From the NCBI RefSeq assembly GCF_963528195.1, contig NZ_CAURVN010000002.1, positions 3,902-67,901 on the forward strand: a DNA stretch of 64,000 bases, written 5' to 3'. Made by a program: the position numbers and the translations under genes. Shown piece after piece: positions 1 through 64,000 of the stretch. Origin of the DNA: an uncultured Granulicatella sp. Its GTDB lineage: Bacteria > Bacillota > Bacilli > Lactobacillales > Aerococcaceae. The notes under the pieces are model-generated. The model was not told the origin of the DNA and searched no databases. It saw nothing but the letters and a program-made list of their open reading frames with translations. Numbering within the stretch: the first letter of the stretch is position 1; every line of letters begins with the position of its first letter.

Positions 1-176
1 GAAATGTTCCTCGGACTAACTCCTTCTCCTAATTCTGGTTCTTGAACAAATTTTAATGAAGTAACAAAGCAATCACTTTTCATAAAATCATCATACGTTT
101 TATAGATATGTTCTGCTACCTTTTCGTAATCAGCTTTGTTATATTTTTCATGTACAAAAATATCTATATTTTTCAT
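1..176 (-). CDS. hypothetical protein, N-terminal part only (continues past the left edge)
   Basis: ATG at 176-174 with AAGGAGG five nt upstream (plus-strand cctcctt at 182-188). The frame is open to position 1. Translation: MKNIDIFVHEKYNKADYEKVAEHIYKTYDDFMKSDCFVTSLKFVQEPELGEGVSPRN. Too short and truncated for the ORF track. No family recognised. Confidence 0.55.
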   Translation of the reverse strand, partial: MKNIDIFVHEKYNKADYEKVAEHIYKTYDDFMKSDCFVTSLKFVQEPELGEGVSPRNI

Positions 177-445
177 CTCAACCTCCTTAATGGGGTGTGA
201 AAATTATCATTAGTCTCACACAACTTCTAATTTTTATTTATCTACTTCAGCTTTTTTAGTAATTCTACAAAAGGTACTTTATTATTATCTTTTCTAAGCG
301 AAATCAAATCAAAAACAGAATCAACATCTAAATCAAACATTACGGATTTCAAACTAATTGTCATAAAATTCATATCTTGATAATGTTTTTGGACCCCTAG
401 TCCATCCAACTTTAGTAAGAAACTATAAATAGTAATAAATTTATT

Positions 446-3220
446 CTAGATTGTATCATTATTTATGCTTATTTTCTCTTTGGTTTCATTTTCATTGGTT
501 TCATTTGCAGCCTTTCGTATCAAATAATGATTATCTACTAATCCCTTCTTTATAATATAGTTCTTTTTTGTATTATCTTTAAAATCTAATTCATAGAGAC
601 CATATATTATTTCAATTTTAATCTGATATATCTCATTATCCATCATTTTAGATAATTGATTTAAGGCTAACTCTTTATATTTAGACTTACATAACATTAT
701 TAGTGTTCTTGTAGCTTGCACTCTTATATCTTTTTCATTATGAGAACTCAAGCCTATTGAATACTGAATAATTGTAGATAAAACACTATCCTCTAATTTG
801 TCAAAGTCTACATTATACAAAAATGATTTTAAAGTTTCAAATGATTTTATAATTTCTATTTCTGATTTTTGAGAAAATATTGCCATTTTAGAAAGAACAT
901 TCGAAAAATCATATTTATTGAAGCATAATTGTAACATCATAAAGCTAAATTCTAAAGTACTTAGAGATGCCTTTTCAAAAAACATTTCCTCGCGTCCGCA
1001 CAATACTAGTTCTTTATCTTCTATTATTGAGTAAAATGTTGAATCCAATTCTTTTTCATAAGGATATTTGTTCTTCAGGTAAATGAATAGTTCAATTGCT
1101 CTAATCTTGTCTCCAATAGTCTGTTTTTCTTCTCGCAATGTTCTAACAATAGAAGATAATATTGATTTTATATGTTTTGTATCTAGCTTTAGTTTATCAA
1201 ACTCTATAATATTTCTAATTGTTTTATAGGGGTCATCAGCATATCCAATTATAGTTCCATTCTTTCCTTGCTCTTTATTACGTTGATTAATTCTTTCAAC
1301 ATACCTATTAATATGCTTGTATGTTTCATCACCTCTGTTATGCTCTATCTCTAGTAAATATTCAGATAAGTAAAAGCTGTTCATACATTCTTCAATAGTA
1401 GTATCTAATAATTCAACATCTATCGTTATATTTTTCCTTAATACTATCAAGTAACTTGAAAGTACCTTGCAACCTTTTCTTATTTCTTCATTCTTTATCA
1501 TATCAATTATCAATTCAAGTACTTTCTCCTGATTGATAGTAGATATTTTTGAATAATTAATTCTACTTAATACTTTTAATATATTATCAAAATATATCCT
1601 GAAGTTTTTTTCTATAAGAGTTATGCATACTTCTATAATTTTATTATTATCTATTCTAGATATATTATATATTAAAAATTCAAAGATATAGCTTGCTATA
1701 CTTAGAATTCTATTTTTATCTGCAATCCATATATCAACCTCTTCAAACACTTCATATACATATGAAGTGAATAAATCATCACCGAAGTAGTAACCATAAT
1801 GTTTTAAAATCAATAATTTTGAAATAAACCTCTTATGTGGAACTGGGATTAAATTTATTCCTGAAATCATATTCACAATATCTGTTGCATTTATCGTATC
1901 TGTACTTTGATTATAAGCTCTTATAATTTTTTCTAATTCTTTATCATTTTGTTCCATTAATAATAATTTAATAAGAAAAATGTACATATTATGATCATAA
2001 TACAAAAAATTTAAGCTTGAAAGTATACTAATCATTCTATCTCTAATTAACAACAGATGTGTTAGAGAACCATAAGTCATTGATAATATAAATGACTTAG
2101 ACACATCATCAAGAATATCATCAACTCCTTCAAAATGTGTTGTATATGGAGAATCTACCTTCTGAGCCATTAACCTTTTAAGCAGCTTTTGTGATAAACT
2201 ACCTGTACATCTATCAAGTAATGGATAATATACATTTTCCTGATTTTCTTCCAATAAAGTTTGTGGTTTCATTTCTAACGAATATTGATTATTTATCTCA
2301 TCTTGCAAGACAATAATATTTCTCCAATCTATTAAAACATCATTGGAAAGCCAGTTTGGTATTTTATCATTATTAATCGATTCATTGTATGCATTTTCTA
2401 ATTCATTGGCACATTCATCTAATTCATTTGAAAAATATGCTTCTATAGCTCTAACTCTATATGTAATAAAAGACTTCAAGTAAGATTCATGTCTATTACA
2501 TAACTCATTTGCTAAACTAGAATAATTAATCGGTATATTTGTATGGTGACCTAATAGATTTGAAAACATTATACTAAGCGATTTATCTAATTTAAAATCT
2601 AATCTTGAACTTTCTTCTTTTTTTGTATTAAATATTATCTCTTTAGCTACATTTCTCGTCATAGTAAATCCTTGAAAAAGTTCTTTATCAATAATATAGT
2701 TATTACTTATAACGTTTATCTCTTCTGTATCTTCATTAATAGCAAAATCAACGAATTGTTCTCTACAATAGTTTCTATAAATATCAACAACATCTCTCAT
2801 TATTCCAGTATATACTTTTTCAATAAAGTCAGAAAACTCGTGAACTACGTCATATTTTTCTCTAAAACTATCTCGTATTTCTAATTGTAGTTGTGTAGGT
2901 TCCTTTTTATCTTCATCACAGAAAATATATAATGCCCTCTTTTTTAATTCTCTAGCCCGTTTTTGTTCCTTCAAGACAGCCTCCGACACATCATCCTTAT
3001 TATCTATCAAGAACACGCATAAATCCGAGTCATCTAGTTTTGTGATATAACTATCTATTACATGTTGGCTTGATGGCCCTTGCTCTTCAAATATAAATAC
3101 TTGAACTATATTTGTTTCTGATAATAAAGATTTTAAAGCCTTCCTTACCAAAGTATATCTTCCACCACATTTTGAGCTAATAAATACTTTTACTTTATAT
3201 TCAATGGTACCATCTCTCAT
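446..3220 (-). CDS. large uncharacterised protein: TIR-like/DUF4062-like N-terminal domain plus about 800 aa of helical (HEAT/ARM-like) repeats; candidate Abi/defence protein
   Basis: 924-aa ORF with a GGGGGG RBS upstream. N-terminus: KVKVFISSKCGG...VQVFIFEE...DDSDLCVFLIDNKDDVSEAVLKEQ. No Walker A motif anywhere. C-terminal HEAT-like segments include EKDIRVQATRTLIMLCKS and DNHYLIRKAANE. Very AT-rich. Confidence 0.85.
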   Translation of the reverse strand: MRDGTIEYKVKVFISSKCGGRYTLVRKALKSLLSETNIVQVFIFEEQGPSSQHVIDSYITKLDDSDLCVFLIDNKDDVSEAVLKEQKRARELKKRALYIFCDEDKKEPTQLQLEIRDSFREKYDVVHEFSDFIEKVYTGIMRDVVDIYRNYCREQFVDFAINEDTEEINVISNNYIIDKELFQGFTMTRNVAKEIIFNTKKEESSRLDFKLDKSLSIMFSNLLGHHTNIPINYSSLANELCNRHESYLKSFITYRVRAIEAYFSNELDECANELENAYNESINNDKIPNWLSNDVLIDWRNIIVLQDEINNQYSLEMKPQTLLEENQENVYYPLLDRCTGSLSQKLLKRLMAQKVDSPYTTHFEGVDDILDDVSKSFILSMTYGSLTHLLLIRDRMISILSSLNFLYYDHNMYIFLIKLLLMEQNDKELEKIIRAYNQSTDTINATDIVNMISGINLIPVPHKRFISKLLILKHYGYYFGDDLFTSYVYEVFEEVDIWIADKNRILSIASYIFEFLIYNISRIDNNKIIEVCITLIEKNFRIYFDNILKVLSRINYSKISTINQEKVLELIIDMIKNEEIRKGCKVLSSYLIVLRKNITIDVELLDTTIEECMNSFYLSEYLLEIEHNRGDETYKHINRYVERINQRNKEQGKNGTIIGYADDPYKTIRNIIEFDKLKLDTKHIKSILSSIVRTLREEKQTIGDKIRAIELFIYLKNKYPYEKELDSTFYSIIEDKELVLCGREEMFFEKASLSTLEFSFMMLQLCFNKYDFSNVLSKMAIFSQKSEIEIIKSFETLKSFLYNVDFDKLEDSVLSTIIQYSIGLSSHNEKDIRVQATRTLIMLCKSKYKELALNQLSKMMDNEIYQIKIEIIYGLYELDFKDNTKKNYIIKKGLVDNHYLIRKAANETNENETKEKISINNDTI

Positions 3221-3478
3221 CTTTCAATCCCCCCTTTAATCTTGCGTATATAACATAATAAATAAGCATATTATTATCTTACCATTGTTCCCTTTATTTC
3301 TGAATTCGTTCAAAGATTTCCCTTTTGACAAATTATATGTGAGCATAGTGGTATCCCCGCACCGTGTAAAGTGAAGTCATCAAAATCATGTTTAATGTAT
3401 TGACTGATACGCAACACATTGCCAACCCTATTTAACAAATCATATATAACTCATTTATCCATTTAACTATTCAAGATA

Positions 3479-3691
3479 TTAATTTTCTTTCTTAATACAC
3501 TCTACTATTTCTTCAATATTACAGTCTAAAGCATTACAAATTCTAAGCAAGACATCCGTAGTTACATTTTGCCCGTTCTTCATTTTGTAAAATGTACTTT
3601 TACTCACTTTTGCCTTTTCCATCAATTCATTATTTGTCATATCTAAATCAATTAGTTTTTTGAACAATCTTTTATAACTAAAAACCTTCAT
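3479..3691 (-). CDS. XRE/Cro-C1 family helix-turn-helix transcriptional regulator
   Basis: 70 aa. Contains MTNNELMEKAKVSKSTFYKMKNGQNVTTDVLLRICNALDC, a typical HTH_26/XRE pattern. GGAGG RBS (aacggaggataaga ATG). Confidence 0.85.
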   Translation of the reverse strand: MKVFSYKRLFKKLIDLDMTNNELMEKAKVSKSTFYKMKNGQNVTTDVLLRICNALDCNIEEIVECIKKEN

Positions 3692-3726
3692 TCTTATCCT
3701 CCGTTCAAGAAACCTAAATTTAATAT

Positions 3727-3735
3727 ATTATACCA
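3727..3735 (-). promoter_or_regulatory. extended -10 element (TGgTATAAT) of the XRE gene promoter
   Basis: The minus strand reads tatggTATAATatatt about 35 nt upstream of the XRE ATG. The -35 is weak. Confidence 0.45.
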
Positions 3736-3811
3736 TAAAATACACTTTTTTCATAAATATGTTCTCTTTAATCGAACTCACGCAAATAAAAATGTAAAGT
3801 TTCAAAGTAAT

Positions 3812-3836
3812 TTCTAGTTAAGTATCAAAACTAGAA
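3812..3836. repeat. 8-bp inverted repeat TTCTAGTT-N9-AACTAGAA upstream of the XRE promoter (possible operator)
   Basis: Perfect arms at 3812-3819 and 3829-3836. Confidence 0.3.
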
Positions 3837-3854
3837 CTTAGATTGAGAATTTAC

Positions 3855-3890
3855 CAAAAAAGGTATTTTGACTATACAGTCAAAATACCT
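3855..3890 (-). terminator. rho-independent terminator (13-bp stem)
   Basis: AGGTATTTTGACT-atac-AGTCAAAATACCT. It is preceded on the plus strand by AAAAAA, which is the T-run on the minus strand. Confidence 0.75.
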
Positions 3891-3956
3891 AATTCGTAAC
3901 GTACTCCTATTATGATCCTTCCACAAGAATAGACTTTTCACTGTAGTATTAATAAT

Positions 3957-3985
3957 AAAAACCACATCCAGTGGTTTTTATTATA
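3957..3985. terminator. bidirectional terminator downstream of the ABC-2 operon
   Basis: AAAAACCAC-atcca-GTGGTTTTT, flanked by A/T runs on both sides. Confidence 0.7.
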
Positions 3986-4005
3986 GGAAATTTTGAGACC
4001 TAGGC

Positions 4006-4050
4006 TCAAAATTTAGGCATGAGATTCGCTTGCGAAGCTGCTGCCGTCCT
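4006..4050. repeat. REP-like structured intergenic element, copy A
   Basis: The 38-nt core ttaggcatgagattcgcttgcgaagctgctgccgtcct (4013-4050) matches 57853-57890 at 31/38 positions. It lies 28 nt past the stop of the minus-strand permease gene. Confidence 0.7.
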
Positions 4051-4078
4051 TTACTACAGCACGAAAGTCTAATTCGCC

Positions 4079-4807
4079 TTACACAGCTTTTCTTGTTAGT
4101 TTTGCTAAAAAGATTTCTTTTCGTGTTGGATTTAATACAATTAAGTTTACTAAGAACAACCCTACTAACCAAGCTAACGGTACACCAATCGTTTCAAAAC
4201 TTAACTCAAAACTTTCTTTTGTAAAGAAGTCTACATAAACTCCCATAAATGTATAATGAGCAATTTTTGAAACAGTCTCACTCAATCCAGAGAATAATGG
4301 TAAAAATGAAATAGCCATCATAGGTACTAAACCATTCACTTGCGCTTGTGATTGAGTATTAGAAAGAGAAGCAATTAATAAGTTTAATAATACAACACAT
4401 AGCCCTACAACAATCGCTACTACAAAATATGCTCCCCAATGTTTCCCAAAGTCTGCATCTACAATCATTGGAAAACTTACAATCGTTACAAGACCAATAA
4501 TAACTGGATAAAATAGTGCAGATAATAAATATTCTCCATTTCTAACACCACTGAGTAATAAAGATTTCAAGTTTTTCTTTTCCTTATCTTCTGCAATTGT
4601 TAAAGAAGTTAAACTTCCTAGCGAAACTGAGAATGCTAATGATAAACACATGAATACCATATATGAAGAATGTAGTCCATCCTCATTCATAAATTGGTTG
4701 TATAAGACTAATAATCCATACGGTAATAAAATCGTTGCTAATAAAGTGCTGTTACTTAATAATACTTGTGTGCGTAGCCAAACTAAGGCAGTTAATCGTT
4801 TAATCAT
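4079..4807 (-). CDS. ABC-2 type transporter permease
   Basis: 242 aa, polytopic and hydrophobic. Overlaps the stop of the upstream ATPase gene (4800-4807). Confidence 0.8.
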   Translation of the reverse strand: MIKRLTALVWLRTQVLLSNSTLLATILLPYGLLVLYNQFMNEDGLHSSYMVFMCLSLAFSVSLGSLTSLTIAEDKEKKNLKSLLLSGVRNGEYLLSALFYPVIIGLVTIVSFPMIVDADFGKHWGAYFVVAIVVGLCVVLLNLLIASLSNTQSQAQVNGLVPMMAISFLPLFSGLSETVSKIAHYTFMGVYVDFFTKESFELSFETIGVPLAWLVGLFLVNLIVLNPTRKEIFLAKLTRKAV

Positions 4808-5624
4808 TTAATTTCTCTCCTGTCAATTGAATAAATATTTCTTCTAAAGTTGGTTCACATGAGTGAATCGCAACAACTTGTGCTAGATCTGTTTGTCCTA
4901 ATTCTTCAAAAGTAATTTGTGTATGTGTTTCATCTGCGAATGTTAATTGAACTTTTTTCTCGTGATTATATTTTTGAATAATCGAAGAAGGTGTGCCGTA
5001 TTCAATTAAATGTCCTCGGTTCAATAAACTTAGACGGTCACATAATAATGTTGCTTCGTTCATATCGTGAGTTGTTAAGAAAATCGTTGTTCCTGCTTCT
5101 TTTAGTTCTAATAATAATTCATGGATTTTCTTAGAAGTAGTTGGATCTAATCCGCTTGTTGGCTCATCTAAAAATAATACTTTTGGCTTATTGATTAAAG
5201 CTCTTGCTAGAAACATTCTTTGTTTCATTCCTGTCGATAATTTCTCTGCTGCTAAATTTTTACTATCGTATAAATCGACTTGTTTTAACACTTCATCTAC
5301 TCGTGCATTTGGTTTTCCATATAATTTTGCGTAAGCTTGTAAATTTTTATACAGGCTTAGTTTTTCATAAAATCCACTCGTATCACTCACTAATCCGATT
5401 AGTTCTAAATCTGCTGGAGTTAACTTCTCAGACACTTTGCCTAACAATTCTGTTTGCCCGTTATCAGCATTTAATTGTCCCGTTAAAATTTTAATCATTG
5501 TTGTTTTCCCTGAACCAGATGGCCCTAAGAATCCAAAAATTTCTCCTTTCTTCACTTCAAAAGAAATTTCTTCTAAAGCAACTTTTTGATTAAATTTTTT
5601 TGTAACGTTTTTTACAATAATCAT
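4800..5624 (-). CDS. ABC transporter ATP-binding protein
   Basis: Walker [10 protein letters not shown], signature LSTGMKQR, Walker B LFLDEPTSGLD. Confidence 0.93.
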   Translation of the reverse strand: MIIVKNVTKKFNQKVALEEISFEVKKGEIFGFLGPSGSGKTTMIKILTGQLNADNGQTELLGKVSEKLTPADLELIGLVSDTSGFYEKLSLYKNLQAYAKLYGKPNARVDEVLKQVDLYDSKNLAAEKLSTGMKQRMFLARALINKPKVLFLDEPTSGLDPTTSKKIHELLLELKEAGTTIFLTTHDMNEATLLCDRLSLLNRGHLIEYGTPSSIIQKYNHEKKVQLTFADETHTQITFEELGQTDLAQVVAIHSCEPTLEEIFIQLTGEKLND

Positions 5625-5753
5625 GTTTATCCCCTCTTTACTAATTTCCTAACTGATGAATTCATTATAGAAAATTTTTCTTTATTCCAGTAGTGTCTTG
5701 AGTCACTACCTACCATGACTTTAGTCACGAATTCTCATGCAAATCGTCACGAC

Positions 5754-5779
5754 AAAAAAGCATACCGAAATCGGTATGC
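5754..5779 (-). terminator. rho-independent terminator after ydcF-like gene
   Basis: GCATACCG-aaat-CGGTATGC with a plus-strand A-run upstream. Confidence 0.7.
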
Positions 5780-5803
5780 CTTCCCTAGTATCCATTTAAC
5801 TTT

Positions 5804-6832
5804 CTACCACAATATGCCTCGATACGATAATATAACCAATAGAACATATAGTAATTCAAACCCTATAAAGAGTTTTTTCATTTTCACACACATCGCTACA
5901 TATTCACGAATAAAAGCGGATGGAATATAATAACTGGCAGTGGAGCAACCTAAACCATCCCCCTGCATTCCAATTTGACGAGCATAAGTACTCGTACGAA
6001 ATACATGATAATCATTTGTTACAAATAAAAATCGAGGATTTTTAATCAATTGCTCTCCTATTTCTTTAGAGAACAATAAATTTTCATAAGTTGTTGTAGA
6101 TTTTTCTTCTAATATAATAGCTTCTTTTGGCACATCTGTATGTTCCACTAAATAGTTATACATCGCTTGTGCTTCAGATATTTTTTCATCACTACCTTGT
6201 CCACCACTGGAAATAAGTCGAATATGAGGATTTTTGGATTTTTGAAATGCTTGTACAGCCTTATCAATTCTCTTTTTTAGAAGAGGCGTAACTCTTTCCC
6301 CATCTAACAATCCGGCACCATGAATAATAATAAAATCATAATGCTGTTTCTTCGGCACCCATAAATAGACAAACGAGTACATCATAAATCCTACAAACGC
6401 AAATCCAAAAATAATATAAGAATAAATGATAAACATAAATAGTATATTAATCCACGGATTATAAATGAAAAAATTATTTGTAACTAGCCCAACTCGAATC
6501 CACATAAAAACAAAGAATAATAAAATTACAATCCCCATAATAGGAGAAAGAAGATTCGCTTTAGAAAAACCTTCTTTTTTTAACAAAATAAAGCCATTAA
6601 TGATTAAAAATAAACCACTCAAAAGAATCAGAACAGGAATGAGTAAAATTCCTACTATCATCACCAAATGAGCATTTTCATACCCAAAACTAAAAAAGAG
6701 ATTCGCAATGGATAGATATAAAAACAACACTTCAATGACTAATAAAGCTGGATTCCATAAACTGCGATTATCCTTCCACATAGAAAAAAGTAAGGCAATT
6801 AATACGAAAATCGTAACTCCATATAAAAACAT
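5804..6832 (-). CDS. YdcF/DUF218 family membrane protein
   Basis: N-terminal TM helices, then IIIHGAGLLDGERVTPLL...SSGGQG...TTTYENL...VTNDYH, which are DUF218 motifs. Confidence 0.85.
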   Translation of the reverse strand: MFLYGVTIFVLIALLFSMWKDNRSLWNPALLVIEVLFLYLSIANLFFSFGYENAHLVMIVGILLIPVLILLSGLFLIINGFILLKKEGFSKANLLSPIMGIVILLFFVFMWIRVGLVTNNFFIYNPWINILFMFIIYSYIIFGFAFVGFMMYSFVYLWVPKKQHYDFIIIHGAGLLDGERVTPLLKKRIDKAVQAFQKSKNPHIRLISSGGQGSDEKISEAQAMYNYLVEHTDVPKEAIILEEKSTTTYENLLFSKEIGEQLIKNPRFLFVTNDYHVFRTSTYARQIGMQGDGLGCSTASYYIPSAFIREYVAMCVKMKKLFIGFELLYVLLVILSYRGILW

Positions 6833-6846
6833 ACTAACCTACTTTC

Positions 6847-8208
6847 TTACTCTGCTAAAATTTTTTCAAAATCAAAAACTTCACCTTTTTGTTTATCGCT
6901 TAAAATTAAAGCAATCACGATCCCTACTAAAGCTGGAACTCCCCATCCTAACGATAAAGTAGAAAATGGTAATTGGTTCATCATAGTAGATAATGCAGAT
7001 AGTTTTAATGTGTCTCCTAATACTGTTAATACGGATACTAGAACTGTCAATCCAACTGTTAATTGCATTCCGATTTTAGAAAGAGGAACAAATTTATTTA
7101 AAAGAATTAATATAACCATAATAATCGTAATTGGATATAAAATTAATAATACCGGCAATGAAAACTTAATTACTGTATTTAATCCTAAATTAGAAATTCC
7201 AAATCCAATGAAAGAGAAAACTGTTGCATATACTTTATAAGAATATTTAGGGAATAATTCTTCAAAGAACTCTCCAGTTGAAACAATTAATCCAACCGTT
7301 GTTGTAAAGCACGTTAAGATAACCATTGCTCCTAAAAATACTTGTCCAAATACTCCAAAAATATCTTTGGAAGCTGCTGTTAAAATATAAGAACCTTTAT
7401 TAACTGTTTCATCTGCTAATACATCTGCAGGCACTGTAAAATGATTTCCTAAATTAGCTAATCCTAAATATAAAATACTAAAACCTACAGCAGTTACTAA
7501 ACCTACTCCAATAATGGTTTTTGTAAATTCTTCTTTTGAAGAAAAATGGAATTTTTTCAATGTATTTACTGCTACCACACAGAAGGCAACAGAAGCTAAG
7601 GCATCTAATGTATTGTAGCCTTCAATAAATCCATTCCCAAACGAACCACCATTTTGATAAGCTGTTGCTGCTTGCATTGGTGCTACTCCTGCATATTTAA
7701 TCGCTCCTAATAATACTAAGACTAAAATTAACCCTGCAAATAAAGGTGTTAAAATTTTCCCGATACTATTTAAAATCGTTGAACGATGAATCGCAATCCA
7801 ATATGCTGCAACAAAGTATAATACTGTATATATAAACAATGATAAAGTGCTTGAAATTCCCATTGAGGCTAAAGATGACTCAAATGGCTGAATACTAATC
7901 GAATACGAAACAGTTGCTGTTCTTGGAATTGCAAAAAATGGTCCAATTGACAAATATAAAACAGCTAAAAATGCTACTGCAAATACTTTATGAACTTTAC
8001 TTTCTAATTCATGTTTAAAACTTCCATTACTCGTTGCGCCTACAACTAATGTTATAATGGGAATACCGACGCCTGATAAAATAAATCCCGCAATCGCCGG
8101 TCCGAAATACTCACCAGAAAATAACCCTAATGAAGGCGGAAAGATTAAATTTCCTGCTCCAAAAAAGAAACCAAATAATAATAAACCTGTCAATAAGCCC
8201 TTTTTCAT
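6847..8208 (-). CDS. brnQ: branched-chain amino acid transport system II carrier (LIVCS family)
   Basis: 453 aa. Has the GFFFGAGNLIFPPSLG hallmark and a 12-TM-like profile. Confidence 0.92.
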   Translation of the reverse strand: MKKGLLTGLLLFGFFFGAGNLIFPPSLGLFSGEYFGPAIAGFILSGVGIPIITLVVGATSNGSFKHELESKVHKVFAVAFLAVLYLSIGPFFAIPRTATVSYSISIQPFESSLASMGISSTLSLFIYTVLYFVAAYWIAIHRSTILNSIGKILTPLFAGLILVLVLLGAIKYAGVAPMQAATAYQNGGSFGNGFIEGYNTLDALASVAFCVVAVNTLKKFHFSSKEEFTKTIIGVGLVTAVGFSILYLGLANLGNHFTVPADVLADETVNKGSYILTAASKDIFGVFGQVFLGAMVILTCFTTTVGLIVSTGEFFEELFPKYSYKVYATVFSFIGFGISNLGLNTVIKFSLPVLLILYPITIIMVILILLNKFVPLSKIGMQLTVGLTVLVSVLTVLGDTLKLSALSTMMNQLPFSTLSLGWGVPALVGIVIALILSDKQKGEVFDFEKILAE

Positions 8209-8235
8209 CTTACATTCTCCTTTTCTCTTATAATA

Positions 8236-8268
8236 TGCGAAAGAGTACGTTGTAAAGCAACGTACTCT
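8236..8268 (-). terminator. terminator after metG
   Basis: AGAGTACGTTG-taaag-CAACGTACTCT, an 11-bp stem. Confidence 0.6.
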
Positions 8269-8292
8269 CCCTACAATAACTGTGTCTACTCA

Positions 8293-10320
<2,028 letters not shown>

Positions 10321-10396
10321 TTAAATTTATAGATAGTGTTATTTTACCATAACGATTCCTAGAATTAAACCACTAACTCTTTTTGAGAACAAAGCA

Positions 10397-10825
10397 TTAT
10401 TGTCGATCTTCTTTAGGTGAAAAAGCCCAAAATCTTTGTCCGATATAATTAAATGCAACAAATAAAACCATCCCTACCAATAACGCAATATTCCCTTGTA
10501 TATTCGTAGAGAATCCTGATAATAACCATGCAACAAATGGCTTTGCTAATCCATAAGCAAGAACGTAACAAATGGTAATGTTCACGATAAATTTCCACAA
10601 TGTATTCCAATCATGGCCTTTTTGCTGGAAAGTATATCGCTTATTCAAGAAATAACTCACGATGCTTCCCACTATATAATTCAACGCACTTGAAATCCAA
10701 TAACTCCACGCTAATACATTGAAGCAAAAAAACATAATTGCTGTTCCAACAAGTGTATTGACGACTCCTACTAATATAAATCTTAGAAAAGTCGCATCAA
10801 AAAAAGATGATAAAATTTTTTTCAA
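10397..10825 (-). CDS. GtrA family membrane protein
   Basis: 142 aa, four TM helices, contains FLRFILVGVVNTLVGTAIMF. Confidence 0.85.
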   Translation of the reverse strand: MKKILSSFFDATFLRFILVGVVNTLVGTAIMFFCFNVLAWSYWISSALNYIVGSIVSYFLNKRYTFQQKGHDWNTLWKFIVNITICYVLAYGLAKPFVAWLLSGFSTNIQGNIALLVGMVLFVAFNYIGQRFWAFSPKEDRQ

Positions 10826-10909
10826 AACTTTTCCTCCCTATAAAAAAGAGGAGCGCTACGCACTCCCACTTTCTAATCTATTCGTTATCGTTTGTAGATG
10901 AACGAGGAA

Positions 10910-11518
10910 TTATAATTCATCATCTTCTTCATCAAAATCACTATCTAACTCGTCATCATTAATAATTGATAAATCTTCATCTGCACTAACTTCTTCATCT
11001 AAGTCTTCGTCAGCACCTAATTCACTTAAATCTGAACGATATGCATCTAATTCTGTTTCTTCTTCATCATCTACATCATCGTCTAAGTCGATAACATCAT
11101 CATCTTCTTCGTCTTCTAACAAGCCATCTTCATCTTCTGGATCATCATCATTGTAATCGATAAGATCTTCTTCAGTTCCAAAGGCATTAACTTTTTTACG
11201 TTTTTTACGACGTTTTTTCAAGTCTTCATCATCCATTGATGAAACAATTTCTTCATCGATTGAATCAATTGGATACCATGAACGTAAGCCCCAACGGTTT
11301 TCTCCAAGTGAAATGAAGCTTCCATCAATATTTAAATCTGTATAAAAACGAGCCATGCGTGCTTCTAATTGCTCATCGCTTAACTCCATATATGATTGAA
11401 CTTCTACTAATAATTGATTAAAGTCCATCACTTCTTGTTTTACTTCCAAGATAGCATGCGCTACTTCAACCATTGATAATTCATTTTTGTTGATTCCATC
11501 CAGTGCTTTTAATTCCAA
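10910..11518 (-). CDS. rpoE: DNA-directed RNA polymerase delta subunit
   Basis: FYTDLNIDGSFISLGENRWGLRSWYP core plus a long Asp/Glu tail. I prefer the TTG start giving MELKALDG over the track's start at 11527. Confidence 0.9.
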   Translation of the reverse strand: MELKALDGINKNELSMVEVAHAILEVKQEVMDFNQLLVEVQSYMELSDEQLEARMARFYTDLNIDGSFISLGENRWGLRSWYPIDSIDEEIVSSMDDEDLKKRRKKRKKVNAFGTEEDLIDYNDDDPEDEDGLLEDEEDDDVIDLDDDVDDEEETELDAYRSDLSELGADEDLDEEVSADEDLSIINDDELDSDFDEEDDEL

Positions 11519-11580
11519 AGGATACACTTCCTTTCCACATATTCCTTAACAGTATAGCACACAAAAGCTATAATACGCTA

Positions 11581-11991
11581 CTATTGCACAATGTTTTCTT
11601 TAAGAATTTCCATATTTACTGTAAATTCTCCTAAATTTTCTCCTAATTGAGATAATTGGTATTCAAAAGAAATTTGTTTCCAGTCAGATGAAACTTCTAC
11701 ATTCTTCGTTTTAATCTCAAATAAAATTTCTTGACCTTGCGCTAATTGATAACGTCCCTTTGTTTTCTTTTGATGTTGAAACAGTAATTGACTAGCTACT
11801 TCTCCTTTACGGAATAATTGAATTTCTCCATTAGATACTAACAAATCAACTTTTGTCTGTGTTTCTTTTTCTTGATACGACAATGCTAATTGTTTGTTTT
11901 CAATTTTCCATTCAATGGATTCAATCGGGGCTTCTAATTCCGTTTGTAAAGATTCTCCGGCTTGAATAATTTTTGTATGAACTCGAATCAT
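11581..11991 (-). CDS. DUF1934 (YwiB-like) protein
   Basis: Conserved position upstream of rpoE. Start MIRVH has a GGAGG RBS; the track start at 12009 lacks one. Confidence 0.75.
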   Translation of the reverse strand: MIRVHTKIIQAGESLQTELEAPIESIEWKIENKQLALSYQEKETQTKVDLLVSNGEIQLFRKGEVASQLLFQHQKKTKGRYQLAQGQEILFEIKTKNVEVSSDWKQISFEYQLSQLGENLGEFTVNMEILKENIVQ

Positions 11992-12136
11992 TTTAATACC
12001 TCCATTCATTCTTTATGAAAAAGAGAGAAGGAGTGAATAAAAGTCGGAAATTCCGTTTTCTATTCACCCCCAATGGTTATTTAACTGAACATATTATAGA
12101 AAATTCTCTTCTTGTACGTTTCAGTTCTCTCAGTTA

Positions 12137-13567
12137 TTAATATTTTGCTAATTCTTCTTGTAATAATTGGTTTACAATTCCAGGATTTGCTTTTCCTTTT
12201 GTTTGTTTCATAATTTGACCCACTAAGAAGCCAACTGCACGATCTTTACCATTTTTGAAGTCTTCAATAGACTGTGCGTTATTAGCTAACACATCTTGAA
12301 TAATTGGTAATAATTGTGATGGATCACTTAATTGAATCATACCATGTTTTTCAACAACTTGACGAGCAGTTCCGCCTTCTTCAGCTAATAATAAGAATAC
12401 TTTCTTCGCTAATTTAGAGCTGATTGTTCCATCTCCAATTAATTGAATCATTTCTGCTAAACTTTGCGGTGTTAATAATAGATCTTGTAATTCTAATTTT
12501 TTACTATTTAAGTGAGCAGAAATATCTCCCATTAACCAGTTAGAAGCTAATTTTGGATCGCTACCAGCTGCAACTGTTTCATCAAAGAAATCAGACATTT
12601 CTTTTGATAATGTTAAGACCATTGCATCATATTCTGGTAATCCAAATTCACGAATATAACGTTCACGACGAACGGTTGGCATTTCAGGAATTGATTGACG
12701 AACTTCTTCTACCCATTCATCTGAAATTTCTAAGTTTGGTAAGTCTGGTTCTGGGAAGTAACGGTAGTCACTTGAACCTTCTTTCACACGCATTAAAATT
12801 GTTTGTCCATTTGATTCATCAAAACGTCTTGTTTCTTGACCAATAACGCCACCACTACGTAATACTTGAGCTTGACGTACTTCTTCAAATGCTAAACCTT
12901 TACGTACATTATTGAATGAGTTTAAGTTTTTCAACTCTGTTTTTGTACCGAATTTTTCTTGGCCATAAGGACGTAAAGAAATATTCGCATCACAACGCAT
13001 TGATCCTTCTTCCATTTTCACATCAGATACGCCTGTAAACATAATAATTTGACGTAATGCTTCTAAGTAAGCATATGCTTCTTCAGGAGAACGCATATCC
13101 GCTTCAGATACAATCTCAATTAACGGAGTTCCTTGACGGTTTAAGTCTACATATGAGAATCCATCCGTTCCGTGAGTATTTTTACCAGCATCTTCTTCTA
13201 AGTGAACACGTTCGATACGGATACGTTTTGTTTTTCCTTCTACTTCAATATCAATCCATCCATCATGACCGATTGGGTAATCAAATTGAGAAATTTGATA
13301 CGCTTTTGGATTATCAGGGTAGAAATAGTTTTTACGGTCAAATTTTGTATGTTGTGAAATTTCACAGTTTAATGCTAATGCAGCACGCATTCCAAATTCA
13401 ATCGCACGTTTATTAATAACTGGAAGTACCCCTGGATAACCCCAGTCAATAACTGTTGTATTTGTATTTGGCTCTGCTCCAAAATGAGCTGGTGAAGGAG
13501 AGAAGATTTTTGAATCTGTTTTTAACTCTACGTGAACTTCTAGCCCAATAATTGTTTCAAAATTCAT
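12137..13567 (-). CDS. gatB: Asp-tRNA(Asn)/Glu-tRNA(Gln) amidotransferase subunit B
   Basis: Begins [15 protein letters not shown]. 476 aa, in the gatCAB order. Confidence 0.97.
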
Positions 13568-13580
13568 CTTATGTTCCTCC

Positions 13581-15038
13581 TTATACGTTTGCTTGTTTTA
13601 AGTAATAGTCATTTGCTTGTTCAAATGCAAATGCTGCTTGATAAATCGTTTGTTCTTGGAAGTAATTTCCGATTAATTGAATACCAATTGGTAATCCTTC
13701 GCTAGAGAATCCAGCAGGTACAGAAATCGCTGGAAGTCCTGCTAAGTTTACAGGAACTGTTAATAAGTCTGCCATATACATTTCAATTGGATCATCATTT
13801 CTTTCTCCAATTCCATATGCAGTAGAAGTCGTTACAGGTCCTAAAATTAAATCATAGTTTGCAAATACATTGGCAAAATCTTGTTTAATTAATGTACGAA
13901 CTTGTCCTGCTTTCTTGAAGTAAGCATCATAGTAACCAGAACTTAATGAAAATGTTCCTAACATAATACGACGTTTTACTTCCATACCGAATCCTTCTGT
14001 ACGGCTCATGATATATAAATCTTCTAAAGTTTTCGCTTCAGCTGAACGGTGTCCATAACGAATACCGTCAAAACGTTGTAAGTTAGAAGATGCTTCTGAA
14101 GAAGCAATAATATAATATGCAGGAATACCGTATTTAGAATGAGGTAAGCTCACTTCTTCTACCGTTGCTCCTAATGCACGATATTGTTCAGCTGCTTTTA
14201 AGACTGCTTTACGAATTTCAGGATCAATTCCATCCCCTAAATATTCTACTGGTAAAGCAATTTTTAATCCTTTAATATTGCCATTAATTTGTTGGTAATA
14301 ATTTGGAACAGGTACATTTACACTTGTAGAATCACGGTAATCATATCCACTGATCGCTTCTAATACTAATGCATTATCTTTAACCGTACGAGTTAATGGT
14401 CCAATTTGGTCTAAGCTTGATGCAAAGGCAATTAATCCATAACGAGATACACGGCCATAAGTTGGTTTCATTCCGACAATCCCTGTAAAACTTGCCGGTT
14501 GACGAATCGAACCACCTGTATCAGAACCTAAAGTGGCTAATACTTCTCCAGCTGCTACAGCTGCTGCAGAACCACCTGAAGATCCACCAGGAACTTTAGT
14601 TAAATCCCAAGGATTTCTAGTTTTCTTGAAATAAGAATTTTCTGTCGAACCACCCATGGCAAATTCATCCATATTTAATTTTCCGACATTAACAGCCCCT
14701 GTTTTTTTCAATAAGTCCATTACCTGCGCATCATAAATTGGATTGAAATCTTCCAACATACGACTTGCAGCTGTTGTGATTAAATCACGAGTTACAATAT
14801 TATCTTTAATTCCGATTGGTAAACCTTGAAGAGAAAGAGCTGAATCATAACCTTTTTCGTCAGCAGCTTTTGCTTGAGCCATTGCTTCTTCTTCATTTAG
14901 AGCTAAGAAAGCTCCAACTTTATCATCTACTGCTTGAATTTTTTCAAATGTTGCACTAGTTAATTCTTGAGAAGTAAATTTCTTTTGAACTAAACCTTCA
15001 TGCAAGCTTACTAATGTTTGATTTTCTAATAAACTCAT
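13581..15038 (-). CDS. gatA: Asp-tRNA(Asn)/Glu-tRNA(Gln) amidotransferase subunit A
   Basis: Amidase signature [14 protein letters not shown]. 485 aa. Confidence 0.97.
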
Positions 15039-15043
15039 GCGTC

Positions 15044-15343
15044 TTACTCCTCTCCTTCACCCATAATTGCAGGTACTTGGATAAATCCATCCTCGCTTGT
15101 TTTTACATTTCTCATTAACAAATCACGATCTGTTCCTTTTACCGGCACATCTTCACGTAAAACATTCACTAATGAATATCCATGAGTTGTAACTTCTACT
15201 CCTGTTGTATCCACTTCTTTTAATTGTTCTACCATATCGATGATATCACTCATTTGCTCTGTGAAATGTAAAATCTCATGATCTGCAAATGATAATTTCG
15301 CCAATTTTGCAACGTGACGTACTTCTGATTCTTCAATTGCCAT
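15044..15343 (-). CDS. gatC: Asp-tRNA(Asn)/Glu-tRNA(Gln) amidotransferase subunit C
   Basis: 99 aa, contains [12 protein letters not shown]. Immediately upstream of gatA. Confidence 0.95.
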
Positions 15344-15411
15344 GACTGTTCCTCACTTTCTACTTTTCTTTCGTTTCTATTGTAAAAGGCACGTACCTTT
15401 TATGTCAATCT

Positions 15412-16530
15412 TTAATCAAAAACATGGTACGTAAACACACCTTGAGCTGTATCTTGCATTAAGAATGCTTCCATTCCATTAATCGATGAAATACGAACTT
15501 CTACTGGTGTTGTTTTAGGTAAATATTTATTGGCAACATCTGTTACATGTTGTGCTAAAGCAATAATTTCTGATTCCCCATAAAATTGAGTCATAATATT
15601 GACAACCATTTTTTTAGCAGCACCTTCTTGATAATAAACTTTTGCGGTTACTCCTGATAAATTTGGGAAGAAGTTTTGAACTTCTGTTCTAAAGTTTTCA
15701 AAAGCTGATGATTCTTCTGTTGGATTACCATCAATTAATGGTAATACTACAATTTTTTGATTCATATTTGTCCAATTTGTAATTTCAGTACCTTCTACTG
15801 AAGTAGCTTCTAAAATATAAACTCCTCCACCGATATCATCTTTAGGAGCTTGCTTAAAGACTCCAAACACAATCGGCACTGTCTTTAATGCATCATTTTG
15901 ACGCAAACGAGTCAACACCGTATTCGCAATCGATTTTGCTTGTTTTAACATCGCATCATTAGAAATTTCTTGCTCGGCATCTTTATCTCCTGCCGTGTAA
16001 TAATCTACCGTATTCATCGCAAGACCAATACTAATTCCACCTAATTCATAATTGTTTTCTGTTTGAATCATAAAATCTTGTTCTAAAATTTGAGCTAAAT
16101 AATATGGATTTCTCTTACTAGCGTCTGTCTCGCCATTATCTTCTGGATTTAACCCATCTGGATTTTTCTCAGATTTACGAGCGACCCATTGATTCGTAGT
16201 GGTAGAATCAATGACTTGTCCTTCTCTAAAGAAATATTGATTCGTTGGAAAAACTGCACGTGATAATTCAATTAATCCTGATTCAAAATTTCTTAAGTTA
16301 AATCCAGTATTTAAACTTAAAGTTGCTCCACGCGTTTTACTCACTTGATATCTTCCATTTGTAATTAATGCACGATAATACTGATTCGACAATTGATTTG
16401 TCGTTGATTGCACCACTTTTGAACGAGAAGATTCGGTTTCAACATTTTTTTGTGTTGCTTGATTAATATTCGCACACCCTGCTAATAACATCATTGTTGC
16501 ACCAGCTAAAGTGATGATTTTTTTCTTCAT
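15412..16530 (-). CDS. camS: CamS family sex-pheromone lipoprotein
   Basis: Lipobox LLAGC. Lies in the conserved ligA-camS-gatC synteny. Confidence 0.88.
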   Translation of the reverse strand: MKKKIITLAGATMMLLAGCANINQATQKNVETESSRSKVVQSTTNQLSNQYYRALITNGRYQVSKTRGATLSLNTGFNLRNFESGLIELSRAVFPTNQYFFREGQVIDSTTTNQWVARKSEKNPDGLNPEDNGETDASKRNPYYLAQILEQDFMIQTENNYELGGISIGLAMNTVDYYTAGDKDAEQEISNDAMLKQAKSIANTVLTRLRQNDALKTVPIVFGVFKQAPKDDIGGGVYILEATSVEGTEITNWTNMNQKIVVLPLIDGNPTEESSAFENFRTEVQNFFPNLSGVTAKVYYQEGAAKKMVVNIMTQFYGESEIIALAQHVTDVANKYLPKTTPVEVRISSINGMEAFLMQDTAQGVFTYHVFD

Positions 16531-16532
16531 AA

Positions 16533-18539
<2,007 letters not shown>

Positions 18540-20852
18540 TTACGACTCCTCTATTCTTTCAATTGGGGCAAAACTTGCTAATAATCGTTTAATACCCATT
18601 CCTGCAAAAGCTACATCAATTTCTTGATTCGTACCTTCCCCTGTCACTTTTACAACTGTTCCAACATTCCATTTTTTATGCATCACCTTGTCGCCAACTT
18701 TCCATACCGCTCCATCATTAGTAGCAACGGTTTGTTTACGTACTTGTCGAACGACTGATGGCTGGATGCTTGAAGGCTGAACTGCTTTTGGTTGATAAGC
18801 AGTTGCATGAGATTTCGCTCTATATTTGTCAAATAATGAACCCGAAGACGAAGTTTTCGAAGCAAATGAAGAAGACTCTCTACTTGTATAACTGTAAGAT
18901 TGCTGTTGTTTTGAATCAAATAAGTCTTCACCAATTTCTACAATGAATCTTGATGGACGGTTCGTTTGTGTACGTCCATATAACAATCTGGAGTATGCAT
19001 TTGTTAAAAATAATTTTTGTTCTGCACGAGTAATCCCTACATATGCTAAACGACGTTCTTCTTCCACATCGTCGCCATTCTCCATCATACTTCTTAAACT
19101 TGGGAAAATTCCTTCCTCTAATCCGATAATAAATACAACTGGAAACTCTAGCCCTTTAGCCGCATGAAGCGTCATTAATGTCACCATACGACCATCTCCA
19201 TCATCACTATCTGCATCAGAAACCAAAGATAAATCTGTTAAAAATTGTAATAATGGAGAATCTTCCGACTCTTTTTCTAAACGATCTTGTTCGAATTGTT
19301 TTGCCACCGAAATAAACTCTTGAATATTTTCAATTCTCGCATCAGCTTCCATTGTATGTTGTTGTTCTAAAGCAGCAAGATATCCTGTTTTCTCAATCAC
19401 TTGTTCTACAAATTCACTGATTGATAGAAATTCTTGCATTTTTCTCAAATCTTCAATCATTTCAGCAAATTTTTCTAAAGCTTTCGCTGCTTTCCCCGAT
19501 AAAGGAGAGATTGCTGTTTGCGAACTGGCTTCTAATAATGAAAATTGATGCATAGAAGCAAAATTACTTAATTTCTCTAAAGAAGTAGCGCCAACCCCTC
19601 TTTTCGGACTATTGACAATTCTTCTAAAGCTTAAATCATCTTGAGGATTTACAATTAAACGTAAATATGCTAATAAATCTTTAATTTCAAGTCTTTCGAA
19701 GAATCGTTGTCCTCCTACTAAACGGAATGGAATATTTGATTTTAATAAATTTTCTTCCATAACACGAGATTGCGCATTTGTACGATATAAAATGGCAAAA
19801 TCATCATAATGATAGCCATCTCTTAATAAACTTTGAATTTGCGACAATACATAACGTCCCTCATCTTGCTCCGATTGAGCACGGTAATACGTAATAGGTT
19901 GTCCTTCTTCGTTTTCAGTCCATAATTTCTTCACTTTACGATTAATATTATTTTCAATCACATGGTTAGCTGCTTGTAAAATCATTTTGGTAGAACGATA
20001 ATTTTGTTCTAATAAAACAACTTTTGCATTTTGATAATCTTTTTCGAATTCTAAAATATTACTCATGTCAGCACCACGCCAACCATAAATACTTTGGTCT
20101 GCATCCCCAACAACACAAATATTTTTGAATTTCTTCGCTAACATCGTTACTAGTCGATATTGTGCATGGTTCGTATCTTGATACTCATCCACATGAATAT
20201 ATTGGAATTTTTGTTGATAATAATGCAATGTTTCAGGATATTTTTGGAATAATTGTACCGTCAACATAATTAAATCATCAAAGTCCAATGTCATACTTTT
20301 TGCTAGTTCTTTTTGATATTCACGGTAACATTTCGCAATAATTTGTTCCACATATCCCGTATATTTTTTACTAAATTCTTCCACATCTTCTAAATCATTT
20401 TTTGCTTGACTAATACGATTTAAAATCATGCGATAATCATATTTTTCGCTATCAATATCTAATTTTTTTAAAATTCGCTTCATTGCCGTTTGTTGTTCAC
20501 TTGGGTCACAAATCGTAAAAGAACGTTGATAGCCTAATAATTCGATATCTCTTCTTAAAATACGCACACACATAGAGTGGAAAGTAGATACCCACATATC
20601 TTCAGCTTGCGAGCCAACTAATTGGCTTACTCGCTCTTTCATTTCACGTGCTGCTTTATTGGTAAAGGTAATCGCTAAAATATTCCAAGGATGAACCTCT
20701 TCTTCTGCTAAAATATACGCCATACGGTGTGTTAACACTCTTGTTTTCCCACTACCAGCACCTGCCATAATCAACAATGGGCCTTGAGTATGTTGAACTG
20801 CCTCTTTTTGACGTTCATTCATTCCTTCTAGTAATTTCGCCGAAATACTCAC
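18540..20852 (-). CDS. pcrA: ATP-dependent DNA helicase PcrA (UvrD family)
   Basis: AGAGSGKTRVLT Walker A, DEYQDT motif. 770 aa. Confidence 0.96.
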   Translation of the reverse strand: MSISAKLLEGMNERQKEAVQHTQGPLLIMAGAGSGKTRVLTHRMAYILAEEEVHPWNILAITFTNKAAREMKERVSQLVGSQAEDMWVSTFHSMCVRILRRDIELLGYQRSFTICDPSEQQTAMKRILKKLDIDSEKYDYRMILNRISQAKNDLEDVEEFSKKYTGYVEQIIAKCYREYQKELAKSMTLDFDDLIMLTVQLFQKYPETLHYYQQKFQYIHVDEYQDTNHAQYRLVTMLAKKFKNICVVGDADQSIYGWRGADMSNILEFEKDYQNAKVVLLEQNYRSTKMILQAANHVIENNINRKVKKLWTENEEGQPITYYRAQSEQDEGRYVLSQIQSLLRDGYHYDDFAILYRTNAQSRVMEENLLKSNIPFRLVGGQRFFERLEIKDLLAYLRLIVNPQDDLSFRRIVNSPKRGVGATSLEKLSNFASMHQFSLLEASSQTAISPLSGKAAKALEKFAEMIEDLRKMQEFLSISEFVEQVIEKTGYLAALEQQHTMEADARIENIQEFISVAKQFEQDRLEKESEDSPLLQFLTDLSLVSDADSDDGDGRMVTLMTLHAAKGLEFPVVFIIGLEEGIFPSLRSMMENGDDVEEERRLAYVGITRAEQKLFLTNAYSRLLYGRTQTNRPSRFIVEIGEDLFDSKQQQSYSYTSRESSSFASKTSSSGSLFDKYRAKSHATAYQPKAVQPSSIQPSVVRQVRKQTVATNDGAVWKVGDKVMHKKWNVGTVVKVTGEGTNQEIDVAFAGMGIKRLLASFAPIERIEES

Positions 20853-20878
20853 AAAGTCATCCTTTCTCTTGTTACATT

Positions 20879-21991
20879 CTAATCATGTAATCCACTTAAT
20901 TCTAATTCATTGACTAAATCCACACTTGAAGCCCCTGTTAATCGAATCACTCCGACTGCTTCCTCTAGATTTCCACCTTCAACTTGGAAATATTCAAATT
21001 CCCATTGAGGTTTTATCACTGTTAAAATATGCGCTTTCTCTAACATTTCTTGATAAATCGGAACAATTAACCCTTCTTCTATCAATCCACTTTCTAAAAC
21101 GCCCAATCCTGTTGCTAATCGTAAAACAATTTCACTAAATGATTGAGGAATTTGTCGTGCACTAAACTGATGTTGAAGAAATGGTAATTGATCCACTTTT
21201 GTCACATAAAAAATTCCACTTTTTGCCATTACTACTTGAATCGATACTAGAGTAGACCCTGAAATTGAACGCATTATTTTAGATGCAATCGTACGAAGCT
21301 CTCCAACCCATTCAGGATTCATTCGTTTAGACGCAATCGCATATTTTAATTTTCCATCTACATATACATCTTCCGTAATTGGTAAAATCGTAATGTGATC
21401 TTCATAATCCCGTAAAATCGTCATACTAAAGTGACGTTGACCGGGGACAAATGCTGTTACCATACAAGATTGTTCCTCTACTAGTTGGAACACTTGATCA
21501 TCCATATCATGATCATACAACATCATTTGCGTATATTTTTTTTTGAAACGATTCGTCTCTAATACAGCAGGAAATCCTATACTCGATAATAAGCTTGGTA
21601 ATTCCCCAATACTAGTAATCATTCCATAAGGCGCTACATTAATCGCATGTTCTTCCAAAAATAGTTTTTCAACCATACGATTTTGAGAAATCTCTGCTAA
21701 TTCAAACGATTGATAATAACGAGTTTTCCCACTTAAAGATACAATTGTATCAATTTCAATCGCATTTGTTAAAACATAAATCGTGTCCACTTGTACTGCA
21801 AAGTTTGATAATGCTTGTTTATCCGAATAACGAGCAATTACTTCTTTATCTGCTAATAAAACACGTGGTTCATCTTCTTCACGGAAATGATAAATACGAT
21901 ATCCTAATCGCTTCGCTATTAAAATAACCGATGCAATTTGAGAATCTCCACCAATAATTCCAATAATACTTCCTGGTAATAATTGACTCAT
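20879..21991 (-). CDS. PurK-like ATP-grasp family protein with degenerate catalytic motifs
   Basis: Overall PurK-like layout. It has GIIGGDSQIAS where I remember PurK having a GGGQLG-type motif, and I see no GGYDG.GQ-type loop. Confidence 0.6.
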   Translation of the reverse strand: MSQLLPGSIIGIIGGDSQIASVILIAKRLGYRIYHFREEDEPRVLLADKEVIARYSDKQALSNFAVQVDTIYVLTNAIEIDTIVSLSGKTRYYQSFELAEISQNRMVEKLFLEEHAINVAPYGMITSIGELPSLLSSIGFPAVLETNRFKKKYTQMMLYDHDMDDQVFQLVEEQSCMVTAFVPGQRHFSMTILRDYEDHITILPITEDVYVDGKLKYAIASKRMNPEWVGELRTIASKIMRSISGSTLVSIQVVMAKSGIFYVTKVDQLPFLQHQFSARQIPQSFSEIVLRLATGLGVLESGLIEEGLIVPIYQEMLEKAHILTVIKPQWEFEYFQVEGGNLEEAVGVIRLTGASSVDLVNELELSGLHD

Positions 21992-21998
21992 GTGTTTT

Positions 21999-22640
21999 CT
22001 ACTCCTTTACAGACTTTTCTTGAAGTTGATCATATTGTGCTAAATGATATGTTTCAATGACCGTAATAATTTTTTGTGCATAAGTTGGATCTGTAGCATA
22101 TCCTGCTTTTTGAAGGGCGTGTGCTGCTTCTTTATAATTTTTCGCTTTTAAAACTGGTTCATATAATTTTGGATTCCAATCCACTCCATAGGTCAATAAT
22201 TTAGCATGTGCTTCTACAGATTCTGCCCAACTATTATAAACTCGAAACGGGGCCATAATGGTAATCCATTGACCATTGACAAATTCACTCGTTTCTAATT
22301 GAACAGTCGGCTCTGCAGCACCTGCTTTCATCCCATATAAATTATAGTAATCCTTTGATAATCCACTTTCTCCCCAATCAGACTCTAATATAGCCTGAGC
22401 TAAACTAATACTGGGTAAGACTTTATATAATTGATAAGCTTTTTGAGAAGACGGGACAAGTTTTTGAATAAATTGTTGATGGGCAATTTCCGTAGGGTCT
22501 TGCCTTGTTTCTTGAAACTGTAATGTACCCATAATAATCACACTACAAAGAGCCACGAACACTAAAACGAATCCTAGTGTTAATCTCTTAGCTCCTAATT
22601 TCATATGCGATTTCCATTTGATTGATTTTCGTCTTCCCAC
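21999..22640 (-). CDS. membrane-anchored N-acetylglucosaminidase (glucosaminidase/FlgJ-like domain)
   Basis: LAQAILESDWGESGLSKDYYNLYGMK motif. The start is uncertain: GTG at 22640 or ATG at 22604. The track start at 22709 is probably too early. Confidence 0.8.
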   Translation of the reverse strand: MGRRKSIKWKSHMKLGAKRLTLGFVLVFVALCSVIIMGTLQFQETRQDPTEIAHQQFIQKLVPSSQKAYQLYKVLPSISLAQAILESDWGESGLSKDYYNLYGMKAGAAEPTVQLETSEFVNGQWITIMAPFRVYNSWAESVEAHAKLLTYGVDWNPKLYEPVLKAKNYKEAAHALQKAGYATDPTYAQKIITVIETYHLAQYDQLQEKSVKE

Positions 22641-22825
22641 AACAACACCACTTTCTATACATAACTCTAATTTTATCATAAACCTTAATTTTACGCTTGA
22701 ATTTTCCATGTTTTTTATAAAATTAATTACATTTTCAATCTGACTTTAATCGACACTCTTACTCGTTGTCGCTTTATGCATTTTATGATATGATATTCAA
22801 GAATTTTAACCAACGAGGTGAAACT

Positions 22826-23323
22826 GTGCCTAATCAACAACAAAATCCATTTCACATTGGACTCAGAACTTTTAAAACAGCAGTATCTGCATTTATCTGT
22901 ATTGTCCTTTTTAAAGTACTACATCGTGGATCACCCATGTTAGCTGTCTTGTCAACAGTTTTTAGTCTGAGAACAGACCATAGACAAACTTGGAAATTTG
23001 GTATCGCTCGTTTCTTTGGAAATATGTCAGGCGGTGTACTGGCTATTGTGCTCTTGCAATTATATAAATATTTTTCTCTACCAGATTATTTCGACTTAAT
23101 TCTGGTTCCTATTGGAATCATCCTACTAATTCTATTTTGCAATCGATTCAATAAAACAGCTGTGATTAATTCTTCAGCAACTTTCTTAGTGATCTTTTAT
23201 ACGATTGAAGCAGCCGTGAATGTAGAATATGCGATTCAACGAGTATTAGATACATTAATTGGAGCAGTCATTGCGATGATTGTCAATCGACTATTACCAA
23301 GCCCACATTTACAAGAAAAATAG
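22826..23323 (+). CDS. FUSC/aromatic acid exporter (ArAE_1-like) family membrane protein
   Basis: Contains HIGLRTFKTAVSAFICIV. GTG start at 22826 follows a GAGGTG RBS. Confidence 0.65.
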   Translation: MPNQQQNPFHIGLRTFKTAVSAFICIVLFKVLHRGSPMLAVLSTVFSLRTDHRQTWKFGIARFFGNMSGGVLAIVLLQLYKYFSLPDYFDLILVPIGIILLILFCNRFNKTAVINSSATFLVIFYTIEAAVNVEYAIQRVLDTLIGAVIAMIVNRLLPSPHLQEK

Positions 23324-23350
23324 AGCATTCCAAACGGAATGCTCTTTTTT
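23323..23350. terminator. bidirectional terminator between convergent genes
   Basis: GAGCATTCC-aaac-GGAATGCTC followed by TTTTTT. Confidence 0.8.
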
Positions 23351-23375
23351 GTCAACTAATTTTTCTATAAATTTT

Positions 23376-23609
23376 CTATTTCGGATAATAATTAATTCCA
23401 ATCCAGAAAACTCCAAATACAAGCACTAAAATACCGTTACACAATAGATAACGAGCAAAATTGCGACGATTAATATTAGAATTATCAAAACTATAATATA
23501 ACATCATCACAAAACCCACAATCGGAATTGCTACAAGAAGCCCATACCCAAAATATTCCCATGCACTTAATGGTCTATATTCAGGTGGTCCATCATAGTA
23601 ATTTTTATG
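23376..23609 (-). CDS. small two-TM membrane protein, function unknown
   Basis: Start MHKNYYDGPP is preceded by GGAGGAG; the track start at 23675 lacks an RBS. Confidence 0.6.
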   Translation of the reverse strand, partial: HKNYYDGPPEYRPLSAWEYFGYGLLVAIPIVGFVMMLYYSFDNSNINRRNFARYLLCNGILVLVFGVFWIGINYYPK

Positions 23610-23868
23610 CATTTTTTCTCCTCCATATTGTATCTTCAAAGCTATTATATCTTCTATTAATGAAATTTCAAACAATTTTATAAACCTTTTAATTCACCTT
23701 CATCATCAAACCCTTAATGATGAACAAAAAAGGCACCCCATACGGAGTGCCGTCAATAAATAGTCGAACGGAGTCGCACCGTCATCTCCTCTCTATTACT
23801 AGAAAGGCGTCTTCCTTTTTGAACTACTGCCCTATTTATTAATTTAATTGTACTATATTTACAACCTA

Positions 23869-25089
23869 TTAGTAAATCACATATTCACGTTTTCTTTGGA
23901 AATATAACTTCGCATCTGCTTTTGGTGTTATTTTTGCTGAGAAAACTTCTTCTTTCTTATTCAAATCAAATACTCGAAGTGCATCTTGTCCTTGATCAAG
24001 TCCGACATAAACTAATGTATCTTTGTTTAGCACTTCTTCTGAAGAATATGGATCACGTTGAATTGTTCCAATTTTTTCCAAAGATAAGCCCGCTGTAGCA
24101 CGATAAACCGTTTCTAACTCTGCTTGACGCTCTTTCGTTGCAATATATTCCGGACGTTCAACCGCATGGTCTCTTCCTGATTTTCTACCACTTACTCTTG
24201 GATGAGCCGTTTCTACTGCATAAATTTGAGACCCTGAAATGTAGAAGTTCGCTGCATTTTTTAGTGAACTAATATCCAACTTGCGGAATGCATTGGTAAA
24301 TAAATCATATTGATAATACTCATCTTCCTCTGGTTTTTCAGAAGATTTTGGTCCATCTTTTAAAGGAAGTACATTAAACACAATTGTTTCTGGATTATAA
24401 GAACGATTTCCAAATGCTGCATTCATGATTAAACCATCTTTTTCAAGTGTTAATTCTCCCACATCTTTCACAGTACCTTCTTCAAAAGATACAATAAACT
24501 TCACGAATTTTCTTTCACTCGATTTTCTTTCTACAAAAGGAATAATGACTCCTAATTCTTTTCCCTTACGTTGGAAGATTGGTTCTTCTCCCCAGCCAAA
24601 TGATGAATCTAAATGAATTGGAATTTGTTTTTCAATGATTCGTTTATTTTCATTCGAGTACATCGCATAATTAAATGTAAAGTCTCCAGTATTACTAAAA
24701 TATGAAGCCCAATGAATATCATAAAATAGTGAAGAATTGTCTAATTGTAATACATGTCTATGACTGACAAGTAATGAACGTTCTAAAAGAGGAATACGAC
24801 TTAATATCGCTTGTTCTCTCGCTTGCCCATTCCAAGTTCCTAATGTTTGGAATAGTTTTTCCACTTTCCCATCAACAATGGATGATGTCGAAACACTATT
24901 ACTGATTTTTCCTGCTCCTTCTTTTCCTACTTCAAAAACTGTCCCTTTTAAATATTGATTGCCTTCTGCTGAAGATTCTATGGTGTAAGGAGCATCCGAC
25001 ATTGACGTCCAAACCATATTCCCAATTCCTAAAACTAGAAATCCAACAATAATTACGAGTAATCCCCATGCAAATTTAATTGATTTCAT
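23869..25089 (-). CDS. membrane-anchored extracytoplasmic protein, function unknown (last gene of the YtrA-type operon)
   Basis: Start MKSIKFAWGLLVIIVGFLVL follows a GGGGGTGAG RBS. One N-terminal TM helix. No motif recognised. Confidence 0.75.
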   Translation of the reverse strand: MKSIKFAWGLLVIIVGFLVLGIGNMVWTSMSDAPYTIESSAEGNQYLKGTVFEVGKEGAGKISNSVSTSSIVDGKVEKLFQTLGTWNGQAREQAILSRIPLLERSLLVSHRHVLQLDNSSLFYDIHWASYFSNTGDFTFNYAMYSNENKRIIEKQIPIHLDSSFGWGEEPIFQRKGKELGVIIPFVERKSSERKFVKFIVSFEEGTVKDVGELTLEKDGLIMNAAFGNRSYNPETIVFNVLPLKDGPKSSEKPEEDEYYQYDLFTNAFRKLDISSLKNAANFYISGSQIYAVETAHPRVSGRKSGRDHAVERPEYIATKERQAELETVYRATAGLSLEKIGTIQRDPYSSEEVLNKDTLVYVGLDQGQDALRVFDLNKKEEVFSAKITPKADAKLYFQRKREYVIY

Positions 25090-25102
25090 ACGCTCACCCC
25101 CA

Positions 25103-25897
25103 TTAAACACTGACTTTACGTTCTAATAAATAATAATCAACTAACCAATGAATGCCCATAAATACGACTGCATACAAGATTGTCATAAAATATTGTTCCG
25201 TTTGAGTAAGAGATAAATGCAGCATCAATTGCATATAACTTGCTAAAATACCACAACAAATGACAAAGTAACCCACTAAAGATGCCACCATCAATGCCCA
25301 ACCATACGCTTTCAATCCTTCTTCTAAAATTGCTAATTGGAAGAAGAAAACAATGACTACCATTAAAAATGCCATACACCATGCATAGGCAGTTCCATTT
25401 AACGGTAATAAATATTGTAACATTGAACCCGAATTCAAGAAGTCCGTGTATTGAACATGGTCTGCTAAAACTGGAAATCTCCAAATTAATAGCGCCTTAT
25501 TCACTCCAAGAATGATAAATTGTGTTATTTGAAGTACTAAAATGTAAGACAAAATCGTTAAAAATTTTGCAAAATACACTTGCATTCGATTCCCTGGTAG
25601 TAAGAATAATCGATTAATAAAATTCCCTTTACTACGAAATTCTTTGACCCAAATATAAACCGAAGCAATAATAATAATGATAAAAGCTGCCATCAATGCT
25701 AAATTCATTCCAAATCTTGATTGCACTAAATCCGTCACACTTCTTGTATCTTCGACATTAAGATTTTTAGGATCTATTCTTAAAATACGCATCAGATGAA
25801 CTAATACTTGAATAACAAAGAACACAATCATTAGAAATCCTAACATAAATTTACTTTTTCCCAACTCATACAACCATAAATTAAAAATCTTTTTCAT
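25103..25897 (-). CDS. polytopic membrane protein (putative ABC-2-like permease partner)
   Basis: 264 aa, about six TM helices. Its start overlaps the ATPase gene stop in an ATGA arrangement. Confidence 0.7.
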   Translation of the reverse strand: MKKIFNLWLYELGKSKFMLGFLMIVFFVIQVLVHLMRILRIDPKNLNVEDTRSVTDLVQSRFGMNLALMAAFIIIIIASVYIWVKEFRSKGNFINRLFLLPGNRMQVYFAKFLTILSYILVLQITQFIILGVNKALLIWRFPVLADHVQYTDFLNSGSMLQYLLPLNGTAYAWCMAFLMVVIVFFFQLAILEEGLKAYGWALMVASLVGYFVICCGILASYMQLMLHLSLTQTEQYFMTILYAVVFMGIHWLVDYYLLERKVSV

Positions 25898-26583
25898 GAT
25901 TGATACACCTCCCTCATCACATCTACAATAGATTTACCTTCTTCTTCACGCACTTGTTCTGCGTAAAATTCTTTAATCACTTTTCCTTCATCTAATAAGA
26001 TAGCTTTATCAACAATATATTCAATATCTTCAATTTCATGGGACGTTAAAATAACTCCAATTCCTTCTAATAAATCTGAAGTAAATAATTGTACAATTTG
26101 TTCCCTTGAAAAAATATCAATTCCAGAAAATGGTTCATCCATTAATACGAAATCAACATCTAGGGATAAGCCTAATAACAAGTTAACTTTTGCAACATTT
26201 CCTTTTGATAATTGTTGAATCACTTCATTCCCTTTGAATTTGAAGAAATGTAATAATTTTTTAGCTTTCTCATCATTCCAATTCGGATAAAAAGTTCTCA
26301 TAAAAGCCATCGCTTCAAAAATCGTTTCGCCCTTATTCACAACAATTTGATCACAAATGTAAGCTAACTTCTTCGAACGATCTCCTTTGATCACTTGTCC
26401 ATCAATACTTACTTCCCCTTTTTGGATTGGAATTAACCCCATAATCATATTCATAATCGTTGTTTTCCCAATCCCATTCACTCCGATTAATACGGTAATT
26501 TCTCCACGTTCTGCTGTAAAAGAAATTCCATTTAACACCGCTTTGTTGCCAAATCTCTTATGTAAATGTTTCACTTCTAACAT
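25894..26583 (-). CDS. ABC transporter ATP-binding protein
   Basis: Walker A GVNGIGKTT, signature LSKGN, Walker B VLMDEPFSGID. Confidence 0.9.
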   Translation of the reverse strand: MLEVKHLHKRFGNKAVLNGISFTAERGEITVLIGVNGIGKTTIMNMIMGLIPIQKGEVSIDGQVIKGDRSKKLAYICDQIVVNKGETIFEAMAFMRTFYPNWNDEKAKKLLHFFKFKGNEVIQQLSKGNVAKVNLLLGLSLDVDFVLMDEPFSGIDIFSREQIVQLFTSDLLEGIGVILTSHEIEDIEYIVDKAILLDEGKVIKEFYAEQVREEEGKSIVDVMREVYQS

Positions 26584-26584
26584 G

Positions 26585-26956
26585 CTACTCTCCCTCTCTT
26601 CTCTTCATCGCTTGTTCCAACTGTTCCATGACTTCCTCATTCGAAACATGTAATGGATAAATCGAATCTGCAAAAATTTGTATTGCTTCTTGTAACATTT
26701 CTTGCTTTAATTGCCCAATTAATTGGGGATTATCTGTCACTCGACTCATGACATTATTTCCTGTCGAAATCAACCCCATCTCCTCCATTTCTCGAAATGC
26801 CCTTTGAACAGTATTTGGATTGACTTGCAGTTGACTAGCAAATTCTCTTCGACTGGGCAATTCTCTTCCTAATTCCCATTCGCCCGATACAATTTGCTTT
26901 TTAACATAGTCAATAATCTGTTCATATACCGGCAATCGTTTATCAAATTGGATCAT
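26585..26956 (-). CDS. GntR family transcriptional regulator, YtrA subfamily
   Basis: 123 aa. Contains LPSRREFASQLQVNPNTVQRAFREME, a winged helix with only a short C-terminal part. Confidence 0.88.
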   Translation of the reverse strand: MIQFDKRLPVYEQIIDYVKKQIVSGEWELGRELPSRREFASQLQVNPNTVQRAFREMEEMGLISTGNNVMSRVTDNPQLIGQLKQEMLQEAIQIFADSIYPLHVSNEEVMEQLEQAMKRREGE

Positions 26957-26986
26957 AACATTTCATCCCCTCCTTGTACTATTGTG

Positions 26987-27049
26987 TTAATGCATTAATA
27001 CACTTTGTTCCTTGACTGTATTATACGCTTGATACACTCATTTCGTCAA
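26987..27049 (-). promoter_or_regulatory. sigma-A-type promoter (TTGACG-18-TATAAT) plus 12-bp perfect palindrome TTAATGCATTAA (candidate YtrA operator)
   Basis: -35 is plus-strand cgtcaa at 27044-27049; -10 is plus-strand attata at 27020-27025. The palindrome at 26987-26998 lies between the -10 and the RBS. Confidence 0.6.
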
Positions 27050-27143
27050 TCATTTTTTGAAAATATTTTATAAAATCCGAAAAATTCTTTTGCTGGCTGT
27101 TTTTTGAGATAAATTCGTCGATTGGATAGCGATTTTTACAAAC

Positions 27144-27177
27144 AAAAAAACTTTAGACAGGAAATTCCCATCTAAAG
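27144..27177 (-). terminator. terminator after the tautomerase gene
   Basis: CTTTAGA...TCTAAAG stem with a plus-strand A-run upstream. Confidence 0.65.
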
Positions 27178-27190
27178 TTTCCACTAGGCA

Positions 27191-27370
27191 TTAGCCACGT
27201 AGTTGACCGTTTTGCCCTAAGTTTTCATGTTTGATTTCTTGAATAATAATATGAATATGTTCTGTAGGAGCGCCCGTGTTTTTCGAAACAACTTCTGTTA
27301 CTTCTTTGACAAGCGCTTCTTTTTGTTCACGTGTACGTCCTTCTAACATTTCAATATGAATAAATGGCAT
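27191..27370 (-). CDS. 4-oxalocrotonate tautomerase family protein (59 aa, missing from the ORF track)
   Basis: Translation: MPFIHIEMLEGRTREQKEALVKEVTEVVSKNTGAPTEHIHIIIQEIKHENLGQNGQLRG. Pro2 and the family-typical length. AAGGAGGG RBS. Confidence 0.88.
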   Translation of the reverse strand: MPFIHIEMLEGRTREQKEALVKEVTEVVSKNTGAPTEHIHIIIQEIKHENLGQNGQLRG

Positions 27371-27404
27371 GGCTATCCCTCCTTATTGTAAGAATAGTAT
27401 ACGC

Positions 27405-27932
27405 CTATACTCGATATTTCTCAATGATCTGTTGCATGGTTTTATTATGAAACAGCACATATAAAATCACAGTATTCAACGGTAAACTGATGATATTTTT
27501 CAAAATTCGAAGTCCCATAAAGGCTGAAAAAGCTTTTTGCGTCATCATATAAACCCACAAAGAATTAAGTCCAAGATTAATGACTACCGTAACGATAAAT
27601 ACCGTCACAAAAATACGTGGAAGTGTTAATTCTTTACGATACAGGCAATAGCCGTAAATCAATCCACCTAAAACGGCTGATAAAGTGAAACCAGGGAAAA
27701 AGGTACTCGCTTCCCCTCTTAGGAAATTCCCTAAAATATCTACAAAAAATCCTACAACAGCTGCTCGATAAGGTCCTAAAATCACCCCAGCAAGTGCCGC
27801 TCCGATAAATCCGAATCCGATTTGTACGAGATTCCCCATTTTAATCGATGGAATCATCTCAATAATTAAACGCATTGCAATCATTAATGCGGTTACCGTT
27901 AATGTTCTTGTTAATTGTGTTTGTTTGTTCAT
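27405..27932 (-). CDS. folT: folate-family ECF transporter S component
   Basis: 175 aa, six-TM S-component profile. Sits directly behind a THF riboswitch. Confidence 0.75.
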   Translation of the reverse strand: MNKQTQLTRTLTVTALMIAMRLIIEMIPSIKMGNLVQIGFGFIGAALAGVILGPYRAAVVGFFVDILGNFLRGEASTFFPGFTLSAVLGGLIYGYCLYRKELTLPRIFVTVFIVTVVINLGLNSLWVYMMTQKAFSAFMGLRILKNIISLPLNTVILYVLFHNKTMQQIIEKYRV

Positions 27933-27987
27933 ATTAGCATCTCCTTTTAACTGTTATAAAGAGCTGCTCCATTTAATAAATGGCTGT

Positions 27988-28096
27988 CATTAAATGCAGC
28001 GAATGCGAATACACTACCGCAAAGAGTTCTCTTTTTCGTCCAATCGGCAACATCCCATCCGTTTGGCACTTAACGCAATGTATTCTACTCTGATTT
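27988..28096 (-). promoter_or_regulatory. THF (tetrahydrofolate, folT-motif) riboswitch
   Basis: The minus strand reads AGAGUAG-AAUACAUU-GCGUUAAGUG-...-GGAUGGGAUGU-...-ACGAA-...-GCGGU-AGUGUAUU-CGCAUUCGCUGCAU. This matches the blocks I remember from the E. siraeum THF aptamer (AGAGUAG, GCGUUAAGUG, AUGGGAUGU, ACGAA, GCGGU, GCAU). Confidence 0.8.
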
Positions 28097-28232
28097 GTAG
28101 TGGTTCATCTCTTCGATTGACGAAACCTTTTCCATGCACTCCTTTCTACCAGAAAATAGCATACCTGGTTTTTAAGTTGTCGTCAATGAAACTGTTATTC
28201 TTCGGGTTCTTTCTATCTTTGCCTAAAGGGAA

Positions 28233-28261
28233 TTGATGAAAAACACGCTTTCAAGTATAAT
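28233..28261 (+). promoter_or_regulatory. promoter TTGATG-17-TATAAT for the AraC-family gene
   Basis: -35 at 28233-28238 and -10 at 28256-28261. This places the real start at the ATG at 28290. Confidence 0.55.
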
Positions 28262-28289
28262 GAAAGTATCAAATAAGGGAGTGAAAAGT

Positions 28290-29132
28290 ATGAGTAATGA
28301 ACGTTATTTAGTGATTGAATCGAATATGCGAAGTTTATCCTTCCATTTAGAATCTATTACCAAATCAAAATATGACAGTGATTGGCACAGCACGATCCAT
28401 TCTCATCCATTTATGGAATTATTTTATGTTTTAGATGGAAAGGGAGAATTTTTAATTGAAAATCGCCGTTTCCCTGTTAAAGCACAAGATTTTGTCATTA
28501 TTAATCCACAAGTCGATCATACAGAAGTATCCTCTCCTGAAGCCCCATTAGAGTATATCGTTTTAGGAATCACAGGATTGTCTTTTTCTAATTTCTTTAA
28601 CACTCAAACAAATGTGGAGCAGCCTTTTTCATTTTTCAATTTACGGGATGAACAAAAAGATATTTTAGTGTACTTAAATGCAATGGTAACAGAAGCAACG
28701 AATCACTCGATGAGCTATGAATTAGTTTGTCATAATTTATTAGAAATATTGCTCATTAAAATTCTTCGAAATAAATCGTTTGAAATTGATGTTAGCCCGA
28801 TTAATAAAACGACAAAAGATATTAGTTTAATTAAACACTATTTAAAGACACATTATCGAGAACAAATCTCCTTACAGGATTTAGCTGATTTAACACACTT
28901 AAGCAGATTTTATATCTCACACAGTTTTAAAAAAGAAATGAATCAAACACCAATGGAATATTTGACAGATATTCGAATTGAAGAAAGTAAGGTTCTCCTC
29001 TCTACTACTAATTATTCAATGTCACAAATTGCAGCCATTGTAGGTTTTTCAACTCAAGCATATTTTTCAAAACAATTTAAACAAAAAATCGGTATGACAC
29101 CTTTAGCATACCGTAAATCTCAACTAGAATAA
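28290..29132 (+). CDS. AraC family transcriptional regulator (cupin + HTH_18)
   Basis: C-terminal LQDLADLTHLSRFYISHSFKK...MSQIAAIVGFSTQAYFSKQFKQKIGMTP. GGGAG RBS before the ATG at 28290. Confidence 0.88.
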   Translation: MSNERYLVIESNMRSLSFHLESITKSKYDSDWHSTIHSHPFMELFYVLDGKGEFLIENRRFPVKAQDFVIINPQVDHTEVSSPEAPLEYIVLGITGLSFSNFFNTQTNVEQPFSFFNLRDEQKDILVYLNAMVTEATNHSMSYELVCHNLLEILLIKILRNKSFEIDVSPINKTTKDISLIKHYLKTHYREQISLQDLADLTHLSRFYISHSFKKEMNQTPMEYLTDIRIEESKVLLSTTNYSMSQIAAIVGFSTQAYFSKQFKQKIGMTPLAYRKSQLE

Positions 29133-29141
29133 GGTGAAACA

Positions 29142-29708
29142 ATGATTCGACAACCCAGTGAAGACGAACGCACACAAATTATTCCACTCATCCTTACAAT
29201 TATGGAAGATATGGAATTACCGATTTTAAAAGAAGTCTTTCCTAGCACTCTTCACACTATGCTAGAAAAAGCAATGCTACAAGAAGACTTTCGTTATAGT
29301 CTAACTAATACACTTATTTATATCGAAGACGAAACCGTTTCAGGAGCAATTTTTGGCTACCATGGACATCTCGAAGAAAGGATCGATGATCCATTTTATC
29401 AATTGTATGAAACGTACAATATTCCTTCTTCCATTCGTCTCTATGAAGATTCTGAAACACAAGCTGGAGAATGGTATATTGATATTCTCTCCGTGCATGA
29501 AAATCACCGAAGAAAAGGAATTGGGATGAAATTACTACAAGCTGTTGAAGCATTAGCCAAGAAACAAGGTGCTAATGTCATTGCTCTAAATTGCGAAGAA
29601 ATTAATGATAAAGCATATCAGCTCTACCAAAAACTAGGCTATACTGCGACAAGCACAAAAATCTTAAGCGGACATTCTTATTATCATATGACAAAAAAAC
29701 TTGAGTGA
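29142..29708 (+). CDS. GNAT family N-acetyltransferase
   Basis: HRRKGIGMKLLQAVEALAKKQG (motif A) and YQLYQKLGY. Confidence 0.88.
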   Translation: MIRQPSEDERTQIIPLILTIMEDMELPILKEVFPSTLHTMLEKAMLQEDFRYSLTNTLIYIEDETVSGAIFGYHGHLEERIDDPFYQLYETYNIPSSIRLYEDSETQAGEWYIDILSVHENHRRKGIGMKLLQAVEALAKKQGANVIALNCEEINDKAYQLYQKLGYTATSTKILSGHSYYHMTKKLE

Positions 29709-29757
29709 TGTTGAGTCACTCAAGTTTTTTGTTTACATAATCAAATTCACCATGTAG

Positions 29758-32700
29758 TTATTCCATTTCATTTGAAGATTCTTCTTTTCGTTTCCCCATA
29801 TATAGAGATAACAAAATTCCACTACCTAATACAATATAAATTGTATCATATTTTGTACCTGTTTCAGGTAATCTTCCATTTGAAATGTTCACTCCTGTTG
29901 TTGTAACTGTTACGATTGGTGTTTCTTCGTTTACCTCTTCAATCGGTGTTCCAGTTGAAGTATTTGCTAGTGGTGTCGAGTTCGTTTCATTTGGTTGAGG
30001 ATCTCTTTCCACAGTTGGCTCTTTATAAACTGGTGGAACATTCCCATTCATTGGTGGTGTTTGACGTTCTGGAGTATTTCCTCCTGGTGTTTCAGAATTA
30101 CCTCCTGTATTTGGAGTGTTTGGTTTATTTGTTTCTGGCTTCGGATCAGGTTTTAATTCTGGTTTAACCGGTTTATCTGATGGTGATGTAATGCTTCCTG
30201 ATTCTGGTTTTGGTTGTTCTGAAGGTGTTGTTCCAGGCGTTCCTGGTTGTACAGGAGTTGGATTCACATTACAATTACATGTTCCATCTGAATTTGTAAT
30301 AACAATTGTATAACTTCCATCAGAGTTTTCTTTTGTTTCAATTCTAGGTGATTTACCGTCTTGTCCATCTTTCACTACAATTTCTCGTTTTGTTCCATCT
30401 GGATTGGTAATGACAATTGTATGACTTCCATCTTCATTTTCTTTTGTTTCAATTGTAGGCGATTTACCGTCTTGTCCATTTTTCACTACAATCTCACGTT
30501 TTGTTCCATCTGCATTAGTAATAATGAATGTATGACTTCCATCAGAGTTTTCTCTTGTTTCAATTATCGCTGATTTACCATCAATACCATCACGGCCGTC
30601 ACGTCCATCACGGCCATCTACTCCATTATAGATATCTTCCTCACTAATCAAAGTATCTCCAGCTGTATAGGTTAAGCTATTGTCATTATCATAGTAAACA
30701 GTGATATGAACTCCAATTGGCTTAGCTGTTGGTTGAGTAGTTGCACGGTCTTCATCCACACTTCTAGCTCTTCTTGCACTTCGAGGTTGTGCAGGATAAA
30801 TAGGTTTCAATTCAACTCTTGGAGAACGTCCATCTTTTCCATTTTCTCCATTTTTAACCGTTGTTGTAATTGGTTCTTTACCATCTGGTTGAGTAATTGA
30901 GATTGTATGACTTCCATCTGGATTTGTTATCACACTAACTGCAGGCGTGAATCCATCTTTTCCATCACGACCTTGAAGTCCTTGTTCACCTTTGTCGCCT
31001 TTTACGCCCTTCATGTTTCCTACTGGTTTCCACTCTCCATCTTTCTTAACAAGTACATCGCCTGTTGTTGTATTAATGAATGTGTCTCCATCTTTACCTA
31101 GGCTTGCTTCTGGATTGACTTTACCGTTTAAGACATCTTTTCCGTCACGTCCGGCTACTCCGGCGTCACCTTTTTCACCTTTAGCTCCAGCTACGCCATC
31201 TTTAATCACAGATGTTCCTAAAACCGTATCTGTATCTTCATCAAACTGATTATTCGCATTCTTATCACTATAGAAGGTTAACGTAGTTTCTTTCTTAGTT
31301 TCATCGCGATCTACTTTGACTTTTGGAGTTTCTCCATCTTTACCATTTTTGATAATTGTTTCAACAGGTTGACCATTCGGTTGTGAAATTGTAATCGTAT
31401 GAGTTCCGTCATTGTTTTCCTTCACTGTAACTGTCGGCGTTGGCGGCGTTAAGTCTACAACATCAATTGTAATGTCTTTTGTAATAGACTTACCTCCTGC
31501 ACTTGTTACAGTTACTGGAATGTCAAATGCTCCAACTGCTGTCGGTGTTCCTGAAATAGTTTTACTTGCTTTATCATACGTTACACCCGCTGGAAGTTTT
31601 GTTTCATCAAACGTTAATGTTGCATCCGCTGGTACTGTAAACGTAATTGGTCGAAGACTTGTTTTTCCTAGTGCAATCATTTGACGATCATTTTTGATAT
31701 CTAATGACACTGGGTCATCTACAACTGTTAAAGTAATAATCTCTTCTGCGCTACCTTTTCCTAAGTTTGGTGAGTCGATAGAAGCTTTTAGACGAATTCT
31801 GTATACTCCTGGTTTTGTTGGAGTTCCTGTAATTGTATGCGTCGAAGCATTATAATTTAACCCTGCTATTGATTCCAGATAAGAATCAATATCTCCTTCT
31901 GGTAAATCCACACTTAAGTAACGAGCTCCTAAGTTTGAATGTTCACTATGAGTAACAACCATATTTTTAATAGCTGTTCCTGCGCGGACAGTTTGCTCTT
32001 TTTCTGTAACATTAATACTTACTGGAAGTGGACGAACATTAATTTTTATATGCCCACCTGCAACTGGAGACTCTGCCATTTCTGGGAAAGTAGCTTTATA
32101 TGAAATTAAATATTCTCCCACTTTAGACGGTTTTCCAGAGATCGTTCTACTTGCAGCATCATAAGTAACTCCTGGTGGTAATTGACTTGTATCCACCTCT
32201 AATCTTGCTTTATTATCAGAAGGATTTAACACTACTTCGTCAATTGCACTTAGAACATTTTTTTCTTGTTCCTTATTCTTAACGTCAACACTTAAATCAC
32301 GTGGTGTTACATTAATCGTTAATGTTGCACTTGCTGTTGAATTCCCACTAATTGTTGGACTAGTCGCTGTAAATGTAGCTGTATAAGTTCCGACTTTTGT
32401 AGGAGTGCCCGAAACAGTTTTTGTCGCAGCATCAAAGTTTACACCTGGAGGTAATGAACCTGAAGTTATCGATAGCACTGCTCCATCAGCTTGTAGATTA
32501 ATCGGAGGAAGTTCATCTAAAGCTTTTACTGTTTTTGTATTATCAGGAATAGAAAAATTTAGTGGCACACTGTTTACTGTGATATTGATATATGCATATG
32601 TCGATTGATTTGTACCATCTGCAGTAGTTCTATTAACATAGCCATACACTTGGAAAGTCCCTACTTGAGTCGGGGTACCTGTAACTGTTTTCCTATCTGC

Positions 32701-35394
32701 AGACCAGCTTAATCCTCTTGGTAAATCACCTCCAACTGAACTTACGGTTGCATTGGAAGGGATATTAAGAGTAATCTCTGGGATTGTTTCTCCTGCCGTA
32801 AAAGTATAATTAACCGTCGGAACACTAAAGTTACCTGGTGTAACTGTTAGTTCAACAAGCTTAGTAATAGAAGCTCCATTTTTAGTAACTGTTACCGGAA
32901 TAATGTGATGCCCTTCGTATTGTCCAACACCTGACAAAATCTTATGTTCAGCATCGTAAGAAACACCTGCTGGCAATGTTCCTACTGTAATTTTAGCTCC
33001 TTCTGTAGCTGTCACAGCCATATCTTTGAATCTAGTTCCTTCTGATACCGTTTGTTTATCATTAGAAATCTCTAAAGACAAGTCCATGACAGGAGACGAC
33101 GTTACCTCATAAGTAAACTTCGTCTTAATTTGACGGCTTTGACCTTCATTATTCGTATAAGTAGCCGTAACATACGCCGTCTGAATTCCATCTGTTTTCT
33201 TCAACGCATATCCTGTTACACCAGTATGATCTTCATTTGAAGTTAAGTGAATGTAATCTCCACCAGATTCAACAGATAAGCTCGTAATTTTACTACCATT
33301 TGTCATTGAAACAGGAATATTTGGAATTGCTTGGCCTTCAGTCCATGTTTGATGACCAATAGTATTTAATCCGTCTATTACTTCGAAAGTAAATTCTCGT
33401 ATTGGAGCGTCTTCTCCGTAATGCCCATCCTTAGCTTTCGCTTTAATCTTATGAACACCAATATCTAAAATTTTTCCGTTTTCTTTTGTAATCGTGTATT
33501 TAGTAGGGTCATCTGTTCTTCTTGTAATTGTAATACCCTCTGGAGCTGTTATATCAATTAACTCTGCATTTTCTTTATTTAATAATAATTCTCCCAACTT
33601 TTGAGCTTCAGAAGTTTTGTCTACTGCAACAGGTATTGGATTTTTTACTTGATATCGTTTATCTGCATCAAATAACACATCTGCGTGAGTTAAGTAATAA
33701 TTTAATCTACGATAAGAATCATCAGATCCATAAGCAACAGCCCGTTCTTCAGTTTTCACAGGAACTGTAAAAATTTTTTCAGTACCAAAACTATCGGTCG
33801 TTTTAAACTTAATTGTAAAGTTTGATTGCTGTTTAGGAAGTTTTGTAAAACGTACTCTATATGGAAGATTGAAATCATAATAAAAACTATTATTCCAGTG
33901 ATTGCCAGGTTCGATTTTAGAAAGGTCAACTAATTCATATTCTACATCTGCATTAGTATCTAATCGCTCAAATTTATCAATTCTAGCCTTATCGATAGAA
34001 ACGGAAGTATCCGTAAATTGTAATCCAAACTCTGTATAATAATGAAAAGTATCTTTTTTAACATCTCTAATTGTTCTTACTATACGTTTCGTTGAATCAA
34101 GATAGTTTCTCCCTTTAGAATACGAACTGTATAGACTATTCGGGTCATAGCGTTCGAGATTCTCACTGTCAAAACCTACAATGTACCCAAAAGTTGTTGT
34201 AGGGATAGTCAACTCATTGTCTGAACCATCTGCTGCACTAGGATTTAAATATTGATTACCTCCTGTTGCTGTATTAATTACAAAAGTACCAGGATTCCTA
34301 ATTGTTAGAGATACACTTTTTTTATATTGACCGTCTTTAGAAACTAAACCAATATCATAAGTCCCTGCCTTAACAGTCTTGTCTAAAGTTATTTTTCCTG
34401 AAATCCTTTGATTAGTAGAATCATAAGTTAATCCTAAATCCTTAGCTCCTTGAGTTAATTCAACTCCTTTTTTAGGATCTATACGGCTAGTTCCAGTTTT
34501 ATAGCTTAATGTAATTTCACGTCCGTCTTTAGTGACAGTGGTATAATTACTTTCATTTTCTACAGTAATATAGGGAGTATTTTCTTCTCTTGAATCTCTT
34601 TCCATATCCAACATAAACCGAACATCCCCAGAATGTCCATTGGCTTTCAATTCAGAGTACAGACGTTCTACAACAGCAGTTAATCGTTCGAGCGCTAACT
34701 GTAATTCAGCTTTCGTGAGTTTTTCTTTCGCTAATAATATTTGAGCTGCAGTTTCTTCTTGTTTTGCTAATTGATAAGTCGCTTGCAAACTTGCTTTCGA
34801 TAATTTGTTTGGATCAACTTTTTTTAATAATTTTTCTGCTTCTGTACCAACAGCTTTGATTTCAATCATTGTATTCGAATAACGAACCTTTAACTCTTCC
34901 AGTTCTTTATCCTCAACTTCTTTTTTCTCTGTTTTTTCAGTTTCTTCTTTTGTTTCTTTTTCTATTTTTGGTTCTTTTGCAGGTTCTTCTGTCTTTTCAT
35001 TCGTACTTATCGCTGGCTTTTCTTGTTCTGTTTTTGTAATTTCTTTTAACGTTGTAACATCCAACTCAGTTTTTTCATGAACTTCTGGAGTTACCGTTGA
35101 AGGTTTACTAGCAGTAGTTTCAACATTCACTGTTGATTTTACTTCATAATTAGTTGGCTGTTCCACATTTTTTGGTGAAACTACTACTTCTTTCGGTTGA
35201 AGGGCTACTTGTGCAGTTGTGTCCCCAACTTGTTGCTTAGGTGTTTCTACTACATTTGCTACGGTTGCTTCTGTTACTTCATTCGCTCTTACAGGTGTTT
35301 GCATTGGCCCTATAAAGAACTGCCCCACCACAACGGAAGCAACACCCACACTAAATTTTCGAATCGCAAATTTTTGTCTTTTTTCTGGTCTCAT
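29758..35394 (-). CDS. giant cell-wall-anchored surface adhesin (YSIRK signal, Ig-like repeats, collagen-like GXY runs, LPXTG anchor)
   Basis: N-terminal KFAIRKFSVGVASV and C-terminal LPETG plus TM plus KRK. About 10 repeats of the LP(P)GV.YDA....ISG.P..VG.Y type. GXY runs include GAKGEKGDAGVAGRDGKD, GVKGDKGEQGLQGRDGKDG and GVDGRDGRDGRDGIDGKS. Confidence 0.93.
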   Translation of the reverse strand: MRPEKRQKFAIRKFSVGVASVVVGQFFIGPMQTPVRANEVTEATVANVVETPKQQVGDTTAQVALQPKEVVVSPKNVEQPTNYEVKSTVNVETTASKPSTVTPEVHEKTELDVTTLKEITKTEQEKPAISTNEKTEEPAKEPKIEKETKEETEKTEKKEVEDKELEELKVRYSNTMIEIKAVGTEAEKLLKKVDPNKLSKASLQATYQLAKQEETAAQILLAKEKLTKAELQLALERLTAVVERLYSELKANGHSGDVRFMLDMERDSREENTPYITVENESNYTTVTKDGREITLSYKTGTSRIDPKKGVELTQGAKDLGLTYDSTNQRISGKITLDKTVKAGTYDIGLVSKDGQYKKSVSLTIRNPGTFVINTATGGNQYLNPSAADGSDNELTIPTTTFGYIVGFDSENLERYDPNSLYSSYSKGRNYLDSTKRIVRTIRDVKKDTFHYYTEFGLQFTDTSVSIDKARIDKFERLDTNADVEYELVDLSKIEPGNHWNNSFYYDFNLPYRVRFTKLPKQQSNFTIKFKTTDSFGTEKIFTVPVKTEERAVAYGSDDSYRRLNYYLTHADVLFDADKRYQVKNPIPVAVDKTSEAQKLGELLLNKENAELIDITAPEGITITRRTDDPTKYTITKENGKILDIGVHKIKAKAKDGHYGEDAPIREFTFEVIDGLNTIGHQTWTEGQAIPNIPVSMTNGSKITSLSVESGGDYIHLTSNEDHTGVTGYALKKTDGIQTAYVTATYTNNEGQSRQIKTKFTYEVTSSPVMDLSLEISNDKQTVSEGTRFKDMAVTATEGAKITVGTLPAGVSYDAEHKILSGVGQYEGHHIIPVTVTKNGASITKLVELTVTPGNFSVPTVNYTFTAGETIPEITLNIPSNATVSSVGGDLPRGLSWSADRKTVTGTPTQVGTFQVYGYVNRTTADGTNQSTYAYINITVNSVPLNFSIPDNTKTVKALDELPPINLQADGAVLSITSGSLPPGVNFDAATKTVSGTPTKVGTYTATFTATSPTISGNSTASATLTINVTPRDLSVDVKNKEQEKNVLSAIDEVVLNPSDNKARLEVDTSQLPPGVTYDAASRTISGKPSKVGEYLISYKATFPEMAESPVAGGHIKINVRPLPVSINVTEKEQTVRAGTAIKNMVVTHSEHSNLGARYLSVDLPEGDIDSYLESIAGLNYNASTHTITGTPTKPGVYRIRLKASIDSPNLGKGSAEEIITLTVVDDPVSLDIKNDRQMIALGKTSLRPITFTVPADATLTFDETKLPAGVTYDKASKTISGTPTAVGAFDIPVTVTSAGGKSITKDITIDVVDLTPPTPTVTVKENNDGTHTITISQPNGQPVETIIKNGKDGETPKVKVDRDETKKETTLTFYSDKNANNQFDEDTDTVLGTSVIKDGVAGAKGEKGDAGVAGRDGKDVLNGKVNPEASLGKDGDTFINTTTGDVLVKKDGEWKPVGNMKGVKGDKGEQGLQGRDGKDGFTPAVSVITNPDGSHTISITQPDGKEPITTTVKNGENGKDGRSPRVELKPIYPAQPRSARRARSVDEDRATTQPTAKPIGVHITVYYDNDNSLTYTAGDTLISEEDIYNGVDGRDGRDGRDGIDGKSAIIETRENSDGSHTFIITNADGTKREIVVKNGQDGKSPTIETKENEDGSHTIVITNPDGTKREIVVKDGQDGKSPRIETKENSDGSYTIVITNSDGTCNCNVNPTPVQPGTPGTTPSEQPKPESGSITSPSDKPVKPELKPDPKPETNKPNTPNTGGNSETPGGNTPERQTPPMNGNVPPVYKEPTVERDPQPNETNSTPLANTSTGTPIEEVNEETPIVTVTTTGVNISNGRLPETGTKYDTIYIVLGSGILLSLYMGKRKEESSNEME
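30270..30600 (-). repeat. 111-bp (37-aa) tandem repeat, about 2.7 copies, inside the adhesin gene
   Basis: The string gatttacc(g/a)tc recurs, ending at 30360, 30471 and 30582. The peptide unit is SP.IETKEN.DGSHTIVITN.DGTKREIVVK.GQDGK. Confidence 0.85.
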
Positions 35395-35631
35395 ACTTAT
35401 CTCCTTTTCTACTCAATCCCTTTTTAAATACATATTACATTTTTTCGCTAATTGTTCCTATTTTCACATTAAAAAACATTTTTTTCAAGAGTGTCTAAAT
35501 TATTATTCCATTAAATTTATATGACAAAGCTAACTTTTTATATAAATCTGAAATATTAGGGATTATATTCTATATTTTATTTCTTTTACAAGAATACGTA
35601 AGAACATTTTCCTCATTTTAATCTTCTTAAC

Positions 35632-35674
35632 AAAAAACAACCAGAAATCTTTACAAGAAAGTTTCCTGGTTGTT
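35632..35674 (-). terminator. terminator after the OppA-like gene
   Basis: AACAACCAG...CTGGTTGTT with a plus-strand A-run upstream. Confidence 0.6.
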
Positions 35675-35696
35675 TGATTAAATTAATTCAATTTTA

Positions 35697-37313
35697 TTAC
35701 TGCACACTTGCTTGACGTAAGTTCACCGTACGTCCAAATGGTAATACTTCAAGTCCTTTTACATTTTCAGCTAATAAATAACTTTGAGAAGCTTGGTAAA
35801 TTGGAGCTACTACTGCATCATTCATAATAATTTTTTCTGCAGCTAGCATTTGATTCCAACGATTTTCTGGTTGAGTCGCATAAGTAGATTTCACAGCATC
35901 TACTGCTTTATCATATTCAGGATTAGAGTATTTCCCAAAGTTAATACCGCCACCTGTAATATATTGCTCTAAGAAGTTCAATGGATCTTGATAATCTGGA
36001 GCCCAAGTTCCGTAAAAAATATCATAGTCGCTTGCACGTTGTAATTCTAAACGGTTTTTCAATGGAACAGGTTGTAATTTAAATGTTACACCTGGTAAGT
36101 TCTTTTGAATTTGCGCTTGTAAATATTCCCCTACAAGTTTTGAAGTTCCTGTATCAGAAGTTAATAAAGTAACCGTTACTTCACTAACACCTAATTCTTT
36201 TTTCGCTAATTCCCATTCTTTTTGAGCTTCTTGTACATCAAATTTCAAGAAATCGCCTGATTCATCTACAAAATCTTTTCCAGTGGCTTCATTTGTTGCA
36301 AAACTTTTTGGAATTAATCCTGTTGAAGGGATTGAACCATCTTTTAAGACATTATTTGTTAATGCTTGTTTGTCATAAGCCATCGCAATGGCACGACGGA
36401 AGTGTTGATTTGCTGTTGTTGGTTTCAATGTATTAAAATTCATATATCCCATTGTTGCTTTTGGTTGCGCATGGAATGTTGGTTGAGATTTATATTGATC
36501 CACAAATTGGTCACTAATCGTTGTATATTGAACTTGTTTTGAATCAAATAATTGAACAGAAGTTGCTACTTCTTTCGATACATTCACTGTTACTTCGTTT
36601 AAAGCAACATTACTTGCATCCCAATAATCAGCATTTTTCACTAATTTCCAAGTTAACTCTGAACCTGTCCATCCTTCTAATTTAAATGGTCCATTTACGA
36701 CTACATTCGAAACATTTGAACCATATTGGTCCCCTAATTTTTGAGCCACTGCTTCAGATTGTGGTAAGAAACGTGATCCCGTTAATAATTTTGGTAAATA
36801 TGGAGCTGGATTTTCAAGTGTAATTTCTAATGTTTTGTCATCAAGAGCTTTCACTCCTAATTCTTCCACTGGTAATTCTCCACTACGAATTTTTTTCGCA
36901 TTTTTAAATACATCCGCTGATTGCGCTACATGTCCTTCTTGAGGATTGACTAATTTACGATAAGTAAATACAAAATCTTGTGCTTTTACAGCTGATCCAT
37001 CTGACCATTTTGCATCACGTAATGTGAACGTATAGACTAAACCATCTTCACTCACTTTCGGTTCTTGCGCAGCCATTCCTAATTCAACTTTATTATTCGC
37101 AGCTACACGATATAAACCTTCAAAAATTTGTCCCATCATATCTGAACTAGGAACATCATCATAATCTGCACTATCTAATGTTGTTAATTCGCCAAAGGTC
37201 GTCATTGTTAAGCGATTTGCAGCATTCGTAGAACTTGATGAATTGCTGCCACACGCAGCCAAACCTACCGCCACTAATAAACTGGTCGCTAACATTTTGG
37301 TTGTTTTTTTCAT
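35697..37313 (-). CDS. peptide ABC transporter substrate-binding lipoprotein (OppA/family 5 SBP), orphan
   Basis: Start MKKTTKMLATSLLVAVGLAACGS (lipobox) follows a GGAG RBS. The track start at 37400 is too early. Confidence 0.88.
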   Translation of the reverse strand: MKKTTKMLATSLLVAVGLAACGSNSSSSTNAANRLTMTTFGELTTLDSADYDDVPSSDMMGQIFEGLYRVAANNKVELGMAAQEPKVSEDGLVYTFTLRDAKWSDGSAVKAQDFVFTYRKLVNPQEGHVAQSADVFKNAKKIRSGELPVEELGVKALDDKTLEITLENPAPYLPKLLTGSRFLPQSEAVAQKLGDQYGSNVSNVVVNGPFKLEGWTGSELTWKLVKNADYWDASNVALNEVTVNVSKEVATSVQLFDSKQVQYTTISDQFVDQYKSQPTFHAQPKATMGYMNFNTLKPTTANQHFRRAIAMAYDKQALTNNVLKDGSIPSTGLIPKSFATNEATGKDFVDESGDFLKFDVQEAQKEWELAKKELGVSEVTVTLLTSDTGTSKLVGEYLQAQIQKNLPGVTFKLQPVPLKNRLELQRASDYDIFYGTWAPDYQDPLNFLEQYITGGGINFGKYSNPEYDKAVDAVKSTYATQPENRWNQMLAAEKIIMNDAVVAPIYQASQSYLLAENVKGLEVLPFGRTVNLRQASVQ

Positions 37314-37345
37314 AACAATTCTCCTTTTCATTTCATTTATCGTTA

Positions 37346-37365
37346 TTACGATAGAGCTATCGTAA
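37346..37365. promoter_or_regulatory. inverted repeat TTACGATA-gagc-TATCGTAA in the oppA-like leader (candidate operator)
   Basis: 8-bp perfect arms. Confidence 0.35.
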
Positions 37366-37409
37366 CAGATTTTACACGATTTCCCAATTATTCTGCTCAC
37401 GATTTTGAA

Positions 37410-37424
37410 AATTTTCTGAAAATA
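37410..37424. promoter_or_regulatory. CodY box
   Basis: AATTTTCTGAAAATA matches the consensus AATTTTCWGAAAATT at 14/15 positions. It lies about 100 nt upstream of the OppA-like start. Confidence 0.6.
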
Positions 37425-37459
37425 AAAAAGGCTGCCCCTAAAGGCAACCCTTGATTTTA

Positions 37460-38269
37460 TTATTCATGATAAACGCTTTTTGTTTTATTTAAGAATGCGT
37501 ATGCTAATCCGACAATAACACCACCACCGATAGTATTACCAATGAAAGCTACTACCCAGTGACGAATTAAGTTGAACCAGTTCATAAATTCTAGAGATGA
37601 AGAAACTGCTGAGAATTTAACAATTGAGAATGAAGCAAAGTTTGCTACCACGTGTTCTTCTCCTAAAAATACAAACATGAAAATTGCTGAAATAATAATC
37701 CACATTTTAGCTGTTTCATCTTTAATTAATAAGAATGCTAAGATTGCAACGTTAACAAAGATATTCGCTAAGATAGCTTCTAGCAGAACTTGTCCATTTC
37801 CACGAGTTGCTTTTCCTTGGACAAGATGAACGATAAAGTGTTGTACATCCATTGCATTGAAAGCTGCACTATGCGCAAATGCTGCCCCAATAATCATCGC
37901 TCCAATCAAGTTGAAGATTCCGCAGTATAATAAAATTGTTACAGCTTTTGATAGGCGAATATTTTTTTGATAAACTCCTGCTGTTAAATACATCATATTA
38001 GATGTTGCTAATTCAGAATTTAAGAATAAGATATAAACTAATCCCCAAGTAAAAATAAATGCAAAGAAAAATTTACTTAGCGCTGGATTTAATCCTGCAA
38101 TCACTTGTGCTGCTGCCGCCCCTGCTGCTGTACTCATTGTTAGAAAAGCTCCTGCAAACATTGAACGTAATGCATAGCGTGCTTTACTTTCGTCAAACAA
38201 CGCTTCTTTCTTTTGACAAGCTTTCGCTACTTTTTCTGAAAATTCATAACCTTGTGCCATATAGGTCAT
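37460..38269 (-). CDS. formate/nitrite transporter (FNT) family protein
   Basis: Contains LNSELATSNMMY and GEEHVVANF. 269 aa. The start could instead be the ATG nine nt downstream. Confidence 0.88.
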   Translation of the reverse strand: MTYMAQGYEFSEKVAKACQKKEALFDESKARYALRSMFAGAFLTMSTAAGAAAAQVIAGLNPALSKFFFAFIFTWGLVYILFLNSELATSNMMYLTAGVYQKNIRLSKAVTILLYCGIFNLIGAMIIGAAFAHSAAFNAMDVQHFIVHLVQGKATRGNGQVLLEAILANIFVNVAILAFLLIKDETAKMWIIISAIFMFVFLGEEHVVANFASFSIVKFSAVSSSLEFMNWFNLIRHWVVAFIGNTIGGGVIVGLAYAFLNKTKSVYHE

Positions 38270-38374
38270 TTCCTCCTTTTAATTACTCTTCCTTTTAGGA
38301 ATAATACTTTGTCAGTATACCTCTATTTTCACAAGGTGAGAAGATAGAAATTAAGATTTTTTTGATAGAATATC

Positions 38375-38403
38375 TTTACATTCTAACTTGCTTTCGCTAT
38401 GAT
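38375..38403 (+). promoter_or_regulatory. promoter TTTACA-17-TATGAT
   Basis: -35 at 38375-38380 and -10 at 38398-38403, about 35 nt before the DUF4430 gene. Confidence 0.55.
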
Positions 38404-38438
38404 GATATAGGTTTAAAATAACACTCTAGGAGGATTTT

Positions 38439-38840
38439 ATGAAAAAATTATTAGCTTTAGCCTTATTAACACTATCTTTAGGAGCATGCGCTCAACCAGC
38501 AACACCTGCTAAACAATCAACGCAAGAAACAACAACTACAGCAAAAGTAGAACAAACGATTACAGTAAATGTTAAAAAAGATGGCGAACCAATTTCAGGA
38601 AGCCCATTTACCTTAACATTCAAAGATGGCGATAAATTATTAACCGTTATGAAAGAACAAATGCAAATCGTTGAAAAAGATGGTTTCGTATCTGCAATTA
38701 ACGGAATCGAACAAGAACCAGCAAACCAAAAATATTGGTTATTTGATGTCAATGGTGAAATGAGCCCAGTCGGAGCTAACCAAGTTGACTTAAAACAAGG
38801 TGACGTTATCGATTGGAAATTAGAAGCATTTAAACAATAA
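38439..38840 (+). CDS. DUF4430 lipoprotein (transcobalamin-like fold family)
   Basis: Lipobox LSLGAC. Contains YWLFDVNGEMSPVGANQVDLKQGDVIDWKL. Confidence 0.8.
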   Translation: MKKLLALALLTLSLGACAQPATPAKQSTQETTTTAKVEQTITVNVKKDGEPISGSPFTLTFKDGDKLLTVMKEQMQIVEKDGFVSAINGIEQEPANQKYWLFDVNGEMSPVGANQVDLKQGDVIDWKLEAFKQ

Positions 38841-39379
38841 TGAAAAATACGCCTATTTTTTCCATTAGAAAAATCACACTGATCGCATTACTATCAACAC
38901 TAGCCTACATTGGTAGACTCCTATTTGCCTGGATTCCAAATGTTCAACCGGTGACGGTGATTCTATTAATCATTACCCTTGAAATGGGATTAGTAGAAGG
39001 AATTTTGACTGCAAGTTTATCTATGATTCTATCTAATATCTTTTTAGGAATGGGACCATGGACCTTGTATCAAATTGCTAGTTTTGCAATTGTCATTCTT
39101 GTATTTTTTTGTTTGAAACCTTTATGGAGACAAACTTGGAAACAGCCATTATTGAAATTAACCTTTTTTACAATCATGGCTGGTTTGACGGGCTATTTAT
39201 ACGGATTTGTCATTTCGATTTTTTCTGTATATTTTTATCATATTCCTAAATTCTGGGTATATTATTTCCAAGGACTCCCATTTGATACGCTACATGCTTT
39301 GGGAAATATTGGCTTTTGGATACTCTTATCGCCATTATTGCCACGTATTATTCAAAAGTATCAAACTAAATTTCAGTAA
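38840..39379 (+). CDS. ECF transporter S component
   Basis: 179 aa, six TM helices. Its start overlaps the upstream stop (TAATG). Confidence 0.75.
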   Translation: MKNTPIFSIRKITLIALLSTLAYIGRLLFAWIPNVQPVTVILLIITLEMGLVEGILTASLSMILSNIFLGMGPWTLYQIASFAIVILVFFCLKPLWRQTWKQPLLKLTFFTIMAGLTGYLYGFVISIFSVYFYHIPKFWVYYFQGLPFDTLHALGNIGFWILLSPLLPRIIQKYQTKFQ

Positions 39380-39382
39380 TAT

Positions 39383-39421
39383 AAAAAGGAGATTGAATGC
39401 CGTTCAATCTCCTTCTTTTTT
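39383..39421. terminator. bidirectional terminator between convergent genes
   Basis: AAGGAGATTGAA-tgccg-TTCAATCTCCTT followed by a T-run. The yidD stop lies inside the stem. Confidence 0.8.
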
Positions 39422-39704
39422 GATTTCTATTGGTTGACAACAATGGCAATTTTTCTTTTTTCGATAATCTTTATGTCGTCTTACTGTAAATTCATCTGGA
39501 ACTGGATCTTGTCCTCCTAAAATAAATGGATGACATCTCATAATTCTGCCAATCCCCATTATTACACCCTTGATAACACCATGTTTTTCAATTGCTTGAA
39601 TCATATACGTTGAACAAGTTGGTCGATAAATACACGTTGGTGGAAATAATGGAGAAATCCATTTTTGATATCCTCGAACCAATCCAATCATTATTTTTTT
39701 CACT
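39404..39704 (-). CDS. yidD: membrane protein insertion efficiency factor YidD
   Basis: [31 protein letters not shown] motif. Start is the GTG at 39704 or the ATG at 39692. Confidence 0.88.
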
Positions 39705-39713
39705 GAAACACCT

Positions 39714-40325
39714 CTACCCTTGAATCCATTTAAAAAGAACTTGTACTCCTTCTGCTGCAATCAATGTATAAACATATAGTGTGACAGGTTTTGCCACTAA
39801 ACAAATCGCTACAAACTTTTTAAACGTCATCTTCCCTAATCCTGCTACCATACATAAGAAATCATCAGGAAATCCTGGCAACACTAATGCCCAAAAGAAG
39901 AAACGTTCGAATTTCTTTCCATCATTTAAATAGCTAATATATTTATCATAAGTCGCTTGAGAAACAAATGCTTGAACGACTGTTTCTCCATATCGTCTTG
40001 CTAGCCAAAAATTAATCATAGAACCAATCATAATACCAATAAAATTATAAATAAACCCATATAAAGGGCCAAATACAATATGCCCAACGACACAAGTTAG
40101 TCCGCCCGGAATAATCGGATAAACTACCTGCACTATTTGAATGAAAATAAAGAATAGTACTCCATAAATTCCCCAATTACCAACTAATTGATGGAAAGGA
40201 CCCCCAATTTCAAAATAATGATGTTTGGCAATCATGTATCCTAAATAAATCGTTAAAAGAATCCCTCCTACTGTCAATACTTGGATAATTTTTCGATTTA
40301 ATGCAATAGCATTTGTTTTATTCAT
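39714..40325 (-). CDS. TVP38/TMEM64 (DedA-related) family membrane protein
   Basis: 203 aa. Contains [20 protein letters not shown] and [15 protein letters not shown]. Confidence 0.8.
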
Positions 40326-40441
40326 AGTCCCCTCCTGTAAGCTTCTTAATCCAGAATCATTTGATAAGACTACTTTAACAAATCAAATATGAAAAATCCT
40401 TGATTTTTTCTAACAAAAACAGTGATAACCTTACATTACTG

Positions 40442-40972
40442 TCACAATGATTCCATCCAAGGTTTATGAATAGAAACATGATTCATTAATTCTTCTTGTC
40501 GTTTCAATTGTTCTAATCGAGCTAAACGTCTCTGTTCATAACCACTACAAATGAATTTTTCTTCTGCAGTTTCCGGTTCAATCGCTGGAACTGCAAAATC
40601 TGTTTCCCCTTCACGTGGTATTGCTACAAATGTCCAAAAACTAGTTGCCGCCAAATAACGTTCACCTGTTAAAACATCTTCCCCTACTACTTTACAAAAA
40701 ACTTCCATACTTTTCTTTCCAACACCAGAAATATAAGTTTCCACACAAACAGAATGTCCTAATGGTAATGGTTTTAAATAGTTCATCGCATCCACAGAAG
40801 CAGTCACTGCTAAACGACGACAATGACGAGATACCGTAATCGAAGCACAATCATCAATAATTCGTGTTAAATTCCCTCCAAATAATGTTTGATGCATATT
40901 CACATCAAATGGAAAAATTCTTCTAGACTGAATCGCACGTGTTTGTGCGCAAGTTTTAATAGTTGTATTCAT
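40442..40972 (-). CDS. acyl-CoA thioesterase (hotdog fold, YkhA/BFIT-like)
   Basis: Contains NMHQTLFGGNLTRIIDDCASI. The ATG at 40972 has a GAGGAG RBS. Confidence 0.82.
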   Translation of the reverse strand: MNTTIKTCAQTRAIQSRRIFPFDVNMHQTLFGGNLTRIIDDCASITVSRHCRRLAVTASVDAMNYLKPLPLGHSVCVETYISGVGKKSMEVFCKVVGEDVLTGERYLAATSFWTFVAIPREGETDFAVPAIEPETAEEKFICSGYEQRRLARLEQLKRQEELMNHVSIHKPWMESL

Positions 40973-41174
40973 AATAACTCCTCTAATATTCGATAACATT
41001 ATTGTACCATTCCTTTTCTTTTTTTCAAAAGGTCTGGCTTTGAGATATTTCCCCTAAATGGTATCTTTTTTATTTCCTACCATCCTACAAAATTTGAATA
41101 AAGATATACTAACAGGATTTAAGACATTTTTACTTGTGTTTAACATGAGACAATATCACTTGAATTTGCGAAGT

Positions 41175-41202
41175 TTGCAATTCGTTTTGTTTTTGGTATA
41201 AT
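41175..41202 (+). promoter_or_regulatory. promoter TTGCAA-16-TGgTATAAT (extended -10)
   Basis: -35 at 41175-41180 and -10 at 41197-41202. No plus-strand ORF follows. Confidence 0.6.
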
Positions 41203-41208
41203 AAAGAT

Positions 41209-41328
41209 ACAAAAAGAGCCGAGCAGCAACTCGACTCTAATGTAGACCGTTGAAAAGACGGTGGCAGTTATTAGTGTATTAATAACACCGCTAACTCTTC
41301 CAAAGTTATGAGCGGTGTTATTTTTTTG
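41209..41328 (+). ncRNA. candidate antisense sRNA of about 120 nt (putative type I antitoxin)
   Basis: Three hairpins: GAGCCGAG..CTCGACTC, ACCGT..ACGGT, and the terminator AATAACACCGCT..AGCGGTGTTATT followed by T7. It is convergent with the small toxin-like ORF and overlaps its 3' end. Confidence 0.5.
41211..41237 (-). terminator. minus-strand terminator (candidate 3' end of the toxin mRNA)
   Basis: The minus strand reads GAGTCGAG-ttgctg-CTCGGCTC-TTTTTGT. Confidence 0.5.
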
Positions 41329-41395
41329 TCTTAATTTCTATCAGTTTGACAATGAGTGCCACTAACGCAACTAGTAAAGTCGCAAAAGTTATCAT
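41318..41395 (-). CDS. candidate type I toxin peptide (25 aa; one TM helix plus lysine tail)
   Basis: MITFATLLVALVALIVKLIEIKTKK. It is the C-terminal part of the 64-aa track ORF. No clear SD. Confidence 0.4.
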   Translation of the reverse strand: MITFATLLVALVALIVKLIEIKTKK

Positions 41396-41524
41396 GTATA
41401 TTACATCTACCGCTGACCAATATGCGAAATATAAATAGTTCAGTTGTAATGTTTGCCCTTCGTATAATTGCGAGGGATTTTTTGTTAAAAACATACTTTC
41501 CACACTACACAAAAAACGAAATCT

Positions 41525-42367
41525 TTAATTTTCCCTTACCATTTCAGCTATTATCTTAACAACCTCTATCGTGTCTTTAAACTTCAGTTCTGTTATGTAG
41601 GGATTATCTTTTAAATAAAATCCCCATAATTCCTCTAAATAAGAATCCTCTTCGATATCTTTTATGATTTCATCTGCCTCTTGCATCAAAGATATACTAC
41701 CTCTTTTTTCCGCCGTTGATAAAATAGCCTGTTTAAGACTGTGACTATCAAATTCCTCTTTTCTTAAGCCATATAAAGTATACAAATCATAAAAATCTCT
41801 CATTCTTGTTGTCGATATATTTCTCTTGATAATACTCTCATATTTTTCTGCAAGTATTGTTTCAATAGGATATGCAAGAACATTGATTCCTGCCTCTTTA
41901 AACATACACGGATATACATATTCTATTTCTTTTGGGGTAATAACGTCCCCTGTTGTAATATCAATTTTCATTGTATTTCTTATTTTCCCAAATACTGCTA
42001 TCAAATGTACCCTGAAGTTTTCATACTTATCTTCATCACGAATGTTAGTAATATCCATAACTTTAAACTGTATTCCATCATTAACTTCTATACTTAAGAT
42101 TTCTAACATAATATTTTTGATGACTTCTTTCTTTAGTGGAAATCCTTTTACGGTTGTATCCAAATCCATAGTCGTCCTATTATCTATGCCAATCATTGAT
42201 GAAATGAGCAATCCTCCCTTAATAACAAAATTCCATTTATATTGAGAGTTAGATAATCTTTCTAAAAACCTTTCAAAGAAAAACATTTGCAAAACTTCCT
42301 GTGAACTTAATCGTTTACTTTTAGCGATATGTTTTACTTTCCCTTTTAAACTCTCAGAACTAATCAT
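41525..42367 (-). CDS. abiEii: nucleotidyltransferase AbiEii/AbiGii toxin family protein (type IV TA)
   Basis: 280 aa. Contains FVIKGGLLISSMIGIDNRTTMDLD (the GG...R.T.DLD NTase motif). Overlaps the upstream antitoxin gene by 8 nt. Confidence 0.82.
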   Translation of the reverse strand: MISSESLKGKVKHIAKSKRLSSQEVLQMFFFERFLERLSNSQYKWNFVIKGGLLISSMIGIDNRTTMDLDTTVKGFPLKKEVIKNIMLEILSIEVNDGIQFKVMDITNIRDEDKYENFRVHLIAVFGKIRNTMKIDITTGDVITPKEIEYVYPCMFKEAGINVLAYPIETILAEKYESIIKRNISTTRMRDFYDLYTLYGLRKEEFDSHSLKQAILSTAEKRGSISLMQEADEIIKDIEEDSYLEELWGFYLKDNPYITELKFKDTIEVVKIIAEMVREN

Positions 42368-42956
42368 GTACTAACACCTCCATATATTTTCTGATTTCCT
42401 CTTCAACACCTAATATTCTGCTATATTTAATAAGATTTCTAATATTTCTTTCTTTACAACTAAAATATCGAATCATTGCATCTATAAATATTTGTTTATC
42501 AATACGTTTTCTTTCTGAAACAATATCACAAATCGTTCTTTCTCTATCATAGCATTTAACTTCATTTCCAAATGCTGTCTTGACACGTATAATACCAATA
42601 TCAAACTTCTCTTGTTTAATATAATGTACTTCCAAATGATTGATCCATTTTTTTATATGCCCAACATTATAACCTTGAGGGACGCTGATATGAAATGAAT
42701 TTGGAGTTCTATCACTAAGCTCTAATAAAAACAAAGCAGTGTGAAATGAAAATACAACTTTTTCATTATTACAAGATATTCGTGCAAATTCATCCTCTAA
42801 ATCATCTTTTTTCTTATATACTCCATTTTTTACTCGTTCAAGTTTCTTTTTACGAACCAATTCAGCAAGCTTATGCCTCTTAACCCCTAATTTTTCAGCT
42901 TCTTTATTTGTAATCACTCCGTTTTCTTTAAAATACTCATCCAAAATATTCATCAT
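42360..42956 (-). CDS. abiEi: AbiEi family antitoxin/transcriptional repressor (type IV TA)
   Basis: N-terminal winged helix ITNKEAEKLGVKRHKLAELVRKKKLERVKNGVY. The ATG at 42956 lies 8 nt after GGAGG; the track's GTG at 42965 overlaps the SD. Confidence 0.8.
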   Translation of the reverse strand: MMNILDEYFKENGVITNKEAEKLGVKRHKLAELVRKKKLERVKNGVYKKKDDLEDEFARISCNNEKVVFSFHTALFLLELSDRTPNSFHISVPQGYNVGHIKKWINHLEVHYIKQEKFDIGIIRVKTAFGNEVKCYDRERTICDIVSERKRIDKQIFIDAMIRYFSCKERNIRNLIKYSRILGVEEEIRKYMEVLVHD

Positions 42957-43104
42957 AAGGAACACCTCCTTTTTTCATTTACATTTACGCTTTAATTTTA
43001 TAATATTAAAGAGTATTTGTAAAAATTTCTGCTTTCATATTCCAAAATAAAACGACAAAAAAGAGAGCAACTCTCGTTACTCTCTCATACTCAAAATTCC
43101 ATTC

Positions 43105-44460
43105 TTAGTCTAAGCCAATTTCTTGACGAACTACATCTGCAATTCGTGTGACATAATCATGGCATAACTCATCTGTTGGTGCTTCTACCATGACACGTAC
43201 TAATGGTTCTGTTCCACTTGGACGAACTAGAACACGACCATTTCCTGCCATTTCGGCTTCCACTGTGTCGATAATTTCTTTAATCGCTGGCACTTCCATA
43301 GCTCCATTTTTATCGCTCACTCGAATATTCACTAATTCTTGAGGATAAGTAGGTACCTCGCTGGCTAATTCACTTAATTTCTTACCTGTTTGTTTCATAA
43401 CATTCATTAATTGAATTCCTGATAATAATCCATCACCTGTTGTATTTAAATCTAAAAATACAATATGTCCTGATTGTTCTCCACCGAAGTTATAACCATT
43501 TTTACGCATTTCTTCTACAACATAGCGATCTCCTACAGCTGTTTGAAGAGCAACCATCCCTTCTTCTTCCACTGCTTTATGGAATCCTAAGTTACTCATA
43601 ACTGTTGAAACAATTGTATCTTGATTCAATTGTCCTACACTACGTAAGTATTTTCCGCAGATAAACATAATTTTATCGCCATCTACGATTTCTCCGTTTT
43701 CGTCAACCGCAATACAACGGTCTCCATCTCCATCGAAGCTTAATCCTAAATCTGCACCATTTTCTTTCACAAATGCTGCTAAAGCTTCTGGATGTGTTGA
43801 ACCTACTCCATCATTAATATTCACACCATTTGGTTTATTTCCCATTGTGTAAAATTCTGTTTCTAAATCTGCAAATAAACGATTTAATACAGCTGAAGTT
43901 GCTCCGTTTGCACCATCTAATGCTACTTTCATATCTGTTAGAGGACCATCAATTGTGTGTTGTAAAAATTGACTATATTTCATCGTTCCTTCTAAATAAT
44001 CATCCACAGTTCCTAATTCATCTGTTGAAGGACGTGGTAATGTATCTTCTGGACTATCTAATAAAGCTTCAATTTCTGCTTCCGTTTCATCAGATAATTT
44101 AAAACCATCTGCTCCAAAGAATTTAATTCCATTATCTTGTGCTGGATTGTGAGATGCAGAAATCATAACCCCTGCTACTGCTCCTTGCACACGTGTTAAA
44201 TAAGAAACTCCTGGTGTTGGAATAACGCCTAATTGCATTACTTCAATTCCTACAGATAATAAACCTGCAATTAAAGCATGCTCTAATAATTGCCCCGAAA
44301 TACGAGTATCTCTTCCGACTAAAACACGTGGATGCTTATCTCCACCTGCTTGTTGTAATAAGACATATCCACCAAAACGTCCTAATTTAAACGCTAATTC
44401 TGGTGTTAATTCAGCATTTGCTACTCCTCTTACACCATCTGTTCCAAAATATTTGCCCAT
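43105..44460 (-). CDS. glmM: phosphoglucosamine mutase
   Basis: Contains [12 protein letters not shown] and the active-site motif SASHNP. In cdaA-cdaR-glmM synteny. Confidence 0.97.
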
Positions 44461-44490
44461 ATTCAATCTCCTTTAAATTTCAATCACTTT

Positions 44491-45498
44491 CTATTGTCTT
44501 GTTGTTTGTGTAGTTTGCGTTGTCTGTGTAGTTTCTGTTGTTTGAGTTGTTGTAGATGTTACGATAACTTCTACAGATATATTTTCAGGATTCACACTAT
44601 CTACTCCTGTTGGCAGAGTAATTTTAACTACTTGAGTAGTTGTTTTTGTTAATTGACTAACATCAACCACTACAGGAATCGCTGTTAATCGATCCAATAT
44701 CTCTTGAGCTCCTAAAATTGTAACCTCTTTGACATCAGATTTCAACTGATAGGAATATTGAGTTCCAGCACTTCCTGTTGTTGTAAATACTAGTGGAACC
44801 TTTTTACTATTCGTCGTAATCGGAACTCGTACTTGTACATGATCTGGTTCGACCTTAACCGCTAAAGGTCTCCCTGTAGCATCCATCGCTTGAACTACAA
44901 CAGAAGAAGTAAAATCTGCCTTTGTATTTTCAGGTACTGTGACATTAGCCAAAACATTCTCTACTTGATTGATTAGTGATTCTGGCCCCGAAATACTAAC
45001 TCTTGAAGGAGTTACAATAGCTTGTCCATTTTTATAAGCACCTGGTAAATTTGCACGATTGACATTAACAGAAACTGGTAATTCAATAGTTGCTTTATTT
45101 TCAATAAAAATCTCAACTGTTTCAGGAGACACCGTTCCTTTTACCCCAGCTGGTAATCCAGTTACTTGTAATAAAATTGTATGCTTTCCTGTCCCTAGTT
45201 CATTTAGATTTGGAGTTTTTACACGATAAGATGCATTCCCAGCAACTGCTAATAAAGAACTACTTGTTCCTTCTACCCTTAATGTTACAGATTCTGGCAA
45301 TCCAGTAACAGTATATAATTGATTATCCATATCTACATAAATAGGAACATTTCCAATTGTATTTGAAGTTGTCTGAATCGAAACCGAAGACGATTGCCGA
45401 CTCGGACTAGATTCACTTGCGTATACAAATAAAGCCATCGTCAAAACAAAGGATATTACTACCAAAAATGATTTTTTAGTCATCCATTTACTAATCAT
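44491..45498 (-). CDS. cdaR: YbbR-domain protein CdaR (regulator of diadenylate cyclase)
   Basis: N-terminal TM helix, repeated YbbR-like beta modules, and a (TTQ)n tail. Overlaps the cdaA stop. Confidence 0.88.
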   Translation of the reverse strand: MISKWMTKKSFLVVISFVLTMALFVYASESSPSRQSSSVSIQTTSNTIGNVPIYVDMDNQLYTVTGLPESVTLRVEGTSSSLLAVAGNASYRVKTPNLNELGTGKHTILLQVTGLPAGVKGTVSPETVEIFIENKATIELPVSVNVNRANLPGAYKNGQAIVTPSRVSISGPESLINQVENVLANVTVPENTKADFTSSVVVQAMDATGRPLAVKVEPDHVQVRVPITTNSKKVPLVFTTTGSAGTQYSYQLKSDVKEVTILGAQEILDRLTAIPVVVDVSQLTKTTTQVVKITLPTGVDSVNPENISVEVIVTSTTTQTTETTQTTQTTQTTRQ

Positions 45499-46339
45499 TG
45501 ATACGACCTCCTCTAAAGAAATCGATAATCATTGTTAAAAATGTCGAATCTTTTTGAGAAGTTTCTTTAGTAATTAAATGTTCACTTAACACTTCTACAA
45601 ATTCATCCGGCGTTAGCTCACGTAATAATTTTTCACGCAATGCGACACTAACTTTCCCTGTTTCTTCTGAAATAACAATAATTAAAGCATCTGTTACTTC
45701 ACTTAATCCGATAGCTGCACGGTGTCTTGTTCCTAATTCTTTAGGAATAAATTTACTCTCAGATAATGGTAAATAACACGCCGCTGCTTCGACTTCATGA
45801 CCACGAATAATAACCGCCCCATCATGAAGAGGTGTATTCGGAATAAAAATTTGTGTCATTAATTGATTCGAAATTCGTGATTGTAAGGCAATTCCCGTAT
45901 TAATATATTCTTCTAAAGAATTCGCTTGTTCGATACAAATTAACGCACCAATTCTTCTTTTTGCCATATATTGTACAGAAATATTCAACTCTTCAATCAT
46001 TCTTTGAGCCTGATTTGTTCCCGAAGATCTCCTTGAGAAAAAGTTTGAACGACCGATATGTTCTAATCCTCTGCGAATTTCTGGTTGAAAGACGACAATG
46101 GCTCCAACAACTCCCCATTGAATTACTAAATTCATAATCCAATCAAGAGTAATTAACCCAAACATATAACTGATAAATTTTACCCCAGCAATGACTGCCA
46201 ATCCCTTCATCAAATGTACAGCCCTTGTACCTTTCATGATGAGTAATAGATTATATAATAAGTACCAAACAATCACAATATCGACAATATTACGAATGCT
46301 ACTCCAAGCACCTAAACTACTCCAATTAAATTGCATCAC
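45491..46339 (-). CDS. cdaA: diadenylate cyclase CdaA
   Basis: Three N-terminal TM helices plus DAC-domain motifs DGAVII and GTRHRAAIGLSE. Confidence 0.95.
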   Translation of the reverse strand: MMQFNWSSLGAWSSIRNIVDIVIVWYLLYNLLLIMKGTRAVHLMKGLAVIAGVKFISYMFGLITLDWIMNLVIQWGVVGAIVVFQPEIRRGLEHIGRSNFFSRRSSGTNQAQRMIEELNISVQYMAKRRIGALICIEQANSLEEYINTGIALQSRISNQLMTQIFIPNTPLHDGAVIIRGHEVEAAACYLPLSESKFIPKELGTRHRAAIGLSEVTDALIIVISEETGKVSVALREKLLRELTPDEFVEVLSEHLITKETSQKDSTFLTMIIDFFRGGRIND

Positions 46340-46488
46340 TCAACCCCCATTTCTATATCTTCTTTAGTTTATACCTTTTCTAAAAACATTACAACTGCCC
46401 CCATCATGAACTTATTTATATTTTATTTTTTGACAGTAAATTTCTCTCCGTGCTACACTACAATTAACTGATTAAGGGAGGATTTATC

Positions 46489-46794
46489 ATGCAAAAAAGT
46501 TATTTTGACGGTGGAATGCTAACGTATATTTTAAGTTGCATTATTTCATTTTTTATTATCACACTGACCTTTGGACTAGGAACGCCTTGGGCAATCTGCA
46601 TCATGTATAAATGGGAAATTGAACATACCGTTGTTGAAGGACGAAGACTTGGATTTAATGGCACTGCACTTGAATTGTTTAGAAACTGGGTCAAATGGTT
46701 TTTCTTATGTATTGTCACATTAGGAATCTATGGATTCTGGCTTCATATTAAAATACTAGAATGGAAAGCTGAACATACTTATTTCTTAGATTAA
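46489..46794 (+). CDS. small DUF898-like membrane protein
   Basis: 101 aa. Contains LGTPWAICIMYKWEIEHTVVEGRRLGFNGT and TLGIYGFW. AGGGAGG RBS. Confidence 0.6.
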   Translation: MQKSYFDGGMLTYILSCIISFFIITLTFGLGTPWAICIMYKWEIEHTVVEGRRLGFNGTALELFRNWVKWFFLCIVTLGIYGFWLHIKILEWKAEHTYFLD

Positions 46795-46796
46795 AT

Positions 46797-46835
46797 AGAA
46801 AAACCACTCCGTTTAATATTGCGGAGTGGTTTTGG
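46797..46835. terminator. bidirectional terminator
   Basis: AAACCACTCCG-tttaatattg-CGGAGTGGTTT. Confidence 0.8.
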
Positions 46836-46848
46836 TTATCTAGCTACT

Positions 46849-47778
46849 TTATCCAACATTTTTGTCTTTTTGCTGAACTCGTTTAGCGATATACGCCGTT
46901 AAAATTGGTGTTAAAATAGCCGTCACAATAACAGAAGCTGTAATTTGAGTCGTAGCAGTCGCTTCAATTGCTTTAAAGGAAGCATCTACCGCAGAAAGTG
47001 CTGCTGGTGTCGCAATAGCACTTGCCGCCGTACTAGAAATCGCAGCACCTGCAACTCCATTTCCTCCAGACAATTTATCGGCAGCTATCGCTGCAACCCC
47101 ACCAATTAATGTTGTAATCACACCTAATAAAATACCAGGTAAGCCACCTTCAAGAATTTGTCCAAAATTCATATTTGCCCCTAAACAAAATCCTACGACG
47201 ATAATAATTGCTGTAATCCCGTTTGAGAGAACTTTTTTCATATAAGGAAAAGCATTTCCTAAAATAATCCCAATAATAAGTGGTAAAATCGTTCCAATCA
47301 AGTTCCAAATAGAAATATTCGCTAGTCCTGCAGTACTTAATACTGCCATCGTTACCATTGGACCAACACTTAAAGTAGTAATCCCAACAGCACCAGCATC
47401 AATTTCATCACCGTATACTTCTACAATTCCAGCATACATCGCATTATTCGCTACTGAAATTGCTCCAATTACCGCTACTGCGCTCAATCCTAAGAAATTA
47501 TCATTGAAAACTTTTGCCACTAATAATCCTAGAATAATTGAAACAATAATTTTAGCGATAATAATGGACGCCCCACGAACAACAGCCTTCGGTGTATTTT
47601 TTAGGGAAATCGTTCCCCCGATGACAAATAAGAACGCCCCAACCAATGGCCCAGCACCTTTTACAATCGGTGTCGTAAATCCACCAATTTGTAAGATTTG
47701 AGGAATAAATGTATTAATAAAACATCCAATAAACATTGGTACAATAATGGTATCCCCAGGAATTTTAATCTTTTTCAT
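46849..47778 (-). CDS. kdgT: 2-keto-3-deoxygluconate permease family transporter
   Basis: Starts MKKIKIPGDTIIVPMFIGCFINTFIPQILQIGGFTT, which is KdgT-like. I prefer the ATG at 47778. Confidence 0.75.
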   Translation of the reverse strand: MKKIKIPGDTIIVPMFIGCFINTFIPQILQIGGFTTPIVKGAGPLVGAFLFVIGGTISLKNTPKAVVRGASIIIAKIIVSIILGLLVAKVFNDNFLGLSAVAVIGAISVANNAMYAGIVEVYGDEIDAGAVGITTLSVGPMVTMAVLSTAGLANISIWNLIGTILPLIIGIILGNAFPYMKKVLSNGITAIIIVVGFCLGANMNFGQILEGGLPGILLGVITTLIGGVAAIAADKLSGGNGVAGAAISSTAASAIATPAALSAVDASFKAIEATATTQITASVIVTAILTPILTAYIAKRVQQKDKNVG

Positions 47779-47822
47779 TGCATTCACATACCTTTTTAAA
47801 ATTTTATCGAGCGGAAGAAAAA

Positions 47823-48572
47823 TCAACCATCTAATGTAATACCACCATCGCAGTCGCCGATTTCTCCAGTAATAAAGCTTGCTAAATCACTGGCGAAGAA
47901 TAAAATCATTTGAGCAATTTCAACAGGTTCTGCACGACGTCCTAAAGGAATCATACTAATCACTTTTTGACTCTTTTCTTTATCTTCTGAAAGCACTGTT
48001 GTCATATCTGTTCTAGTAAAGGATGGACATACTGCATTACAAGCAATATTGTATTTCCCGCCTTCTTTAGCAACAGCTTTTGTTAATCCATTCAAGCCTG
48101 CTTTAGAAGAAGCATACGCTGCAGTTCCTAGAAGACCTCCCCCTAATTTTGCAGCAACAGAAGATACATTGACAATTCTACCTCCTTTATTTTCAATAAA
48201 ATGAGGGAAAATAGTGCTAATCGTTGAGAAACATCCAGAAAGATTAATACGAATTGTTCTTTCCCATTCTTCATACGTTAATTGATCAAAAGGTTTCGCA
48301 CTAATCACTCCTGCACAATTGACTAAAATATCAGCTTTACGTTCAGAAAGAATCTTGTTCATGCTTGCAACAATAGATTCATGATTTCCTAAATCCATGT
48401 ATTCAAACATAGTATGTTCTGCTCCAAACTCGGCTACTGTTTTTGTAGCAGCAGATTCGTTAATATCTGCAATGACTACAAAACCTCCACCTTCAACAAT
48501 TCCTCTTACTACTTCTTTTCCAATCCCATTTGCTCCACCTGTCACGATAGCAACTTTTCCTGAAAAATTCAT
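47823..48572 (-). CDS. SDR family oxidoreductase
   Basis: TGGANGIG cofactor motif and YASSK catalytic motif. Confidence 0.9.
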   Translation of the reverse strand: MNFSGKVAIVTGGANGIGKEVVRGIVEGGGFVVIADINESAATKTVAEFGAEHTMFEYMDLGNHESIVASMNKILSERKADILVNCAGVISAKPFDQLTYEEWERTIRINLSGCFSTISTIFPHFIENKGGRIVNVSSVAAKLGGGLLGTAAYASSKAGLNGLTKAVAKEGGKYNIACNAVCPSFTRTDMTTVLSEDKEKSQKVISMIPLGRRAEPVEIAQMILFFASDLASFITGEIGDCDGGITLDG

Positions 48573-48686
48573 AAAATCACTTCCTTTGATTTATTGTTTA
48601 CATTCTATTCCTATGAAAAAATCTGATTGTTATCATTTGTTACTATTTCCACAGTTTTTATAAATTTTATCAAATTTACGTAAAAC

Positions 48687-48717
48687 CAAAAAAACCTGTT
48701 GGATCCACCAACAGGTT
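48687..48717 (-). terminator. terminator after the aldolase gene
   Basis: AACCTGTTGG-atcca-CCAACAGGTT with a plus-strand A8 upstream. Confidence 0.8.
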
Positions 48718-48732
48718 ACGAATTTATTCAAA

Positions 48733-49566
48733 TTAATCTAAATATCTTTCTGGTACTTTTAGAACAGCACAGATTTTCTTCAAATCTTCTTTAGATAGAA
48801 CATTACTTTCATAAATGCTCTTACCACTAACTCTTTGAACATCTAATGCAATATGAGCTGCTTTATCAGCAGTTTCAATTAATCCGAAGCAATCTTGATA
48901 ATCTACACCAGTAGAAAGAACTCCATGTTTGCTCCAAACAACTAAACGATGAGTTTCCAATTCTTTAGCTGTAGCAGAACCAATTTGCTGAGTTCCTGGT
49001 ACTTCCCAAGGTAAAACAGCAATTCCATCAGGGAATACTACGATTGATTCAGTTAACACTGACCATAAATCTAATGATAAAGATTCAGTTGTTACATCAT
49101 TTAATAAGCAGTAAGTTACAACATTTGTTGCGTGATTATGAATTACTACTCTATGATTTGGATTTTGTTTTAATCTAGCTGCATGAGATAATACATGCAT
49201 GAAGATTTCACTTGTAGGACGTTTGCCTGTAACAAAACCTGCAACTACTTGATAACCTTTATCTGTTAATTGAATGATACCAGTATCCGCATGTGGTTGA
49301 GAATGTAATGTTCTAAAATGGCTTCCAGAAGCAGTAATTAAGATATATTCTCCTCTCACATGTTCTGGAACATCTAAAACTTCCACTTCTTTTCTATTTT
49401 CAGCATAGTACGTATATTCTGTACCAGCTAAGCTGCTTTCAAGATTTTCAGCTTCTTCAACTGTTAAACGATAACTAACATTTCCACCGTTATATTCGTC
49501 CCAGCCTTTATTCCACATATCATATGTCACTTGACATAAGCCTTCAATAAACTTAGGATACCCCAT
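48733..49566 (-). CDS. class II aldolase, rhamnulose-1-phosphate aldolase (RhaD)-like
   Basis: Alignable by eye to E. coli RhaD: KGWDE.NGGN, ITASGS.FR, PTSE..MH, HNHATN, VFPDG...LPW.VPGT..IG, LIETADKAA. Confidence 0.82.
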   Translation of the reverse strand: MGYPKFIEGLCQVTYDMWNKGWDEYNGGNVSYRLTVEEAENLESSLAGTEYTYYAENRKEVEVLDVPEHVRGEYILITASGSHFRTLHSQPHADTGIIQLTDKGYQVVAGFVTGKRPTSEIFMHVLSHAARLKQNPNHRVVIHNHATNVVTYCLLNDVTTESLSLDLWSVLTESIVVFPDGIAVLPWEVPGTQQIGSATAKELETHRLVVWSKHGVLSTGVDYQDCFGLIETADKAAHIALDVQRVSGKSIYESNVLSKEDLKKICAVLKVPERYLD

Positions 49567-49640
49567 AATTATTCCCCTTCTTTAACTATAATATTTTTCA
49601 GCCGTACCTGAAAAAAATTTTTTTGTTTATCCAATATAAT

Positions 49641-49654
49641 AGTAACCGTTTTCT
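49641..49654. promoter_or_regulatory. candidate cre (CcpA) site
   Basis: AGTAACCGTTTTCT differs from TGNAANCGNWNNCW only at position 1. It lies about 80 nt upstream of the aldolase start. Confidence 0.35.
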
Positions 49655-49793
49655 TGTTCATCGTCAACCTAATTTGTCTAATTTTTAATAATTTATGCAT
49701 GATTTATCGTAATCCTTTATTATTATGAATTTTTGTTGAAATTAAGTATTCAATTAAACAAATTCTATAAGCGATTCCTAATATTAATTCTAC

Positions 49794-49831
49794 AAAAAGA
49801 ATGGATCCCTATAATGAAATCCATTCTTTTG
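49794..49831. terminator. bidirectional terminator ending the PTS operon
   Basis: AAAGAATGGAT-N12-ATCCATTCTTT. Confidence 0.75.
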
Positions 49832-49925
49832 CTTTCTTCAAATCATTGCCATTCAACCGAATTCAAATTCATTGATTCTTCTATTCTATCTATTTCTAAA
49901 TCAATCGTTTGAATTTTCGTCTTAT

Positions 49926-50105
49926 TTACGATTCTTTTTTAGCTCTACGGATTTTCTTAAATCTGCTTTCATCAAATTCCTTGAATAAATTTTGCTTATC
50001 CAAGTAAATAGCAACAGGTAAAATTAAGACTGTTAACCAAATTATCTGAGAAATGATAGAATAGACAAATAATATACCTAACACTAAAATGAGCAGCTTC
50101 TTCAT
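49926..50105 (-). CDS. small two-TM membrane protein (59 aa, not in the ORF track)
   Basis: MKKLLILVLGILFVYSIISQIIWLTVLILPVAIYLDKQNLFKEFDESRFKKIRRAKKES. Its ATG lies immediately after the EIIC stop codon (one intervening nt). Confidence 0.5.
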   Translation of the reverse strand: MKKLLILVLGILFVYSIISQIIWLTVLILPVAIYLDKQNLFKEFDESRFKKIRRAKKES

Positions 50106-50106
50106 T

Positions 50107-51447
50107 CTATTCGCCTGCTTCTAATGTTTCATTATATTTCTTTCTATCTTTTAATAGCCATACATAAAGAGCTAACCATACAACTCCTAATACAATAGCG
50201 ATAACATCACCATTAAATCCATTTGCTAAAATATAACGAATATCTGGTCCTTCAAAAGTAGCCCATGAAATTAAACCACTTTGATTTAATGTTTTTGTTT
50301 CCTCTGCTAAACGAGTCATATATGGAGTGAAGTAAGTTGCTCCATATAAGAATAACGGAGTAGAGATTAAACCATGAATAATCATTCTTAAAACATTACC
50401 ATTTGTTAATAATAGAGCACCTACAACAAATGATAAATTAATGATACCGGCAAATGGTAATACAATATTATTTGGTAAAACGATAGATCCTACTAAAAGG
50501 AATGGGATTGTAAAGATAACTGCTACCCATAATTCATTACGTCCACCAAGTACTGGCCAGTCTAAACCAATATAAACTTCACGATCTTCAAATTTTTCAC
50601 GCATAAAGTCAGATACTGCTTCTGAAATTGGTGATAATGCTTGAGAGAATAGTTTAGATACCATTGGGAATAAGGTTAAAGCTGTTGCCGCTTGAACTGA
50701 CAATGTTAATGCGTATTTAATACCATTACCTGATGCAGCTCCTAAAGCAAATCCAATAATAGCTCCCATTACTGCATTTTCTCCAAATACTCCAATTTTT
50801 TCTTTTAATGTATCAGCATCAAATTGTTTATTTAATAGAGGAATTTTTTTCAACAATTCATCAATCGGATGTAAAATTACTGCAATCATACAAATAAAGT
50901 GAGGTACTGTAATCCCCGGTACTCCAGTTAAACGTTCTACTTCTGGAGCAAACACATCTCCAAGTTTTAGTTCTAATACAATAATAATAGCTGCTGCAAT
51001 AAATCCTAAGAAAATGTTATTTGTAAAGTACGTTACAATTACTGCTGTAAAAATTTTATTCCAAACATTCCATAAATCTACATTTAACGTTTTTGTTTGT
51101 TTAGTCACTAACATAATGAAGTTAATCGCTAATTGTAATGGGAACACTAAGAAAGCATAAGGCCAAGCCCAGCTAATTGCTGCAGCTCCAGGCCAACCAA
51201 TATCAACTGCTGGTAAACTTAATCCAGTATGAGTTGTTAAATCATTTGCTGCTGCACCCATACTTGTCATAATAAAGTTTACAAGAATTCCCATACCTGT
51301 AAATGCAATCCCTAAAGTTAACGCTGCTGTGAAAGCTTCTCTGAACTTCATTTTCATTGCTAGTCCAACAATTAACATTAAAAATGGAACAAATACTGCA
51401 GCTCCTAAATCCAAAATATATTGAATAACTACTTGCAAGGTTTCCAT
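50107..51447 (-). CDS. PTS galactitol-family EIIC component
   Basis: The N-terminus VIQYILDLGAAVFVPFLMLIVGLAMKMK parallels E. coli GatC. 446 aa. Confidence 0.88.
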   Translation of the reverse strand: METLQVVIQYILDLGAAVFVPFLMLIVGLAMKMKFREAFTAALTLGIAFTGMGILVNFIMTSMGAAANDLTTHTGLSLPAVDIGWPGAAAISWAWPYAFLVFPLQLAINFIMLVTKQTKTLNVDLWNVWNKIFTAVIVTYFTNNIFLGFIAAAIIIVLELKLGDVFAPEVERLTGVPGITVPHFICMIAVILHPIDELLKKIPLLNKQFDADTLKEKIGVFGENAVMGAIIGFALGAASGNGIKYALTLSVQAATALTLFPMVSKLFSQALSPISEAVSDFMREKFEDREVYIGLDWPVLGGRNELWVAVIFTIPFLLVGSIVLPNNIVLPFAGIINLSFVVGALLLTNGNVLRMIIHGLISTPLFLYGATYFTPYMTRLAEETKTLNQSGLISWATFEGPDIRYILANGFNGDVIAIVLGVVWLALYVWLLKDRKKYNETLEAGE

Positions 51448-51458
51448 ATTTTTTCCTC

Positions 51459-51737
51459 CTAACTATTTAAGAAATCTATAATTTTTTGTAACTCTTGTTT
51501 TTGACCCATTCCTGTTAAAAATGCAATTCCGTTAAACACTGGAACTCCATAGTCTTTTTTTGCTTTAACGATTGAAATATATCCATCTGCTGATTTTAAA
51601 TGCATTTCTAACGCCTTCATATCAACAGCTTCAATCTCACACGGTACGTTAGCTTCTTTTAATAATCTTTCAACTTTTGATGCTACTGTTTGAGAAGTAG
51701 CCACTCCTGATCCACATGCAACAATTAATTTTTTCAT
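51459..51737 (-). CDS. PTS EIIB component (galactitol/lactose-type, Cys phosphorylation site)
   Basis: MKKLIVACGSGVATSQ. The ATG overlaps the EIIA stop (TGATG). Confidence 0.88.
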   Translation of the reverse strand: MKKLIVACGSGVATSQTVASKVERLLKEANVPCEIEAVDMKALEMHLKSADGYISIVKAKKDYGVPVFNGIAFLTGMGQKQELQKIIDFLNS

Positions 51738-52222
51738 CACTCTTCCTCCATTTCTACTGTTACAAATAATTGATAAACTTCTTCTTCCGATTTTGCATTT
51801 TGCAATTTTGTAATAAATTCATCTTGTCCAAAAATACTCATTAGTTCAACTAACAAACCTGTTTGATTTTTGGGTTCAGAAATTCCTAATACAATTACAA
51901 AATTTACAGGAACCTCTTCATCCGATGTTCCCATCTGAATAAAAGTTATAGGTTTTGATAATTTAACAATGTAAATAAAAGGTTTTTTTACATATTCACT
52001 ATACGTATGCGGAATTGCTACTGCTGTTTTTTCTAATCTTAATCCTGTCGGAAATTCCTCCTCTCTTTCCACAATTGCAGATGCAAATCCATCTGTTACA
52101 AACCCTTTATCAAACAAAGTTTTAGACAATTTTTGAAGCAATTCTTTTTTGTCTTCACCCACTCCTTCTAAATTAATTAATTGTTTATTGACTAACTGTG
52201 ATATAATTGTCATTTTTTTCAC
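51737..52222 (-). CDS. PTS EIIA component (fructose/mannitol family, PTS_EIIA_2)
   Basis: 161 aa. Has an AIPHT active-site His region. Confidence 0.85.
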   Translation of the reverse strand: MKKMTIISQLVNKQLINLEGVGEDKKELLQKLSKTLFDKGFVTDGFASAIVEREEEFPTGLRLEKTAVAIPHTYSEYVKKPFIYIVKLSKPITFIQMGTSDEEVPVNFVIVLGISEPKNQTGLLVELMSIFGQDEFITKLQNAKSEEEVYQLFVTVEMEEE

Positions 52223-52225
52223 TCC

Positions 52226-54157
52226 TTATAATATTGATTCAAAGTTAGCTTCTGAAAATAACGCTGTTATAAAACTTTCATGATCTTCGCTCTCCCATAA
52301 ATTTTGAATATAAGAAGAACTATCAATCTTAGAGTAAATAACCTTTAAAGCATCTTTATAAATTTCTAATTCCTTTTCAGCAATTGCAATTAACATTACG
52401 ACTTTAACTAAATTTTGCCCCCAATAAATTGGTTTCTCTAATGTCATCATAATTAATTCACTAGTATGAACTTCTTTTGGATTAGCATGAGGAAGTGCTA
52501 TACCAGTGTAAGTACTTGTAATTCCTAAATTTTCTCTGTGGCGTATAGTCTTTTCAAATTTTATATTTTCAAGATTTTTCTCATTAGCCAATTGGATTAT
52601 TTTGGACAAACACTTATCTACACTACTTACTTTTTCTCTAATATATATCGATTTTCCAAGTAATTTTTTGATGAGTCGATTCGTATATTCTTCATCATTT
52701 TTCGTTAAAAAATTATATTGTGTTTGCTCCATTGTATTGGCTAAAAATTTTCTTTGGATTTTTAATAAATCATCTTCTTTCATAATCGTTCCAACATGTA
52801 TGTACGGAAACGACACATTCTTTAATTCCACAGAACTAATCACTAAATCGTTTATGCTAATATCTAAAGAACTTACTTTGGAATATTCTACTTTATGAAT
52901 ATGTTCGTACTGACCTGTTATTTTTCTAACTTGATTCAATAATAATTCTGATGTTGCTAAACTATGTGGACATATTACATAAATATTCATTGGTTTTTTT
53001 ATTTTTTCTACTGATATTTCCAAATGTATAGTTAAAAGTGCTGCTTCATTATCTGTTAATTCAACATTAAAATTATTCTTAAAAACCTTTCCTGATAACC
53101 AAACAAAGTTATACAAGACTCCATACTGGTATTTAATTTCTTCCATCAAATCACTTTTTAAATGAATTTTATTTCGTAACCTCATAATCATTGCTGGAAT
53201 ATGATTGATTAACATTCCTCTTAAATACTCATCTTGTTCAAAATGAATACCTGCCAACTCACCAACTAATGCTATGAATTCATCTACCGTTTTCTCAATT
53301 TGAACATTAGACTCTAAATAAGAATTTTCATAATTCCCAATAGTAATTAAACTTTGGCAAAGAGAAATAATCTCCTTTTCGGCAACTTCTGTTCCAGAAA
53401 CTTCATTCAACAAATCTCTAGCCAGTAAATATGTCTCAATAATTTTAGGATTATTGCTATCTAAATCATTTTGTTGTTCTATAAAGTATCCATTTCTCCA
53501 ACGAATATCAAAAATTATCAAATCCATTAATAAATAATGACGATATTCATAGCAAACTGAAAACTTATACTTTTCTAACAGCTGATTCATAATTTGGATA
53601 ATTTCTTGAACTCTATTCGGATTAATACATCCATAATTCGATAATCCTGTTAAATTAAAATGAATTAATCCACTTAATAGCTTATTACGAAAGAACTTTC
53701 TAATATTGTCTTCCAACCCTTCCAAAGCTATTTTTCCTTGTTGCTTAATCAACTTAATTCCATTCTTATTAATCTCTTTTTCTAGTTCATGAATTTCTCT
53801 TCTTATAGTTGATTCACTTGTGAAATTTTCAATGGAGCAATCTAGAATATCTATTTCATTTTTCAGCATAAATGTAGATAATAGTTTACACTCTTCATTT
53901 TGCTTATTTGTTTTTGGTGAAACGAGAAAAATTTTCTTCAATTGTTCTTTATATTTTTCATCTATTTCAATATAAATTCCCATACTAGGTTTTTTCTTTA
54001 TAACTGAAGAAAAAGCTTTTAAATATTGATTAATAACTGAAATATCATTGTAAATTGTTTTAGTGGAAACTAAATACTGTTGAGCTAATAACTTTCCTGT
54101 TACAGGCTCGGTTTCTTGAATTAATCGATTCAATAGATCTACCTGTCTATTATTCAT
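52226..54157 (-). CDS. PRD-domain transcriptional regulator (HTH - PRD - EIIB-like - EIIA-like; MtlR/BglG family)
   Basis: N-terminal HTH, an internal VICPHSLATSELL (EIIB-like Cys), and a C-terminal GIALPHA (EIIA-like His). The ATG at 54157 lies 8 nt after GGAGGG. Confidence 0.82.
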   Translation of the reverse strand: MNNRQVDLLNRLIQETEPVTGKLLAQQYLVSTKTIYNDISVINQYLKAFSSVIKKKPSMGIYIEIDEKYKEQLKKIFLVSPKTNKQNEECKLLSTFMLKNEIDILDCSIENFTSESTIRREIHELEKEINKNGIKLIKQQGKIALEGLEDNIRKFFRNKLLSGLIHFNLTGLSNYGCINPNRVQEIIQIMNQLLEKYKFSVCYEYRHYLLMDLIIFDIRWRNGYFIEQQNDLDSNNPKIIETYLLARDLLNEVSGTEVAEKEIISLCQSLITIGNYENSYLESNVQIEKTVDEFIALVGELAGIHFEQDEYLRGMLINHIPAMIMRLRNKIHLKSDLMEEIKYQYGVLYNFVWLSGKVFKNNFNVELTDNEAALLTIHLEISVEKIKKPMNIYVICPHSLATSELLLNQVRKITGQYEHIHKVEYSKVSSLDISINDLVISSVELKNVSFPYIHVGTIMKEDDLLKIQRKFLANTMEQTQYNFLTKNDEEYTNRLIKKLLGKSIYIREKVSSVDKCLSKIIQLANEKNLENIKFEKTIRHRENLGITSTYTGIALPHANPKEVHTSELIMMTLEKPIYWGQNLVKVVMLIAIAEKELEIYKDALKVIYSKIDSSSYIQNLWESEDHESFITALFSEANFESIL

Positions 54158-54192
54158 TAAAATCACCCTCCATATATTTCCACATCTTTATT

Positions 54193-54206
54193 TTAAATCG
54201 CTTTCA
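54193..54206. promoter_or_regulatory. weak candidate cre site in the regulator leader
   Basis: TTAAATCGCTTTCA lacks the conserved G at position 2. Confidence 0.2.
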
Positions 54207-54436
54207 ATAATATATTAAGTCAACTTTTTTCCAGAACATTGTGGAAGTCTTATTCTTTTCTTTTTTAATTACAATTTTCCATGTATAAAAAACAAGGAAT
54301 TTATTTCCTGTTATTTTCCTACTTTATCCCCTTACAATCAATACCCTCTATAAAATTTGTAAATCAAAAATATAAAAAACGACTTTTAACTATTAGAAGA
54401 AATCTAACAGTAAAAGTCGTTAATTTATCCTAAATT

Positions 54437-57088
54437 CTACTCTTCCCCCATACCAGGTTGATATGCAAGAACACCTAATCCCATAAAGATGACTAGTGTC
54501 ACACTTAAGAATACAACTTGTTCTTGAATCATTCCTACCATAGAAATCGTTTGACGTAATCCTGATACTGAATAACTCATCGGAAGCCATGGATTAATCG
54601 TTTTGAAGAAATCATTCGTCAATGCAAGAGGATAAGTCCCTGCGCTTGATGCTAATTGTAATAATAATAAGATAAGTGAGAAGAAGGCTCCCACTCGAGA
54701 ATTCCATGTCGTTAGTGCTGTTACGATTGACATAAATGTTACACTCGCTAATAGAATCAATAATAATGTCTTCATTTCATGTACCGCTGTTAATCCTATC
54801 AAGTGTACTCCACCATAAACAAGTATTCCTGCTAATACCGCAATAATTCCATTAACTTCTAAACGAGCTTTGAACCATGCCCAACGAGTTTCTGGCTGTC
54901 TTCCAGATGGAAGTTTCGCAAAAATCATATTCGTTGATAATGCTGCTACAAATAATGCCACAGAAATCATATATGGAGCCATCGCAATTCCGTTAACCGA
55001 TACTGCATCATCATCTGTTTTCGATAACGCCAATGGATTTGATAAAGTTTTCGCATTCGTCTCTTCTGTTGAAGCTAATGCTAATTGTTCATTTGCATCC
55101 ATTAATCCAGTACTTAATGTAGTAACTCCTCCATATAAAGTTTCTAAACCAGATGAAAGAGTATTTCCTCCATCAGCAAGTTTTTCTGCACCATCTGCAA
55201 TTTTTTGTGATCCGTCTGTTAATTTAGAAGAACCCGAAAGAAGTTGTTCAGATTTTTGATTTAGCTGATTTGTTCCTGCTTGCAAGTTAGTAATTCCAGA
55301 TACTAATTCTGAAGATTTTTGATTTAATTGGTTACTTCCAGAAGAAATTTTTTCAATACCTGTGACTAGTTCAGGAGCTTTTTGCGCCAATTGTCCAACT
55401 CCAGAAGTTAAAGTTGAAGATTTTTCGGCCAATTGAGAAGAACCTGACGCTAACTGGCTGACACTACCGTTTAAAGTACTGTTTTTAGAGCTTAAAGCAT
55501 TGGCTCCTTGCGCAACTTTATCCACTCCACTTGTATAAGCACCTACACCACTTTGAATAGCTTGGCTAGCTGGAACTAGTTGTTGACTGACTGCCGATTG
55601 TAATGTTCCAATCCCTCCTGATAATTGTGTTAATGAAGTAGAAGCTAATGGTAATACTTGTCCTGCTGCGGATTGTAATTTAGCGACACTTTCTGCTTGA
55701 GATTTTGCATTTCCCAAATTCCCTTTTAATACTTGAATCGTCGATAAAATTTCTTTTGCAGATTGCACACTTGTATTTGATTGATTTGATACAGCTACTG
55801 TTAATTCTGCTTGCTGTTCAGCACTTAAAGTGCTATACGCATTTGTTGATTGAATGGCTGTTAATGCAGCTTGTTGAGAAGCTTGACTATTTACTATTAC
55901 ACTTTGTGCTGAAGCTGCGATTGTAGATAAAGCATTGGTTACTTCACCCATTAAAGCTGTACTTTCATTTGCATTCGCTGATTGAATCGCTTGATTTAAT
56001 TGATCTAACCCAGCTGCCAATTGAGAAATTTGAATACTTTTTTGTGCAGATGCCTCTAATTGACTCGATAATTGCTGAATTCCTTGATTCAATTGTTGAA
56101 CTCCATTTCGCAATTTGTCTGATTGGCCTGCTAATTGACTTGCACCTGAAGATAAACTATCCACTCCAGATGTATATGCTTGAACTCCACTAGATAATTG
56201 ATTCAACCCTGAGTCTAGTTTCACCACTCCACCAGCATATGCTTGAACCCCATCATTTAATTGTTGGATTCCAAAAGCTAATTCTGGAGTTTTAGAAGAT
56301 AATTGATTTAAGCCATTATCTAATTGAGAAACAGCTCCTGTATATGTTAATAATCCATTATGGAATGTCGTTATACCTGCATCAATTTTTTTCACAGCAT
56401 CTGTGTAAGTTGCTAGTCCATTCGTAAATTGCTCTGCTCCATTTGAAAAAGTGACACTCGATTGAGCTAAAGTTTGTAAGTTAGTCGCTAATTGTTGACT
56501 TCCATCTTTTAATTGATTAGACCCATCAGCAAGAGTTTGACTTCCTTGCGAAGCTTGTTCCATCCCTTCTTTTAAATTCCCCATTTTTTCAAATAAAGTT
56601 TTTGTATAAGTTTCTGTCACATTTTTTGCAACTGTTTGCTTTAATTGAGTCATCGCAGAATCACTCATTTTACTAGCAATAAAACTATGACCACTTGAAG
56701 TTTGATAATCAATATTCATTTGTTCCGGATGATTTGTTAAAATCGATGCAGCTTTTTGGGATAAATCACTAGGTAAAGTCACAACCATATAATAAGTACC
56801 ATTTTCTAGTCCTTCCACACCATCTGCTTCTGTAACAAAATGAAAATCTAACGAATCATTTTCCTTCAAATTCGAGACCATGTCTTCTCCAATGTTCATT
56901 GATTTCTCGTTATAAGTAGCTGGCTGATCTTTATTCACAACTGCTACTGGCAATTCAGATAATTTTCCATATGGATCCCACATAGAAGATAAAAATATAA
57001 TATTATACAAAGCAGGAATAAGAGCAATCCCTACCATAACAATTATAAAAGTTGGTTTTTTTAAAACTGCTTTCCATTCTCTAAACAT
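54437..57088 (-). CDS. YhgE/Pip (phage infection protein) family membrane protein
   Basis: One N-terminal TM helix, a long Gln/Ser/Leu-rich repetitive ectodomain, and five C-terminal TM helices. The ATG at 57088 has an AGAGGG RBS. Confidence 0.88.
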   Translation of the reverse strand: MFREWKAVLKKPTFIIVMVGIALIPALYNIIFLSSMWDPYGKLSELPVAVVNKDQPATYNEKSMNIGEDMVSNLKENDSLDFHFVTEADGVEGLENGTYYMVVTLPSDLSQKAASILTNHPEQMNIDYQTSSGHSFIASKMSDSAMTQLKQTVAKNVTETYTKTLFEKMGNLKEGMEQASQGSQTLADGSNQLKDGSQQLATNLQTLAQSSVTFSNGAEQFTNGLATYTDAVKKIDAGITTFHNGLLTYTGAVSQLDNGLNQLSSKTPELAFGIQQLNDGVQAYAGGVVKLDSGLNQLSSGVQAYTSGVDSLSSGASQLAGQSDKLRNGVQQLNQGIQQLSSQLEASAQKSIQISQLAAGLDQLNQAIQSANANESTALMGEVTNALSTIAASAQSVIVNSQASQQAALTAIQSTNAYSTLSAEQQAELTVAVSNQSNTSVQSAKEILSTIQVLKGNLGNAKSQAESVAKLQSAAGQVLPLASTSLTQLSGGIGTLQSAVSQQLVPASQAIQSGVGAYTSGVDKVAQGANALSSKNSTLNGSVSQLASGSSQLAEKSSTLTSGVGQLAQKAPELVTGIEKISSGSNQLNQKSSELVSGITNLQAGTNQLNQKSEQLLSGSSKLTDGSQKIADGAEKLADGGNTLSSGLETLYGGVTTLSTGLMDANEQLALASTEETNAKTLSNPLALSKTDDDAVSVNGIAMAPYMISVALFVAALSTNMIFAKLPSGRQPETRWAWFKARLEVNGIIAVLAGILVYGGVHLIGLTAVHEMKTLLLILLASVTFMSIVTALTTWNSRVGAFFSLILLLLQLASSAGTYPLALTNDFFKTINPWLPMSYSVSGLRQTISMVGMIQEQVVFLSVTLVIFMGLGVLAYQPGMGEE

Positions 57089-57103
57089 ATAAGCCCTCTT
57101 TTC

Positions 57104-57118
57104 TGTACACAATGTCTA
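57104..57118. promoter_or_regulatory. candidate TetR operator 1 (TGTACACAATGTCTA)
   Basis: Shares the ACACAATGT core with 57180-57194. Lies in the pip leader. Confidence 0.4.
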
Positions 57119-57179
57119 ATTTTTGATAAAATAGATTATACAACAAGAAAACAATATATCAAGTGATTAAAAATATTTT

Positions 57180-57194
57180 TAGACACAATGTATA
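57180..57194. promoter_or_regulatory. candidate TetR operator 2 (TAGACACAATGTATA)
   Basis: Imperfect palindrome TAGACA..TGTATA just upstream of the tetR RBS. Confidence 0.4.
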
Positions 57195-57217
57195 AAAATG
57201 TTCATAAAGGAGATATT

Positions 57218-57778
57218 ATGACAGAGAGTAATAAAAGACAAAAAACAAAACAAGTGATTGAAGATGCCATGGTACAATTACTAGCAGAACAGCCTTTCGA
57301 CCAAATTAGTACTGTAAAATTAGCGGAAACAGCTGGAATTAGTCGTTCCAGTTTTTATACCCATTACAAAGATAAATACGATATGATTGATCTCTACCAA
57401 AGTAGACTGTTCCATACACTAGAATATATTTTTAGCAAGTATGCCAACGATAAACAACAAGCTATTTTTGAAGTATTTGAATATTTACAATCTGAACCCC
57501 TTTTAGCCGCATTATTATCCGAAAATGGTACAAAAGAAATTCAAAATTATCTTCGAAATAAATTACTTATTCTTGTAAAGACAGATATCGAAAAAAGAAT
57601 TTCTACCAATTCTTTAAATATAATAGAATTAGAATATTATAGCGTCTATCTCTCCAATGCATTATTTGGAGTTTGTCAAAAATGGATTGCCCGTGGAAAA
57701 AAAGAAAGTCCTCAAGAAATTACAGACTTTTTATTTCCACTAACAAATACAGTCAGTGAAGTTTTCTCTAAAAAGTAG
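57218..57778 (+). CDS. TetR/AcrR family transcriptional regulator
   Basis: Contains FDQISTVKLAETAGISRSSFYTHYKDKYDM. The ATG at 57218 follows AAAGGAG. Confidence 0.9.
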   Translation: MTESNKRQKTKQVIEDAMVQLLAEQPFDQISTVKLAETAGISRSSFYTHYKDKYDMIDLYQSRLFHTLEYIFSKYANDKQQAIFEVFEYLQSEPLLAALLSENGTKEIQNYLRNKLLILVKTDIEKRISTNSLNIIELEYYSVYLSNALFGVCQKWIARGKKESPQEITDFLFPLTNTVSEVFSKK

Positions 57779-57783
57779 ATAAC

Positions 57784-57826
57784 AAAAAGGCATAAATCAT
57801 ACGCTCAAGATTTATGCCTTTTTTGA
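57784..57826. terminator. bidirectional terminator
   Basis: AAGGCATAAATC-N10-GATTTATGCCTT followed by TTTT. Confidence 0.8.
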
Positions 57827-57845
57827 TGTTTTAAAAACAAGAAGA

Positions 57846-57890
57846 AAAAATTTTAGCCATGAGACTCGCACGCGAGGCTGCTGGCGACCT
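57846..57890. repeat. REP-like structured intergenic element, copy B
   Basis: ttagccatgagactcgcacgcgaggctgctggcgacct (57853-57890). It lies 35 nt past the stop of the minus-strand permease/SBP gene, in the same orientation as copy A. Confidence 0.7.
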
Positions 57891-57925
57891 CACAAACAAA
57901 AAGATTTTTTTCTTGGCTTTTCTCA

Positions 57926-59443
57926 CTATTTCAAAAGATTAACTTTCACTAAATATTCTCTAGCAACTTCTTCAGCAGGTCTTCCATTTGCCCCTACTTC
58001 AAAATTCATTTGGCTCATTTCTTCTTCAGAAATTTTTCCAGCTAATTGATTCAAAATCCCTTCTAATTCAGGATGTTTTTTCAACAAGTCTTGTTTCATT
58101 AAAGGAGCCCCTTGATACGGTGGGAATAATTGTTTATCATCCTCTAATACTTTTAATTGGTAACGTGAAATTTCTGCATCTGTTGAATAAGCATCTGTAA
58201 CTTGAATATCACCAGATTGAATAGCTTGATAACGTAATGCAGGTTCCATTGTGGCTACATCCAATTGTAAGCCATACATACTTTGCAATCCTTTATTTCC
58301 ATCTTCACGGTCATTAAATTCTAATGTAAATCCAGCTTTTAATGGACGGTTCACTTTTTTCAAATCAGAAATTTTTGTTAATTTTTCAGCTTCTGCTAAT
58401 TGTTTTGGCACGGCAACTGCATAAGTATTTTGATATGCCATTGGTTTTAAAAATACAAAACCATCTTGTTCTAAAATTCCTTTACGAGCTACTTCATACA
58501 CTTCTTCAGGTTCATGACTAACTTTTGGTTTATTCTTCAATAAACTTTCTGTAATCGTTCCTGAAAATTCTGGGTAAATATCAATGTCCCCTTTTTTCAA
58601 TGCTTCATATAAGAAATTCGTTTTTCCAAAGTTTGGTTTCACTTCGACTTTTAATTTTGTTTGATCTTCGATTAATAACTTATACATATTCATCAAAATC
58701 TCAGGTTCTGGTCCTAATTTTCCTGCGATCACTAGTTTATCTGATGTTTGCATTTTAGCAATTGTTGGTGCATAAGAAGCTCCTAATCCAATGATTAAAA
58801 CTAAAAAGGCTGACAGAATCGTTTTTAATTTTGCTGTTTCCATCCATTTCAATAAGAAGTTGAATAAAATTGCTAAAATTGCAGCAGAAATAGCTCCAAT
58901 CAAGATTAAACTTGAATTATTTCGGTCAATCCCTAATAAAATAAAGCTTCCTAATCCTCCTGCACCAATTAATGCAGCTAAAGTCGCTGTTCCAATAATA
59001 AATACAGCTGCGGTACGAATCCCAGACATAATTACGGGCATCGCTATAGCAATTTCAATTTTTTTAAGGCGCTCAAATTTTGTCATTCCAAACGCAATTC
59101 CTGCTTCGACTAGACTTTCATCAATTCCTTGTAGCCCTGTAATTGTATTTTGCAAAATTGGGAATAAAGCATATAACACTAAAGTCGTTAAAGCTGGTAA
59201 TGTTCCAATCCCCATTAATGGAATAAATAATCCAATTAACGCTAAAGATGGTAATGTTTGAATAATCCCTGCAATTTGTAATAAAAATCCAGAAATCTTT
59301 TTCGATGGACTGACTAATACTGCAATAGGAATAGCAATTACTACTGCTAATAATAACGCTAATAAAGAAAGTTGAAGGTGTTGCCCTAGAGATAACATCC
59401 ATTCACTATTTCTCTCTTGAAATGTTCGAATGAATTCATTCAT
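57926..59443 (-). CDS. fused ABC permease + substrate-binding domain, quaternary-amine (OpuC/OpuF/EgtU-like) type
   Basis: N-terminal six-TM permease and a C-terminal OpuAC-like SBD. Start MNEFIRTF follows GGGGGAG and overlaps the ATPase stop. Confidence 0.85.
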
Positions 59444-60167
59444 GTTGTTCTCCCCCTTTAAATAATTCTTTGACAAACTCATTAGCCGGATTTGTTTGAA
59501 TTTCATGAGGAGTGTCTACTTGAACAATTTCTCCATCTTTTAATACAGCAATTCTATCTGCCAACTTTATAGCTTCATCTGTATCATGTGTAACAAATAA
59601 TACTGTCATTTTAAATTCTTGATGTAATTGTTTCGTTAAATCTTGTAATTGTTTACGACTGATGGCATCTAATGCCGAGAAAGGTTCATCCATCAATAAT
59701 ATTTTTGGAGTCGCAATAATTGCCCGAACAATTCCTACTCGTTGTTGCTCTCCACCAGATAATTCTTTTGGATAACGATTCGCATAATCTTCAAAAGAAA
59801 GCCCAACTTTCTCTAATAATACCTTTGTTTTCTCTTGAATTTGTTCTTTTTTCCAACCTTTCATCTCAGGAATTAAAGCAATATTTTCTGCTACGGTTAA
59901 ATTTGGAAAAAGCGCAATTTGTTGCAAAACATATCCTGTTTCTAATCGTAATTCTCGTTGATGATGATCTTTAATTCGCTTGTCATTCAAGTAAATATTT
60001 CCATCTGTTGGTTCGATTAATTGGTTAATCATTTTCATCATCGTCGTTTTCCCTGAACCAGATGGTCCCACTAACACCATAAATTCACCATCTTCAATGC
60101 GTAAATTAACGTCTTTTAAGACGGTTTTTTCTGCGTAGCGCAATGCTACATTTTTGTATTCAATCAC
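59436..60167 (-). CDS. ABC transporter ATP-binding protein (no CBS tail)
   Basis: [28 protein letters not shown]. The GTG start at 60167 follows AGGAGGGG. Confidence 0.9.
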
Positions 60168-60190
60168 TGTAACCCCTCCTAACACCTAAA

Positions 60191-60643
60191 TTATTTAAGT
60201 GCTTCATTCTTCCTTAAATTTTGAAGAATTCGATTTAAATATTCTTCTACTTGGATAATTTCTTTTTTACTAAATCCAGAATAAAAAATTTCTCCTAATT
60301 CTTGATGAATTTTCTCTCCAATTTCTTTTTGAGCCCATCCTAATTCCGTTAAGTTTACATATCTTTTTCGTTTGTCTTTTGGACAATGTTTCAAACAAAC
60401 TAAGCCTTGTTCTTCCAATTTTTTAATCATACTTGTTAAGGTATTATTGGCAAGCCCTGTTCGAATACTCAAATCAGTATAAGTAATATATCCCTCTGTA
60501 TCATTCCACAGTACGGATAAAATTTTTGCTTGTTCACTTCTATATAAAGCTTTCGGTTCATTATTTAATAATTTTTGGTAAACTCTTCCATTTACTAATC
60601 CAATATGGTGAATTAAATTTCCACCATGCATCTTCGAAGTCAT
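60191..60643 (-). CDS. MarR family transcriptional regulator
   Basis: 150 aa. Contains TDLSIRTGLANNTLTSMIKKLEEQGLV and KDKRKRYVNLT (the wing). Confidence 0.88.
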   Translation of the reverse strand: MTSKMHGGNLIHHIGLVNGRVYQKLLNNEPKALYRSEQAKILSVLWNDTEGYITYTDLSIRTGLANNTLTSMIKKLEEQGLVCLKHCPKDKRKRYVNLTELGWAQKEIGEKIHQELGEIFYSGFSKKEIIQVEEYLNRILQNLRKNEALK

Positions 60644-60661
60644 ATCAACACTCCTCTTAAA

Positions 60662-60705
60662 ATAGTTCTATATAGAACTATATACCCCTTTATCTATTTT
60701 GTCAA
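60662..60705 (-). promoter_or_regulatory. promoter TTGACA-17-TATAGT overlapped by a 20-bp perfect palindrome ATAGTTCTATATAGAACTAT (candidate MarR operator)
   Basis: Palindrome at 60662-60681. -10 is plus-strand actata at 60677-60682; -35 is plus-strand tgtcaa at 60700-60705. Confidence 0.65.
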
Positions 60706-60776
60706 TTGCTTCCATATAGAAATATTTAAAAATAAAAAAGAAGAGCGTTCTTACTCGAACACTCCTCCTCAATTTA

Positions 60777-62132
60777 TTAATCTACTTTTTTCATTTCTTC
60801 AAACATTTCATCATTAACATAACATCCAAGAGCAGGATTTTCTGATGGGTTAATCACTACATCGAAAGCTTTTGTTACTTGAGATAAAGTCTGAATCATT
60901 CCACTCCAACTTTCATCATAAATTTCTCTCAATCTCTTCCAATCTGTATAGAAGACCATTGCTTCTTTTTCATCTTTTCCTGGTAAAATCGCAACATTTA
61001 ATTTTTCTCCAGATTGTAAATCAATTTGTGCATTTGGATCTGCATTTTCTAATTTGATTGGTGTTAAGAATTTTGCTTTTGGTAATTCTAAGCATAAGAA
61101 TCGATAGTATAATCCGTGCATAATTTTTTGTTCTTCTGTCTGCGGAAATCCTAATTGTCCTAACAACAAGATCCATCTCATAGCATCAGGATTTGTGACA
61201 GGAATATCTTCTTCTGCTACTCCTGTATAATCGGGTGCTGCAATAATTCCTTCTGCAGCAAGAGATGTTTGTTCTGTTACAAGATGGACACCTGTCGCTC
61301 CATTTTGGTAGAAAGTTTCTAAGAAGAAATTCTCAATTCCTTTTCCATCTTCTCCTTTTTGAATACGACGTAATTCAAAAATTTCTGTATCTGCAAATCG
61401 AGACGCTAATCTTTCTTCATACGCTACTGGAGCAATGAAGATCATTGGCGAACTACAAATAAAGCCCCCTTCTTCTCTTTGTTGAGTTTGAGAGAATAAA
61501 TAAGGTTCTTTTGTTTTTTTAGAATACACGGTTACTAATTCATCTGCTTGGAGCAATTTATCTCGCACGGCAATCATTAATTGTTCAATTTTGCCGACAT
61601 TTGCAGTATGTTCTTCTGGTGATTCTTGCGAAGCATTCATATGACAGTATAGTAAAAATACACGTGCAATTTCTGATAAATCCGCTAAGGTTAAGGTCTC
61701 AACATCTCTTTGTGTTAAAACACCTTCTTGACGACCAACAAAGACATTCCCTAATGTATTGACAAATGTTTTATAGATTTCTTCCTTGTTGGCACCTTCT
61801 TCATGTAACACAGTACCTTTTTTAATCCCTAAAGGCATTGCATCTTCTAACCAAAGAGCCACTGGTTCATCTGTTACTTCAAACACTTTTTCTCGCTGAG
61901 CATTTTCCATTGCATAAATCGCAGAAGTTGTAACAGTTCCATTATCATCTCCAAGATTTGTCAACCAAACAAAATCCCCTACTTTTAATGTTCCTTCCAA
62001 ATTCCCTGTTACTACTAAATCTAGAGAATCATCACTAATTTTATAAACATCTTCTACCCCTAGTTTGAATGTTGGTTTGTCTTGAACTGTTGCTTCTGTT
62101 TCTTGTTTTTTAAATAAATCTTTTAATCCCAT
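60777..62132 (-). CDS. hypothetical protein; N-terminal EF-Tu-domain-2-like barrel and a possible SseB-like C-terminal region
   Basis: 451-aa uninterrupted ORF. Contains VEDVYKISDDSLDLVVTGNLEGTLKVGDFVWL. The functional call is tentative. Confidence 0.7.
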   Translation of the reverse strand: MGLKDLFKKQETEATVQDKPTFKLGVEDVYKISDDSLDLVVTGNLEGTLKVGDFVWLTNLGDDNGTVTTSAIYAMENAQREKVFEVTDEPVALWLEDAMPLGIKKGTVLHEEGANKEEIYKTFVNTLGNVFVGRQEGVLTQRDVETLTLADLSEIARVFLLYCHMNASQESPEEHTANVGKIEQLMIAVRDKLLQADELVTVYSKKTKEPYLFSQTQQREEGGFICSSPMIFIAPVAYEERLASRFADTEIFELRRIQKGEDGKGIENFFLETFYQNGATGVHLVTEQTSLAAEGIIAAPDYTGVAEEDIPVTNPDAMRWILLLGQLGFPQTEEQKIMHGLYYRFLCLELPKAKFLTPIKLENADPNAQIDLQSGEKLNVAILPGKDEKEAMVFYTDWKRLREIYDESWSGMIQTLSQVTKAFDVVINPSENPALGCYVNDEMFEEMKKVD

Positions 62133-62145
62133 TTTCTTTCCTCCG

Positions 62146-63006
62146 TTAATTCTTTTCTCCGACTAATATCCATAAATGTACCGTAATAGTTTCTAAAGGA
62201 TGATTTTTACTATAATCTTGATCTTCTTTACTAGCTCCCCAATATAAAGGAGTCATTTGTAATAGGTGTCCATACATTTCTTTTGTAAGTGTCACTTGAT
62301 AAGAAACTTCCTTCATCTTCATCGATGGATATTCTTGTTTAAATCGTTCTACAATATCCTCATTAGAATAGTGTTGTTTTTCTTCATTACTTTTATATAA
62401 TTGTTGTCTTAATTCAATTAAATAATTACTTCCAGGAATAATTTTAATTAATTTTCCTCCTGATGCTAAGACACGGTTGAACTCCTTATAATTCGAAGGA
62501 GTCAACATATTGATTAAAGCTCCACAAGATTCATCCCTAAAAGGTAACTGCGCTAAATCTGCCACAATCCATAAAGCTTTTTGTGAATGATGATGACTAG
62601 CAGCCAAAATGCCTTCCTTAGCAATATCCATTCCTACTAAAGGAATATCTTCTAAAAATGACGATAAATAAGCAAGCGGGCTTCCTTCTCCACAGCCAAT
62701 ATCAACAATTAGTTGATTCTCCTGTTTTGAAATCAGTGACAAAACTTCGTCTAACAAAGGATTGAAGAAACCACTTTGCGCTAATTCATAACGATGCGTA
62801 AATAGCTCAGCATCATAATCCTCATTCGCTTTTTGTTTCATCAAATGAAGAGTGCCTTTTTTATTGATATCAAAGCGATGACGGTTCGTACAAACCAGAC
62901 TATACCCATCTAACGCTTCAATAGCTGCATGACAATAGGGACATGCAAATAAATGTTGATGTTTTTGTATAAAATCTCGACTCCAGTCGATTTTCTTTTG
63001 CATCAT
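62146..63006 (-). CDS. rlmA: 23S rRNA (guanine-N1)-methyltransferase RlmA family
   Basis: Zn-ribbon CPYC....C.NRHRFD followed by the SAM motif VDIGCGEG. The ATG at 63006 follows AGGAG. Confidence 0.85.
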   Translation of the reverse strand: MMQKKIDWSRDFIQKHQHLFACPYCHAAIEALDGYSLVCTNRHRFDINKKGTLHLMKQKANEDYDAELFTHRYELAQSGFFNPLLDEVLSLISKQENQLIVDIGCGEGSPLAYLSSFLEDIPLVGMDIAKEGILAASHHHSQKALWIVADLAQLPFRDESCGALINMLTPSNYKEFNRVLASGGKLIKIIPGSNYLIELRQQLYKSNEEKQHYSNEDIVERFKQEYPSMKMKEVSYQVTLTKEMYGHLLQMTPLYWGASKEDQDYSKNHPLETITVHLWILVGEKN

Positions 63007-63102
63007 GCACACTCCTGCTCCATTTATTCTCAATTGTCAGTATACCATAAAATTGATTTTCTGTTTGATTTTCTTTCTCTATAAAATTAACCGTTTTTTA
63101 TT

Positions 63103-63156
63103 TTGACATTTTTTCCTGCAATGATACAATAGAATAGAATCGTAATTATGCAGATT
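63103..63156 (+). promoter_or_regulatory. promoter TTGACA-16-TGaTACAAT followed by a degenerate Zur-box-like sequence
   Basis: -35 at 63103-63108 and -10 at 63125-63130. AATCGTAATTATGCAGATT (63138-63156) keeps the left half-site TCGTAAT of the TCGTAAT-N-ATTACGA box. The right half matches at only 4/7. Confidence 0.4.
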
Positions 63157-63179
63157 TAATTACATGAATGGAGGAAATC

Positions 63180-64000
63180 ATGATGAGTAGCAAAATTCCA
63201 GTAACCATTGTCAGCGGTTTTTTAGGAGCAGGTAAAACAACGCTCATTAACAAAGTATTAAAAGAAAAACACGGTGAACATATTGCCGTAGTTATTAATG
63301 AATTTGGAGAAATTGGTGTTGATCATCAATTCGTATTAGATGTAGAAGAAGAAATTTATCAAATGGATAATGGCTGCTTATGTTGTACCCTTCGTACAGA
63401 TATTGCAGACATGTTAAAATCTATTTTAATGGTCAAAGAACAAAACGGTATTAAAGTGGACCGTGTATTATTTGAAACAACTGGCTTAGCAGATCCTGCA
63501 CCAATTGCTCAAACATTTATCAATGTACCATTTTTAAATGAACATTTTATTTTAGACGCTGTTTTAACAGTTGTTGATTCAAAAAATTTCTTATATCAAA
63601 CCACTCATCAAACTGAACCAGCAAAACAAGTCGGTTTTGCAGACAAAATCTTTATGTCTAAACATAGTTTAGTAGACGACACTATTTATACAAAAGTGAT
63701 TAACGAAGTTCGTTCTATCAATCCTTTTGCAGAAATTCAAGATTTAGATGCTCGTCCAGTTGAAATGAAAGATATGTTTGGACTTGAATTATTCTATGCT
63801 TCTGAAAAGAAAATTTTAGAAATGCAAGAAAATTCTGAAGAAGAATATTGTGAAGCTTGTGGACACACTCATGCTCATGGGGAACATGATCACCACCATC
63901 ATCACGATGAAGAACACTGCGAAGAATGCGGTCACTCTCATGCGCATGGCGAGCACGATGAATACTGTGAAGAATGTGGACATACTCATGCACATGGGGA
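63180..64000 (+). CDS. COG0523 (CobW/ZigA/YciC-type) metallochaperone GTPase, 3'-truncated by the window edge
   Basis: P-loop GFLGAGKTT and CxCC motif GCLCC. Cys/His-rich tail with repeats of the type CE.CGH.HAHGEHD. Absent from the ORF track because no stop is reached. Confidence 0.9.
   Translation, partial: MMSSKIPVTIVSGFLGAGKTTLINKVLKEKHGEHIAVVINEFGEIGVDHQFVLDVEEEIYQMDNGCLCCTLRTDIADMLKSILMVKEQNGIKVDRVLFETTGLADPAPIAQTFINVPFLNEHFILDAVLTVVDSKNFLYQTTHQTEPAKQVGFADKIFMSKHSLVDDTIYTKVINEVRSINPFAEIQDLDARPVEMKDMFGLELFYASEKKILEMQENSEEEYCEACGHTHAHGEHDHHHHHDEEHCEECGHSHAHGEHDEYCEECGHTHAHG

Follow-up and report, generated by a model that had tools for sequence, protein, structure and literature searches.

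The AT-rich piece at the start of the window (the whole 64,000-nucleotide stretch of DNA from an uncultured oral Granulicatella sp. that was analysed) is foreign DNA, 3.4 kb in length, which most likely carries a one-protein anti-phage "suicide switch". Its 924-residue product, named "hypothetical protein" by NCBI, probably acts by itself as an abortive-infection protein, one that belongs to the DUF4062 (NIR) class and is built like "Vulcan". The initial annotation had postulated an undescribed module outside any named system, a view that did not survive, since in September 2026 the name Vulcan was given to a single protein that joins NIR (DUF4062) to HEAT repeats, and the system was validated (10.64898/2026.09.04.749371). 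The cassette is therefore not a new kind: three 2026 preprints, on Swarozyc (10.64898/2026.05.01.722283), Evangelion (10.64898/2026.06.25.731849), and NIR/Vulcan (10.64898/2026.09.04.749371), have described DUF4062 proteins as NADase abortive-infection systems. What is newly spotted here is a divergent, unannotated DUF4062-HEAT protein of Bacillota, which belongs to a kind of system already described and tested.

Table 1. Features of the islet, in window coordinates
Feature	Position	Strand	Basis or remark
Cassette of 3.4 kb acquired by horizontal transfer, two genes (XRE regulator + DUF4062-HEAT gene)	357..3792	(-)	blastn, junctions, GC
924-aa predicted defense protein (DUF4062/NIR head, linker, HEAT-like solenoid)	446..3220	(-)	ORF; WP_314450116.1
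N-terminal head, residues 10-150: TIR/NDT-like alpha/beta domain, DUF4062 (NIR), predicted NADase	2771..3193	(-)	Pfam, AF2, Foldseek
Codon of Phe13, first-strand FISS motif	3182..3184	(-)	invariant; aligns with Eva01 F11
Codon of Glu85, predicted catalytic glutamate	2966..2968	(-)	invariant in 43 sequences; aligns with Eva01 E87
Disordered, poorly conserved linker, residues 153-174	2699..2764	(-)	pLDDT below 50
All-helical HEAT/ARM-like solenoid, residues 179-920 (~740 aa)	461..2686	(-)	AF2, Foldseek, profiles
G-rich ribosome-binding site AAAGGGGGG of the 924-aa ORF	3229..3237	(-)	read directly from the sequence
Spacer of 258 nt, XRE gene to 924-aa ORF	3221..3478	(-)	weak promoter-like match 3370->3342
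70-aa XRE/HTH_26 transcription regulator, lineage-specific cassette accessory	3479..3691	(-)	Pfam HTH_26, E=2.2e-16
Promoter-like match ahead of XRE, TG-extended -10	3727..3754	(-)	ATGAAA-16-TATAAT with TG, 10/12 matches
Intrinsic terminator that closes the host ABC-transporter operon upstream	3861..3890	(-)	13-bp perfect stem, then T-run; host-side border of islet
First 58 codons of 126-aa orphan ORF, not part of the conserved module	1..176	(-)	full ORF at 13045-13425 of the extended locus (L067)

Head and solenoid of the 924-residue protein

The protein belongs to a family with more than 150 full-length homologues of about 905-935 residues, and its AF2 model has a mean pLDDT of 86.9 and a pTM of 0.75. 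The DUF4062/TIR-like N-terminus proposed earlier is borne out for residues ~10-150 by Pfam and by Foldseek. The protein itself matches Pfam DUF4062 with E=4.8e-5 and 23.9 bits, just below the cut-off of 24.7, and CAP12-PCTIR_TIR with E=1.2e-3; within the family, the DUF4062 model is matched by 36 of 43 members (best 3.3e-7), and isolated members match CAP12-TIR, TIR_2, or Nuc_deoxyrib_tr. The predicted alternation of strands and helices is present in residues 10-126 of the AF2 model, and with the model of the head (pLDDT 86.9) Foldseek retrieves DNPH1, NDT, the RPS4 TIR, TIR-STING, and ThsB (TMq 0.5-0.65). Six head residues, F13, S15, S16, E45, N74, and E85, are invariant in 43 sequences. Furthermore, alignment of the head with Eva01, the Evangelion protein (hhalign, E=4.1e-5), pairs F13 with F11 and E85 with E87. 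The glutamate of the SEAVLKE motif, to which attention had been drawn at the outset, is E85; it sits in the helix after the third strand, opposite the catalytic E87 of Eva01 in the alignment. The same alignment gives no clear counterpart in the 924-residue protein of the Evangelion "Q/W/E" motif. A Walker A motif is absent, as had been claimed, and not even GK[ST] is present.

Conservation is 0.63 in the head, 0.27 in the linker, and 0.46 in the solenoid. The expectation that the remainder of the protein would be all-helical, with HEAT/ARM-like repeats, was correct: AF2 places about 40 helices there, mostly with pLDDT above 90, and a few family members match Pfam HEAT, HEAT_2, or TOG. Foldseek returns only generic HEAT/ARM structures, such as PP2A-A, CAND1, and importin-beta (prob ~1, TM <=0.27), and the solenoid profile finds only weak matches, to the HEAT repeats of AP-2 alpha and eEF3. 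This profile is matched by 743 representatives (50% clustering), and in every one of the best 150 of these the solenoid is fused to DUF4062. The solenoid would be the domain that recognizes the trigger and autoinhibits the head. Many of its polar residues are invariant (R255, D298, D336, R337, R522, Q700, K705, and D896), an uncommon trait in a sensor that faces phage alone.

Known systems and a proposed mechanism

Vulcan of Enterobacter roggenkampii (WP_050009967.1) likewise consists of one polypeptide that has a DUF4062/NIR domain at its N-terminus and HEAT-type repeats at its C-terminus, a likeness seen at the level of domain architecture. Both proteins have a conserved glutamate (the catalytic E98 in Vulcan, presumptively E85 here), both are without an NTPase module, and both are encoded by accessory genes. 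In Vulcan, E98Q abolishes defense, NAD+ is depleted, and the trigger is the phage protein lambdap79 (10.64898/2026.09.04.749371). However, this trigger is a coliphage protein and the Vulcan host belongs to the Enterobacteriaceae, whereas the 924-residue protein is found in Bacillota, and an XRE regulator travels with the Granulicatella gene.

Eva01 (pMW2, WP_000072390.1, 324 aa) shares the DUF4062 core, including the pairs F11/E87 and F13/E85, and is also a single-gene system on mobile DNA of Gram-positive bacteria; its F11A and E87A mutants lose defense, and NAD+ drops on infection (10.64898/2026.06.25.731849). It differs in its DUF4062 score (91.8 bits versus 23.9) and in its auxiliary region, which is short (~150-170 aa), DNA-binding, and without a solenoid. 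In addition, Eva01 is plasmid-borne, whereas a search of 72,556 plasmids (tblastn, E<=1e-3) gave no match to the family of the 924-residue protein. Swarozyc, represented by the portal-activated NADase KpSwz with its E97 (10.64898/2026.05.01.722283), also combines a DUF4062 TIR-like head and catalytic glutamate with a C-terminal auxiliary domain, which senses a phage protein and leads to abortive infection via NAD+ depletion; this auxiliary domain, however, is a helical stalk with a small winged-helix portal binder rather than a ~740-aa HEAT-like solenoid. As an observation that runs counter to a NADase reading, the DUF4062 domains of human NWD1, NWD2, and NPHP3 have no NADase activity (10.64898/2026.05.01.722283).

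In DSR2 of Bacillus subtilis, a HEAT domain binds the phage tail tube protein and switches on a SIR2 NADase (PMC11263360). The likeness to DSR2 is one of analogy, not of common ancestry: the effector folds are unrelated (SIR2 versus TIR-like DUF4062), a PDB search with the solenoid profile retrieves no DSR2 chain, not even at E<=10, and DSR2 is not in the top 50 Foldseek matches of the solenoid. Within a single polypeptide, the eukaryotic SARM1 (ARM + SAM + TIR NADase) likewise uses a helical-repeat domain to autoinhibit a TIR-type NADase, but its ARM domain senses NMN/NAD+ and not a viral protein. Compared with the 924-residue protein, its domain order is reversed and it alone has a SAM oligomerization domain; nor is SARM1 among the Foldseek matches of the solenoid.

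The experiments on these relatives suggest a model in which, in uninfected cells, the solenoid and/or the packing of an oligomer would hold the NADase head inactive, and in which a collapse of NAD+ would arrest the infected cell before phage release. The initial idea of NAD-depleting abortive infection agrees with the function shown experimentally for the DUF4062 class in the three 2026 preprints and would extend to the 924-residue protein.

It is also conceivable, though rather improbable, that the architecture and the defense role are as proposed and the chemistry is different, such that the head cleaves another N-glycosidic bond, in dNMPs or NMPs (as do DNPH1/NDT enzymes) or in NADP+, or makes an ADP-ribose-derived signal rather than just lowering NAD+. 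The substrate is not certain, because the best Foldseek matches of the head are dNMP N-hydrolases and nucleoside 2-deoxyribosyltransferases, DNPH1 among them, and not NADases. Furthermore, one family member matches Pfam Nuc_deoxyrib_tr at 1.3e-6, functional diversification of the domain is speculated upon in the NIR preprint (10.64898/2026.09.04.749371), and several adenine metabolites are perturbed on Eva01 activation (10.64898/2026.06.25.731849). However, NAD+ is depleted by all four of the bacterial DUF4062 systems tested (Swarozyc, Eva01, PsAvs2, and Vulcan/Vesta), the loci compared have no conserved second gene that could read a signal, and the TIR and NDT folds are too alike for Foldseek rank to settle the substrate.

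The cassette and its regulator

All three open reading frames of the initial annotation were reproduced at their positions. The GC content of the cassette is 0.266, below that of every window of the same length elsewhere in the 64 kb (0.338, sd 0.017, minimum 0.289), and a recount returned exactly the values first obtained by hand, 11/60 G+C at 1561-1620 and 27/60 at 13081-13140. Over precisely 357-3792 there is 98.1% nucleotide identity to Peptoanaerobacter stomatis (L002) and 94.5% to Clostridiales UMGS225 (L003) (blastn). Comparison with these two loci shows sharp junctions, at which no terminal repeats were found, and in both the cassette likewise starts directly after a terminator. In L002 it lies near genes for a serine recombinase, a MobA relaxase, and NikA/MobC, within a mobilizable element. 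The cassette's arrival in Granulicatella would be very recent, with other oral or gut Bacillota as the source and recombination of DNA brought by such an element as the probable route, since the cassette itself carries neither mobility genes nor terminal repeats.

The leftmost ORF, 176->1, which was thought to leave the window, does have its AAGGAGG ribosome-binding site, but extension of the locus shows it to be complete (126 aa). Directly behind it lies a host gene for a TRAM/U5 RNA methyltransferase, which sets the left end of the islet and limits it to only ~4.8 kb. Contrary to what had been supposed, the module does not include this further gene: the 126-aa ORF lies outside the block common to L002 and L003, has no homologue in any other locus compared, and has no Pfam, PADLOC, or NCBIfam match.

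The XRE regulator does not belong to the system in general either. Its gene is found only with relatives of at least 92% identity, survives as a remnant in both L001 and L004, with the big gene intact downstream in L001, and is absent upstream of the distant members in the loci compared. The conserved unit is the single DUF4062-HEAT gene, whose ribosome-binding region is kept in all four close relatives, L001 and L004 included (homology to 3288). The G-rich site itself, the 258-nt gap, and the extended -10 (TGgTATAAT) before XRE are all as first reported; the last is a consensus match only, since promoter-like matches overall are not enriched (35 versus 30.1 +/- 5.7 in shuffles). The spacer contains no terminator-like site and only short, imperfect repeats, and may hold a putative second promoter or operator. 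In L001 an LlaJI-type R-M operon is headed by a regulator with which the XRE protein shares 70% identity. XRE would be a small repressor of this type that travels with the gene in this sub-lineage, probably setting the level of expression, for example on entering a new host, and dispensable for keeping the gene.

A small HTH gene immediately upstream on the same strand, with weak matches to HigA-type and Xre-antitoxin HTH models, and the carriage of the L002 cassette by a mobilizable element would also suit a toxin-antitoxin or addiction module, in which XRE acts as antitoxin or repressor while the large protein is a toxin that stabilizes mobile DNA and senses no phage. This is very unlikely, however, given that all distant homologues are without an adjacent XRE gene, that XRE has decayed upstream of the intact gene in L001, that it most resembles an R-M regulator, and that a simple toxin has no evident use for a conserved 740-aa solenoid.

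Distribution and neighboring genes

That the gene is horizontally mobile and accessory is borne out by identity across orders, patchy presence, and neighbors. A related Granulicatella genome has no cassette after the ABC permease, and among 65 loci (one genome per species) none is from Granulicatella. An association with defense and mobile-element genes is seen as well. The 127 neighbors from 49 loci include ResIII (6), SWI2_SNF2 (5), methylases, ThsA and ThsB (2 each), AbiLi (3), AriA (3), PbeA (4), and RloB (2), together with recombinases and transposases; L003 has GmrSD and Fic nearby, L001 has LlaJI R-M, and one homologue adjoins a prophage integrase and lysogeny module. Some homologues, such as that of L081 next to metK, have no recognizable defense neighbors.

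Such loci, the lack of a PADLOC 2.0 match for the 924-residue protein, and invariant polar solenoid motifs that would fit a fixed cellular ligand could point to a non-defense protein, for instance a regulatory protein or a scaffolded enzyme of nucleotide metabolism, present by chance in variable DNA, but this is scarcely credible in view of the patchy distribution with 98% identical copies across bacterial orders, the related Granulicatella genome without the gene, neighbors that are mostly R-M, Abi, Thoeris, and recombinase genes, and the validation of the same architecture as a defense system (10.64898/2026.09.04.749371). One homologue locus is an island that holds a second, short DUF4062 gene.

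The islet and the cassette that it shares with other genomes

The low-G+C islet consists of a minus-strand array in which a gene for an XRE regulator is separated by 258 nt from a large ORF, whose 924-aa product (WP_314450116.1) is annotated at NCBI as "hypothetical protein". The XRE gene is preceded by an extended -10 (TGgTATAAT), the large ORF by AAAGGGGGG, as read from the sequence, and a third ORF, which leaves the window, by AAGGAGG. The ORF positions, the spacer, the ribosome-binding sites, and the extended -10 have each been re-derived from the sequence and are as the initial annotation had them, and its hand counts of G+C (11/60 in the islet and 27/60 outside) are exact. The G+C content of the cassette, which comprises the XRE and the large gene, is 26.6%, versus a mean of 33.8% (sd 1.7) for windows of the same length in the rest of the 64 kb; since none of these falls below 28.9%, the compositional islet is real.

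Features of the window and of the comparison loci (gathering scores in parentheses)
Sequence	Feature	Coordinates	Strand	Basis
Window	Third ORF, start at 176, leaves the window	176->1	-	ORF call
Window	924-aa ORF	446..3220	-	ORF call
Window	70-aa XRE gene	3479..3691	-	ORF call
Window	Cassette	357-3792	-	blastn
Window	SSRC8_2 (Streptococcus sRNA), partial match	3983-4046	+	36.8 bits (72), E=6.4e-8
Window	THF (tetrahydrofolate) riboswitch aptamer, full-length	27995-28094	-	87.4 bits (36), E=5.9e-19
Window	RatA antitoxin RNA (type I toxin-antitoxin) match	41199-41285	+	50.7 bits (49), E=3e-4
L001	LlaJI-type R-M operon: HTH_26 regulator, two C5 DNA methylases, AAA_5 McrB-like ATPase, RE_LlaJI	3806-9709		
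L004	Homologue split into two overlapping ORFs	2564-5321		
L067	SLFN_AlbA_2 + HATPase_c_4 protein	15589-17031		
L076 (pMW2)	Eva01	3863-4837		
L079	Island with a 908-aa family member	553-7297		
L084 (IMG/VR prophage)	Family member and adjoining genes	7977-12504		

By blastn, the cassette matches a segment of Peptoanaerobacter stomatis ACC19a (L002) at 98.1% nucleotide identity and one of an uncultured Clostridiales genome (L003) at 94.5%, the shared span comprising the XRE gene, the spacer, the large gene, and ~90 nt past its stop. Locus L001 and an Ileibacterium MAG (L004) have only 360-3288 in common with the window, at ~89%, plus a decayed remnant of the XRE gene. The junctions of the cassette are sharp, start just past an upstream terminator, and lack terminal repeats; a search of the Granulicatella islet for signs of self-mobility revealed neither terminal inverted or direct repeats nor an integrase. 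In P. stomatis, the cassette has a large serine recombinase on one side and a MobA relaxase with NikA/MobC on the other, and is thus on a mobilisable element; in the Clostridiales genome, its flanking genes encode a GmrSD type IV restriction enzyme and a Fic protein. A related Granulicatella genome (L077) retains the gatB...metG-brnQ...ABC-transporter synteny and has no cassette. The downstream genes of this relative also differ, with a PTS operon after the permease rather than an RNA methyltransferase, so that it attests absence of the cassette and not a precise excision scar. Furthermore, no Granulicatella species representative is found among 65 genome hits. The large gene is accessory and recently acquired, and the 98% identity among the Granulicatella, Peptoanaerobacter, and Clostridiales copies shows that a probable defence gene has passed very recently between members of the human oral and gut flora.

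Two sequence differences among the close copies may be recorded. In the Ileibacterium MAG, two overlapping ORFs (396 aa and the rest) make up the homologue, the cause being either a frameshift that has turned it into a pseudogene or a fault in the assembly. The Granulicatella allele has 924 aa rather than the 919 aa of its closest relatives; the 5 additional residues, in the disordered C-terminal tail (window 446-520), constitute a duplication-like insertion (NETNENETKEK vs NEIKQK).

Longer metagenome scaffolds of the same genome (L067), identified by an exact-protein look-up, show the order ABC ATPase, ABC-2 permease, XRE, the 924-aa gene, and ORFs of 43, 126, and 43 aa, the second of these being the window's truncated third ORF in complete form. 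Beyond lie a TRAM/U5 RNA methyltransferase and then the SLFN_AlbA_2 protein. Given this gene order, the islet has a defined left end, is only ~4.8 kb, and lacks an integrase. The SLFN_AlbA_2 + HATPase_c_4 protein is two genes past the islet, to the left of the window; of the 127 genes that neighbour other family members, 2 likewise match Pfam SLFN_AlbA_2.

The sole match in a search of the islet for structured RNA is the partial, sub-threshold SSRC8_2 hit, which lies beyond the cassette, between the stop codon of the ABC-2 permease and the islet, and could represent a conserved intergenic or terminator element. Elsewhere in the window there is a THF riboswitch aptamer and a RatA match; the latter may face a small ORF for a txpA-like toxin.

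It was postulated in the initial annotation that the module includes a third gene. However, the 126-aa ORF is outside the block common to L002 and L003; no relative of it occurs among 84 loci, and no family model matches it. The XRE gene does not hold up as a general component either: it accompanies only relatives that are at least 92% identical, and no HTH protein is present among the small upstream ORFs at ten distant loci. Because neither gene is conserved with distant homologues, the conserved functional unit is the single large gene, for which no conserved partner was found and whose neighbours vary between loci. In L001, a complete LlaJI-type R-M operon lies directly upstream of an 85%-identical homologue, and the regulator heading this operon is 70% identical to the cassette XRE; in addition, the XRE copy has decayed there upstream of an intact large gene. 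These comparisons argue that the XRE protein would be an optional expression controller and not an antitoxin, and the 70% identity suggests that it may have been borrowed from, or be common with, R-M controller genes.

The DUF4062 head and the helical-repeat solenoid

An AlphaFold2 model of the full protein, built from a 43-sequence alignment (mean pLDDT 86.9, pTM 0.75), has a five-stranded alpha/beta domain at 10-150, a disordered linker of 22 residues (153-174), and ~40 helices (179-920). The strands of the head (10-16, 39-43, 67-73, 95-101, and 122-126) alternate with helices. When residues 1-152 are modelled alone (pLDDT 86.9), Foldseek matches at TMq 0.5-0.65 include DNPH1, nucleoside 2-deoxyribosyltransferases, plant TIR domains (RPS4), TIR-STING, and ThsB; the predicted fold of the head is TIR/NDT-like, a five-stranded parallel sheet flanked by helices as in other DUF4062 domains. 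The window protein scores just under the gathering score of Pfam DUF4062 (PF13271; E=4.8e-5, 23.9 versus 24.7 bits) and also matches the CAP12/Pycsar TIR family (E=1.2e-3). DUF4062 is matched by 36 of 43 family members, the best at 3.3e-7, and several homologues carry precomputed PF13271; isolated members match TIR_2 and Nuc_deoxyrib_tr. The family-level Pfam matches and the modelled fold thus bear out the DUF4062/TIR-like N-terminal domain first proposed from sequence inspection.

Six residues of the head, F13, S15, S16, E45, N74, and E85, are invariant in the 43 sequences. In a profile-profile alignment to Eva01, an Evangelion protein of plasmid pMW2 (E=4.1e-5), F13 falls on F11 and E85 on E87, and alanine mutants of Eva01 F11 and E87 lose defence (10.64898/2026.06.25.731849). 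Hence the Glu to which the initial annotation had pointed is conserved, and on the alignment E85 would be the counterpart of the catalytic Glu common to DUF4062 proteins (KpSwz E97, Eva01 E87, Vulcan E98, TEP1 E1008). The absence of a Walker A motif, noted earlier by eye, is confirmed by a motif search for NTPase signatures, in which neither [AG]xxxxGK[ST] nor even GK[ST] was found in the 924-aa protein, and a Pfam match to nSTAND_NTPase5 is insignificant (E=0.18). A weak match of one family profile (A2) to the EngA/Der GTPase, in the beta3-alphaC region, was rejected as spurious, since the protein lacks a P-loop.

The solenoid is less readily placed. Whole-model Foldseek finds a resemblance only to generic HEAT/ARM proteins, such as PP2A-A, CAND1, and importin-beta (TM <=0.27). 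At the level of sequence, HEAT-type matches are weak, with a few members matching Pfam HEAT, HEAT_2, or TOG; when the protein itself and profiles A1 and A4 were searched against PDB sequences, nothing beyond insignificant HEAT-like matches was returned. Since whole-model Foldseek against PDB and BFVD returned generic solenoids and otherwise only weak NDT/TIR matches, no specific structural relative of the solenoid emerges. Conservation is highest in the head (0.63), lowest in the linker (0.27), and intermediate in the solenoid (0.46, with conserved islands), a pattern to be expected if a fixed effector is fused to a recognition module that varies more. Nevertheless, a number of polar residues in the solenoid are strikingly invariant: R255, W290, D298, D336-R337, R522, an RNxxQGxNG motif at 645-655, Q700, K705, and D896.

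Relation to known NIR systems and proposed mode of action

DUF4062 has been shown to be a TIR-like NADase by Osinski et al. (10.64898/2026.05.01.722283), whose Swarozyc system combines a head, a stalk, and a winged-helix AUX and is activated by the phage portal. Evangelion is a single-gene DUF4062 system with short AUX tails from staphylococcal and enterococcal plasmids (Ibarra-Chavez et al., 10.64898/2026.06.25.731849). Le Mouellic et al. (10.64898/2026.09.04.749371) renamed the domain NIR and reported that Vulcan confers E98-dependent protection on E. coli, with depletion of NAD+ and growth arrest at high MOI, its trigger being a small phage protein, lambdap79.

Like Vulcan, the present protein constitutes a single-protein system without a conserved partner gene and, according to AlphaFold2, Foldseek, and Pfam, joins an N-terminal NIR domain to C-terminal HEAT repeats without an NTPase motif. 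Because this is exactly the architecture of Vulcan (WP_050009967.1), it has been filed as a Vulcan-type NIR-HEAT protein on a comparison of architecture. The two solenoids may share ancestry, or the fusion may have arisen twice. A permissive plasmid tblastn for the Vulcan reference protein yielded only an unrelated Rhizobium protein. The claim that the module is undescribed has been overtaken by the 2026 preprints; rather, this is a new, divergent, and unannotated protein within a now-known NIR defence class.

Of the Eva01 core motifs (F11, E87-Y88, and Q/W/E), the F and E positions are conserved here, but the Q/W/E positions align with V54-I55-D56, which are not conserved, and the alignment ends at ~102; moreover, a 740-aa solenoid stands in place of the short co-adapted AUX tail of Eva01 (W162, F212). 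Unlike Swarozyc, the AlphaFold2 model has no winged-helix domain, its C-terminal part being an all-helical solenoid. The AUX difference, the missing Q/W/E, and the lack of BLAST similarity in PLSDB rule out membership of the Eva01 lineage or of Swarozyc. With DSR2 (SIR2 + HEAT; PMC11263360), the analogy is one of function: its effector is unrelated, and no connection is detected at the sequence level; in contrast to DSR2, the protein has no SIR2 match in Pfam, PADLOC, or NCBIfam, and its head fold is TIR/NDT-like. Unlike the STAND/Avs-type NIR proteins, it also lacks a central NTPase between effector and repeats.

Directly supported are the domain identities, the conservation of the catalytic residue, the fact that the unit is one gene, and a distribution that is mobile and linked to defence genes. 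In the model that we favour, the solenoid would autoinhibit the head until it recognises a phage protein, whereupon the activated head would hydrolyse NAD+ and bring about abortive infection; an NAD-depleting Abi function, as already proposed in the initial annotation, is likely. In the main rival, the defence logic is retained but the head would act on a different substrate or yield a different product, because the solved structures closest to it in fold are those of dNMP hydrolases and deoxyribosyltransferases.

A further reading concerns the solenoid. On this reading, which we consider rather improbable, the solenoid would not be homologous to the HEAT repeats of Vulcan, and the family would have arisen as an independent, Bacillota-centred fusion in which a new helical-repeat module was joined to a divergent NIR head. 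The invariant residues would then form a fixed pocket for a small molecule or nucleic-acid feature that is conserved and arises in the course of infection, much as the ARM domain of SARM1 senses NMN, and no variable phage protein would be sensed.

Family size and genomic neighbourhood

In a collection of 5.8 billion proteins, full-length homologues (905-935 aa, 24-45% identity) form >150 clusters, almost none of them named. With a profile restricted to the C-terminal 750 residues, 743 representatives at 50% clustering are recovered (433 at E<=1e-30), most of which belong to Clostridia and Bacilli from gut and oral microbiomes. Among the best 150 of these 743, the solenoid nearly always starts at residue ~175-220 of 900-960-aa proteins and is never fused to an effector other than DUF4062; within this set the fusion of head and solenoid is obligate. 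A few longer proteins keep the KIxVFISS head and merely gain N-terminal modules. One such protein (P0247, 1263 aa) has a calcineurin-like metallophosphoesterase (Pfam Metallophos, E=2e-14) N-terminal to DUF4062 and the solenoid and could be a two-effector version; calcineurin-like phosphoesterases are listed among NAD+-degrading defence domains (10.64898/2026.09.04.749371).

The DUF4062 scores of most members are below the Pfam threshold, and the large protein has no match in PADLOC 2.0, NCBIfam, or PHROGs; consequently, current pipelines call it "hypothetical". Through this locus, the DUF4062/NIR NADase defence class, itself only recently recognised, gains a large branch that has gone almost entirely without annotation. 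The NIR systems tested so far are mostly from Proteobacteria or staphylococcal plasmids, and this family offers versions from Gram-positive anaerobes. Its size, its invisibility to current annotation, this host range, and the very recent transfer between orders make it noteworthy.

Among the 127 genes that lie within two positions of the homologue on either side at 49 independent loci, those for ResIII and SWI2_SNF2 restriction helicases, DNA methylases, Thoeris ThsA/ThsB, AbiLi, RloB, AriA-like and PbeA ATPases, and recombinases of the serine, tyrosine, and rve types predominate. For NIR genes as a whole, the published share within 10 genes of known defence systems is 20%, versus 3.9% for the baseline. 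At one locus (L081), the homologue adjoins metK, which is not a defence-like setting. No tblastn match is present in the plasmids of PLSDB or the phages of INPHARED, and IMG/VR contains one prophage with a family member (L084). This protein, of 28% identity, is located beside the integrase and lysogeny module of the prophage: it abuts a large serine integrase, and a helicase, a superinfection-exclusion-like protein, and an ImmA-like protease and repressor pair come next. The L079 island combines the family member with a second, different DUF4062 gene: a WYL-like gene, a gene for a short, 236-aa DUF4062 protein (E=4.7e-13), a UPRTase gene, and two unannotated genes (394 and 358 aa) are followed by the family member.
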